From: Octopus sinensis
Taxonomy: Eukaryota
Direction: 5' to 3'
Length of the DNA: 64,000 nucleotides
Assembly: GCF_006345805.1 (NCBI RefSeq)
Contig: NC_043012.1
Coordinates: 32,426,001-32,490,000, forward strand
Positions 1 to 64,000 of the stretch are shown here, one piece after another. Under the pieces are notes generated by a model. That model did no database searches. It was given only the letters and a program-made list of their open reading frames with translations, and was not told where the DNA came from. The position numbers and the translations under genes are program-made. Position 1 is the stretch's first letter; the number at the start of each line of letters is the position of its first letter.

Positions 1-289
1 AGTATGGGAGATAAGAATGTGAATTGAACGGGAGAAACGAATAATTATCATTATAGAGAGACAAATAATTATCATAATAAACTTAACGAGATAGGACTAA
101 AATTAAAATTATATTTGAGGGGACAATATCAATGGTTAGCTCATGAAAAACAAACAGTAAATAAATAATACATTTTAAGTGTTAATGGCGAATGTAGTAC
201 GAGGGATCGAAAGAAATGAAATGAGTAGATCTTAGCTTGCTTTGGACATCGTTGGCCGATATATATATATATATATAATATACATGTAT

Positions 290-500
290 ATGTTTTTGCT
301 TGTGCCCCTACCATCACTTGACAACTGATGTTGGTGCGTCTACATCCCTGTAACTTAGCGATTTGGCAAAAGCGGTCAATAGAATAAGTACTAGGCTTAC
401 CAAGAATAAGTCTTGGGGTTGATTTGTTTGACTAAAGGCGGTGCTCGAGCATGGCCACAGTCAAATGACTGAAACAAGTAAAAGAGTAAAAAGTAAGGCT
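290..500 (+). mobile_element. 3' half of the same SINE family
   Basis: AATAAGTACTAGGCTT...GACTAAAGGCGGTGCT...GAAACAAGTAAAAG. Confidence 0.8.
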
Positions 501-545
501 GAAGAGTTGTAGAGAAATGGATATATATATATATATATATATATA

Positions 546-945
546 TCATCGTTTAACGTCTGCTTTCCATGCTGCCATGGGTTGGACGATTTGACTGAGG
601 GCTGGCGAACCAGATGGCTGCACCAGGCTCCAATCTTGATGTGGCAATGTTTCTACAGCTGGGTGCCCTTCCTAACACCAACCACTCCCTGAGTGTAGTG
701 GGTGCTTTTATGTGCCACCGGCACAGGGGCCAGTCAAGAAGTACTGGCAATGGCCATGCTCAAAAGGTGTTTTTACGTGCCACTTGCACAGGAGCCAGTC
801 TAGCGGCACTGGCAACAATCCCACTCAAATATTTTTCACGTGCCACCAGCAACGCTGGTAATGATCACGCTCGAATGGTGCTTTTTTCACGCCACTGGCA
901 CGGAAGCCAGTCAGCTGCTCTAGCAACGATCACGCTCGGATGGTG

Positions 946-948
<3 letters not shown>
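546..948 (-). mobile_element. Short RTE-tail repeat with several internal GGTGCTTTTTACGTGCCAC units
   Basis: Shares the CATCGTTTAACGTC...GGATGCCCTTCCTAACGCCAACCACTC sequence with 17228-17420. Confidence 0.85.
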
Positions 949-982
<34 letters not shown>

Positions 983-3434
983 CACACACACATACATATA
1001 TATATATGTAGAGAGAGAAGGAGAGGGAGAGAGTACTGTTCTATTACTGGTAGGATCAACAGAAAAAGTACTCCATTCAGTGAAAAATAAATATTGAATA
1101 AACACAGAATTTAAATGTGAACAACTGTAAGTTTCATGCTCTGATAGAACAGCAATCATACAAGCTTGTCAAGTATGCTGTGTACTATCCAGTAACCGTT
1201 CAGGCTCAAGATAAACATGGCTGCTCTCTAAAAACTGTAAGAAAGAACAGGCCTGAACAAGGGGGGGGGAAATAGAAAGGAACAAATAAAAGCAAAGCTT
1301 GGTTGGAAGTAAAGGAAATAAGACTGGTGTCCCTTTGGCCTGTTAAAATGAGAATCAGCAATGGTTGGTGAAGGTTAATTCGATGAGGAAGAGTTAAAGT
1401 TTGTAAGGCTATATACCTAATCCAGACATGTGGTCTTCTCTAGTTCAAAAGTAGAAACTTGGCAAGGTGTTTGCATTTTGTGAAAAGCTCTAGTCTTGAG
1501 TCTAGTAATTTAGAGGAGTTCTTAGATTTATCCTTTTTAAATCTAAGAATTTCACTGACCTGAACTTGAGATTGGAATGCTTCACAAAATGCAAACATCT
1601 TTTCAAGTTTCTACTATTGAACTAGAGAACACTACCCACTCTGGGTTAAGCCATGCTTAACAAACTTTAATCTTTCCCCATCAAATTAACCTTCACAAAC
1701 CATGGTTAATTCCCATTGTAACAGGTCAAAGCGACACAAATCTTATTTCCTTTCCCTCCAAGCTTTTCTTTTTCTCATTTCTTCCTTTTTTTTCTTTATC
1801 TGTTTTGTTCTCTCATACTTTTTCTCCAACAGCAGCCATGTTCATTTAGAGCCTGAAAGATCAAAGAAGAAGGAGGAGGAGGAGGAGAGAGAGCGAGGGA
1901 GAAAGGAGGAGAAAGAGGCAGAGAAGAAAAAATAAAAATCAACAAAGCAATTCTTAATTTTTGAGAATTTTAAGCCACTTGATTTTGAGGTCCTTAGAAA
2001 ACTTCTTAGAATTGACTCAATTCAAATATCATAAAGAATTAAGTAGATTTACGTAAAATATAATATGCTCTAAAATTCTCAATAAACAGCATTGTGTTTT
2101 GTCTATCATTTAAAATACGCCAGCCATTTACTTTCCTTTTTTAGCTATTGACATAAAATAGTTGGTGCATTAAATATGGTAATAATCAGTGTGATTATGG
2201 AGAACAGGGAAAGAAAAAAGTTTTTACAACTGCTCTTTTGACAAAACAAATATAGACACTATAGTATTGTAAAGCAATTAAATGAAAACACTTTGAAATA
2301 TGAAAGTAATTGTTCTAAAAGCAAATAAAATAAGTTTAATATAAGCATTAAAAAATGCTAAACATTTATTTCAGCCATTCTGGTTTCCTTTTTGTAAGCA
2401 ATATCATTTACCCTTTCAAGTAACACTATAACAAGCTTGATCTCCTGTAGTTGTGTGTGTGTACTTGTAGTAATAGGTTAATAGTACAGATGCATCATAA
2501 TGTTGGGGTTTTCTTAATTTGTTTGACCAAATTTCAGTATATTTCATTTCTGTTTTTTTCTTTCTAGAGCTTCCTTTTCCTTTTCCTTTTCTAAACAATA
2601 TCATTTTCCCTTTCAGTAACAGTTTATTGAAACCCTGATCATCCAACCTCTATAACAAGCTTGATCGCCTTTAGTTTCACGTGTTTGCACATGTGTGAGG
2701 TTGTCGTAGATACTAGACTATTAATAGTTGCATCAAAATTCAGCTATCTTCATCCTTTTGTTACCGTGTTTCTGTAGTAATAAACTAACTTTGTTTCAAT
2801 TCCTTTTGAAAATTATGAAGAATTTATTGAAATAACTTTGTCGACATTAAGCTAGTGTTTGGAACAAAAATTAACCTGGAATTTTGATGGAAGGTTTTAA
2901 TTAAAATTACTTTAAATCAGAAAGGTTGTATCATAGAACCAGGAGCAGCTTCAGGCAGGTTAATATCGAAAGAGTTAAGAAATTACTAGTTAACTATTTA
3001 ACTAGATTAATTTTCAGGGAAACTTTGACATCACTTCAAATAGTTAACTATGAAGTCAAGAGTGCATAGTATTTAGTGTATAGCATATGAATGCTCTTCA
3101 TATTGTTAACCATATTTAGGAGGGAGTTGAGAAAAACTGCCTGGCATCATGTAGTAATATGAAATGTTTTAATATGAGAAAATGGTAAACATTAATTTTC
3201 ATTATAATTATCCAAAAGATGAATGAACTTATAAATACTTCTACCATGTACCCAAGTAATAGATATTTTATTTATCAACTAATAGTGTTAACACATTCAA
3301 CTATATTCATAACATCGACTACATTAATTATTTCTATCTTTAAACTCAGAGTTATTATACTGAAAGGTCTTGCCTATTTTTAATTGATTTTGTTTATATA
3401 AATTTTAGGTTGTCATACATAAAGGAACAAAGTA

Positions 3435-4543
3435 TTGGGTCGTCCCATAAATAATGGGTTTTTTTAAATATTTCTTTTATTTTTCAAAATTAAGATCTAC
3501 TATTCTGACCTCATCTACAGAATTCATATTTTTTCCGTCAAAATGATTTTGAAGACTGTGGAATAAATAATAACTAGATGGGGCCATGCCTGGCAAATAT
3601 AGTGGGTGAGGCATCGTTTTCCATTTAAAGTGCTGCAGCCTTTGGAATGTCATCCTCACGGTATGTGACCTAGCATTATCATGAGAGAAGAACACCTTTT
3701 GTCTTGAAACCAAAGATGGTCGTTTCTCTTCTAGCAGTGATTTCAGCCACTCAAGCTACTCATAGTGGATCTCCTTTATCATTTGGTTTGGGTTTAAAAA
3801 TTCAAAGTGGACTAAACCTTTCATATCCCACCAAACAGATAACAACACCTCACATGGGGGTAGATGTATCCACTGTATTCAGTGCTTGACAATTTTATAG
3901 AGAACCCATTTCTCGTCACCAGTCACAATTGGGCCCCAAAAAGGTTCATTTGTGAGACATGGCAGCAAAGAAAAGCACATTCACTCTCTGCACATGATTA
4001 GACTTGGAAAGTTTGTAAGGAAACCACTGACCCAATTTGCTGACCTTTCTGGTGGCACACAGGTGTCGATGAATGGTTGAATAGCCAAATCCAAGCTTCT
4101 ATGCTAGTTCTTCAACATGTTGGGATTTTGTTCTACCAGGGTTTACAGGACATCCTCATCGATCTCTACAGATCTTCCGGGATGAGGCTCATCTTCTAAG
4201 CTGTAGTTTCCAGTTCAGAATTTCTGGAACCACTACTGACACTGGCTTATGCTTATTGCCCAATCCCCATATACTGCATTAATATTCCTTGCACTTTCTG
4301 TTGTGTTGTTGTTTTTATTGAACTCATAAAGAAAATTATACCAAATATGTTTCTTTGTCATTTCCATTATAGCTTTGAAAAAATAACTGTTAAAATCAAA
4401 CTGCACTCTTCAAAACTTGCACTAAGAATAAGGTAAAATTGCTACTTGCTTTTATAGCAAGTTGATACAGGTAGTTTATCCCATCCCCTTCTGACTTTTA
4501 GTTCATGCAATTGAAACAATTGCTATTTATGAGATGACCCCAA
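3435..4543 (-). mobile_element. Decayed mariner (DD34D) element with TIRs
   Basis: HDNARSH...PHPLYLPGMAPSSYYLF and GDEKWVLY. TIR TTGGGTCGTCCCATAAATA pairs with TATTTATGAGATGACCCCAA, each flanked by TA. Confidence 0.85.
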
Positions 4544-5393
4544 TATATGCATTCAGAAATTTGTCAATATAGATCAAGGAAAGAAAAAAACTTTTTAAAG
4601 CTTACACTAATTGTGAAAAAAAACCCCACAAAAATAACAACAAAGTTAAAGATGAGCAAAAGAAAAGCCAAACTGACAGCAAGAGATAATCGAAAACTGT
4701 ATCCATAACCATTTTGTTATTGCAACAACAACAATGATTGTAATTGTCTAAGGATGTCAAGAAAAAAAAAAAAGTTTTTATTGAAAAATAGAAATACTTC
4801 TCACCTCTAACTTTTACTTTATAATTTGGTTATTCGTGTTAATATAAGCAGATTTTAAATACAATTCACCATTATTGTACAGTAAACCCTTCAAAAATAA
4901 CAAGCTATCAAAGAGGCCAATATGAGCCAATGACTGGGTCTCAGTCTCCTTCAAATCACACCTTGCAATTTTTTTTTTTTTTAAAAAGCAGGATAAACAT
5001 GAATAATGTCTGAATAAAAGATGAGATTGTTTATGATTGGAAAGCTTTGTGATGTTCCTCATAAAATGATATAAATCAAATCTTGAAGTTTAATTGAAGT
5101 ATTTTTGTTTCTCATCTGAATTCAGTGCAGATGTGGGGTTAGATGACAATAACAATCAACTGAAATTCTATATGACATCAGAATGTTCTCAATACAAAAT
5201 ATTCATTTCAATCTGGGAAAATTTAATGAAAGAGGTGGGGAATACTTCATTATATATTTTATGGTATTTGGTGCCTCTTCCCTTTAAGATCAGTTCCTAC
5301 CACAATTAACAAAATAAGTAGCAGCAAAAATGAATGGAAGAGAAACATTATTATACATACAAGTTATATAAGAGCTTATTTGTTATTCTAGAT

Positions 5394-5709
5394 CAGTGGT
5401 TCTCAACTGGAGTCCATATAATGTTTTTATGAGTTCGCACAAGCAAAATAGTAAATTGGGGATCCACAATAGTATCTTAGGGGTCCATGAAAATTTTTTG
5501 CCTTAGATGCATTTATTGCAAGGAACAGCTAACTTTCTTTGACATTTTACATAGTTCAAACTTCACAAGTGAATGTATGATAGACAAAATAGGAACTCTG
5601 AAAGTAGTGTCTATAAAACTAGTTTTTAAACATCGAATGGCTATGGGGTTCACCAGAAAAGAATAGTAATTGAAGGGGCCCATAGATAAAAAATGGTTGA
5701 GAACCACTA
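5394..5709. mobile_element. hAT (Charlie-like) MITE
   Basis: TIR CAGTGGTTCTCAAC / GTTGAGAACCACTA. Flanks TTCTAGAT and CCCTAGAA fit an NNCTAGAN target. Confidence 0.75.
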
Positions 5710-7032
5710 CCCTAGAAAAATGTAAATAGTAAAGTTATATTTGGATTGAAATAGCTACTACCTGATTGGGAAGTATCAAATTAACCCATTAAAAGTTAGT
5801 TGCTGGTTTATCAGTTTTTAAATCCAAAAAAAAAGAAGAGAAGATAGATAATTCTAAAGATCTGCATGATTGGTTATCAAAATATTTTGAGTTAAAAGTG
5901 ATATAGGAAATGTAAGAGACAGGGATGATTAACTTAAGTGGCTGTAATAACAAGTTGTTGCAATGATAGACACAAGAAGACCAGAGTTTAAACAATTAAG
6001 CGTGTAAAAATAAAACACATTGAAATGTTAGTTACAACTCCAAGATTTTAAATTTTAAAACATCCTGTGACATCATATTATCCCAATAAAAATTCCAGAA
6101 CTAAATCTAATTAAGAAAAAAATTATTTTAAAATATCTGATATTACTTGACATTTCTTCAAAACATGTAATAAATAGTTTAATTTCTTATAGGAAAATAA
6201 GCAGAGAAATAAGAAAGTTTTTTTTCTTACCACCAAACTTAGGACACTGGTGAGGGGAAGACTGTGCTGCTTGCTTCTAAGAGTTTGCAGATGGTTATTA
6301 TATATATATGTGCGTGTGCACGTGTATTTACATGCATACATATATATATATAAGTATGTATGTATGTAGGTGTGTGTATGTATATTTGTCAGTACATTCC
6401 TTATAAGGACTGTATTGAGTAAGATATGAACCTATCCCTAAACCTTATTTCCCAGAAAAACAGTGTAGGCAGGCGGAGTTTAAGGCGGAGTTTAAGATAA
6501 AGAAAAATCACTTGTTTGCTGATTAATATTGTTACTGAATAAATGCGAGTAAATAGTGAACAAAAAAGAGAATATTTTTCATTCATAAAACATATTTAAT
6601 GATTTAACTCTTTTTGGACTACGTTTCTAACAAAATACTGCCCATGTGTTCAGATTAAATTTTTAAATGATTCACAAATTTTTGGAATGAGTTATTTCAC
6701 AGCTGATTTCTTTTTATTACTGACAACCACACAGAGACAGGCTGACCTCAGACAGAATTTACAATACTTGATTAAGAGAATGTCTGATATTTCACAACTG
6801 ATAAGAGTGGTGCTGCAGCAGGGAGAGAGGGAGGTGGCTTTGTGAAAGGAGATGAGTTAAAACATGAGACGATGCACCAGCAGAGGGTTTCTTGATGCAG
6901 AGGAATTACACAGCTACTCATATTATAGATGAGAGGATGGGAATGACTGGGGTGGAGTTAAAAAGACATAAAATAGTGGTGGATGAACCCTCTAATTTAA
7001 AAACAAAAAGGTGAAATAAGATAAGATATCGT

Positions 7033-7282
7033 TCATCATTTAACGTCCGCCTTCCATGCTAGCATGGGTTGGACGATTTGACTGAGGACTGGCGAACCAG
7101 ACGGCCGCACCAGGCTCCAATCTTGATCTGGCAGAGTTTCTACAGCTGGATGCCCTTCCTAATGCCAACCACTCCGAGAGTGTAGTGGGTACTTTTTACG
7201 TGCCACTGGCACGGGGGCCAGTCAGGTGGTACTGGCAATGACCTCGCTCGAATCTTTTTACACATGCCAATGGCACAGGTGC
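7033..7282 (-). mobile_element. Short RTE-tail repeat
   Basis: Same tail sequence as the RTE at 17228. Confidence 0.85.
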
Positions 7283-7754
7283 GACGTTGTGAATTGTAAG
7301 ACATTGTAAGGCGACGTTGTGAATAAAAGAAGAGATGGTCATAATTGGAAACCCTTATGATATTCTCCATGAAATATGCTATAAATCTTCAAGTTTAATC
7401 TTTAGCATTCAAATTACTCTTCCAAATATAACGTTTACTCATTTATATTGTTTTGAATTAAACATGCATTATCTCACAGCTTCAAGATGTCGATGATATG
7501 ATTGTTTATTTTCAGAATGTCATTGTTGAATAGGTGTGGGATACCAGATCTGGCCAGTTTGAACATAAACAAAGGTAGGGCCAGATATGGGGCTGAATGA
7601 CAATAATTATCAACTGGAAGTTTATACATTAGAATACTCTCAATACAATATAGTCATTTCAATCTGGGAAAACTTGTTAATGAGAGAGTGGGGAACACAT
7701 CATTATATATTTTACAGTATTTCGTGCCTCTTACCACTAAAATCAATTCCCACC

Positions 7755-8067
7755 CATCATCATCATCGTTTAACGTCCGCTTTCCATGCTAGCATGGGTT
7801 GGACGGTTCGACTGGGGTCTGGGAAGCCAGGAGGCTACACCAGGCCCAGTCTAATCTGGCAGTGTTTCTACAGCTGGATGCCCTTCCTAACGCCAACCAC
7901 TCTGTGAGTGTAGTGGGTACTTTTTATGTGCCACCAGCACTGGTATCACAACTACAATTTCCATTGATTTTTGAGCGATTTTGATTTCACTTGCCTCAAC
8001 AGGTCTTCACAAGCAGAGTTTTGTGTCCCAAGAAGGAAAGGTATGCATAAGTGGGCTGGCTACATCC
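7755..8067 (-). mobile_element. Short RTE-tail repeat inserted into an older repeat
   Basis: Tail sequence. The flanks rejoin to match the uninterrupted copy at 5130-5350. Confidence 0.85.
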
Positions 8068-8499
8068 CAGGTAGATGATTAACAAAATAAATAGTAGCAA
8101 AAATTAATGGAAAAGAAATATTATTGAATTTTAAAGAAAAAAAAACATAACTTTCCCATGTCTATCAATTATTTATTTATCGTTTCTAGCTATTGACATA
8201 AAATATTTAATGCAATTAGATATGGTTATAATCAATGTGATTAAAGAAGACACAGGGAAAGTAAAAAAAAAAGGTTTTACAACTGATGATTTAGCAAAAC
8301 ACAGACATTACAGATTTGTAAACCAATTGAATTAAAATACTGTTGAAGTCTGGGGGTAATTATTTTAAAAGTAAATAAACGAAATAGGTTTATTATCAAC
8401 ACAAAAAAATTATTTAAAATCTATTTCATCTATTCGGATTTCCTTTTGTAAACAATATCATTTTCCTTACCACCATAACAAGCTTTGACCGAGTGAGGC

Positions 8500-9500
8500 T
8501 ACAGTAGGAAAGGAGATTGCTTTGTGCTAGATGAGAAGGGGTTCAAACAGAACAGATTTCTTGCTGTGGAGAAGCTACATGGCTACTCACATGTTAGAAA
8601 AGAGGGTGGGAGTGATTGGGGTGGAGCTGGAAAGAGATAAACCAGTGGTGATGAAGAGTGATCCTTCTTGGTAAGATGTGAGGAGAAATGAGCAGAGCAC
8701 ACAGGGAGTTTGTGTGGATAGTAGAGATTGAGAGAGATAGGGTGAATACAATGAGGAACAGGTGTTGAGGGATGATAAGTAAGGAAGGGAGGGAAGAGGA
8801 GGTGACAACTGTAGAAAATGGGTAGGATTGAGGGGTGATGTAGATGGTGGATTGACCCATGATACATGAGCTGGGGGAGGAAAAAAAATGATTGACCATG
8901 CAGAAAAAGGAGGCATGGAGAGCAGCAGAATAGTAATAATTGTACAGTAATGGCCATAAAAGACATAGCAAACCTACCAAGACTTGGCTGAGGACTCTCA
9001 CAGAGAATCTGGCAGATGTAGGCCTACCTTGGGAAAAGGTTCACAACAGAGCCTGTGACCATGTTGGGTGAGATCTGTTATCACTCAATGCTCCATTGAA
9101 AAGTGAAGATAAAAGGTAAGTGGAGAAGTATGGAAGAAGTCATTGTTAAATGGTTATAAAAAAAAATAGACACATATTTTTTTAGAGAACAAAATGTAGG
9201 TGAGTGCTATTGTAATGGAAGTCTGTGTAATCAGAGAGCAGAAAATGAAAGAAGATATGTGAAATGGATGTGTGTTTCTGGATAATTTCGCAGGATTTTT
9301 GTAGTCAGCATGAGGTGGTTTGTGTTTATCTCTGGAGGAGTGGAAAGGGGATCTTTTGAAGTCGTGGTGAAAGCAAGAGACAGATACAGCACAAGTGTAT
9401 GAGTGAAGTTCCTTTGAAGTTGGCGTGAAGCGGAAGAATTGATGTGTGTGAGAGAGAGAGAAAGTGTGTGTGTGTTTGATGGGGTGTTCGATATGGGCAA
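8500..9500 (-). mobile_element. Ancient Penelope-like RT relic (tentative)
   Basis: LTYHP and LFPAPP motifs resemble the PLE RT-to-GIY-YIG linker. Heavily decayed. Confidence 0.3.
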
Positions 9501-9797
9501 GGGAGTTAACTGGAATTTTGTTATTCACTTGTTGTGAGAGAATGTGTGAGTGAGTGACAGAGAAAAGGAGAGAGAGGTTATGTATGTTGGCGGGGGAATT
9601 CCATTAGAAAAGTTTTAATTGATTTTCTTGGTAAGTATGGGGGGGGGGGGCTAGGAAAAAATATAAACTGCATTCCCATCTATGCATCCATCTCCACATG
9701 TGTGCCATTTTTCACACGAATCCACCCAGCCGTTTGGCTGTGAACCTCAAGACAAGAAAGAATACAACGCTCACCCATGTCCAATTTATATTATAGA

Positions 9798-9802
9798 TAT
9801 AT

Positions 9803-9833
<31 letters not shown>

Positions 9834-9960
9834 CATATACACACACATATATACATATATATATATACACACACATATACATATATATATATATACACAC
9901 ACATATATACATATATATATATATACACACACACACATAAATATATATACACATATATAG
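9798..9960. repeat. Compound (TA)/(CA) microsatellite
   Basis: Seen directly; it accounts for the YI/CV-rich ORFs in this interval. Confidence 0.95.
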
Positions 9961-10070
9961 TTAATCCAAACAAGAAAGCACAAAAAAACACAACAACGCG
10001 AGGACGTGGAACAAATATAGTATTATTGGACGCTCAGGAAAGAAGGAGGGTTTAACATATACATATATAT

Positions 10071-10103
<33 letters not shown>

Positions 10104-10112
10104 CATATATAT

Positions 10113-11015
10113 ACAGAGGAAAACATTGATCAGGTTCACCACATGCTGATGGATGACAGGCAATCGACTATAAATCAAATAGTCAATGTTATTAGCATAT
10201 CCCATATATTCTACACAATGAACTTGTCATGATGGAAGTTTCCGCTTGGTGAATGCCATGTCTTCTGACACCTGATCAAAAGTGCACCAGGCTGATCGCA
10301 TCATGGCAAAACCTGACATTGTTTGAAGCAGATCAGCTGATTTCTTTGAAAGTTTCTGAACCCAGGATGAGTGTTGGCTTCATCACTCTGAGCCACAGAC
10401 AAAGCGACAGTCCATGCAGTGGAAACACCCCTCTTCATTTGCTCCAAAGAAGACTATCTGTAAGGAAGGTGATGGCCTCAGTTTTTTTTTTATGCAAAAG
10501 GCAATGTGCTCATTGATTATCTTCAAAAGAGTCAGACCATCAATGGAGAGTACAATGCCAACTTGCAAAGGTAGTTATGAAAGGCTATCAAATCCAAACA
10601 CCTAGGAAAACTGATGAAAGGGGTCTTGTTTCATCAGGGCCATGCTCCATGCTCCAGCACACATGTCCTTCATTTCAATGGCTGTTGTATGTGACTATGG
10701 TTTTGAACTGGCTGATCACTCACCCTGTTCTCCTGATATGGCCCCCATCTACCTATCATTTGTTCCCCAACATGATAACAATGTGGCTGAGAATCAGTAT
10801 TGCAGTGATGATGACATTATATCTGATGTTAATATGACCAACAGGATGAAAGCAACTTTTTTGACCAACAGGATGAAAGCTTCTTCACCAATGGGATCCA
10901 AGCACAGCAACACTGATGGAAGAAGTGTGTGGACTGCAAAGGGGACTATGTTGAAAAATAAATCTCATTTGGTCACATTCCATGAGGTCAGCCTGTGAAC
11001 ATTTCAGCCAACACT
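10113..11015 (+). mobile_element. Decayed mariner transposase plus right TIR
   Basis: VSAW*MPCLLTPDQK and HSPCSPDMAP. The TIR-like CAGCCTGTGAACATTTCAGCC matches the ends at about 49655 and 50030. Confidence 0.8.
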
Positions 11016-12822
11016 CAGAGCACCATGTAGCAAATGGAGACTAACCCATTCAATGTGTTTTAATCCTAACCTGAAGTAAATAAGTTAATAGTCCAAAAGT
11101 ACTAGTTGGTTAGTAAATCCAATTGATAATTAAAATCTGTCATGCCACCATTATTAGATGTCATCTTTTTATATATTGCTGGGTCTTATGGTATTTCTTG
11201 CCATACCTAACAGATAGGCATTTGTGATTGTATGTATATAGGAGAGAGAGGGAGAATTGTGTGTGTGAGAGAGAGAGTGTGTGTGTATGCATGTATAAGA
11301 AAGAGAGAGAGAAAGAAAATGAAAGGTGTGTGTGTGAAAGAGACAGAGAGAGAGAGAATCATACAATGGTTTGCCTTTCAAATCTTTCATTTTAGTTCAC
11401 AATTTTGAACCTTTTATGCAGATAACACAACCCTTCCTAATTTAAGCTTCAGCATAAAGTCAGGTTTGGAAAAGTGGTATGAATGATGGAACAGATTGAG
11501 AAGATGTGTGCTGTTTACAAAAGGTAAGATGGAGAGGTGGTTCAGCCAGATTCCTTATGGGTAGGGAACACAAAGGCAAATTCTTGTCATTGAGTAAATT
11601 CTTGTCAATGCAATGGGTGGAAAGACAAATGAGACAGTGAGAGGGTATGACAGAATATATAAGCTTAGATAAGAGATAGTTTGGGCCTGTGCATGGACAG
11701 GGTACCACCAATACCCTTTTCTAAGTGAAAAGTTCTTAGTTAAAAGTAAGTTACTATAAAGCCATTCACACAGTATCACATTCTAATGTCTAAAAAACTC
11801 AGTGTAAATGAATGGCATATGACAGCTATGCAAGCCAGTTAGCAACTACTTAAGGAAGAAATTAAGCAAACAGATAAGAGTTCTAAGACCCTTCCTGTTT
11901 ATCATAGTTTTTTCAGGCCATAACAGATGAGTTTAAGACAGGCTATCTACAGGTGCTACTGTATGCAAAACTGAATTTATGAAAGAACTAGAGAAGTAAG
12001 GATCAACAGGCTTTAACATTTTAACATTTGAACCAGCAATATCTGGCCTACAAATTCTACCTGTTTTATATTCAAACCAGTCAGATTTGGTTTCTCACAC
12101 CTATTCTACAATGTCATTCTAAAAATAAACAATTACATTATCAAAATCTCAAAGCTATGAGATGATGCATAATTAATTCAAAACAATGTTAAGTGGTTGG
12201 CATTAGAAAGGGCATCCAGCCATAGAAACCATGCCATGACAGACAGTTGGAGTTTAGACAGCTCCTTGTTAGCCAGTTCCATGTCAAACTGCATGAAGAG
12301 CAGACGTTGAATGATGATGGTGATCATGATGATGATAAATGTGAATGAACAAGCATTACATTTGACAGAGTGATCTGAATGCTGAAGAGTTAAAGTGAAC
12401 CTCGTAAAGACAACAGTTTTAGATAAGAAAAAAAACAGATAAAACTGTACTGCCATTGAGTGGTCATGGTCAATATGCTGAAAGGGAGCAGATAGTAACT
12501 CTGTACTGCATACCAAAGGTTCAGTAAGGTCACAAGTAAGCTGACAAATGTAAAGGACTTTGTATGAAGTAGACATTCAAGAGTAGATAGTAAAAGAAGC
12601 ACAGATGAGCAAATGCATGGAAATCTAGCAAGAAATAGTTGATATCTTTCACTGTCAAGATGAACTAATTAGCAGTGGAGACAAGTATTTCAAAAAATAC
12701 TGTAACCAGAGTAAGAACAAAGTGAAGGAAGTTATTATGTCAGTTGGCCTCTAGGGGAAGGGGGGATTGGTTCTCTCTCTAACTAAAGGAGAAATTGCAT
12801 GATGCTTGTGCACAAAGTATAA

Positions 12823-13150
12823 TCATCATCATCATCATCATCGTTTAACGTCCGCTTTCCATGCTAGCATGGGTTGGATGGTTCGACCGGGGTCTGGGAA
12901 GCCAGAAGACTGCACCAGGCCCAGTCTGATCTGGCAGTGTTTCTACAGCTGGATGCCTACCACTCTGTGAGTGTAGTGGGTGCTTTTTACGTGCCAGGCG
13001 AGGCTGGTAATGGCCACGATTGGTTGGTGCTTTTTACATGCCACCAGCATGGAAGCCAGTCAAGGTGGCGCTGGCATCAGCCATGTTCGGATGGTGCTTT
13101 TTACATGCCACCGGCACAGGGATCACAACTACAATTTCCATTGATTTTTG
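12823..13150 (-). mobile_element. Short RTE-tail repeat
   Basis: (CAT)n tract plus tail sequence. Confidence 0.85.
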
Positions 13151-14397
13151 ATGCTGATGTACGGTGGAGGGGGTGGGTGGAATCAGTAAAGCATCAAACT
13201 ATCAGATGAGGTTAACTTGGTCTTTCATCTTTTTAGCTTTAATCAAATGAGAAATTATTCAATAATCAACCATATTTCACCCCAAACAAAATATAAAGCT
13301 AGTACGCCTGTGTTAAAATCATCATAAATATTATTAACGCTACTGTTCCTCAAACCAATTCCCATTCAGTGTGATCATTATTACTGCTTTTATTTGTGTT
13401 AGGAGGTTTTAATAAAACCTAAACAGTGAGAACAGAAAGCTTCACACTTCATTTCATTAACAAGATATATATAATAATAAAAAAAAAAAAGCAAGCTTTA
13501 ACAAATTTGCAATTTACTTACACACACCTGAGCTCTTACAGTTCTGTTTTATAGAGCAGAAATAATGATATAATATGAATTTATTATTCAGATAAACGGT
13601 CACACTAATGATGAATATAAAATATCTTATCTAGTAAACACTTGTGGGTAGGGGAGGAGACATGTCTCCTAATTTAATGCAATCTTGGGAACCTTTAGCA
13701 AATTTCACTCTGTTGCAAACATTTGGACAAAGGTTCTAGCAGGAGATTATCGTAATAAAGATTTCATGGTGCACTGACGTCCTGTACAGTTCTCTAAATG
13801 CCAAGAAGTAAAACACTCGCCAGACAGCTTTTCCTTTCTCTTCTCTAATATCCAACCCAGCCCCAACACATCACCTCTAGAATCAACGTGACTTCTGCTC
13901 CTCCTCCACCTCTACAGTCTCCGCCTTCTCCTGTCTCACTGCATTCACTCATGATCCTGCCCACCTCTCACCCACTATACTTTCTCTACATTCACACATA
14001 GCTCTTTTCTACTTACCTTCATGGTACACTTTAACCTCTTCACCTCAACGCTCTCCTTGCATCCATCTATTACTCCCAAACCTTCTACCATGTTTTCTCT
14101 CTCACAACTCCTTCACTATCTTGAAAACCCTCTTTCCTCTCCATCTCTAACTGACCCCAGCATCTCTCTTTCCATCAGTGACTCCCCAACCGATTCATCT
14201 CTTTCAGGTTCCATTTCCTTATACCTTCTGTCCATACTTATAATGTAGGATAAACTGGGACACACTTTGTGCAATCCACATTATTAATCCCCTTCTCTTT
14301 TCTCAGCCTCTTCTACACTTCCTCGACCAATACTATTACACTCTCTGCTACCACACTAACAACTATATATCATACTATAACTGTATAGACATTGCAT

Positions 14398-14630
14398 GTC
14401 CGTGTCGGTGGCACGTAAAAAGCACCAACTGATAGTGGCACGTAAAAAGCACCCACTACACTCACGGAGTGGTTGGCATCCAGCTGTAGGGCATCCAGCT
14501 GAAGGGCATCCAGCTGTAGAAACACTGCCAAACCAGACTGGAGCCTGGTGCAGCTTCCTGGTTTCCCAGACCCCGGTCGAACCGTCCAACCCATGCTAGC
14601 ATGGAAAACAGACGTTAAATGATGATGATA
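14398..14630 (+). mobile_element. Short RTE-tail repeat with a triplicated GGCATCCAGCTG unit
   Basis: Ends CATGGAAAACAGACGTTAAATGATGATG. Confidence 0.85.
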
Positions 14631-14795
14631 TTAGGTATCGCTATGAATTTTTGGAAATATTTAAATGAAATTTCTATTGCACTTTTTCTTGGAGAGCATC
14701 CAAAAAAAAAAAAAGAGAAAAGAAAAGAAACATTTTGATGCCTCATTTGTGAAATTTGGATAAATATGACAATTTGATTGGTCAGCAAATTGCTA

Positions 14796-14952
14796 GCAGG
14801 GGTTAGACAGTTCGACTGGGGTCTGGGAAGCCAGGAGGCTGCACCAGGCCCAGTCTGATCAGGCAGTGTTTCTACAGCTGGATGCCCTTCCTATTGCCAA
14901 CCACTCTGTGAGTGTAGTGGGTGCTTTTTACGTGCCAGGTGAGGCTGGCAAC
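14796..14952 (-). mobile_element. Short RTE-tail repeat fragment
   Basis: Tail sequence without the (CAT)n end. Confidence 0.8.
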
Positions 14953-15284
14953 AGGCAATCCTATTTCAATAAAATTTTAATGGACTATTAGAAATGGCTA
15001 TAAGTGATAGAGCATTGGATCAGGATGCCCACAGAAGTTGGATTTTCTGTTTGATGGGGATTTTTCCAATCTTTTTTTTTTTTCATCACAATCTTGGAAA
15101 TTATGAAAAAGAAATTTTTGAAAATTTATGATTACTAATTGCATTTTTGCACAGCCCTTACAAATCATTCATCTAGTTTCCTCACCAAATTACTGAAAGT
15201 GATACACTGTTAAACATTTTCTCCAGATAAATGAAAGCCAGGAATAATGGTTTATTATTAGTTAGGTATTTTTCTTGCATTTCT

Positions 15285-15660
15285 CTCACAAGGAAGATTG
15301 CATCTCATCCAGGTCCACCATGTCATGAATTGATTGTGCTACCCTTCTCTCTGTGACCTTCATAACCTGATCAAGTAGTTTGATCCATCTGTATTTGTTT
15401 CTTTCTAAATCATTTCCTTTGCCTCCGCAGTCGTTTACAATGATACTGCCACACCAGTCACTGGGTATAACACCTTGTATAGTTAAGTTAACCACCCTGG
15501 ATAACTGCACATCCTACTAAGCCAGATATTTTGAGCATCTCTGCAACTATCCCTGATAGGCCTGCAGCTTTCCCTTCCCTTGACTGCTTTATCTTATCAT
15601 GCTGCTTTTAAGCACTGGATGATGAAGTGACAATAAAGGCAGCTGTGGTAAAGGAAGGCT
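15285..15660 (-). mobile_element. Degraded RTE reverse transcriptase fragment
   Basis: GVIPSDWC...IKLLDQVMKV...LDEMQ, homologous to 18788-19183. Confidence 0.8.
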
Positions 15661-15944
15661 TGGGAAGAAACAGTAGGATCAGTGCTCAGTTAGCTTGGCT
15701 TTATATGCAAGATGGCAACAGACCGCGGACATGTAGTAAATGTCCCCCATCCCACAGCTGAGAAGAGGAAGGAAGAACCTTAATTTCTTGATGATGATAA
15801 TGATCATTGATATGATCAAATAAAGGCAATTCTACATAGTCATTCACCTTGCTAGAAATAAGAGCCAAGTCCTTCTCAAATCATACTTTCCCATCTTAAA
15901 AGAAATAAAGGAGTCATTATATAATATAATCTTTGATACATTTT

Positions 15945-16180
15945 CATCATCATCATCATTTAACGTCAACTTTCTATGCTAGCATGGGTTGGATAATTTG
16001 ACTGAGGACTGGCGAACCAGATGGCTGCACCAGGCTCCAATCTTGATCTGGCAGAGTTTCTACAGCTGGATGCCCTTCCTAACGTCAACCACTCTGAGAG
16101 TGTAGAGGGTGCTTTTACATGCCACCGGCACAGGTGCCAGCCAGGCGGTACTGGCAACGGCCACACCCAAATGGTGTTTT
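15945..16180 (-). mobile_element. Short RTE-tail repeat
   Basis: (CAT)n tract plus tail sequence. Confidence 0.85.
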
Positions 16181-16846
16181 TGGGTGATTTCTAAAAATCT
16201 AATAGAGTGGTCAGTAGCTACCTCAGCTAAGACTGACCTGGGACTAAACAACATCAACATTACCAGTAACAATCACTAACTACTTCTACCACTACAAGCA
16301 ACCACTGCTACTACAACTGACCCCCATGCATCTACATTGCATCACTCATTCTCACCTAACTGCACATTTGCTTATGTTCCCATGTTCCCCTCGTCATTAC
16401 CACTAAACCCCACCATACACATATAGATCCATTAACTTCCTCAATCAACTCTCACATTGCACCTCAGTTCCATTCCATATTCTTCCAACTAAAGCTCCCA
16501 TTTTCTCTCACTCGCTCACAAATTCCCTACCATTAGGTCAGCAAACCTAACGCCATTCCTGCCAAAGACTTGTCTTTTTTTAAATCATGGAAATGATATG
16601 ATATGCACTCAGTGACATGAAGAGTGGAGTGGTAAGAATGAAGACACTTGAACTATTTCAAATATTTCCTTCTCTTGACTTGTATATACAGAAATCTCTC
16701 TCTCACACACACGTAACATCATCATCATCTAATGTTCTCTTTTCCATGCTGGTATGGACTGGATGGTTTGACACAAACTGATGAGCCAGAGATACTGTGC
16801 CAAGCTTCAATGTCTGCTTTATATACATACATATATAAGTGTGTGA

Positions 16847-16900
<54 letters not shown>

Positions 16901-16904
<4 letters not shown>

Positions 16905-17200
16905 TCATCATCATCATTTAACGCCCATTTTCTATGCTGGCATGGGTTGGATGGTTTGACTGGGGACTGGCAAGCAAGTAGGCTGCGCCAGGCTCCAATG
17001 TGATCTGGCAAGGTTTCTACACCTGGATGCCCTTCCTAACACCAACCACTCTGAGAGTGTAGAGGGTGCTTTTTACGCGCCACTGGCATGGGAGCCAGTC
17101 AGGTGTCACTGGCATTGACCACATTCAGACGGTGCTTTTTATGTGCCACTGGCGCAGGAGCAGGCATCAACCATGTTCAGGTGGTGCTTTTTACGTACCA
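16901..17200 (-). mobile_element. Short RTE-tail repeat directly beside the long RTE
   Basis: (CAT)n tract plus tail sequence and internal units. Confidence 0.85.
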
Positions 17201-17227
17201 CCGATACATAGATATAAAATCTTCATA

Positions 17228-19297
17228 TCATCATCATCATCATCATCGTTTAACGTCCGCTTTCCGCGCTAGCACGGGTTGGACGGTTCGACCGGGTCTG
17301 GGAAGCCAGGGGCCGCTCCAGGCTCCAGTCTGAATCTGGCAGAGTTTCTACGGCTGGATGCCCTTCCTAACGCCAACCACTCCGTGAGTGGATTGGGTGC
17401 TTTTTACGTGCCACCTGCACAGGGGCCGGAGGGTCCGGCATCGTCACGATCGGTTCGAGCATTTTAACGTGTCAGCGGCACGGGGGCAACGAGGTCCGGG
17501 GTACTTTGGGGATTGGGGTACTTTGGGGATCCAGGGTACTTTGGGGATCCGGGGTACTTAGAATGGGTAGGGGGTATGTGGAATTGCTGCAGAAAGCAGC
17601 CCGGGTCTTTGTAGTCACAGCATATCTCCAGAGATCTCGGTCCTTCGCCATTGCCTCAGTGAGGCCCAATGCTCTGAGGTCATGCTTGACCACCTCATCC
17701 CATGTCTTCCTGGGTCTACCTCTCCCCTGATACCTTCAACTGTTTGGGAGTGGCACTTCTTCACACATCTCTCTTCATCCATCCGCAGCACATGACCATA
17801 CCATCGCAAGCGTCGCTCTTGCACACCACTCTGATGCTTCTTATATCCAGCATTTCTCTCAGGATACTTACACTCTGTTTTGCGTGCACACTGACACTAC
17901 ACATCCAGCGGATCATGCTAGCTTCATTTCTTTCAAGTCTACGCATGTCTTCTGCAGTCACAGCCCATGTTTCATTACCGTGAAGCATGGCAGTTCGCAC
18001 ACATGCATCATACAATCTACCTTTTGCTCTGAGGGAGAGACCTTTTGTTGCCAGTAGGGGTAGGAGCTTTCTGAACTTTGCCCAGGCTATTCGTATTCTA
18101 GTGGTGATACTCTCTGTGCATCCACCTCCGCTACTAACTTGGTCACCCAGGTAGCGGAAACTATCAACTACTTCTAGTTTCTCTCCCTGGAGTGTGATGG
18201 AATCTGTTTTCTGAGTGTCTGTTGTGTCTATTGTCCCTGTGCATCTGCCGCACATGAAAGCTATCTTATCTGTTAATTTCCCTTGTGTCCATAACTTACA
18301 TTGGGTGCATCTTATGGAGTTTCTACCTGTACCTTTCCTACAGGTTGAGCAGGGCCACCTACCCGAGGGGATGTGTGTTGAGTACCTCTTGCTGCTTACT
18401 AATACTTTGGTCTTTGCTACATTTATTCTAAGGCCCTTTGATTCCAACCCTTGCTTCCACACCCGAAATTTCTCTTCTAGTTCCGGTAGTGATTCTGCTA
18501 TGAGAGCTAGGTCATCGGCATAGAGGAGCTCCCAGGGGCATCCCGTTTTGAATTCCTCTGTTATTGCCTGAAGGACTATGATGAATAAAAGGGGACTGAG
18601 GGCTGAGCCCTGGTGCACACCTACTTCTACCCGGAATTCTTCACTATATTCGTTGCCAATCCTAACCTTGCTGACAGCCTCTCTGTATAGAGCCTGTACA
18701 GCCCTTATTAGCCATTCTTCAATCTCAGTTTCCGCATCGACCACCAGATAAGGGAACGGGGAACCCTGTCAAAGGCTTTCTCCAAGTCTACAAAGCTATG
18801 TAGAGGGGTTTATCTTTAGCTAGGTACTTCTCCTGCAGTTGTCGGACCAGGAATATAGCATCAGTGGTGCTTCTACCTGGTACAAAACCGAACTGCATTT
18901 CATCTAAACAAATTCTCTCCCTAATGAGATTGGTTATGACCTTCTCTGAGACCTTCATCACCTGGTCCAACAGTTTGATACCTCTGTTATTATTTCTATC
19001 TAGAGCATCACCCTTACCCTTGTAGCAGTTGACTATGGTGCTGCTGCACCAGTCATTGGGTATGACTCCATTGTGAACTACCTGGTTTACAATGCGGGTG
19101 ACTATGGCATAGCCCACATAGCCAGCTGTTTTAAGCATCTCAGCAGTGATTCCTGATAGGCCAGGGGCTTTGCCTGGTTTCATATCCTTAATTGCCTTAT
19201 CTACAAGGGAGCTGTCTATTCGGGTAGCTGGTCCCTCTACTGGGTCAACATTTGGCAGGCTCTCCTCCTCCCATTCATTCTCCTCATTCAGCAGTCT
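17228..19297 (-). mobile_element. 5'-truncated RTE-clade LINE (RT and C-terminus, 3' UTR, (GAT)n tail)
   Basis: ORF pieces KAPGLSG...QFGFVPGRSTTDAIF, LEKAFDRVP, GVHQGSALSPLLF, LLYADDL, FRYLG, RRLRWYGHV and RGRPRKTW are separated by small indels. The element ends in the (CAT)n tract on the + strand. Confidence 0.93.
17497..17560. repeat. ~18-bp minisatellite (GGGGTACTTTGGGGATCC)n inside the RTE 3' region
   Basis: About four tandem units are visible. Confidence 0.8.
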
Positions 19298-20159
19298 TTA
19301 TATAGATATAACGAAAATGTTAACGGATTAATGGATATATATATATATATATATATACAGAGCTGGGTGTAAGTCCATTAGTCCGTTAATTAACAAAGTT
19401 AACATTTTCGTTAATGATTTAACTTTTAAGGTAACTTTGAAAATCATTATCAGACTAATTAACTTCCATTACATTTAGCTTCTGTTAACTCAAGTCCATT
19501 AACCCGAAAATTTCATAAAAACCGGTAAATGTTTAAAAGTTTCAATTGTTTTCAGATTGTCTTAGCATATTTAATATTGTATGAGTCATTCTTCAACTTT
19601 GATATAACGCCACTTATTATAAATAACTTGTAGGATCTGCCTGGATTTGAAACCAAATCCACCCACTTGTTGCTTGAAAAGACAGCCAGAAATTTTTTGC
19701 CTTATCAAGAGAGAACAGTGATTGATATGTTTCCACTTGATCCGTGACCTCTCTGTGTCACAGAGAAGATTATGTATATATTGCGTTAAAAATTTTTTAA
19801 ATAAATTTTTGGCAGCCACTTTATCAATCGATTTTTTTAATACTAATATCTTGTTGCATTTGAGTTTTTTTACTTTTTTCTGGCTCTAAAAGCCTTTAAA
19901 AACCTAAAAAGGCCAAAATTATGAAACCAGCCTTTTTAGGCCCTTTAAAATCTAAAACTATAAAATCAGCATTTTTTTACTTTAAAACAAAAGACAAAAA
20001 AATATATAGTTTGGGGATTTTAAAGTCTTCCAAAAGGCCAAATAAGCTGATTTTATAGTTGTGGCACTTTTTAACCCTTTAGTGTTTAAACCAGCCAAAA
20101 CCAGCCGTATCTAATTCCTTTACAAAACACTTTGAGAAGGTAAACAAATTATGTTAGTG

Positions 20160-20580
20160 AATTCTCGTAGCTTTGAGATCATGTGAGAGCTTTTCTTCCA
20201 GAAAGCACAGAACTGGCAGAAAAGCAAAATTAACTGAGGTGGATGTCAACAGAGAAAATATTGATTTCCATAAAGTGGAATAAATAAATGGAAGGAAAAA
20301 GTTGATAAATCTTTCGGTGTGAACACAAATAGCTGTTATGTGGAAGCAGGACATGCTAGAAATAGCAGCCAAATCTTTCCTTTTCTGAATGTCACATTTG
20401 TTGAAAGCATGCAAAATAACCTGGAAACGAAAAAAAGACCTGTGAAACAAAACTCCGTTGCTGGAAAACTCTGAGGTCCCCACCACCCCTCTCACGTTTG
20501 TTTTCCAGAAAAAAGTGGCTTGCAGCGGGTTTGAATGCATCCGAAAAAAACTGTGGATAAAAAATTCCACATTGAGGTAC
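20160..20580 (+). mobile_element. Possible IS630/Tc1-like N-terminal relic
   Basis: KHRTGRKAKLTE and SHLLKACKITWKRK in one frame with stops. Confidence 0.25.
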
Positions 20581-21404
20581 AAAATATTTGCTGAAAGAAT
20601 AAAATTTTGTACCGATTAAACCTGTATTTTAATTAATTCAAATTATTGTACCTCATCTTGAAAAGTGGCAAAAGATGCATTAAGAATTTCAATTTTAGTG
20701 CTTATCCATATTGTTATTGCTTTTACACCCGTTAATTAAATTTACCTGCCTATAAAAGTCAAATTTACTCTGCAAGATCAGCTAAAATTACATAACTATA
20801 AACTATCAGTATATAAAGCACCCACTGACAAAATTACAAACCTGTATGTAAAAAAATTTACTAAGTTACAAGCAAATTTTGTGGACACTCCTTTTGAACC
20901 TGAATAATTCAAAATAATGTGAACAAATAAGCATTACATTTCACAGATTAATATGAACACTAAAGATGTTTTTAGGTGGGTTTTTTCTCACACACACACA
21001 CTTAACATGGCTTCGCTCGGTTGGGACTACATGTGTGTTACTTTGACATCATCATTCCATAAAATTTGCTTATGGGGAGAAAAATATTGAAAAATATCAA
21101 TAGATGTGTAAGTGAGAAAGAAACGAGGAGGGAGGTTTGGGGATGTGCTAGAAACAACAGCCAGATCTCTCTTAAATCACATTTTCCTCTGAAATTATTA
21201 ACAAATTTTTTAAAAACCAAAAATGCTTCACTCAAGTTTAAATTTTTGTTGATATTTTGAAAATAACACATTGTATAAACGTGAAACTTGGTCCACTGAA
21301 AGATCCTAGGTAGGTACATATGCAGTGAACATTTCAATCACATTGATAAGCTACATACAAAGTTATGTTGAGTTATCGCAGATGTACGAAAATGCCCCTG
21401 AAAC

Positions 21405-22398
21405 AATGTCTGACAGCTAAAGGGAAGACACAGATTGTTGCAAATCTCACAGAAGGCTTTATGTGGGAGAATTAGCCCAAGAGCTTGGTCAGGATACAAG
21501 AACATTGAAAGCGTATGTGGAAAACCCCATCACCAAACCAAGGCAAGATAAAGGTATGAGAAGACGTGCATACCAACGTGACATCCGAAAAATAGGTAGA
21601 TAAGTAAGAAAAGACCTCGGTAGTACAAATGCTGCCATATTTGAAAGTGCTGGGGTTGCTCCTTTGTCCAGATACACCCAATGTAGGAGGATCCTTAAAG
21701 AGACAGCCAAAAGTGCTAAGTGCATCGCGAGACCCATCCTAAGCAAGAACCACAAAGAGAAGCGTATTGATTGGGCAGAGAAGTACATGAAGATCAATTT
21801 CCAAGATGTCCTCTTCACGGATGAGGCCAGAGCTTTGCTGGATGGCTCCGACGGATGCGCCAAAGTATGAGTACCTCTTGGAGCCTCTTGCCTGCATCGT
21901 ATTTGGCATCAACAAGGAGGTGGTGATGTCATGTTTTGAGTGGGAAGCATAGGAAATGAACTTGTCAGGCCTTTCCAAGTGCCAGGTGTCAAACTCACCA
22001 GCAACTCCTACACCGTGTTTCTGGGGAAGCATTTTGCAGCATGGGTAGATGATCTGCCACTCTTACGTCGATGGCAATTGATTTTTATGCATGACAACGC
22101 TTCTTCGCATTCAGCCAAGGGTACCATTTCATACCTCGCAACTCTGGGAATCGCAGGCCAATCACTCATGATTTGGCCTCTCTGTTCTCCTGGCCTAAAC
22201 TCTATGGAACAGCTCTGGTCGATCTTCAAGAGGAAAGTGTATGAAGGAGATATCCAGTTTTCATCAAGGAAGCTCTGTGGGGAAAGATCAAAACAGTTGC
22301 TGATACCATAACATCTCAGATTAGTTGGCTAACAGCTTCTGTGGACAAAAGACTGTTTGATATCATTTCTAAACAAGGAAGTTACATAGACAAATAAA
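21405..22398 (+). pseudogene. Tc1-like DD37E (TRT-type) transposase pseudogene
   Basis: VLFTDE, FMHDNASSH and WPLCSPGLNSMEQLW. Counted 37 residues between the second D and the E. Frameshifts and stops are present; TIRs were not identified. Confidence 0.82.
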
Positions 22399-23319
22399 GT
22401 ACAGCACCAACAAATGAATTGTGTTTGTTTCATATCTTTTGCTGCTATTCTTCAGTAGCATGTTTCATTATTACAATAAAATGGTAATATAACGATAATA
22501 CTTTGTTTCATTACCTTAAATTGACATTTTTGTACACCTGCAATAGAGACTAATAGACTCTGGTTTCCCATATCAGGGCCAGCACTCCATTTGTAGATTC
22601 TGCTTAAAAGAAGCCCTCAAAATTTTAACCCATAACTCACCACAATTGCTTAATAAACACAACGAAGCCTTCACAACGTGTAAACAAATTCTTCCGCACC
22701 TTTAAATTCTTTCATAAATCTAAATAAGTTCACCCCCTATGAATAACACCCACATACAAACCTTCATCATCATTAACATATGTGTTAATGATCATGGAGG
22801 TTTTGTTTCTTTGTGTCCTATTTGGTAGTCTTATCATTTTATAACTATTTAATAATATATCTTTATCAATGCAAGAATAGTATCTGCTCATTATATACTT
22901 ATCTGATTTAAACATTTTTTTAATCTTTGACTCTTATATATGTATTTTATTTACGATTAATAATAAGTGGGTTCATTACCTATAAAAAGGAACTGTACTC
23001 CATTCCTAGTCATTCTAAAACCATATCTCCTGAATGCCACCAGCTAAAGGCAAATGATGAAATATATTATAATCGAACAAAGTGAAACCAAGATTAATAA
23101 GCAAGGTGCTTTTTGAAAAGTCACCTGACAAGACACTTCTGCACCCAACGATGCACCACAGCCAGTTGTTCAGAATCTCACCCATCAGGGACTGATGCAT
23201 GATGGGTCAAAATGATCATAGTGATTAATAAGGAATCTCGTGAATTCAATTTTCTCTTTCTCTCATTTGCTTGTCAATCAATCTATATATCAATATATAT
23301 GCACTCATTACATCCTCAG

Positions 23320-23757
23320 TATGGTTGGTGTTAGGAAGGGCAGCCAGCCATAGAAATCATGTCAAATCAGACTGGAGTCTGGTGCAACCACTCAGCTTAT
23401 CAGCCCTGGTCAAACCATCCAACCCATGCTAGCATGGACAATGGACGTTAAAAGATGATGATAATATAAATATATATACATTTACTAGAGTTCCGATCCC
23501 GGTGCCGGTGGCATGTAAAAAGCACCATCCAAATGTGGCTGACGTCAGCGCCACCATGACAGCCTTCCGTGTCGGTGGCACATAAAAAGAACCCACTACA
23601 GCCACGGAGTGGTTGGCATTAGGAAGGGCATCCAGCTGTAGAAACACTGCCAGATCAGACTGGGCTTGGTGCAGCCTCCTGGCTTCCCAGACCCAGGTCG
23701 AACCATCCAACCCATGCTAGCATGGAAAGCAGATGTTAAACGATGATGATGATGATG
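23320..23757 (+). mobile_element. Two tandem short RTE-tail repeats
   Basis: Two GTTAAA...GATGATG ends, at about 23460 and 23755. Confidence 0.85.
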
Positions 23758-24357
23758 AGAGTGTTACCCACCATGAGTAATATCAAGAAATATAGCATAA
23801 TTATGATTTTTACCTTTTATCAAATTTATGGTTGCTTACGCAAAATGATGAAACAAATACTTATTTTCAAACAAAAAGATATCTTTTACTTCAAAGTAAA
23901 ATTAAATACAAAAAGTTGCTCATTTATGTGACTCCTTCCAATAACGACTCATTTACTCCCCCTCCTCCTCCGTCTATGATTCTTTCTCATTGTGTTCCTT
24001 TGTTAATTGCCTGCCACTAAGCTTTGTATGTGCACTCTTCCTACACCTCTTGTGCTAACTTTCTTTCTATCTCTTTTACTTTCTCTCAATATGATATAAA
24101 GCAAGATGAGAGAAATAAAACTAACCAACCAATATTTACATCAGCTTTTCTCCCTCTCATAACTCATTTGTATTTCAATTCAATTCAATTTTTATTGGCT
24201 CAAAAAGCAAAAGCAAGGCCTTGTAGGAGGACAGGGAGGGTGGTCATACAAAGAGTTCAGGCCATTTCTGGTCAAGAGAGACTTTGAACCGAGCGGTCGT
24301 CGGCATCTTCACTATCTCGTCCGGCAGCTTATTGTACGCAATAATATATTGGTTTTC

Positions 24358-24744
24358 TCCTGGAATGAGTGGTAAAAAGCTTGCTTCCCTACCACATGGT
24401 TCCAGGTTCAGTTCCACTGTGTAATACCTGGAGCAAGTGTCTTCTACTATAGTCTCAGGCCAACCAAAGCCTCGTGAGTGGATTTGGTAAATGGAAACTG
24501 AAAGAAGCCTGTTGTGTATCTATGTGTGTGCATGTGGCTTTATATCAAAGTTTGTCTCCCACCACCACTCGACAACCAGTGTTGGTTTGTTTACATCCCC
24601 ATAACTTAGCAGTTCGTCAAAAGAAACTGAGAGAATAAGTACCAGGCTTAACAAAAATAAGTACTGAGATCAATTAGTTTGACTAAAAGTTTCTCAAAGT
24701 GGTACCCCAGCATGGCCACTGTCTAAATACTGAAACAAGTAATA

Positions 24745-24745
<1 letters not shown>
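24358..24745 (+). mobile_element. tRNA-derived SINE (Octopus OR-like family, from recall)
   Basis: Head GGTAAAAAGCTTGCTTCC...GGTTCAGTTCC, core GCAAGTGTCTTCTACTATAG, tail GCATGGCC...GAAACAAGTAA. Confidence 0.8.
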
Positions 24746-24782
<37 letters not shown>

Positions 24783-25364
24783 TAGTGTTGTATTGTCTTA
24801 AGTGCAAACCCTCAAGCATTATTTTGTAACTCTAAGTCTTTTTTTTAATAATAATCTCTCAGAGATTGACTTACTCCCATCACTATCTTACTTCCTCTGT
24901 ATTTTCATAGTGAAGTATCTATAGGTATGGGAGATATATGGCTACCCTATTTGGAAAAAAAGGGTGTAGAGGAGAGAGAAATGGTGGTGAAAATATGTCA
25001 GGGCCTAGCTTCAAGTTACAAGGAGATGAATATAAGTGAAGTGGTAGAGAGGATTGGACAGGGTGAGTGGGTAGGTAAGTAAGCTCACAAGAGCTGAAAG
25101 GAGAATGGCAGATGGATAAAGATGGAGATAGAGGGGAATACATGAATACCAAATGGCAATTAAGACCGACTCCCTTTAAGGAAGGGAGATAATCTCAAGA
25201 TTCAAGAATTTCTCAAAGTTGACATGCAAGTAAAGAAAAGGACGGGCTTCTTGTCCACAGAAAAAAAGGACAGTTGTGGACACGTGTTTCTGGTTCTATA
25301 GTTATCATCTGCATAACAATTGTCTGATATTACCTTCAGTAGCCAAGAGACTTAGGCTTATATA

Positions 25365-25645
25365 AGGCTTTCACGCTAAGAGTTGCTGAAGCATGGAACA
25401 GACTGCCGGCATCAGTTGTTAGTTGTCAGAGCACTGCATCCTTCAAAACTTCCATGCTTCCTGAGATTCGCCAACACTACACCTGATTCCCCCCTCCATA
25501 CACACGCAAGCATGTATCTGACTCGTACACTGTTCGCTTTCCAGACATTTGTACATTACTGCATATACTTTATATGCACTTTTTGACAAGTTGTGGTGCA
25601 CCTGAGCACTGTATACAATAATTTCAGTATTATTATTATTATTAT
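25365..25645 (+). mobile_element. CR1-like LINE 3' end
   Basis: Matches 52930-53198. Confidence 0.85.
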
Positions 25646-26132
25646 AAAAAATTGTAGAACACACTTATGCGCTAGATTATTTTCATAAATTAAACAAAAA
25701 TCAGTTAAGGGAAATAATTCAGAGTTGCCAGTAACGTAGTTGGACGTAGAGAAATGATGGACTCTGGCCATTGAAAATGATGGATGAGCGTTCAGTTTTT
25801 GCCAAACAAACTGTACAAATGATTTGTTTTGCACATCAGCTCACTCTCTCTCCATCAAATCAACATTGTCTGAACAGGTGCACAGTGTACCACATGTCAG
25901 GTGTTAAAGGGATCACAGAGCAACACAACATGGTGTTTTGCTCAAGAACACAATGCACCACCTGGTCTAGGAATTGAAACCACGATCTCGCAATTGTGAG
26001 TACAACACTCTCACAACTAGGCCTTGCGTCCTCACACACACAGTGAAACACTGGCAATGAAATACCATACAACATAAATTCTTGAGTTATAAACTTATCT
26101 CTATCTCTAGAGGATACATTATAATTACAAAA

Positions 26133-26496
26133 TCTCTATACATATAAACGGCAAAATGTCTGTGTGTGTGTCCTTTACACAAATCCACAATTTTTCAGTT
26201 AGAGGGCTCACACTTTCTATGGTCATTCAAAAGCATCCAAGGGTGGTCGTGCACATCTTTACATTTCCCCAGTCACCCTGCAAAGCTATTAAAAAATCAA
26301 TACAAGTGACTTTTTTGTGAAATTTCTATCCAAAACCCAATCAAAATGCCTGAAACTTGATACGCCAATTGAATGCCAGCTAGCTGTATGTGATTGGTCG
26401 GAGATTTGGACAGTACTCGCGTGTATGTGCGCACGCACGCAGTTGTATATGCATGCACTAGCACTATGACCCGGCATTGCTGGGTCATAGTGCTAG
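26133..26496 (+). mobile_element. Non-autonomous Helitron-like element with a long terminal hairpin
   Basis: A|TC start. Ends CTAGCACTATGACCCGG-cattg-CTGGGTCATAGTGCTAG|T. Confidence 0.75.
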
Positions 26497-26926
26497 TGGC
26501 AGTTAAAACCAACTCCATTCAAGAAAGGAAGATAATCTCAAGATTCAAGAATTTTTTTCAAAAATTGACATGCCATTAAGAAAAGAGAGGGGTTTTATTT
26601 TCATTATTTGATTTGCTAAATGATGAAACCAGGCCAAATCAGCTTGGAACCTGGTGCAGCTCTCCAGCTTGCCAGTTTCAGTCAAATTGTTTAACCCATG
26701 CCAGCATGGAAAGCAGACGTTAAATGATGATGATTATTGTGATGACATTTACAAAAGAATTCTTGATGAATTTAATCAGCATCTACCTGACTTATTTAAA
26801 ACCATGCTACTGACCAACTTGAATCACTTCCTATACATACACATGTAGATACAATATATATATATCTGGCACTCCATCGGTTATGATGACGAGGGTTCCA
26901 GTTGATCCAATCAACAGAATATATAA

Positions 26927-27335
26927 TAATAATAATGAAATTATTGTATACAGTGCTCAGGTGCACCACAACTTGTCAAAAAGTGCATATAAAGCATATG
27001 CAGTAATGTACAAATGTCTGGGAAGTGAACAGTGTATGAGTCAGATACATACTTGCGTGTGTATGGAGGGGGTGAATCAAGTGTAGTGTTGGCGAATCTC
27101 AGGAAGGATGGAAGTTTTGAAGGACACAGTGCTCCGACAACTAACAACTGATGCCAGCAGTCTGTTCCATGCTTCAGCAACTCTTAGCGTGAAAAAATGT
27201 TTCTGAAAGTCATGGGAGCTGTGCTGTTTTCTGACTTTGTAAACATGTCCACGGGTGTTAGACAGGTGGAATTTGAAAAGGTGCTCAGAGTTATTACAGT
27301 CTGCTCATGAAATTAATGAGCAAGTGGTTGAGCAC
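26927..27335 (-). mobile_element. CR1-like LINE 3' end
   Basis: Reverse complement of the same 3' end. Confidence 0.85.
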
Positions 27336-28734
27336 TCTACAGACATGTGTACTGTTAATGTAGTTCTTAAGAGGGAGATTCAGCGTGGCACAGAATGTGA
27401 CAAGGCTGGCCCCTTTGAAAATACAGGTACCACTCATTTTTGTCAGCTGGAACAACATGAAATAAATTGTCTTGTTCAAGGACATATTGCACTGCTGGGA
27501 ATTGAACTCATGACCTTTCGATTGTGAGCCAATTACCCAAACCACTAAATAATAGCAAACTATGTAACTAGAAGCAATGAATACTTCACACAGTCCTATC
27601 GTTGTGGCACAATGCATTAATAGGTTACATAAAACAATTCAGATGTAAACACCCACCTCTTTCATTCCTTACATTACAGATATACCTATTTCTTAACAAA
27701 CAACCACTCCTCCATAAATTATAACCTTTTACTCAAGTTACTGAACACAACCATACCTCTTAAGTCCATCTTGTATGTTTACACACTAACTAACCTGACA
27801 TTTATTTTAGCATCTTCACATGCGAAGGCACACATGTGTGGCTTGAAGCTCAGCTAAATATGCATATACATAGCTATTGAAAGCTGACAAAGGAAGGATA
27901 TCCAGTAACTCCAGCTGCATTGAAAGCTTAATAGTACATAATTAATGTAGTAAATCAAAACATTTCAATTAATTAAAAGTACATTTTCAGTGTTGAAAAT
28001 GACATTACCTAAATGACTTAGTCTAGTAAAATAAAAAAGAGATAAAAGAAAGGAAGGCAGACAGCCCAAAAGTTTGGTAATATATAGAATACAAAAGGAG
28101 TGTGTTTCACCTTTAATAAATATGCTATTTTATTTCTTCAGTCATCTTATACTTGCAGTAATGAAAAGACTATGCTTTGCTGAGAAGGCCTAGTAAGATA
28201 GAAACATGTCCAGATAAATTATACTTTGTTGAGGTGGCCTTGTAAGATGTAAGCAGGTTCTTCTGAATATCAAATTCACTCCCTATGGCAATCCATATTT
28301 AATTAAAGTTTCTTTTAGATATCTGCTAAATCAATTATACTAGCAACTGCTTTGCAATATAAATATATGTATATGCAAATATATGTATATACCCTACCCG
28401 TATATACATATTCAAATTCTTTCAGAGGATCAAGACCCTATCTGCAGGTGGTTTAAAGCAGTTAAAATGAGTAACAGAATGATAGCAACACTAATCCCCA
28501 CTTAGGTACCACATGTAATCGATAAACAACTAAATAATATGGATCTTTAAAGCACTTGTGCTAATTACTTTGATGACAGTTGATGATAGCTAGCTGTTCT
28601 AGTTGACATTCTCTTTAGCAATGACAGCTGTCAATTTCAACAGTGATGACAGCTTGTTATACTAGCCAAGAATTTCAAGTGATGTGCATACACGACAGTG
28701 TGTCTTGAGATAAAAACTGGGCTTAAGAGGCATC

Positions 28735-29207
28735 AGATGTAATGTGTAAGAGAGACAACTGTGTTGATATGGTCATGTGATGGATATGAACGAGGACAGC
28801 TGTGTAAAGAAGTGCCAGTCTCCTACTGTAGAGGGGACCTGTGAAAGAGATAGATGTAGGAAGTCATGGGACGAGGTGGTGAAGCACAATCTTCGAATGT
28901 TGGGTCTTAAAGAGGCGATTAACAAGTGACTGAGACCTTTGGCGATATTCTGTGTTTGAGAAGACTTGTCAAGCCAAGTGAAATCGTAGTCGGGGCCATT
29001 GCCAGTGTCGTGTAAATGGCACCTGTACTGGTGGAATGTAAAAAGCACCTATTACACTCTTGGAGTGGTTGGTGCTAGAAAGGGCATCCAGCCATAGAAA
29101 CAATGCCAAATCAGACTGGAACCTGGTGCAGCTCCCTGGCTAACTAGTTCCAGCCAAACTGTCTAACTCATGCCAGCATGGAAAATGGACATTAAATGAT
29201 GATGATG
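28735..29207 (+). mobile_element. RTE 3' fragment (end of ORF plus tail)
   Basis: Degraded WYGHV...CVKKC...TW.EVVKHNL sequence followed by the tail. Confidence 0.8.
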
Positions 29208-29272
29208 TCAACTAATCACATTAGTTGTCAATTTCAACAGTGATGACAACCAGTCTTACTAGCTGTTAATTT

Positions 29273-29562
29273 GTGGAGGCACATGGCCTAGTGGTTAGAG
29301 CAGTGGACTCACGGTTGAGGGATCGCGGGTTCGAATCTCAGACCGGGCGATGTGTGTGTTTATGAGCGAAAACACCTAAGCTCCACGCGGCTCAGGCAGA
29401 AGGTAATGGCGAACTACTGCTGACTCTTTCACCACAACTTTCTTTCACTCTTTCCTCCTACATCTTGCAGCTCATCTGCAACAGACTGGTGTCTCGTCCA
29501 GGTGGGGAACCTATACACCAAGAAACCAGCCCTTATAAGCCAGGCATGGCTCAAGAAGGAAC
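29273..29562 (+). mobile_element. Full-length tRNA-derived SINE with a 12-bp TSD
   Basis: A box TGGCCTAGTGG, B box GGTTCGAATC. TSD AGCTGTTAATTT at 29261-72 and 29563-74. Confidence 0.85.
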
Positions 29563-30499
29563 AGCTGTTAATTTAACAGTGATGCTGGGATGATTATCAA
29601 GAGAGATAGATATATTAGACAATGCTCATAATGCAAGGAATAAGGAGTTAAATAAAGCTGCTGGAGTTCTATGATATAGAACAAACTTGAGAAAGACAGT
29701 GATAATTTTATAACTTACCACACATGTAGGGAATTTAGTCGTACTAGCAAATGGTTGTCAACCCCAAATTCTGTCCGAAGAGGAATATGATCCCAACATA
29801 GTTTTAATTGTAAAGTGGCTGCTATTATAACCAAGAAATATTAATTAAAATTACTCCCTCAGTAATAAGAACAATCCATTTCTAAATAATCAACAAAAAA
29901 AAAGCAGACAAAAGGAGACAACGTTGAAATTTTAATTAAAATTAATCAAATATGGACTCCAGTGTGGAGTGAATCTGGTTTTTAAATTTGACTTTGAGTG
30001 ATGAAAATAATCGTTTTCTAAATCACAAAATCTGTTCAAATATGAAAAGCAAGGGAAACAACCCTGAAATTTTCATTAAAAAATTGAATGTAAAAGAGGA
30101 ACGAGTCTGATCTTTAGCAGTATGGGTTTTTGAGAATAAACACAACGGTATTAGAAATTTCAAGAATAAATAGAGAGTAGGGATAGCCAAGGGATTTGTT
30201 AATGCTGTTCTACACTCTAAAAATGCAAGGACCTAGCAGTGTATTTATATGAACCAGGATGTCATTGAGAATTGTATCAAAACTTAATTGTCCTTAAAAA
30301 AAAAATGGAATTATCACTACAAGAGATTAATATATATAAATTGCATAGAGAGATTCTAACCCAAGCGAAGGTGAAAAACATAGCCAGTTACTGAGGTTGA
30401 GTTTTAGTATAATTAAGCTGTAGATCCCTCCAGGATACTTACTAAGATGATGGAAGTGTTAGGATGTTTAGATAATATGCCGACATACCGAGTTAATAA

Positions 30500-30915
30500 A
30501 GTTGTGATTTAACCCCAGGTTAGTTGTGGTTGAGCAGATCAATTGTTTAAAAGAGATTCAAACAGTGGAACTAACACTCGCCTCCTTATGCGAGCTCAAA
30601 ATTTCTCGTGGAAGCGTCATCCAACCAAAGTACAAATATATGGGAAATTACCACCTGTATCATCTCTTGTGAAAGGTAGAAGAGTCCAGTTTGCTGGACA
30701 TTGTTGTAGAGCTGAAAACGAGGTAATTTCTACTCTTCTCCTCTGGAAGCCATCTGCTCGCGATACCAGAGGGCCCACACTCTCCTACCCTGATGTAATC
30801 TCCAGAGATACAGGCATCCAGCAACAGGACCTCTGTAATGCTATGATGGACCGTGAAGTCTGGTGTAACATAGTAAATTCCATTGTCTCGACCACGGTCG
30901 AACAATGATGATGAC
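30500..30915 (+). mobile_element. 3' fragment of a second RTE-like LINE family
   Basis: SWKRHPTKVQIYGKLP...RRVQFAGHC...LLLWKP, ending GAACAATGATGATGA. Confidence 0.7.
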
Positions 30916-31419
30916 ATTATATAATGGTCTCATTTTGAGGCAGCAGAGTGTGATGAGGAAAATTTGGCAACTATACCCAGCAAGTCAACCAACAGCATAG
31001 AAGCTCCCTAATCAGGCAGCACAGGAACATGCTATCTCCAATGATTGATTTAGTTGATACAATGACAAAGGAGATGCTTTGAAGAAAACCATTTCCGGTG
31101 CCCTCACTGCAAGAAAAGAGTAGTTTGAATGTAAACTCAAATGAGTAACTTTTCTAAATTAATTTGTGATTAATTACATTCTTTAGTAACCCAATATATA
31201 CCCATTTAATAGAACAAGGGCTCCATTTTCTTTCATTACTAGCTGCAGTCACTATGGTGAGGTGGGGTACTGCTTTCAAACGTTTAGTACACAGATGTCA
31301 AAATCATCTGGTTTTGCTGGGTAGATTAAAGTATAAACTAGATTTCATGGATCAAATGGAACAATTATTATTAAAAATCCAATTCACAACATAGACCAAA
31401 GTAAATAAAGGTGTTGATA

Positions 31420-31813
31420 TCTATAATAATAAATGCGAAATTCTGTTTGTCCATCCATCTGGGATCCCTGTGTCTCAATCTACATTTGCTCTACACACAT
31501 ATTATACCTTTTTGGAATCAGGATGATCCCAGTATTGAAAATCTGCCCTTCATTTAGTTCTAGAACATCCAGCATTGGGATCAGGTCTGGATGAGGATTT
31601 GTTGTATGCTAACAGTTGAAAATTCAAATTTTAAAAGAACACCAAAAATCTGTGAACTTACAAGTTTATCATTTAAACTGAATTTAAAGTAATATCATAT
31701 TGGTAGAGTACCAATAAATGCTTTATTATTATTGCTCTCTTTAGTTTTGGGTGACAGGCCCAATTAGCCCTCTGCAAAAGCTAAGTCCACACGGAGTGCA
31801 GCTTTCAAGCTAG
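31420..31813 (+). mobile_element. Degenerate non-autonomous Helitron
   Basis: A|TCTATAATAATAAATGCG start and GCTAG|T end. Confidence 0.55.
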
Positions 31814-32060
31814 TATATTATAGAAACTTGGTTAACAATATAAAAAGGAAAAAATATGAGGTGTTAGCAAAACTTGTATGCAGAGAAGTGAAAGAAAAAC
31901 TCATCTACAAGTACGTATGTATACAGTCCAATTAAGTATGAGATAGAAAATGTCCAAATCAATGCATACAGTTCTTGAGAAGATCAATGTTTAATGAAAA
32001 GCTGGCATTGTTTCAACTGCAAAACTTTTCAATATCATTCATATTACTAGAATCGATTAC

Positions 32061-32312
32061 CATGCCGGTGGCACGTAAAAAGCACCGGCCGACCGTGGCC
32101 GTTCCCAGCCTCACCTGGCACCTGTGCCGGTGGCACATAAAAAGCACCCACTACACTCACGGAGTGGTTGGCGTTAGGAAGGGCATCCAGCTGTAGAAAC
32201 ACTGCCAGATCAGACTTGAGTCTGGTGCAGCCTTCTGGCTTCCCAGACCCCGGTTGAACCCTCCAACCCATGCTAGCATGGAAAACGGACGTTAAACGAT
32301 GATGATGATGAT
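32061..32312 (+). mobile_element. Short RTE-tail repeat
   Basis: Tail sequence with a (GAT)n end. Confidence 0.85.
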
Positions 32313-33380
32313 TCAAATATATATATAAATTTGACCAAAAAAATCATTTAGCTCAGTATATAAAGACAAAGTGATGGAGAAATAAGTCACGTTTTTTAGT
32401 ACATGGATTCATAAGCCTCTTTATCATTGGTTCAGATAACAAAAGACTCCCTGAACCAATATTAATCAAAACTTTGGTTGGGATCCAATTCTAAACACAT
32501 GCTGGCAAGATAATTTTTATGGAATATTTTAAAATTAAAAAATTTATTTTGATATAAAATTGATTAAACACTGCCACGAGCTGCATCTGGCTTGCAATGT
32601 TTGACACTCCTGGTTTAATAGATCATTGAATTTCAATACTCATTCCACTCTAGTACATATTTTATCTCTTTTTGTCTTTCATCACACTTGCTTCTCTACT
32701 CTTTGCCAACATTCATCATGTAACTTTCTATCACCCTTTCAGACCATGAAAAACCCATCCAACTCATACCAGTATGAAAAAGCAGATATATAGACTTGCA
32801 TATTTTTACCAGTCTTCAGACAGAGAAAACAACTTCACATCAAAATCATTGATGTTAACTGTAATACCTTTAATGTTTATAATGAAATCTAGGTATGGTC
32901 TCAGATGATAAACTATAACAAAGGGGAGTTAATTTGTAATCACCAAGATAAAAATAATGTAAAACATTATATGGTAAATACTGGCAAATATTAACACACC
33001 AAGCATCAGCACCAAGATTGGGAACCTAAATAACACTAGGGAAAAATAGCAAGAGCAGTTGGGATAACATAAGGGCTGAGAAGAATAATATCATTTCAAT
33101 TTTGTAGGTAAGCAATTGGATAATGGATAATGTAGTACTCAACATAAACTATATCTAAACAAAAGATCTGCTGGATCAAAGCTGACCTTTGGCTATGCAG
33201 CAACAATGTCATGTAAGGGAGTAAAGAAACAAAATATAGGCATCAGAATTTTAAAAAAAAGGGGGCAAAGAAATTCATCATTTAAGAAAGTTTCTTTTAT
33301 AGAAAGTTAAAGAAAGAAATTTACCTTATTGATGTCAAAACTAAATAATTATTTTCTTTATCTTAGTTTTTATTGATTCA

Positions 33381-34438
33381 CTAGCAGTATCGCCTGGCGT
33401 TGCTCGGGTTTGTAAGGGAAATAACTATATAAGCATTTTTAGAGAGTTATAGCCAAAAAATAGCAAAAAAATGCATTAAAAATGGAAAAAAAATTATGGT
33501 AAATTTTTTTTTAAATCGTTGACTCATCGTAGACATTTTCTGTTTTGGTGTCTTCAAGCCATGAAGTCGTTGTTCTAAAAGAACACTGGTCTCCTTGACA
33601 ACGCTTTACAACGTTGATTTCCTTACACTTCCTTCCCCACAGCTTCACGAGGGAGGGAAGAAGGGGGAGAAGCAACACAGGTGCAGGTGTGAGCATGGAT
33701 GCTAACTCCGCCGCCATCGACACACGAAAAAATTGGAAGAAATGGAAAAAAATGATGTTAAATTATTTTTAAAATCGTAGATGCGCGCTAATACCCAGAC
33801 AGGCTTGATATAAATCACGACTATAAGATACCCGAATTTGGTTAAACTGCACCGCAAAATGTGGGAGTAGTTAGGAATCTAAATCGTAGGAGACAGACAC
33901 TCACACAACTTCACTTTTATATATATAGACTAGCAGTATCGCCCGGCGTTGCTCGGGTTTGTAAGGGAAATAACTATATAAGCATTTTTAGAGAGTTACT
34001 TCCCTTATAAATTCGGGCTTTCTTAGCCATTTCTGTTTTGGTGTCTTCAAGCCATGAAGTCGTTGTTCTAAAAGAACGCTGGTCTCCTTCACAACGCATT
34101 ACGACGTTGATTTCTTTACACTCCCTTCCCCACAGCTTCACGAGGGAGGGAAGAAGGGGGAGAAGCAAACAGGTGCAGCTGTGAGCGTGGACGCCAACTC
34201 CGCCGCCATCGACACACGATGCATTTTATGCATTAAAATGGAATAAAAAATGATGTTAAATTATTTTTAAAATCGTAGACTCATCGTTGACGCGCGCTAA
34301 TAGTCAGACGGGCTCGATATGAATCACGACTATAAGATACCCGAATTTGGTTAAACTGCACCGCAAAATGTGGGAGGAGTTAGGAATCTAAATCGAAGGG
34401 GACAGACACTCACACAACTAGAGTTTTATATATATAGA
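33381..34438 (-). mobile_element. Head-to-tail dimer of a non-autonomous Helitron
   Basis: Units 33930-34438 and 33381-33929. Each starts with TC and ends with a CCCG-AGCAACGC-C(G/A)GG hairpin and CTAG. The junction is CTAG|TC with no spacer, and the dimer sits between A and T with no TSD. Confidence 0.85.
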
Positions 34439-34959
34439 TATGTTAGTTATTACAATAGTTTATAACAAGATTCATTATTCTAAACTCAGATTCTTAAAAA
34501 TATAATTCAATAAAATCATAACTATATGTTTTTAAAGTTTAAATAAAAATTAAAGATTTGTTTGCAGTAGAATTAAAACATTTCATTTTTCTTCTTTTTT
34601 TTTTTCAAGTTAATTCAATGGAAGAGAGCCAGAGGCTGTAATTATTGTATGCTCTCCCAAACAGGTTGAATTGATGTGGTTAATATTCAATTTCAACAAT
34701 TGTAGGACAATGTAGAACAAAAAATCACTGGGACCTGGTGAAGCAGTGAGGGTAACAAGTAAAAGATATAAGTATTAAACACTGCCATGAGCTGTATCTG
34801 GCTTGCAATGGCCAACACTCCTGATTTAGTAGATCATTGAATTTCAATACTCATTTCACTCTGGTTCAGAAGAGGAAGAAGCCTTTTACTAACCACAACT
34901 ATGGATTCACTAGCTTGATATGTCTTCTCAAGCATAGCAACTCACCAAAAGTCTCGGTA

Positions 34960-35245
34960 ACTTATCACCTCTGTGAGACTCAACATCCGAAGATTATATT
35001 TCACCATCTCATCCCACATCCTCCTGGTCTACCTCTTCGACAGATTCTCTCTACAGTTAAAGATCAGTACTTCTTTATGTAGCTGTCCTTGTTCACATGC
35101 ATCACATGACCATACCAACTTAGTCTTCTCTCTTGCACACTACATCCGAGCCTAGTTTTTGTCTTAAGACACACTCTGTCATATGTGCACATTGACATTG
35201 CATATCCTGCAGAGCATACTAGCTTCATTTCTTTCAAGCCTTTGC
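34960..35245 (-). mobile_element. Degraded RTE C-terminal fragment
   Basis: MQRLERNEASML and QERRLSWYGHV. Confidence 0.75.
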
Positions 35246-35899
35246 ATGTCACTGGTGTTGGTGTATTTATGTCCCCACACTCTGTTTTGATGGGGGGGGG
35301 GCATGAGTAACAGTTGAGTGTAGTCAACTGAATTTATGCTATAACTTGTGGAAGGGGTTTGCAAGGGCTACAAAGGATGAGTTTTTCTAATACTTTCTTT
35401 TAGTGTGTGGAGACGAATGATGGTATTGCAATGCAACTGAGTTTCTTAAAACTGTGATGATTTAATCTACTTTCCAGATTCTGGAAATTTGGCATGGTTG
35501 GTATAAATAGTTGCTGATCATACATCTTCCAGATAAACTCCGAGCTAGAAGACCTAGGATCAGAGATATTCCATGTGTGACCATATCAGTTTTCTAGGGG
35601 TGTCTAAGACTACATTCTCCAAAAGGGTGGCAGAGTTAATCCACAACCCAGTTGAATAGCACCACCCATCCTTCTGATCCAGTCTGAGTCCACTTTTTGC
35701 AAGATTTCAGACCAGATTTCTGAAAGATAACTTCCTTTCCACTAGTCTTAGAAGCAGCGGAAAAGATAACGGGCATTATCCTGCTTCCTCTGACTAACCT
35801 ATAAAAGAAAATGCGTCCCCCACCTCATTTTAAAGCATTAGAATGAGATTTAAAGGAGAAATAGCTGTTATTTCTAGCAACCAAGCAACTATGCAGAAG

Positions 35900-36620
35900 C
35901 TTGTACATGGTATGAAAAGTGGCAGGCATTAGTTAAGTGCAAAGATTCTTTCAGGTCCTGAATGCATTAGGTGTATGTTTGTGATTTTATCAAGCCCTTT
36001 CTTTCCTACTCATTAATTGTGAGCACAGTACTGAGACAAGCAAATTGAAGAGAGTTTGGGAGGATTAATATTGTAGTGAGTGTGAAGTTGGAAGCAAAAC
36101 AAGTAGTAAATTCAGTGGCTTTATCAACAGGTGTGTTACTTAAAAAACCCTTTTGTCTATGGAAAGGTGTATAGGAAGATTCTTCAAAGTTAATTTCAGT
36201 TGGCAATGAGCCAGAAAGCCTAACCAAAATTTAGGGATACAAAAGAGCCTGCAACTATGGTGCAGGAATGCATACTTCCCTTTCCTGATGGCTATCTTCA
36301 AAACATAGGAGTGATGGGTAAAAGCCTGTCAGTTAACAGTGGTGACTTTACACCAGGAGGTTGTGTATATATTACCATTTGCTTGTACAACCAGATTGAA
36401 CTACTTGGAGGAATTGATTGTCTAAGGATTGTGGAGGGTGTTTTCAGTTAGATGTTGCACAGTTGTTTCCAATGATTCAGAAGTGAAGCACAATTGCTTC
36501 CAAAAGTAATTGGCATAGAACTTGTAGAACTCCAATTAGCTAACGATGAGATTATGGAAAAACTGGTTGACAACACCTTGATTCTGTACTGTTTCTCATC
36601 AATCTAGATGACAAGCTTGA
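35900..36620 (-). mobile_element. Ancient Jockey/CR1-group LINE relic
   Basis: DKATEFTTCFASNFTL resembles the pre-RT DKA..FAS(N)STL motif, followed by an SGP-like motif. Many stop codons. Confidence 0.4.
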
Positions 36621-36640
36621 CATGAGAGCAGGAATTAGAC

Positions 36641-36894
36641 CAGTGGTTCTCAATCATTTTTTTTTCCTATGGACACCTTTCACTTCTAATTCTATAGATA
36701 TTTCTTTCAAAATCCCTATCTTGATTTTCACACATTAACTTGTGTAGGCTGAACTGTGTAAAAGAGTAACATTTTTTTCATAGAACCTTAATATACTACT
36801 GTGGATCCTCAATTTACTACACTGTTTGAGTGGAAACCCCAAAAATTTTATATGAACCCCCAGGGGTCATACAAACACTGGTTAAGAACCACTG
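36641..36894. mobile_element. hAT (Charlie-like) MITE, same family
   Basis: CAGTGGTTCTCAA ... TTAAGAACCACTG. Confidence 0.7.
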
Positions 36895-37484
36895 GATCAA
36901 GACTGAAATGTCTGATGGTCATGTGCTCAGTAAAGCACAAAATATGACCAAACTAAATTAATGAAAGAGCAGCAAAAGGTTTACCGTGGGAAACATGTGG
37001 ATTCAGCAGCATCTGCATAATATTGTACACAATAAACCCAGCTGCTCCTCCACCTCCACAACTTTCATAGCTCATTCTTTTCAAGACAAAAATACTAACA
37101 AGTAATTTGATCATTTATTTAAAAATATATTGACTTCCACTAACTTAAAATTTGCCAGACTAACCTCACCCTTTGTTCCTAAGAAAACCATTGTGAGAGC
37201 GCTTGGCAATCAAATAAACCTTAATAAATGGCTATCACTGCAACGCCCACCAGTAAAGAGATGCATTTGTGCCTTATAGTTGCAAGCTCTCGTGTCTAAA
37301 ATTGTGACAGACCTTGTTACCTTACAAACATTTTCTAATAACTTTACAGAATATCCCTATTCACCACTCCTTTAGCCAAGATGGTTCTTTAAGTGACTCT
37401 TGCTGATAAAGCCACTAAATTTTCTGTTACTTTTAATTCCAACTCGTTCACACGACAAGTCCTCCCAAACTCTCCTCCATTTCG

Positions 37485-37856
37485 CCTATCTGTTTATATT
37501 TCAAACTCCACCTGTCTAACACCCGTGGACATGTTTACAAAGTCAGAAAACAGCACAGCTCCCATGACTTTAGGAAACATTTTTTCACGCTGAGAGTTGC
37601 TGAAGCATGGAACAAACTGCCAGCATCAGTTGTTAGTTGTTGGAGCACTGCATCCTTCAAACCTTCCATGCTTCCTGAGATTTGCCAACACTACACCTGA
37701 GTTTCTCCCCTCTATACACACGCAAGCATGTATCTAACTCGTACAGTGTTCACTTTCCAGACATTTGTACATTACAGCATATACTTCATACGCACTTTCT
37801 GACAAGTTGTGGTGCACCTGAGCACTGTATACAATAATTTCATTATTATTATTATC
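37485..37856 (+). mobile_element. CR1-like LINE 3' end
   Basis: Same family, with an (ATT)n tail. Confidence 0.85.
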
Positions 37857-38057
37857 AAAAATGTTCAATTCGCACAAGAACTATACAACAGAAGGATATG
37901 CTTCTCACCCAAAATCGCAAAAATGTTACCCAATACTAACCTGATCGAAACAAGCAACTCCACTGAACAGATTACTATCGACACATCGATGGTCAGTTCA
38001 AATCACAGCACGTGTTTCATTTCATTTTGGGACAATATTTTACATTGCCTGCCTTAC

Positions 38058-38079
38058 CCAAAGTTGTTTGATTCTCCAT
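38058..38079 (-). CDS. Candidate first coding exon (MENQTTL) of a gene divergent from PLK4
   Basis: ATG followed by a GTAAGG donor inside a locally CpG-rich, non-repeat stretch (about 37950-38480). No homology recognised. Confidence 0.22.
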
Positions 38080-39689
38080 TCCAAAAGAGATTGATTTTTC
38101 ATCTGCTTCACGGCATGAAACTAGTCCTACGCACCACCCCTTCAAAGCCCTACTCCCCGGGACTTTCGAACAACTTGCATGTTTATAACGACACGCCTTC
38201 GTATTGAATACACCAGCATGTAAATCAATGGAGTTGTGCCTTTTTTTTTTTACCGTCATTCTCTTTGACTGTGGATGGGTGGGACTGCAGATTTGGATCA
38301 TCAATTCTTGGGTAAAGTTGTATTTATTCCTATTTATTTGACTCTAAAACGAAGGCACAGTGAATTCGGTGAAATGATTTCGACGCAGAATACAAGAAAA
38401 ATGCCACGAAAATGGAAACGGAAGTAACGAAAGACAACTCTCATTACATCAGATGTTTTCTTAAAATATTCTGGAAATACGAATACAAAATAATATAGAA
38501 AAGGGAAGAGTACAAAAACACTTACATTAGTCAATACACATTACTGAAATCATACTTATTTTGAAGTAATAAATCATAATTTTGCACAAGTTTACAGAAT
38601 AACTACAAAATATTTGCAGCAATGAGAGTTGTCTTCCATAAAATCCGCTTTCATCCTCAAAACATTTTCTACGAGTATTCGGAGGAGGTTATGGGATAAA
38701 AAATAAATATATTTTATTACTGCCAATTAATATATTTATTATATAAAATAAATAAATAACTCGGACTCAAGAAACTGAGAATATATTCTGTTTCGTGGGG
38801 TTTTTCTGTGCCAACTCTTTAATAATAAACACTGAGAACCAAACAGGTTTATAAACTGAAAAGGGTTAAAAGGGTCCAAACAGATCTCATTTACCCTTCA
38901 ATTGCCAAATATTAAATAGTAATAACATATTACAAGGGGTTTAATCGTAAGAATCAATTACTATCTCCTAACAGAAGAAAATAGACGGTAATGAATCACA
39001 TTCGGCTGGACAACAGTTCTTGACAATCATTTACTCAATAATAGAAATAAATAAAATACTGAAAAGTTACAAATTTCTCTAACATTGGAAGATCAAAGTA
39101 TTGGTTTATAGACTGTCTCCATTTCAAGGATGGGCAGTTCCTATTTCCACATGGTCTGTTTTACTATATTTTTTCCTCAAAAAGAAATAAAAATCTGATC
39201 TATACTTTGATGTTGGAAGTAAATATTTGTCTCGTTCCATCCTATTTAGAGTTTAAATGTGAGCAATGAGACAGACGGTATCGATAAAACGGGTGTTGAT
39301 GATGAGGAAATGCAATACAAGTGAGGCTGACGCAATTTCGTAGACGGGAAAAATAAACCAAAATAGTTTCAGGATAATTATGAGAAAACTTGGAATTTTA
39401 AAAGGAAATCTTATTTAAGATTTGACTTACCAAATGCCGATAACGTTAAAAAACAAAACATGGATTGCTGAATGTGATAATCCATGATGAACAAATGTCA
39501 TCTTAGAAGTTATAAAAGCTGGTTGGAAGAAGGTGAATCAGGGCCGCTCTTCCCGTGCCATTCCGTTTTGAGGTCGAACGACGAAGCGGTGCACTCAAGG
39601 GACGTAATGCAAAGAACGTTAGGCGAAAACTATGGTAACACATTCGGAACATTATTTAAAATTGTTTAACTTCTTAGAATCGTAGGATC

Positions 39690-39703
39690 TTTATATATAT
39701 ATA

Positions 39704-39783
<80 letters not shown>

Positions 39784-39787
39784 TGAT
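39690..39787. repeat. (TA)n followed by (TAA)n microsatellite, the tail of a minus-strand CR1 end
   Basis: Seen directly; followed by GAATTATTGTATACAGTGCTC. Confidence 0.9.
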
Positions 39788-40337
39788 GAATTATTGTATA
39801 CAGTGCTCTTTTGAACGGCACATGTCAGCACAATTTCTAGCTAACTAAACACGGATCTTTTCCTTTAGATAGACAGAATTCAACCCAATTTCTAGCTAAC
39901 TAAACAATTTGAAACTTCGTATACTGGTAGAATGTGTCAAAAGAAAACATTATTTTCACTTGGCTTTTTTGATAAATTTGTAATTTGTAAGTTTAACGTA
40001 GTTTAATTCTTCGAATTTTAACCAATGAATCGCCAGTATTTGAGCTCAAATCATTTTCTGCGTCAAAAATACTGGTAGAATGTGTCAAAATAAAACATTT
40101 TTTTTCTCTTGGCTTTCTTGATAAAATTGTAATTCGTTTGTTTAACGTAGTTTAATTTTTCGAATAGACTGATTTTGTGGTGTATGCGAGAGATTCGAAA
40201 TAAAGGCACCTGTCTTCCCTTCGCTCAGACGGAGACCCTTCAGCGGTAATGGATCTTTTAACACAGCCTGACCCGAACACTAGAAATAGCAGTTGCTTCT
40301 TCCAACAACATGCTGACCCCGTCTTACTCGCTCGGCG

Positions 40338-40751
40338 GACCTCGATCGAAAAGGCAGAACCCTGCCCTCCCTGCACGAGCGTCACTGCTGCTCCATTCGG
40401 TCAGCTCCCCAGCTGCTGACGTCACCCACACGCCACCCTGATCTTAAAGATCACAATCTCTCTACTCCATGTCGTTGTCCACCATCCAACCGGGAGGGGC
40501 GCCTTGCGCGTCGAGATCTTCTCAAGCTAGGCACCTCGTTCTCCTCCTCTCCACAATCGTCGTCCGACGAGCGACAATCCTGCAAAGGTCCAATATGTGT
40601 CGTAGCATTCCATCCACGGAGATGTTGTTTCTGGAATTGACCGCCGTCACCGTTCACGACCTCGATCGAAAAGATAGAAGTCTGCCCTCCCTGCGCGCGC
40701 GTAACTGCTCCCCCTTCCGGTCAGCTCCCCAGCTGCTAATGTCATCCCACA
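40338..40751. repeat. GC-rich ~90-bp direct repeat with a 320-bp period
   Basis: GACCTCGATCGAAAA...GGTCAGCTCCCCAGCTGCT at 40338 and 40658. Confidence 0.85.
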
Positions 40752-41415
40752 GATTTATTAGAAGAAAATAAGAATTTAAGATTAAAGTAAAAAATAAATA
40801 ACACTGAAGCAAAATAACACCAAATATACAGTGCATGTGTTTTTATTGGCTAAACTGGCAAAATGACTATTCCTAAATACAACAATATCTGTTTCAATAC
40901 ACGATTTCACATCAAGAATCTTGCAAAACAAATATATAAACGTAAGAATTTAAAATATTATCGGAGATGTACTTGCAAAGCGAGTGACTTGATCTGAGAT
41001 CGTGTGCTGGAAAAGAAAACAATTGCAGCGTGAAATGTGTTTATAAGCCATTTTAAGAAACACACAAAAACCGTTAGATTCACTTGAACATTTAAATTTA
41101 ATTTGTCAAAATATTTTCGTCACTTTGAGACCACTGACAAAACTTCGTGCTTCATCTATTTTTTTTTTAATTATAACTTTTATATAATTTGTAAACTTGT
41201 TGCTTGGCGAATCGGATTGTGATGATAATTATGTTCCGTTTAGGTTTCCATACATGTTGTTGGTTGCCGATTAATGTTTTTCAAATATTTCTACATGTCG
41301 AGGCGCGTCCTTTGACTTTGTTACCAACGGATTTCCTAAAGCTTCGCCGATACTTTGCTGTCAGCTTTTGTGCTTATTTCAGGATAATGTTTTAACAAAT
41401 TTTCATTACTTAGCG

Positions 41416-41778
41416 ATGTGGAATTCGTCGAGTCGACTTAATAATGGCAGATCCATACAGTTTTGGAGACAAAATCGAAGATTACAATGTATTGAATCTG
41501 CTCGGCAAAGGAGGCTTTGCATGTGTTTACCGTGCCAAATGTATGAGAACCGGACAAGATGTAGCTATAAAAATGATCGACAAGAAACTGATGAAAGCTG
41601 CCGATATGGTGACGAGGGTTCGGAAAGAAGTGGAGATCCATTCTCGTATGAAACATCCAGCAGTGTTGGAACTCTATACTTACTTCGAGGACAAAAATTA
41701 TGTCTATCTTGTCCTGGAGTTGTGTCATCGGGGCGAGTTGCATCGCTATCTAAAAGCATACAACAAAGTTCTTTCTGA
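41416..41778 (+). promoter_or_regulatory. Out-of-frame upstream ORF overlapping the PLK4 start (120 aa)
   Basis: ATG at 41416 (G at -3) is 28 nt upstream of the PLK4 ATG, so it is out of frame, and it stays open to 41778. A second minimal uORF ATG-TTT-TAA lies at 41387-41395. The transcript start is unknown. Confidence 0.45.
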
Positions 41779-44476
41779 GGAAGAAGCTGTCGTATTTATG
41801 GATCAAATTATTAGCGGAATGATTTATTTACATTCCCACAATATTTTGCATCGTGATCTAACTCTGGCTAATCTCTTACTTACTCGCGAAATGGATGTGA
41901 AGATCGCAGATTTTGGCCTGGCCACTCAACTCCAAATGCCTGATGAAAAACACTTTACTATGTGTGGAACACCGAATTACATATCTCCGGAGGTTGCTAT
42001 GCGTACATCACATGGATTAGAAGCAGATGTCTGGTCCCTTGGATGTATGTTATACACCTTCCTTGTTGGAAACCCTCCATTTGATACAGAAGCGGTTAAA
42101 AGCACGCTAAACCGGGTTATTATGGTGGAATACGACTTGCCCAATTACCTTTCTCCGGAGGCCAAAGATCTGATCCAGTTACTATTACGGAAGGATCCGA
42201 AAGAAAGAATAGCACTCTCTGAAATTCCCGATCATCCATTTATGAAGAAGAGGTATCCTTTGAGCTTTAGACATCGGTGCCACCAGAATTGTCACGAAGC
42301 TTCGATAGATAGTGGTAAAGGTACGATGAATACAGAGACAAACAGCTGGAGCCGTAACATTAGTCATTCAACGAATGGTTCCAGAAGCCGGCCCCTTCTA
42401 GGATTACCCATCCAGGAAATACAAAGTTACATCTCAGAAAAAGACGATTACAGTTCGGAATTCTTTCCAGAAAATACCAATGTGTTTCCACATAAATTTC
42501 AACAAGGCAAATATTTGGATATTCACCCGGCTGCTATTTCTGCTTCGTCTACCCAACATCACAACCGAACAAATCCAAAAGTCGGCATCCAGACTGCCTT
42601 CCACCATGGAAGTTCTACTAAACCACCTCTCCAGTTAGAATCTCACCAACATAAGGTATTGTTGAACAAAAATCATATTCCAAATTCATATAATCATCAA
42701 ATAAGTAGACATGATTGTAATTATAATAAGTCTAATAACGTTCTTTGGGATCGACCTTTTCACGAAATGGCGGATTGTAATGTAGACCCTTCCAAAATTC
42801 CAGTAAATTCCAAAAGTACCTGTAGCCTTTCATGCAGTGGATCTTTATGTAGTAACAATGCTAACTTGTTATCAAGCGATCCGAGTTCGAGCAGTCAACC
42901 AAACTTATCTGATCAGAGCAGTAGCAACTCCTTACACATGCAGCCCGGTGTTGGCATTGCCTCGGATACCTCGTCAGAAGGTAGCAGTCCAGATATAGCC
43001 CTCAGGAAGGAAGGGCATGTAGGGACTCTATCAAAAATGGCATTTGGTAAAAACACTAAATTAAAAGAAGAGCCTACTCTTTCTCTGAAGAAAAGAGAGT
43101 GTGCTGGAGAAGATTGTGATAGTGGTTTGAAGACTGCAAATTCTTCAAACCAGATTAAGTATTCAACATCAGTAAGCAATGATCCAACTACTAAAATTAC
43201 AACTTCATCAAAAAACCGATCCAGCCATAATGCTGAATTACCCCCAAGTGCCATTTCAGCCCTTTCTTCAATACGATTACGACCCATTAGACAACGTACT
43301 AAGACAGCTTTTGTGAGCATCCTTGACAGTGGAGATGTGTGTTTGGAATTTGTAAAGAATCGAAGCAAAGAGGAATACATAGCAGAGATATTCTTGATTT
43401 CTCAGGATGGTCACAATGTGACTATATACCAAGCTAACAATGGACAAAAATTTGACCCCAATCAAGTCCCCCCTCCCCATTCAGCAAATGTCATTAAAAA
43501 AACATTTCATTTGCAATCTCTTCCTGAGAAATACCTGAAGAAATACCAGTATGCATCAAAATTTGTTAATCTTGTCAGATCAAAGACTCCAAAAGTGACG
43601 CTGTACACCACAAAGGCAAAATGTATGTTGATGGAGAATTATCCTGAGCCTGATTTTGAAGTGGATTTTTATGATGGTGCTAAATTTACTATTTCATCTT
43701 CGGGTATCAGAATCATCGAAAACAATGGTACTTCTCTTCTTTTGGAATCTGGTGAAACAGGTCAGTGCTTTAGTAGTGAAACACAAAAACTGTTAGCTTA
43801 TGTAAAAGATTGTCGTCAACGTTGTATTGAGTTAGAACAAGTGATAAGTACAGTTGAGCTAAGTTGTAAGACAGTAGATAACCTTTTCCCAATAATAATT
43901 GGACGGAAACCCAATGTACTTGTTGCTAATGCTAAAACAGATGACCATGATATAGTCAAGAGTGCCAAAGACAGTACCGGTCCCACTATTGTCCCTAGTG
44001 AACATCCTACAGATGTAGAGGGTTCCTTAGATGGAACTTACGCAAACAGTCCGTTGATAACTACACAAAACTCAACTTGTAACAGTTCTCTCCATAGAAA
44101 ATCCCCATTCAACAGGCCAGCCAGCCCTTCTGTTACCACTGATCTCACGTCCAGTGCATCTTCCAATCACAGTAGCTGCAACAATTCCTCTCACAGCAAC
44201 ACACACAGCAATAGAATAGTGCGACAGATTTTCGTTCCAAATGTTGGTTGGTCGTTCCAGTATATGAATGGGGAGATTTGGATAAAGTTTAACGACGGCA
44301 CCCAACTCGGTGTGAAGCCTTCAGGACAAACATTTAAGTACGTAGATGTTGATTGTAAAATGGCCAAGTACCAGAAAACAGATGTACTACCAGGTTTTGT
44401 TAAAAAGAAATTAGAAACAGTTCCATTTGTGGTTAAAAGTTTGTTGTCAGATAACAGAATGCCTGAGATTCCATAA
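41444..44476 (+). CDS. PLK4: Serine/threonine-protein kinase PLK4 (SAK), single coding exon, 1010 aa
   Basis: Uninterrupted 3033-nt ORF. N-terminus [42 protein letters not shown] and [12 protein letters not shown] match the PLK4 kinase. Cryptic polo box motifs LRPIRQRTK and [19 protein letters not shown], and PB3 motif IFVPNVGW...FNDGTQL, are present. Strong start context ataATGg. Confidence 0.96.
42308..42325 (+). other. PLK4 beta-TrCP/Slimb phosphodegron DSGKGT
   Basis: gat agt ggt aaa ggt acg = DSGKGT just after the kinase domain, the position of the DSGxxT degron in human and fly PLK4. Confidence 0.8.
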
Positions 44477-44558
44477 CACATTATTCTTCATCTTTCATCT
44501 TTTACATTTGGTATATTTGTTTATATATATATATATATATATATTTATTATATAGAAG

Positions 44559-44611
44559 GAGCTTCTACAGGACTAGTACTGTTTCATTCAAGAGAAATCT
44601 TCAGGAAGCTC
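44559..44611 (-). ncRNA. Second, inverted copy of the same hammerhead on the minus strand
   Basis: Exact reverse complement of 44614-44666, with a 7-bp stem I and an identical core. Confidence 0.65.
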
Positions 44612-44668
44612 AGGAGCTTCCTGAAGATTTCTCTTGAATGAAACAGTACTAGTCCTGTAGAAGCTCCT
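44612..44668 (+). ncRNA. Type I hammerhead ribozyme (Penelope-like element type), sense to PLK4
   Basis: Stem I AGGAGCTTC (44612-20) pairs with GAAGCTCCT (44660-68). Core CTGAAGA 44621-27. Stem II TTC-tctt-GAA with a U.U closing pair. GAAA 44640-43. Stem III ACAG/CTGT with loop TACTAGTC. Cleavage triplet GTA, cut predicted after 44659. Confidence 0.72.
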
Positions 44669-44675
44669 TCTATAT

Positions 44676-44681
44676 AATAAA
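44676..44681 (+). terminator. First AATAAA downstream of the PLK4 stop (candidate poly(A) signal)
   Basis: No AATAAA or ATTAAA seen between 44477 and 44675. The hexamer lies inside the right palindrome arm. Confidence 0.3.
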
Positions 44682-46634
44682 TTAATTTTACTCTGCTATG
44701 TATTGAGTACCTTACTTACTGTGGTTAACCCCGGATCAACCCGGGACCTACATATATATATATATATTATATATATATGTATGTATGTATATATAAAGGT
44801 GTGTGTATGTTATCTGACTTGTCACAACAAATTCTATTAATATTTCAAATTTCATGTGGTTTCTTACTCTTCCTTATAGTTTTTCTTCATTTGTTTGCTT
44901 GACATCTGCTAGTTTGCTGAATTTTGATCTTTTCTCACATATTTTAATCATGAAATTTTAATTCAACTTCTCTCACACCACGCAATTTTTCAAACCTTTT
45001 TGTATATTTATTTATTAACATTCCTCTGTCTCCACTCTATCCTCCATCCACCTTCTCTCACTCTTATCATTTTTCTCCTCTACTTTTAACTTTTGCAAAA
45101 GAATAGCTTCTTTTTTTTTTAAAAAAAAAAGACAGAAAGATTGTTTTGTCCCTGTTTGCTGCTCTTCCAAACTAAAAAAAATTCATTTTTGCAGTCTTCC
45201 CTTTTTCAATGTTAAACCATTTTATATGTTGGTTTTAATGTCTCCAGTATTTATTCATACATTTTTATCTTAATTTAATTACCATTTCAAAATCATACCA
45301 ATTAACTCTGCATAGAGAATGGTATGGTGAGAGTAAACTTCACTTTGTCTGCATGCATTAGGGATAAATAAAGGAGACTAACAAATTAATAGAAACATTA
45401 TTTCTAAATCTTTCAAAGAGAGATTACTAATAAATTACCTTCAATTATACAATAGACACATCAGGAGATCTTAATTAGAAGACATTGTTTAAAAGTATAA
45501 GAAAACAAAAGCAATGAGAAATCCCTTTTTTTTGTGTGTGTATTTTTTCTATTTGCTCCTCATTTAATTGCTGATGGTTTTTTTTTTGTTTTTGTTTTCC
45601 ATGCTTTATACACCCTTTTTGTCTGCATAATTATCCCCATTTATAGTTTATCACTTAACGACTATTTTGAGATTGATTTTTCTTAATGAGAAAAGCTCTT
45701 CATCGATTTCTATTCCTGGCCAAATTATCACTGATTCCCAGCCCTTCTTCCCACACCACCACCACCGCTCTTATCTGCACCCCCACCCACCCAAAAGCAA
45801 ACTTGTTCACAACTAGAGTTTCCAACCACTCATTGCCGAACATTCACACACAATGCTGTACATACCAAGAATCGATTAACCAAACAACTTCATCAACACT
45901 ATGTGGACTCCACATCATTATTTTATTTATTTTTTACACCCCTCCACAATGATGCACTCAACACACCTGCGCACACTAACATCTTTGTTTTATTATTATC
46001 ATCATCATCATCATCACCATCATAATCATCAACTATTGGCTTCATTTTGCATACCTCTTTCTCTTCCTTTTTTTCCATTTCCACTTTGTTCATTCCGTCT
46101 TGTACATATTCTTTTGTTATTGGTCTTTTGACCTTAAACCAAACAGAACTGACTGACACTTAGACACTTGTATAACGACTAGGATCAGGTATGTTCTGTA
46201 TAAAACTGTTTTTCTACTGAGACGTGTATAGCTGCATTTCTGTGTGTGAGTGTGTGTATGCACGTGCATTCTGAATGTGTTTCAAATTTGTTTACTCTCA
46301 AATATAATTTTTGTATTAAAAGGTTTAAAAATATATAAAACTGCAACATAACAAATTTTATATTATTTTATATTCTATCTATATTATCGGTATTAGTTAC
46401 ATTACAGTTGTTGTTTATATATTTTTTATTATCATCAGTGCCATTGTTATTTTTTTTTCATAATCATCATGGTAATTATTAATGATAATGATTATATTAA
46501 GTCAATACTACTATCAATATTAGTAGTAATGCTACAATTACTATTCTTATTGTTAATGTTATTATTAATATTTATATAGTCTTATTTTTATTTAATCATA
46601 TCAGAGTCAATAAAATATATACCAGTAATATGCT

Positions 46635-48403
46635 AAGGTAAGATGGCAAACTGGCAGAATCATTAGCACACCGGGCAAAATGCTTAGCAGTATTTCATCC
46701 GTCTTTGCATTCTGAGTTCAAATTCCACTGAGGTTGACTTTGCCTTTCATCCTTTCTGGTTCAATAAAATAAGTACCAGCTGAACACTGGGGTCGAATTA
46801 ATCATCTTAGCCCCTTCCCTGAAATTCCTGGCCTTGTGCTAAAATTTGAAACCAGTCTAATAGTAATCTAGTGGATTATGCCCCTTACCTTCATTAATCC
46901 TACCTAATAAAGAAAATGTTAAACTAATATTAATATTTATAGTGCTGTCATGATTTTCATGAGAGGGAGGATATAGTGCAGTAAGTTTAAACCAGTTTAT
47001 TACAGGTATTTAACATGAATAAAATAACAATATTAAAATTGGTGTTTTAATATTATCATAGATCCAGCAATCAAAGAACCAGTATTGTATTGGTTTCTAT
47101 TTATCAGATTGAACAGAATTACTATAAAGATCAATATTATTATAAAGGTGGTGAAATTGGCAGAATGAGTAGAGCACCAGATGAAAAAACTTGTAATATT
47201 TGGTTTTGTCCCTTTATGTTCTGAGTTCAAATCCTGCCTCTCTGTCATCTATCCTGTATCGATAAATGGTTTTGATTTAATCAACTGTTCCTTTCCTTGT
47301 ATATGTGGCCTTGTGTCTAAGTTAGAAGTCATTATTATCTTTATTATTAAGGTGGTGAGCTGACCATATGGTCAGGGCATTGAACAAAATGCTCAACAGC
47401 ATTTCTTCCAGCTCTTTCCATTCTCAGTTCAAATGCCTCCCAGGTCAACTTTGCCATTCGTCTTTTCAGGCTTGATAAAATAAAACTCCAGTCAAGTACT
47501 GGGATCGGTGATATCATCTGATCCCTTCCTCTTGAAATTGCTGGCCATCTGCCAAAATTTGCCAAGCTGGCAGAATCAGTAGCATGCCAGACAAAATGCT
47601 TAGCTACAGTGTTTCTGGTTTTAAATTCAAAGTTCAAATTCCACCGAGACCGACTTTGCTTTTCATCCTTTCAGGGTCAATAAAAATAAGTACAAGTTGA
47701 ACACTGGGGTTGATGTAATCAACTACTCAACTCCCTCAAAATTTCAGGCCTTGTGCCTGTTGTAGAAAGGATTATTATTTTTAAGGTGGTGAGCTGACAG
47801 GATCATTAGGACACTAGGCAAAATGCTTAGCAGAATTTCATCCATCATTGTGTTCTGTGTTCAAATTCTGCTGATTTTCAGAGTTGATTAAATAAGTACT
47901 AGTTGAGCACTGGGCTTGATGTGATCGACTATCCCCGTCCTCACAAATTCTAGGCCTTGTACCTATAGTAGAGAGGATTATTATTATTATTATAAAGGGC
48001 AGTAGATTGTTGGAATTGTTAGAACATCGAACCAAATGTCTTACAGTATTTTCTTCTGGCTCTTTATGCTCTGTGTTCAATTCCCACCACAAATTCATAG
48101 AATAAAGTACCATTCAAATAATGGAATCAATGTAATCAACTAGCCTCTCCCCAAAAATTTTAGGCTTTGTGCTTATATTAAAAATAAAAATTTAAATAAT
48201 TACTACTACTACATTTTGAGTTCAAATTCCACCAAGGTCAACTTTGCCTTTCATCTTTTCAAGGTCGATAAAATAAGTACCAGTCAAGCACTGGGGTTGA
48301 TTTAATCAACTTGCCCCTTCCCCAAAATTTTAGGCCTTGTGCTTATAGTAAGAAAAATTATTATTATTATTATTGTTATCATTATCATTATTATTATTAT
48401 TGC

Positions 48404-48434
<31 letters not shown>

Positions 48435-48455
48435 GCTATTATTATTATTATTAAT
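46635..48455 (+). mobile_element. Cluster of seven co-oriented SINE copies, six of them head-to-tail
   Basis: Units start at about 46635, 47146, 47349, 47560, 47782, 47993 and 48212. Shared GGTGAGCTGGCAGAATC...GAGTTCAAATTCC...AATAAGTACC...GGCCTTGTG, mostly with (ATT)n tails. Confidence 0.85.
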
Positions 48456-48879
48456 TTTTTTTGTATTTTTAATGTTAAAAATATGGTGAAAAAAAGGAAA
48501 CTAATTTCAACGTCGTTTCAAATTTTTAACTAAACTCTTCACTTTGATATTATTTATATATACTAGTGTATTTGAAATATCAACATCAAATTCTCAAAAG
48601 GAAATATTTATTTCTTAAAGAATGTTGGCACACTCAAATAAATATGATTTCATTCTTACACTCAGAAGTTTCTATTTTTTATGGGTTTTTTTCCCTTTCT
48701 GATAGTCTTAAAAAGTTAACAAGAATTTTTGATGTCAAGAATTTTATAAACTTTTGGGAGAACATGAAATAATTCTTTTTTTGGAATAGTGGATCTTAAA
48801 GCACACATAAAAGGTAAAGATCCCACTTCGGTCACGAATGACCATGGGATTACACGTAGAAAGTTATCCGCCAAGGTAC

Positions 48880-49152
48880 AAGTCTGGGCAAGGTTGTTTA
48901 CAGAAGGCCAGCAGTTGCCCATGCATACCAGCCTACCGTCTCCATGCCACCGATGTTATCCAAGGGAAAGGCAAAGGCTGGTACAGCTTGGCACCAGTGA
49001 CGTTGTAACTCAATTCTTCAGCTAGGTGAACTGGAACAACGTGAAATAAAGTGTCTTGCTGAAGAACACAACACACAGTCTAGTCCAGGAATTGAACTCA
49101 CTACCTCATGATTGTAAGTCTGATGCTCTAACCACTGAGCCATGTGCCTTCA
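48880..49152 (-). mobile_element. tRNA-derived SINE inserted between the inverted arms (48730-48815 / 49325-49405) of a MITE-like element
   Basis: Minus-strand A box TGGCTCAGTGG and B box AGTTCAATTCC. The flanking inverted repeats are visible. Confidence 0.7.
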
Positions 49153-50149
49153 CACATAAAGCTATAAATAAAATAGAGAAATTTGAAGGATTGCTTTTGT
49201 CCAATGATAGGATGCTTGTCATGTCTTCAAGAGATGTAGGATTGAGTCCCACTGGCAGCTTTCAAATTTTCTATCCAAAAGGGTTTTTCCATTCCATATT
49301 TACATGTTATTATTTATAGCTTTATATGTGCTTCGAGATCCACTATTCCAAAAAATAATTATTTCACATTCTCTCAAAAATTTATAAAATTCTTATGACA
49401 TCAATGAAATACAATTCTTGCTGGTAAGAAATAATATTTCTAAAATGGACAGAAGAATTTGAAGGATTACTGTCATCCAAGGTAGGATGCTTGTCGTATC
49501 TACAGATGTAGGTATTTGTGCTATGGGCAGTCTTCAGATTTTCTACAAAAGAGTTTTTCAACCCAATATATCCATACTGTTATTTATAGCTTTATGTGTA
49601 TTACAAGATACAAAAAATTCCAAAAAATGAATTTATTTTACAAAGGAAGGCTGAAAAGTTCATAGGCTGACCAAGATGCTCTCATGGAATGTGACCAAGT
49701 GAGGTTTAGTTATCCCCCTTGCAGTCCATATACTTCTTCCATCAGCCACTAGGCCATGCACCCTCACACACATACATGTGAAGATGCATGCCACCACTTG
49801 ACCACCACTACTGACTTGTTTATATCACCATAACTTAAAGAGTCAGCAAAAGAAACCAATATTACAAAAAACAAACTTTAAGAAATAAGTACTGAGGGAT
49901 GATTTATTCAACTAACCCTATTAAAGCAATGCTCCAACATGGCCTTGAAACAAGTCTGAGAAAGAGAAAAAAAGGTATGAACTTTCATATAGTTTCCATA
50001 ATTACTTTATATTATAAGGGTTGGCTAAAGAGTTCATAGGTTGATCAAGATACTCTCATGGAATGTGACCAAATGTGGCTGATCTTTCAACATAGTCCAT
50101 GCACTTCCAGTGGTGTAAATTGCACAATACCCAATGCTTAATAGTTCCT

Positions 50150-50480
50150 GACAGCTAATGAGTGCCATACATGTGGCAGCAGGATTCGGCTCCTTCCAAT
50201 ACCTACAGGTGGAGTCAGAAGTGGTTGTTGGAGAATTTCTACAACTTCACTAGCCCCAATTTCTGACCTTCTAATTCTTCTGATTGTAATCCCATGGATT
50301 ACTATGTGTAGGATGCTGTTGAGAAAGACACCAACTGCCCTGCTTGTAACACCAAGGCTGAGCTGGTGGTTAAGATTAAGGAGGGGTTTGAAGATCTCCC
50401 CAGGGACACAGGAATGCATCTGCCAGGTTTCAGAGCCATTTTGAGGCCATGGTGAAAGATGAGGGCAGCTTATCTCTTGG
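50150..50480 (+). mobile_element. maT/DD37D transposase C-terminal relic
   Basis: QQDSAP...*PSNSSDCNPMDYYV*; counted 37 residues between the two D residues. Confidence 0.75.
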
Positions 50481-50713
50481 CCATTAGTTGATATGTTTGG
50501 ATTTTTAAAATACTTTTATTTTTGGATGGGATATTTTATCCCTTTTATGCAATCTGTCAGATTTAGCTCAGAGACTCTGTATGTTTGTGTGTCTGTTAAT
50601 GATTCCTTGCCTTCACTTCATGTTATCATTGTAAACAAGGGTCATTATCATGCATGCAGTGTCCTTTCCAATCGTCTTTGAAAATGTGTCTGGTCATGGA
50701 GAATATAACCTTA

Positions 50714-51074
50714 CTAGCACTATGACCCGGTGTTGCCAGGTCATAGTGCTACTGCATGCATATACAGCTGTGGGCGTGCGCACATACACGCGAGTACTGT
50801 CCAAATCTCCGACCAATCACATACAGCTAGCTGGCATTCAATTGGCGTATCAAGTTTCAGGCATTTTGATTGGGTTTTGGATGGAAAATTCACAAAAAAG
50901 TCACTTCTATTGATTTTTTAATGGCTTTGCGGGGTGACTGGGGAAATGTAAAGATGTGCACGACCACCCTTGATGGTTTTGAATGACCATAGAAAGTGCG
51001 AGCCCTCTAACTGAAAAATTGTGGATTTGTATAAAGGACACACACACAGACATTTTGCCGTTTACATATATAGA
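50714..51074 (-). mobile_element. Second copy of the 26133 Helitron-like element
   Basis: Near-identical reverse complement, including the terminal hairpin. Confidence 0.75.
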
Positions 51075-52621
51075 AATTTGGAAATAGAGCATCCTGCTGT
51101 AAGCATGAAAATGTGGACATTATAATGTTAATGAGGATGATAGAGACAACGACGATGACGATGATTAATTCTATGGAAATGTAGTCAACTAACACCGAAT
51201 GCAGATAGTTTAGAAATGTGGAATATAGTTAATTGAATTTAACTCATTTATCAAGCCTGGATGGTAAAATAATGTTGAGCTCAGACAGTGCTGGAAGAAA
51301 TGTCTTGCATTATTTAACTTAATCTCCCTACAATCTCAGTTGAGATCCAAGTGGGTTTGGTTTTTACTTTTAATCCTTTCACATCAATAAATAAGAGTTG
51401 ATTCAATTGACTCTGCTCTTTGTGACTATACATGCTGGAGTAAGAAACCATTATAGCTATTGAGGTGTGCTACTATGGGCATAGACATGTACAGAGATAA
51501 GTTGCATGCTTTATAGTATTTAGTAAGGCTTCACTGATATAAATTTCAGCTGGTGGTGGTTGACTGTTCTTTCCCTTATTGCTAATAACACAAGTATGAA
51601 TAAATGCACTAAAATTGATTCTCATCAACAACAAAATCCTTCCTTTACAAAACAGCCTTGTACACTTGAAAGAAACCATCATCATCATCATGATCATCGT
51701 TCTTGGTAATTTCATAAATGACTTTCTGCTTCAAGCAGGATTGTAGTCATTGTTTAATAACAAAGAATTAAGGAAAAAAAATTACAAAGAAAAGGAAAAA
51801 GGAAATATTGTTGTGCATAAAAGTATTTGTTCTCCAACACTAGTTGTTTTCAGTGGCTGAATGGAATATTGACGGAATAATACTGGCATAAAATAGGCTT
51901 TATTCCTTTGAGCTTTTATTAGGAACTGATTATTAATTATGCCATGCTTGCTCATTATTAAGTATTAGTAAAATACTAAGGTAGAATAAGCAGTGGAAGA
52001 ACCAGCTCAGGAACATAACTAATTCAGGAATATGACCAGCTCTGTATACTTCTATTTAGACAGCTGTGGTAAAAAAGTTATCAAATTTTCTTTTTACCTA
52101 CATTATCTATAATAAACTAACTTCCTATTAACGAGGGTAATCTTTTATTTAATTAACAAAGCACCAGCTTTATGAGAACCAATGCTTATTGAGATTTCAT
52201 CATTGTTAAAATGTTGTTGCTGTTGTTATTTAACTGCCCATGTTAATCCCGATTGAGTTGCATTCCATTCATGACCACTTTGTGTTATATTGTCTTCCTT
52301 TTTTTAAAAATGGTGGGGAATGATTTAAAGGAAATTTGCTGTTATTTCTAGCAGGTCAAGCAACCACTTGTAGCTTCTCTCATTGTTTTGCTATATTTAG
52401 AAAGTTGTAGAATGGCACTACTGATAGAGTATCATATTAAGTACTTTACAATATTTATGTTCTACAACACTCATGTCCAAACCATACCAAGATCATCCCT
52501 TTGTCGTTGATATAATCCAGCCTTATTTGTGCCCAGTCAAAAGATGTCATCACTTATTGATGGCCAACCACAAATAATAAAATACCATATAGCTATGGTA
52601 TGACCTCACCTGCAATTTGCA

Positions 52622-53198
52622 TCACCAGTCTGGAACCCCTATCTTGCCCAGGGTATTAATCGTCTGGAAGCCGTCCAGCGACGTGCAACCAAAAGAATAC
52701 CCTCCATCAGGCATTTGCCATATTCTGAATGCCTTACTTCCCTGGGTATGGATACATTGAAACTCCGACATCTGGCAGCTGACTTGGCAGACACCCATAA
52801 AATTATTAACCATCTTACAAACAATAACTCTGAGCACCTTTTCAAACTCCATCTGTCTAACACCTGTGGACATGTTTACAAAGTCAGAAAACAGCACAGC
52901 TTTCATGACTTTCGGAAACATTTTTTCACACTAAGAGTTGCTGAAGCATGGAACAAACTGCCGACATCAGTTGTTAGTTGTCGGAGCACTGCATCCTTCA
53001 AAACTTCCATGCTTCCTGAGATTCGCCAACACTACACCTGATTTTCTCCCCTCCATACACATGCAAGCATGTATCTGACTCATACACTGTTCGCTTCCCA
53101 GACATTTGTACATTACTGCATATACTTTATATGCCCTTTTGACAAGTTGTGGTGCACCTAAGCACTGTATACAATAATTTCATAATTATTATTATTAT
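52622..53198 (+). mobile_element. CR1-like LINE 3' fragment
   Basis: VWNPYL...LEAVQRRATK...HFFTLRVAEAWNKLP, then a 3' UTR and (ATT)n tail. Confidence 0.85.
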
Positions 53199-53589
53199 AG
53201 TTTACAATATTTATTTACATCCCTTTTTGTTCATGTTCAAGTTTCACCAGAGTTGACTTTTATTTTCAGCCTTCTAATGTCAGTAAAATGAGTGTCAGGT
53301 ATTCAGTTGACTTGTCATCTCCTTCAAATTTCTGACCTTTACCATCCATATTTCTGTAGCAGCATAAATATATTCTTTTATTCTTTTACCGGTGTCAGTC
53401 ACTGGACTGCAGCCATGCTGGAACACCCTCTTTAGTCACTTATAGTGTCATACTTATTATTTTATTCTTCTAAATTTTACCAACTGTCTTGGTCAGCACC
53501 AGTCTTATCATAAACACATACAGAGGGGCAAGAAAGAAAAAGAGATTAATGACTTAAAAGTAAGAACTAGATGGAAACTGTAGTTGTGA

Positions 53590-53893
53590 TATCAGTACCG
53601 GTGGCACGTAATAGAACCTTCTGAACGTGGCCGTTGCCAGCACCGCCCCAACTGGCCTCCATACCGGTGGCACGTAAAAAGCACCAACTGATTGTGGCCA
53701 TTGCCAGATTCGCCTGGCACGTAAAAAGCACCCACTACACTTACGGAGTGGTTGGCGTCAGGAAGGGTATCCAGCTGTAGAAACACTGCCAGATCAGACT
53801 GGGCCTGGTGCAGCCTCCTGGCTTCCCAGACCCCAGTCGAACCGTCCAACCCATGCTAGCATGGAAAGCGGACGTTAAACGATGATGATGATG
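53590..53893 (+). mobile_element. Short RTE-tail repeat
   Basis: Tail sequence with a (GAT)n end. Confidence 0.85.
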
Positions 53894-54129
53894 AACTCAG
53901 AAGAAAGGAAGTTTGGAGAAGGAAAATATGAAAGTTTGAGTATGAAGCAGCCAGATTTTCAGTGAAGTACTAGTTGAAGTACAGGTTTTGCTAATTAGTA
54001 AAGAATGCAGGACAGAACACCAGCAAACTGTCTGTCTTTGGTGAACTAAAATGGAGCAGATAGATACTCAATACCATGTGCTCAGCGCAAACAATGGACA
54101 TAGTAGAGATGTAGTGGAATCACAGGTAG

Positions 54130-54720
54130 GCTAACAGAAAAGGTAACCTTCATATGCAGCAAGTGCACAGGGGCTTTAATTATGAAGTAGTTCATAATTT
54201 CTGTTACTTAGGTGACCAAATTAGCAATAGAGGTTGGTGTTCCGTAAGCAAAGTAACCAGAATAACAAGTTGGAAAAAGTTCAAGGAACTATCACCAAAG
54301 GGCCTCTCACACGGAGTGAAAGGTAGATTATATGATGCTTGTGTACAAAGTGTGTAACTGCCTTGGTAGTGAGTTAAAGGCCTTGAATGCAGATGATTTG
54401 TGTAGACTAGAAAGAAATTAAGTAAGCATACTTTGATGAGTGTGTAATGTTACTGTGTATGTATGTGTGAACAATGGAATACAAATGAAGTGAAAGAAAG
54501 AAAATCTGGACATAAGAAGAACCAGATGCAGTATGCAAGAGAGGAGACAATAATGGTATAAGCACATGATACATTTGGCTTATGGTAGTTATAAGCCAAG
54601 TTCTCAAAATAGATGGAACCTGTGGAAGAGGAGGACTTAAGAAACCTTGGTGTGATTTGGTAAAGACTGATCTAAAGATACACAATAAATAACAAAAGAC
54701 CACAGCAATTGGTGATTGTA
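54130..54720 (+). mobile_element. Degraded RTE C-terminal fragment
   Basis: FCYLGDQIS and KGRLYDACVQS. Confidence 0.75.
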
Positions 54721-56038
54721 GTGCTGAAGAAAACTGAGCATCTGTGCAAGAACAGGAAAAAAAAAAACAATGCTAAAACAGAAATAGTTGTGGTGGCTGA
54801 GATGCTCTTACGGCACACATCTTCTCCCTCACTTCTTATCTCTATGACACGCTCCTGACTCTTTCTTTCAGTTTCTCCTCCTCCCTCCTCAACATCTTCT
54901 TGTCTCCACAGTTTCTCTTCCTCCCTCCTTTGGCTAGTTTTAATCCTAAAGGGTTAAGTGAATAAAATTCACCATATTTCTTGCAGTTATTTTGTCAACC
55001 TCCAGGGGACAAATTCAATAGTGTCAACTGGGAATGATCAGCACAGCACTACAAATGAAGTGTTTGTTTCTCTCCCCACAGTTTCTCCTCCTCTCTCCTC
55101 AACATCCTCTTGTCTTTTGCAACGTGATTACAAAATGAACCTCTTAACCACACACTAACAACCACATCAGTACAAACATATTTATGTATCAATAGCTTTC
55201 TCAGACATCTGACTGTTTTACTCGTTGACTTGTTCTCTTGCAACAGTTCAATGATGAACATTTAAAGCCTTAGATTCGGTTTTAACGACTTCGTTTCAAT
55301 GTACTCGGCTTCTTTTGTATTGTTTTAATGTTCAATTCATGTTAGCCTAATGTTAAGTGAGCATGTCAAAACAACTGCCTCCAGGAGTAAATAGAAAATC
55401 ATGTTGATAAATTATTATGGACCCATTGTGTGTTAAAAATTATACACACTGGAATTATTTTATAGTCAAATCATTGTTGCTTTTATTGTTGTTAGTTTGT
55501 AATTAATATATATGATTAACCGGTTTTCTTTTGATAAATTAATTCCTCCAAATATATGCTCTAGTTCAATAACCATTTAATGTAGTTTTATTTTCTCTTT
55601 TATCTTCAAAATTTGGCATAAGAAATAAATATAATATATGAATAAAGGGGGAAAAACCATTGTATGAGAAATCAATTGAAACTGAATGTTTCTGAGCTAA
55701 ATGATAATTGATACCTTAATGTAACATTGTTCTAAAGTTAAGCACTGGACTTCAACTGGTCATGTATATTGATCTTGTCAGAAGGCAGCCGATAGGGCTC
55801 CTTAGTGTCAGCAGAGTACAGAATATTGTCATTGTTAGGAAGGAAAGCAGATTGAAAAATTCCATTAAGGTTGTGCAGTTTAATAAGTGTATCATTAGCA
55901 AAGCTAAAGGGAATTTGTTTTAGGGATTATATCACTTCTAGAAAATGTTACAGGGGGCGAGAGTATTTTAGTGTCAATCTTACAGCAACTGCTGGTGGTA
56001 GGTCATGTAACTTTGTAACCAGTTGATTGCATAAGACA

Positions 56039-56460
56039 GATCGTTTTGGTTTGAACAGCAGTTTTTAACATAATTTCTAGGTAACTAAAAAATTTTAAAC
56101 TTTGTATACTGGTAGAATGTGTCTATAAAACATCTTTTTCTCTTGGCTTTATTGAGAAAATTCTATTGTTTGTAAGATATTTGTTGTTGTTTTTCTTCAA
56201 TTTCTGCAATTTCAACCAATCAATGACATCCATTGAGGTAAAAAAACATTCTGTGCTGTATGAATATGTCCCTCGTTTAAGAAACAGATTGGGTTTATTT
56301 ACATTTGTGAAGAAAAAAAAGATACCTTCCCCTCACCCCTAACCCTAACTAACCCTAAAACAGATTGAAATGCAATAGATTGATACTAGGGTCATAATTA
56401 TGGGTGACAATTTCATATGACACCGCTAGAAAAAACTGCCGTTCAAACCGAAAAGATCTC
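56039..56460. mobile_element. MITE with ~30-bp TIRs; related fragments at 39810-40160
   Basis: GATCGTTTTGGTTTGAACAGCAGTTTTT / AAAAACTGCCGTTCAAACCGAAAAGATC. Confidence 0.7.
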
Positions 56461-56897
56461 ATAAGACTTAATTCTTGAGCTCAGCTCATGTCTCTTCTTC
56501 TAACCATGGGGTACACCTGGCTGAAAGGTGTGTGTGTGTGTAGTAGGTATTCTATAAGTAAGGAAGGTAGCATTTAAACTTTGTGTAAATGTATCTTTTA
56601 CATTCATTTTTTTTTTTTTCATGGTATGATACAAGTTCAATGTTTCTCACAATTTTGAACATTTACATATTGTCTAAGCAACAGGTTTTACAAGTGAATT
56701 CTGTTTTCATTAAATCATATTACATTGAAACAAGAGCGGAATCTGTAGTTAGCACAATAAACTGGGACAAACAGAATTATTTTTATGGTATAGTTGAAAA
56801 AAGAAGAGCAGTGCCATGAACTTCTAGCAGGGCTCGTAAGCCTGGTTGGAAGGAAATTAGAGAAAAGGCCTCACAGGTTATTTCAATAAGAAATATC

Positions 56898-59038
56898 GGC
56901 ACTGTCATGCCTTTGGGTGTCAGAAGTGAAAGTAGAGAAATCTGACGTCAGACGTATTTACGCTTTAATTTACGCCGTTTATTTACGTACCACTGAAATG
57001 CAAGTAAAAGCTTGTATGTATGTATTTGTTTTAGTTATTTGACTACGGCCATGCAGGAGCACCGCCTTTAGTCGCACAAATCGACTCCAGAACTTATTCT
57101 ATCGGTCTTTTTTCTTACTCAAATTATTTAGAATGTAAAAATCAAATATATCAAATTAATAAACGCAAATTATTTTCAAATATCATTTTCAACGGTGAGA
57201 TTATCAAAATATAAACTTGAAGTTAAGTTTAAAAATAAATGCGATACTCATTCTGTCTTGATACTTATACTCAAACACATGGATATAGCTGTCGAATTTG
57301 CTCTATCAACTTCCCGAATATATCATCCTTAAATTCATAGCGCCACATGAATTCGATGAGATGGGTCTGAAGTAAATTTCTGGCTGTTCCACATTCTCTT
57401 CTATTTCGAGTCTTTACGTGTTTCCATAAACATTCTATGTGGTTGGTTGTGGCAAATGTTACCGGATCAACAAAATTTATTGAATAAATATATTCTTGCA
57501 TTATTCATTATTGTTTTTAAAAAAGAAATCACACCAAAATCTGCACAAATGAACCCCCATGACCATCACCGCGATTACATACACCAATCAGAATGACCAC
57601 TGGCCACCACGTGCGTAATTCAAACTTTGAAATTTATTCAGTTAGAAACTTTCAGTGTGATATCAACACGTGCTAAACAATTTTTAATATGGCTTTTGCA
57701 TATCCAAGTTTAAGAGGAATTAGTCACCGCGATATTGCCGTCTCCACTGCTACAACAGCAGATAGCATTAATTGGCTTAAGAGACATGGCCTTTTGAATA
57801 CCCAGAAAATATGTACATCGTTGGGAGCTACCATGAGTGAAGTAAGGAAAAAAGTATATCTGATGAAATAATATGGTCGTGTGGAAGACCTTGTAGAAAA
57901 TCCGTGTCAATTAGAAAAGGAACATTTTTAGAAAATAGCAAATTGAAGTGTCAAACAAATCATAGATATTTTGTTTTACTGGGCCAAGAAGATTTAGCAA
58001 AAGGAATAGGACAGGAATGTCATTTAGCAAATGTAGCCGTGACAGATTGGAGGAATTTTTGCCGCGATGTATGCGCAGAATATTATGTTGCACAGAATAT
58101 TAAGCTGGGGGGACCCAATAGAATCGTAGAAATAGATGAAACACCGCGTTTTGTTAAGAGAAAATATCATGTTGGCCATCGGGTTAAAACGCAGTGGGTG
58201 TTTGGTGCTTTAGAAAGAGATACCCAAGATGTATTTTAGTGGCAGTGGAAGATCGGACAGCGGACACTCTTTTACAGATTATACGAGAGCGTATATTGCC
58301 TGGTACAACAATAATATCCGACCTTTGGCGTTCGTATAATACACTCAGTCAGCTAGGATACAGACATTTGACCGTGAATCATTCAATAAATTTTGTTGAT
58401 CCGGTAACATTTGCCACAACCAACCACAGAATGTTTATGGAAACACGTAAAGACTCGAAATAGAAGAGAATGTGGAACAGCCAGAAATTTACTCAGACCC
58501 ATCTCATCGAATTCATGTGGCGCTATGAATTTAAGGACGATATATTCGGGAAGTTGATAGAGCAATTCGACAGCTATATCCATGTGTTTGAGTATAGTAT
58601 CAAGACAGAATGAGTATCGCATTTATTCTTAAACTTAACTTCAAGTTTATATTTGATAATCTCACCGTTGAAAATGATATTTGAAAATAATTTGCGTTTA
58701 TTATTTGATATATTTGATTTTTACATTCTAAATAATTTGCGTTTATTAATTTGATATATTTGATTTTTACATTCTAAATAATTTGCGTAAGAAAAAAGAC
58801 CGATAGAATAAGTTCTGGGGTCGATTTGTGCGACTAAAGGCGGTGCTCCTGCATGGCCGTAGTCAAATAACTAAAACAAATACATACATACAAGCTTTTA
58901 CTTGCATTTCAGTGGTACGTAAATAAACGGCGTAAATTAAAGCGTAAATAAACGAAAGACGACGTAAATACACGAAGTTGACGTCTGACGTCAGATTTCT
59001 CTACTTTCACTTCTGACACCCAAAGGCATGACAGTGCC
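56898..59038 (+). mobile_element. Merlin-superfamily (IS1595/ISXO2-like) DNA transposon with very long inverted arms
   Basis: Ends are GGCACTGTCATGCC...GGCATGACAGTGCC. 8-bp TSD GAAATATC at 56890-97 and 59039-46. Inverted arms at 56898-57485 and 58381-59038. Confidence 0.9.
57689..58591 (+). pseudogene. Frameshifted Merlin/ISXO2-like DDE transposase
   Basis: Cys-rich N-terminus (WSCGRPC), then SIRKGTF, GGPNRIVEIDE, WVFGALER, ILPGTTIISDLWRSY, TVNHSINFVDP, (T)NHIECLW and HLIEFMWR, spread over several frames. Confidence 0.88.
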
Positions 59039-60411
59039 GAAATATCAAATCAAAACATCAAATCATCTCCTGATCCAAAATCTGGCCCAAATGCCAACAA
59101 CAAAATGTACTCTGCTATTATCAGGTAGAAGTGTTAAGGCAGGTGATGGATTAGAGCCACCACATGAGAATGGAGATGGTCAGCACAGTTGTTCTTTGGT
59201 CATTCTGCAGTTATGGTAGAAGTTACTTGCCAAGGTGCCATGCAATGATTTCATCAAACCAGAACCATGTGAATGTAAAGCAAATTAGTCAGCAACACTC
59301 CATCATTGCACCTATACATGTGCAATGAAGGATTGAGCTCAGAAACGGCAGTGCATCAGCATGGCCGCAGCTCTGAGCTGAAACTACAGGGGGAAAAAAA
59401 ACATTATAAAGTGTATAGGTGAAAGTAAGATTTGAATTCATAGTGAAGGTATTAATAATCCAGTACTTTGACCTTGTAGCTACATTCCACATAATGGTTT
59501 TGAGAATTTTGAACAAATACAACCTTTGGCATGGAGAGTAGATAAGTTCTACTTGGTTGGGAAATGCCCAAATAAACACTTAATTTGTAGTGCTGCACTG
59601 ATCATTCCCAGTTGACACTATTGAATTCGTCCCCTGGAGGTTGACAAAATAACTGCAAGAAATATGGCGAATTTTATTCACTTAAGCCTTTAGGATTAAA
59701 ACTAGCCACATCCAGCCCAAATATTCTATGTTTTGCATTCAAACTGGCTATACGAAACCTCTCACATCTAACCTACTAAAAATAAAAAATCACGTCAATG
59801 AAACCTCAAAGCTATAAGATAATGCATGATTAATTCAAAACAATTTGAATTTAAAAAGCATTACATTTGACAGTGTAATCTGAATGCTAAAGGGTTAATG
59901 ATACTTCCCCTTCTTAAAAAGTCTGCTGTATTAAAACAAATGATTTTTTTTTCATTCATCTCATACAAGTTAGAATAATGATAAATACGCTGGGTAATTC
60001 TTACTGCTTTCAACAAAAAAGAGTGAACTTTGACTCGATTTTACAGAACCCTCCACTCATCACTCATCAATCAACACAGCCCCATTAGCAGTATTTCTGC
60101 TGAAAAGAGCTCCTCAATTTATTACTTGCTTCACCTCCAACCTCACACAATACACGCTTAATATATGAGGCTTTCGTTGTCCAAACTCCCAGTTTTACCT
60201 CTACATACACACAGTTGCCACATGCAAAGTCTTCTCCGTGTCTCCAAAGTATAGTCCAAAGCTGACTCTCATCTTTGCCAAACTCTTCATTTGTTACAAA
60301 CACACTATCGTGTATTCCCTCTCCAAATTTGACAATTTCTTTGACCTTGCCAGATACTCACCTCTCACATTCACTTCCAACATCTCAAAGATAACAGTAG
60401 CAATAACTATA

Positions 60412-60575
60412 GGCACAGGCATGGCTGTGTGGTAAGAAGCTTGCTTCCTAAACACATGGACACAGGTTCAGTCCCACTGCATAGAACCTTGGGCAAGTGT
60501 CTTGCACTATAGCCCTGGGCCGACCAAAGCCTTGTGAGTAGATTTGGTAGATAGAAACTGAAAGAAGCCCATCAT
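60412..60575 (+). mobile_element. 5' half of the same SINE family
   Basis: GGCTGTGTGGTAAGAAGCTTGCTTCC...CCTTGGGCAAGTGTC. Confidence 0.8.
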
Positions 60576-60728
60576 ATATATGTGTATGTGTGTATACATA
60601 TATATAAATATATATATAAGAAGAAGAAAAAGAAAATGGAGATTGGGAAGTTAATTGTTTATTATTATTAACAGCAAATTAATCATCATCCCTTACAGCT
60701 GTTTCAATTAATGCTCAGTGAATTAATT

Positions 60729-60928
60729 AGATATTAAATTCATATACCCTGAGCATAATATCTTCAGAGAGAAAGAAATATACCCTTAGATGTTTTATAT
60801 ATTATATTTATGGATTCATTATAGCAGACTCTGCCATAATGAATCCATAAACACATATATAAAACATCTAAGGGTAAATTTCTTTCCCTCTGAAGATATT
60901 ATGCTCAGGGTATATGAATTTAATATCT
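60729..60928. repeat. Imperfect foldback with ~100-bp arms and a 3-nt loop
   Basis: 60729-60827 against 60831-60928, with a few mismatches and small indels. Confidence 0.9.
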
Positions 60929-61299
60929 TAGTTCACCGATGATGATGGGGTGGGGTGATGAGGATGATCCTATCTGAGACACTAATAATTTTACCAATTC
61001 ACTACCTTAACCCTTTGGAGGCAGAGCCTCATTTGGAGATTCAGTGCCAAGAAGACGGAGCCCTTTTCACAAGTCCTACAGAGGGCATGCACTTATTTTT
61101 CAAAAAACAATTATAGAAAATAAAGTAATTACTTTACATATATAAAACTATGTGTAGGAAAATGAATGAACTAAAATACAATCTTCGTCTTTCAACTTTT
61201 TGGCCAAGAGATTGACCTTGTCATCTCCTAAGGATTAAAGCTATTAGCTTAAACCAGAACACCAAAGAAGACTGTTGGTTCTACTAGTGATTTAAGTGC

Positions 61300-61495
61300 T
61301 AACCCTTTAACATTCAGATTTCTTTGTCAAATGTATTATATATTTAAAATTGTAGCTTTGAGATTTTGATGATGTGATTGTCTATTTTTAGAATGACATT
61401 GTAGGGTAGGTTTGAGAAACCAGATCCAGTCAGTTTTAACATAAAACAAGTAGAATATTTGGGTCGGATATGGCTGGTTTAAATGCTAAAGGGTC
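61300..61495. mobile_element. piggyBac-like MITE; further copies near 7395, 12060, 59690 and 63265-63720
   Basis: Ends resemble (TTAA)CCCTTTAGCATT ... AATGCTAAAGGG(TTAA). Confidence 0.6.
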
Positions 61496-61935
61496 GAAAG
61501 TGCTGAGTTGATGATCTGTTATTTATGAAGTGCCCCCACTCCTATTATTATCACAATTGTGGTCACTTCAAAATCTGCTATATATCCTCAAATAAAATAC
61601 CTTTTTTAGAAAAATTCTAATAAGCCATTTCTATGAAGAAATAGTTTACATGAAGGAGTACACTGCTGTGAAATTCTTAAATTTGTCTTCTCAATCCAAC
61701 ACTTGAAAACAGGTGTAGAAAACAAACAAAAAAAATAGCAAAAGTGAAAGAAAGAAACAAAAAAAAATATCCTATCTTATCAATCTATTGAACTAAATCC
61801 CATTAATATTTTCTTTCAGCAATTTTATCATGTGTCAGATTTACTGAGATATTCAGTAAATCAGGTTTAACTCACTTTTCAACATTGTTCATTGTTTAGA
61901 CTGAACAGTCAGGATGTACAGCCCCAACACCTCAC

Positions 61936-62085
61936 TTTGTTGCATGTAAGAACTTGTAACAACACATCTATGAGATTTCATTTGAACATTCAAGTAATAT
62001 TTGGGGCCCATTATTTTGCTACATTGTATCGAATTACCAGACTTAATGACACTAGGGATAGTTAACTCTTTCAAGCCAAGAGTTC
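61936..62085 (-). CDS. Candidate internal coding exon of an unidentified minus-strand gene
   Basis: ttttAG acceptor and GTGAGG donor. 150-nt symmetric phase 1-1 exon, open throughout (TLGLKELTIPSVIKSGNSIQCSKIMGPKYYLNVQMKSHRCVVTSSYMQQ). No homology recognised. Confidence 0.3.
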
Positions 62086-62639
62086 CTAAAATTTTATTGC
62101 AGTAGATCAGAGTTTACAAAGTATCTTAAAATAGTTATATCCAAATTGTCTTCAAGGCATGCTTTTATTTCTTATTTATTTATTGCTTTCTCACTTTCTA
62201 ATGAAATCGGATTACTTTTATGGTAGCTATTAGAAGTAATCTTAATCTTAAAATTATTTACAGCTGATCATGGTATGATGAGCTAGTGATTAATGTCAGA
62301 CTATTGTTCCAAAGGTCAGGTGGTGGTGGTGGTGGCAGTGGCGTCTTAGATATTTCATGTCAATTTTCTCTTTTACATGGAGTGCAAATTTATATAGTTT
62401 ATATAGTCGAGATATGGTCTTTCGATCATCAAGGAGGGCAATAACCCCGATTCAGAACTAAATCAGTTCATGATAATCCATCTAACCCATGCCAGCATGG
62501 AAAGCAGATATAAAAATTATGATGATAAAGATTAAGATTACTTTATGATGTAAAATCTTAAAAACCAGTCCAAAGAATGACAAAATATTTTGGATTAATA
62601 TTTTCTTTTAATAAGGAACAAAGCCTAATTTTTATTGGG

Positions 62640-62890
62640 AATATATACCTATTTCTTTACTACCCACAAGGGGCTAAACACAGAAGGGACAAACAAGGAC
62701 AGACAAACGGATTAAGTCGATTATATCGACCCCAGTACGTAACTGGTACTTAGTTCATCGACCCCGAAAGGATGAAAGGTAAAGTCGACCTTGGTGGAAT
62801 TTGAACTCAGAACATAAAAACGTAAAGACAGACAAAATACCACTAAGCATTTCACCTGGCGAGCTAGCGTCTCTGCCAGCTCAGCGCCTT
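62640..62890 (-). mobile_element. Dispersed copy of the cluster SINE family
   Basis: Reverse complement of the cluster unit. Confidence 0.8.
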
Positions 62891-62989
62891 ATTGGGAATA
62901 TATACCATCAATTAAATTAGCTCCAATATGTTACTGATCTAGATGGATAAAAGGCAAAGCAAATCCAAGCAGAATCAACATCCTCCTCC

Positions 62990-63175
62990 TCATCATCATC
63001 GTTTAACGTCTGCTTTCCATGCTAGCATGGGTTGGACAGTTCGACTGGGGTGTGGGAAGCCAGGAGGCTGTACCAGGCTCCAGTCTGATCTGGCAGTGTT
63101 TCTACAGCTGGATGCTCTTCCTAACGCCAACCACTCCATGAGTGTAGTGGGTGCTTTTTATGTGCCACCGGCAAG
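62990..63175 (-). mobile_element. Short RTE-tail repeat
   Basis: (CAT)n tract plus tail sequence. Confidence 0.85.
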
Positions 63176-64000
63176 AACATTGAGGAATAGAACTAGATCA
63201 TGTCCAGTGATTTTTATTCAATTCCTGCTACCTTCACTGCTTTAATTTGTGGTTAATATCATTTAACCTTTTAACAAATTGATCACTCTGTCAAATGTAA
63301 TGCTTTTTTCTTCACATTGTTTTGAATTAATCATGCATTATCTCGTAGCTTTCAGATTTTGATGATGTAACAGTTTATTTTTAGGATGGCCTTGTAGGAT
63401 CTGTGCTTCTAGGTGTGAGAAGCCAGATCTGATTAGCTTGAACATAAAACAGGTTGAAAATCTGTATCGGATCTGGCCTATTTAACTCTTTAGCATTCAG
63501 GTTACTCTATCAAATGTAATGCTTATATATTTACATTATTTTGAATTGCCCACACATTGTCTTCTAGCTATGAGATCTCAATGATGTGACTCTTTACTTT
63601 AGGAATAACATTGTAGGGTAGGTGTAAGAGGTCAGATATGGCTAGTTTGAGCATAAAACAGGAAAATATTTTGGGCTTGATATAGCTGATTTAAATGCCA
63701 AAGGTTTAAAGAATTTACAAAATATTTACATGTAGGATAATGATATTTTAACTGGGCAGGGGTTCAAGGAGTACACTTTGAATAATAAGTAAAGGTGTTC
63801 AACAGAAATTTTTGCTGTTTTTAATTTTTATACAAACTACAAAACTATATTTTGTTGGTTATCCTTTTTAACACAATCATGAATCCGAACACTGAGTCTG
63901 GATTTGCTTCTGTTGTCCATTTCTGTGCTGAACACTAAAACAATTCTTCCCTCCACGTCTTTCCTTTACTGTAAGCTTCATTAAATTAAAACAGTCTTCT

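Follow-up and report, generated by a model that had tools for sequence, protein, structure and literature searches.

Just 3′ of the PLK4 coding sequence of Octopus sinensis lies a palindrome with a hammerhead-like motif on each strand, raising the question of whether it acts as a switch in the 3′ UTR of the gene, as a first-pass annotation had proposed, or is the trace of a transposable element with little consequence for its neighbor. We addressed this within a 64-kb window, the whole stretch of DNA that was analyzed, and all coordinates are positions in that window. Judged by its coding sequence, the PLK4 open reading frame (ORF) upstream of the hairpin is a genuine gene. It has the Pfam domains Pkinase, Plk4_PB1, and Plk4_PB2, its protein has an exact match on O. 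sinensis chromosome CM016874.1, and the PLK4 proteins of O. vulgaris and O. bimaculoides fall in the same 90% protein cluster. The gene and the poly(A) hexamers 3′ of it are as follows.

41444–44476, + strand: PLK4 coding sequence, a single uninterrupted, intronless ORF of 1010 aa with the stop codon TAA at 44474–44476

44676–44681, + strand: AATAAA brought by the insertion, the first poly(A) hexamer 3′ of the PLK4 stop, inside the base of the hairpin stem

45367–45434, + strand: two AATAAA hexamers (45367 and 45429), the first that are common with O. vulgaris and O. bimaculoides

A sequence scan found neither AATAAA nor ATTAAA between the PLK4 stop and the inserted element, in agreement with the earlier observation that the hexamer at 44676 is the first after the stop and lies inside the palindrome. 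The matching AATAAA hexamers are at +747 and +809 after the PLK4 stop in O. vulgaris and at +658 and +671 in O. bimaculoides, and poly(A) hexamers conserved in all three species start ~650–950 nt after the stop. The pair at 45367–45434 likely marks the ancestral PLK4 poly(A) region, and because no hexamer comes earlier than the insertion and the conserved ones start so far downstream, the insertion plausibly lies within the PLK4 3′ UTR. Octopod Logan contigs (~92% identical) were considered as PLK4 transcripts and rejected, being collinear with the O. bimaculoides genome; they end inside the (TA)n tract and are thus uninformative on both the mRNA end and the presence of the insertion.

The palindrome begins 67 nt 3′ of the PLK4 stop and spans 140 bases, and its two 69-nt arms are 100% complementary and 2 nt apart. 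Its perfect 69-bp-arm structure, reported by the first-pass annotation, was recovered by inverted-repeat analysis, and as RNA it folds with a free energy of −117.6 kcal/mol (z = −24 relative to shuffles).

44543–44611, − strand: left arm, an inverted copy of the terminal 69 nt of the element, antisense to the + strand ribozyme motif

44612–44613, no strand: junction AG, the center of the palindrome, coinciding with the 5′ edge of + strand helix I

44614–44682, + strand: right arm, the sense copy of the terminal 69 nt of the element

Perfect palindromes beside long (TA)n tracts assemble poorly, assembly trouble from the inverted structures of Penelope-like elements (PLEs) is reported (PMC8557442), and this palindrome is known from a single O. 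sinensis assembly built from long reads, so it could in principle be an assembly or polishing artifact. We consider this very improbable; both flanks stay collinear with the orthologous sequence of two other species, as those of a missed-adapter fold-back would not, 68 bp of the insert are unique and non-palindromic, and the arms hold a specific ribozyme motif and not copied local sequence.

The hammerhead-like motifs occupy much of the two arms, and the parts of the + strand motif can be assigned individually.

44612–44668, + strand: type I hammerhead-like motif, matching in sequence and by descriptor, with cleavage predicted after A44659

44612–44620 with 44660–44668, + strand: helix I, 9 bp

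44621–44627, + strand: core CUGAAGA

44628–44639, + strand: helix II, consisting of U.U, U-A, U-A, and C-G, with loop UCUU

44640–44642, + strand: GAA (G12–A14)

44643–44658, + strand: helix III, ACAG/CUGU, with loop UACUAGUC

44659, + strand: A17

44611–44559, − strand: mirror hammerhead motif in the left arm, with a 7-bp helix I, a cut predicted after 44566, and a descriptor match

On both strands, the invariant hammerhead core is complete (C3 U4 G5 A6 N7 G8 A9, G12 A13 A14, A15.1-U16.1, and an H17 that is not G); on the + strand, the invariant pair is A44643-U44658 and the site is A44659. Three helices surround the core with their open ends in helix I, and ACTAGT and AGTACT overlap within loop 3, as had been described. 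That the left arm is an exact antisense copy with a − strand hammerhead motif of its own was likewise borne out, by the 100% complementarity and the descriptor match. Helix II is marginal, with three Watson-Crick pairs plus a U.U, and the G10.1-C11.1 pair, which is highly conserved in hammerheads (PMC4209133), is missing, U44628 standing opposite U44639.

We searched with our own hammerhead descriptor, which was relaxed after the motif had been seen and tolerates a 10.1/11.1 mismatch, and these two motifs are its only matches in the 64-kb window. The relaxed descriptor gives 0.04 matches per 64-kb window in 100 dinucleotide-preserving shuffles, and a helix I of at least 8 bp together with a helix III of at least 4 bp was found in none of the 100 shuffles; so complete a hammerhead motif is far beyond chance. 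The Rfam hammerhead families, a search that the first-pass annotation had recommended, gave no match to the window at gathering score, nor to a 351-nt segment and the 69-nt arm even at E ≤ 10. On the 351 nt, Rfam returned only microRNA-precursor families, and we do not count these matches as support for a microRNA, as they are generic to long hairpins and far below gathering scores.

In the isolated arm, the hammerhead structure proposed earlier has a free energy of −15.1 kcal/mol versus −16.3 kcal/mol for the minimum free energy (MFE) structure, in which the core AAGA pairs with the loop UCUU in place of the proposed helix II. Helix III and its loop are near-palindromic, with 14 of the 16 positions self-complementary, and an isolated-arm homodimer reaches −45.0 kcal/mol, compared with 2 × −16.3 kcal/mol for two single arms, through an extended helix III. 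The right arm, which had been described as a complete type I hammerhead, thus has the core bases and the three helices, but lacks the G10.1-C11.1 pair, an Rfam match, and an MFE fold of the expected shape. On these sequence features, we regard the motif as an atypical hammerhead and a candidate ribozyme.

Coleoids have extensive ADAR editing of their RNA, and the switch model supposes two alternating folds of a PLK4 read-through RNA. In the first, a hairpin would mask both the ribozyme and the poly(A) signal and draw in ADAR or Dicer; in the second, the hammerhead would be active and cut off the tail, and the switching would tune PLK4 dose. Such a model can draw on the complete hammerhead core with all three helices, the AATAAA located in the stem, and the probable position in the PLK4 3′ UTR, yet the folding data make it highly unlikely. 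When the hammerhead helices are enforced, the ensemble loses 75.7 kcal/mol of stability relative to the free one (P ~5e-54), and in prefix folding the right arm zips onto the left once ~17 nt have emerged, before the 3′ half of the ribozyme exists. In a read-through transcript of either strand, the antisense arm would be made first and the ribozyme arm would zip onto it, so the hammerhead would be held in a 69-bp duplex with no switch action. Helix II is weak without G10.1-C11.1, the isolated-arm MFE sequesters core bases, Rfam lends no support, and in vitro cleavage is poor even for genuine metazoan PLE hammerheads (PMC4209133). The element is also absent in O. vulgaris and O. bimaculoides and is hence not a conserved regulator. 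Together, the energy gap, the prefix folding, the helix II defect, and the private nature of the insertion leave the proposed 3′ UTR switch unsupported.

Comparison with the sister species shows how the palindrome and the sequence 3′ of it are set into the locus.

44520–44544, no strand: left part of the (TA)n microsatellite, the insertion target, whose border with the element can be placed to within a few bases

44683–44750, + strand: one-sided insertion tail of 68 bp, absent from O. vulgaris and O. bimaculoides

44752–44797, no strand: right (TA)n/(TATG)n part of the microsatellite, where the alignment with O. vulgaris and O. bimaculoides resumes

At the orthologous sites of both O. vulgaris and O. 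bimaculoides, (TA)n runs uninterrupted where 44555–44748 sits in O. sinensis, and the O. vulgaris flanks are 98.0% and 97.2% identical to those of O. sinensis. Because the hairpin and the 68-bp tail are both missing from the sister-species (TA)n sites, we interpret them as a young, lineage-specific insertion of ~208 bp, and the 100% identity of the arms, set against the 2–3% divergence between O. sinensis and O. vulgaris, fits a recent event. The first-pass annotation had named a private insertion as a finding that would count against its switch, and a private insertion is what the orthologous sites reveal; the simpler option that it also offered, a recent neutral PLE insertion, is favored by the empty (TA)n sites and the PLE-like anatomy. 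A target-site duplication is unreadable within (TA)n.

The reading we prefer, with reasonable though not full confidence, is that the ~208 bp at 44543–44750 are a young O. sinensis-specific insertion of a PLE, or of a non-autonomous element mobilized by one, in which the hammerhead is locked in a duplex and does not switch. PLE insertions are recognized by strong 5′ truncation, an adjacent inverted 5′-truncated copy, a tail at one end, and (TA)n targets, and PLE hammerheads sit in pLTRs near the 3′ end (PMC8557442); opposite-strand dual hammerheads 100–700 bp apart have been ascribed to truncated PLEs (PMC4209133). Two of these signatures are present here, the (TA)n target and the 5′-truncated copy with an adjacent inverted 5′-truncated copy. 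The element would then consist of two head-to-head copies of its last 69 nt, with their 3′ ends outward and the 68-bp tail on the right only, and in each copy a small type I hammerhead motif native to the element.

The Poseidon protein is able to cleave AT-rich DNA and to extend both of its strands, and its reverse transcription has two internal starts, which lie within an AC-rich stem-loop ~85–92 nt 3′ of the hammerhead cut site (PMC11167929). At the octopus locus, a GIY-YIG endonuclease would have cut the AT-rich repeat, both DNA strands would have acted as primers, a short template RNA being reverse-transcribed from two different internal positions (44682 and 44750), and the two cDNAs would have been joined at the template 5′ end with 2 extra bases, giving a perfect palindrome. 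The tail terminates in a CCCGG-AUCAAC-CCGGG stem-loop (44730–44745) followed by ACCUAC and extends to 91 nt 3′ of the predicted cut site, so that the position of the stem-loop resembles the Poseidon geometry. One-sided PLE tails, which reflect the two reverse-transcription start sites, are usually 30–40 bp, whereas the extension here (44683–44750) is 68 bp. For both copies to be truncated at exactly the same base, either the template RNA must have been short or a template jump must have occurred, a step that we assume. The hallmarks of PLE hammerheads are a helix II of 6–8 bp, an extra base after A9, G10.1-C11.1, a helix I of 4–5 bp, and palindromic 15.2-16.2 and loop 3 (PMC4209133); the octopus helix III and its loop are palindromic, but helix II, G10.1-C11.1, and helix I depart from this pattern.

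We looked for relatives of the insert in several ways. Arm, tail, and left flank were each searched against the 64-kb window by blastn-short, which returned only (TA)n matches and no further copies of arm or tail. A tblastn search of the window with Poseidon_Ac (from the PMC11167929 supplement) found no PLE ORF, which is what a truncated copy of 208 bp would lead one to expect, and reverse transcriptase (RT) ORFs at 17761–19183 (− strand) were rejected as a parent PLE, as they look like a LINE. Exact or degenerate arm and tail patterns had 0 matches in JGI metagenome contigs, and two open antisense-frame peptides of arm plus tail yielded no protein-search candidates; these negatives say little, since neither collection is expected to contain cephalopod repeats. 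Within the searches made, neither a parent PLE nor a second copy of arm or tail was found.

A real insertion that is not a PLE event is also conceivable, although we think it unlikely. Either a fragile (TA)n break captured a cDNA or DNA fragment of a hammerhead-bearing repeat, with fold-back during repair synthesis, or the hairpin belongs intrinsically to a − strand element resembling a SINE or a retrozyme. Long (TA)n tracts are break-prone, the hammerhead fits the PLE hallmarks poorly, and no PLE ORF lies nearby in the 64-kb window. The − strand of the tail contains GGGTTGATCC, which is near to a tRNA B box and recalls hammerhead-bearing tRNA-derived SINEs, such as Schistosoma Sm-alpha; however, ARAGORN detected no tRNA in the tail, the Rfam E-value search gave no tRNA match, and a (TA)n target combined with outward 3′ ends, a tail on one side, and a terminal stem-loop 91 nt from the cut points specifically to a PLE. 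We also rejected a DNA transposon of the MITE or foldback kind; the 208-bp insert starts with ATTTATTATATAG... and finishes with ...CCCGGGACCTAC, which are not mutual inverted repeats, a lack of terminal repeats that makes a MITE unlikely, and there is no second copy in the window.

As regards PLK4, the presumptive PLE copy is probably an ordinary transposable-element insertion and probably neutral, or else mildly deleterious, and nothing shows a regulatory role for it. Generic consequences would be limited to the presence, in the likely 3′ UTR, of a long double-stranded RNA (dsRNA) stem and one additional, buried AAUAAA. 3′ UTR inverted repeats have known effects in other animals, and the hairpin might affect PLK4 as dsRNA or as a new poly(A) site and not as a ribozyme, through ADAR editing, Dicer processing, nuclear retention, or alternative polyadenylation, with species-specific PLK4 expression as the result. 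The perfect 69-bp duplex (−117.6 kcal/mol), which Rfam microRNA-precursor models score only as a generic long hairpin, lies in a probable 3′ UTR and is consistent with such effects. We nevertheless judge them doubtful, as a self-complementary tract of (UA)n (~57 units in O. vulgaris) already occupied the ancestral site and the insertion is young and unconserved. Fainter still is the prospect that the O. sinensis PLK4 3′ UTR is altered by hyper-editing or dicing of the duplex or by use of the AAUAAA, and that editing frees the weak hammerhead. If it held, heavy A-to-I editing of the antisense arm would loosen the stem enough for the hammerhead to cut, and PLK4 mRNA processing would differ between O. 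sinensis and O. vulgaris through a transposable-element ribozyme.

The interest of the locus lies more in the element. A dated insertion with an empty site in the sister species provides a clean example of an architecture, with head-to-head copies, a tail on one side, and a (TA)n target, that recent biochemistry ascribes to PLE proteins priming both DNA strands, and it suggests activity of a hammerhead-bearing retroelement in the O. sinensis lineage since its split from O. vulgaris. For the study of PLK4, its value is at most that of a natural allele in which the effect of a perfect 69-bp 3′ UTR hairpin could be examined.

Several known systems resemble this locus in part. Inverted transposable-element pairs in 3′ UTRs, such as inverted Alu, form ADAR or Dicer substrates, and the octopus locus similarly has two inverted element copies that would form a long intramolecular duplex, although its arms are just 69 bp, perfectly matched, and 2 nt apart. 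The discontinuous Clec2 hammerhead of mammalian 3′ UTRs (Martick et al. 2008, cited in PMC4209133) is likewise a 3′ UTR motif whose cleavage would remove the poly(A) tail; the Clec2 ribozyme is conserved across species and active, whereas the octopus motif is lineage-private, borne by a transposable element, and masked by its antisense copy. The Schistosoma Sm-alpha SINE hammerhead (Ferbeyre et al. 1998, also cited in PMC4209133) is a type I hammerhead in a short retroposon, and the B-box-like motif of the octopus tail adds to the likeness; that motif, however, lies on the strand opposite the adjacent ribozyme, and a tRNA-like fold was not detected in the octopus tail.

Metazoan non-LTR retrozymes (Cervera and De la Pena 2020, PMC7229834; Li et al. 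2026, bioRxiv 10.64898/2026.07.22.740005) share with the insert a small, non-coding, AT-rich constitution and type I hammerheads that have a short or unstable palindromic helix III and act as dimers, and they have been proposed as non-autonomous PLE derivatives. Retrozymes form direct tandem repeats of ~170–400 bp that give circular RNAs, whereas the octopus locus has one inverted pair of 69-nt fragments, and the direct or tandem copies by which retrozymes are recognized were not found in the 64-kb window.

The closest match is to truncated or inverted PLE insertions that carry hammerhead motifs (Cervera and De la Pena 2014, PMC4209133; Craig et al. 2021, PMC8557442; Frangieh et al. 2024, PMC11167929). 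In contrast to these, the octopus insert yielded no RT/GIY-YIG ORF or parent copy in the searches, its helix II is 3 bp with a U.U and its helix I is 9 bp where PLE hammerheads have a long helix II with G10.1-C11.1, and its copies are 2 nt and not 100–700 bp apart, with a tail of 68 bp and not 30–40 bp. It nonetheless shares with PLE insertions a (TA)n target and extreme 5′ truncation, an adjacent inverted copy with a one-sided extension and an opposite-strand hammerhead pair, a near-end type I hammerhead with a palindromic helix III and loop, as in dimer-type hammerheads (PMC4209133), and an element end that falls in a stem-loop ~90 nt 3′ of the cut site.

The window is part of chromosome CM016874.1 in the Octopus sinensis assembly GCA_006345805.1, and its PLK4 gene is one uninterrupted frame of 1010 aa with Pkinase, Plk4_PB1, and Plk4_PB2 domains; the 90% cluster of this protein includes the annotated PLK4 of O. 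vulgaris and O. bimaculoides. A palindrome starts 67 nt past the stop codon, with two 69-nt arms that are 100% complementary and separated by AG, and its RNA is predicted to form one hairpin of -117.6 kcal/mol (z = -24 versus shuffles). The right arm contains a hammerhead motif, which recurs in the left arm on the minus strand with a helix I of 7 bp.

41444-44476, plus strand: PLK4 open reading frame
44474-44476, plus strand: PLK4 stop codon, TAA
44543-44611 and 44614-44682: left and right arms of the palindrome
44612-20 with 44660-68, plus strand: helix I, AGGAGCUUC with GAAGCUCCU (right-arm sequence)
44621-27, plus strand: hammerhead core, CUGAAGA
44628-39, plus strand: helix II (U.U, U-A, U-A, C-G) with loop UCUU
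44640-42, plus strand: G12-A14, GAA
44643-58, plus strand: helix III, ACAG/CUGU, with loop UACUAGUC
44659, plus strand: predicted cleavage site A17
44683-44750: tail of the insertion, 68 bp, TAATTTTACTC...CCCGGGACCTAC

The sequence details in the first-pass annotation were all correct on checking, among them the AATAAA (44676) and the overlap of ACTAGT with AGTACT in loop 3. We searched with a descriptor specifying CUGANGA, GAAA, A15.1-U16.1, a base other than G at H17, and minimum lengths of 4 bp for helix I and 3 bp for helices II and III (helix II with an optional 10.1/11.1 mismatch), and the two arm motifs were its only matches in the 64-kb window. One hundred dinucleotide-preserving shuffles gave 0.04 matches per window, none with helices of the observed length, and a core-only search (CUGANGA, 7-17 nt, GAAA) found two further places in the window; a chance match within a random palindrome is thus ruled out. 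Helix III and its loop are self-complementary at 14/16 positions, and two isolated arms are predicted to dimerize through them at -45.0 kcal/mol (versus 2 x -16.3); hammerheads of metazoans and of Penelope-like elements (PLEs) are known to have this dimer-type architecture (PMC4209133).

The motif is an atypical, degenerate-looking type I hammerhead, present in inverted duplicate. The search with Rfam hammerhead models proposed in the first-pass annotation returned zero matches, both at gathering score over the whole window and at E<=10 with 351 nt or the isolated arm as query. Whereas the G10.1-C11.1 pair is highly conserved in hammerheads, according to Cervera and De la Pena (PMC4209133), the octopus motif has U.U at this position, and its helix II has three Watson-Crick pairs only. 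In the MFE fold of the isolated arm (-16.3 kcal/mol), loop 2 pairs with core bases A6-A9 and helix II is unformed; the three-helix structure reaches -15.1 kcal/mol and 2.4% of the ensemble. Its predicted catalytic competence is probably low, and poor cleavage in vitro is described even for metazoan PLE hammerheads of canonical form (PMC4209133).

Orthologous loci were found by exact-protein look-up in O. vulgaris (L002), O. bimaculoides (L003), and three Logan contigs of another octopod (L004-L006), which end within the (TA)n tract and give no information on the insertion. The PLK4 coding sequence (~1010 aa) is intronless in all four octopods (window 41444-44476; L002 3001-6033; L003 3001-6051; L004 866-3895). 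In other animals PLK4 has several exons, which suggests an old retrogene replacement in octopods or else wholesale intron loss.

The O. vulgaris locus aligns to the window at 98.0% up to 44554 and 97.2% from 44749 onward, and O. bimaculoides at 95.6% and 90.8% on the two flanks. Between these flanks both species have a plain (TA)n microsatellite; the hairpin, whose presence in other cephalopods the first-pass annotation had asked about, is lacking, as is the tail. This comparison indicates that palindrome and tail are a single ~208-bp insertion into (TA)n, which dates from after the split between O. sinensis and O. vulgaris or from shortly before it, and the 100% arm identity fits a young insertion. 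The tract (L002 6080-6195; L003 6097-6140; window 44520-44544 and 44752-44797) varies strongly in length: O. vulgaris has ~57 units, against ~20 units with interruptions in O. bimaculoides. In the ancestor, the PLK4 3' flank already included a long (UA)n tract able to pair with itself. Just upstream of PLK4 (39685-41161) lies another insertion that is lineage-specific and sits at a TA microsatellite, a ~1.5-kb block with a (TA)n/(ATA)n tract at its start (39692-39781) and internal ~95-bp repeats (39921-40016 with 40069-40165; 40338-40430 with 40658-40751). Both O. sinensis and O. vulgaris carry this block, but in O. bimaculoides ~51 bp stand in its place, and the Logan octopod contigs lack it; no hammerhead core was found in it.

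Judged from sequence, the insertion site probably lies within the PLK4 3' UTR. No AATAAA or ATTAAA occurs between the stop codon and the insertion site, the insertion's own AATAAA is the sole hexamer before 45367, and the first poly(A) hexamers common to all three species are at 45367/45429 (O. vulgaris +747/+809; O. bimaculoides +658/+671). The first-pass annotation proposed that this 3' UTR could switch between a masking hairpin and an active hammerhead. Enforcing the three hammerhead helices in the 140-nt RNA costs 75.7 kcal/mol versus the free ensemble (P about 5e-54), and in prefix folding, 15 of the first 17 nt of the right arm are already paired with their left-arm mirror bases, so the helix I 5' strand and core would be sequestered before the ribozyme 3' half is transcribed. 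The antisense arm is always transcribed first, on either strand, and an antisense transcript would be equally sequestered because the 3' ends of the copies face outward. These models indicate that the two folds are not alternative states, thermodynamically or in simple kinetics, and ribozyme release would need massive unwinding or editing. Given the folding results and the absence of the insertion from the sister species, the switch is not supported. The long perfect dsRNA stem or the buried AAUAAA may have a generic effect on PLK4 mRNA in O. sinensis, this one species.

As to the kind of element, a MITE was rejected because the full insert is without terminal inverted repeats. Neither other copies of arm or tail nor a parent PLE ORF (tblastn, Poseidon_Ac) was found in the 64-kb window; arm and tail patterns had 0 matches in JGI metagenome contigs, and peptides from arm and tail gave no protein-search candidates, in collections not expected to hold cephalopod repeats. 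With neither parent nor second copy retrieved, it is the anatomy of the insert that points to PLE membership. Elsewhere in the window, two adjoining ORFs of 327 and 131 aa (17761-19183, minus strand) match RVT_1, carry a YADD motif, and appear to be remnants of a LINE-type reverse transcriptase rather than of a PLE; ORFs at 21664-22311 (plus strand) resemble, by eye from translation, a Tc1/mariner-type transposase fragment. In the tail, GGTCCCGGGTTGATCCGGGGTTAACC (44722-44749, minus strand) looks like the T-arm or B box of a tRNA, one base short; ARAGORN found no tRNA-like structure there, and the region may instead be a PLE reverse-transcription-start stem-loop.

The insert is a young and probably neutral retroelement insertion, most likely of PLE type, a fresh instance of an already known element type. 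It consists of two head-to-head copies with 3' ends outward, the left ending 23 nt past the cut site and the right at 91 nt, where a CCCGG-AUCAAC-CCGGG stem-loop and ACCUAC directly precede its end. Priming of cDNA synthesis by both strands of the cut target would be expected to yield this head-to-head layout. The exactly shared inner end and 2-nt junction suggest that both cDNAs extended as far as the 5' end of a short template, and a template jump may then have linked them. PLEs prefer (TA)n targets, insert as strongly 5'-truncated copies with an inverted, likewise 5'-truncated copy alongside and an extension on a single side, and carry hammerheads in their pLTRs close to the 3' end (PMC8557442). 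The octopus insert likewise has 5'-truncated inverted copies, a (TA)n target, a hammerhead motif of atypical form, and an extension on one side, which is 68 bp long against the usual 30-40 bp. Its hammerheads lie on opposite strands, as in the dual hammerheads ascribed to truncated PLEs (PMC4209133). One PLE protein cleaves AT-rich DNA, extends both DNA strands, and reverse transcribes from two internal starts, which lie in an AC-rich stem-loop ~85-92 nt 3' of the hammerhead cut (PMC11167929); the right end of the octopus insert falls within this range.
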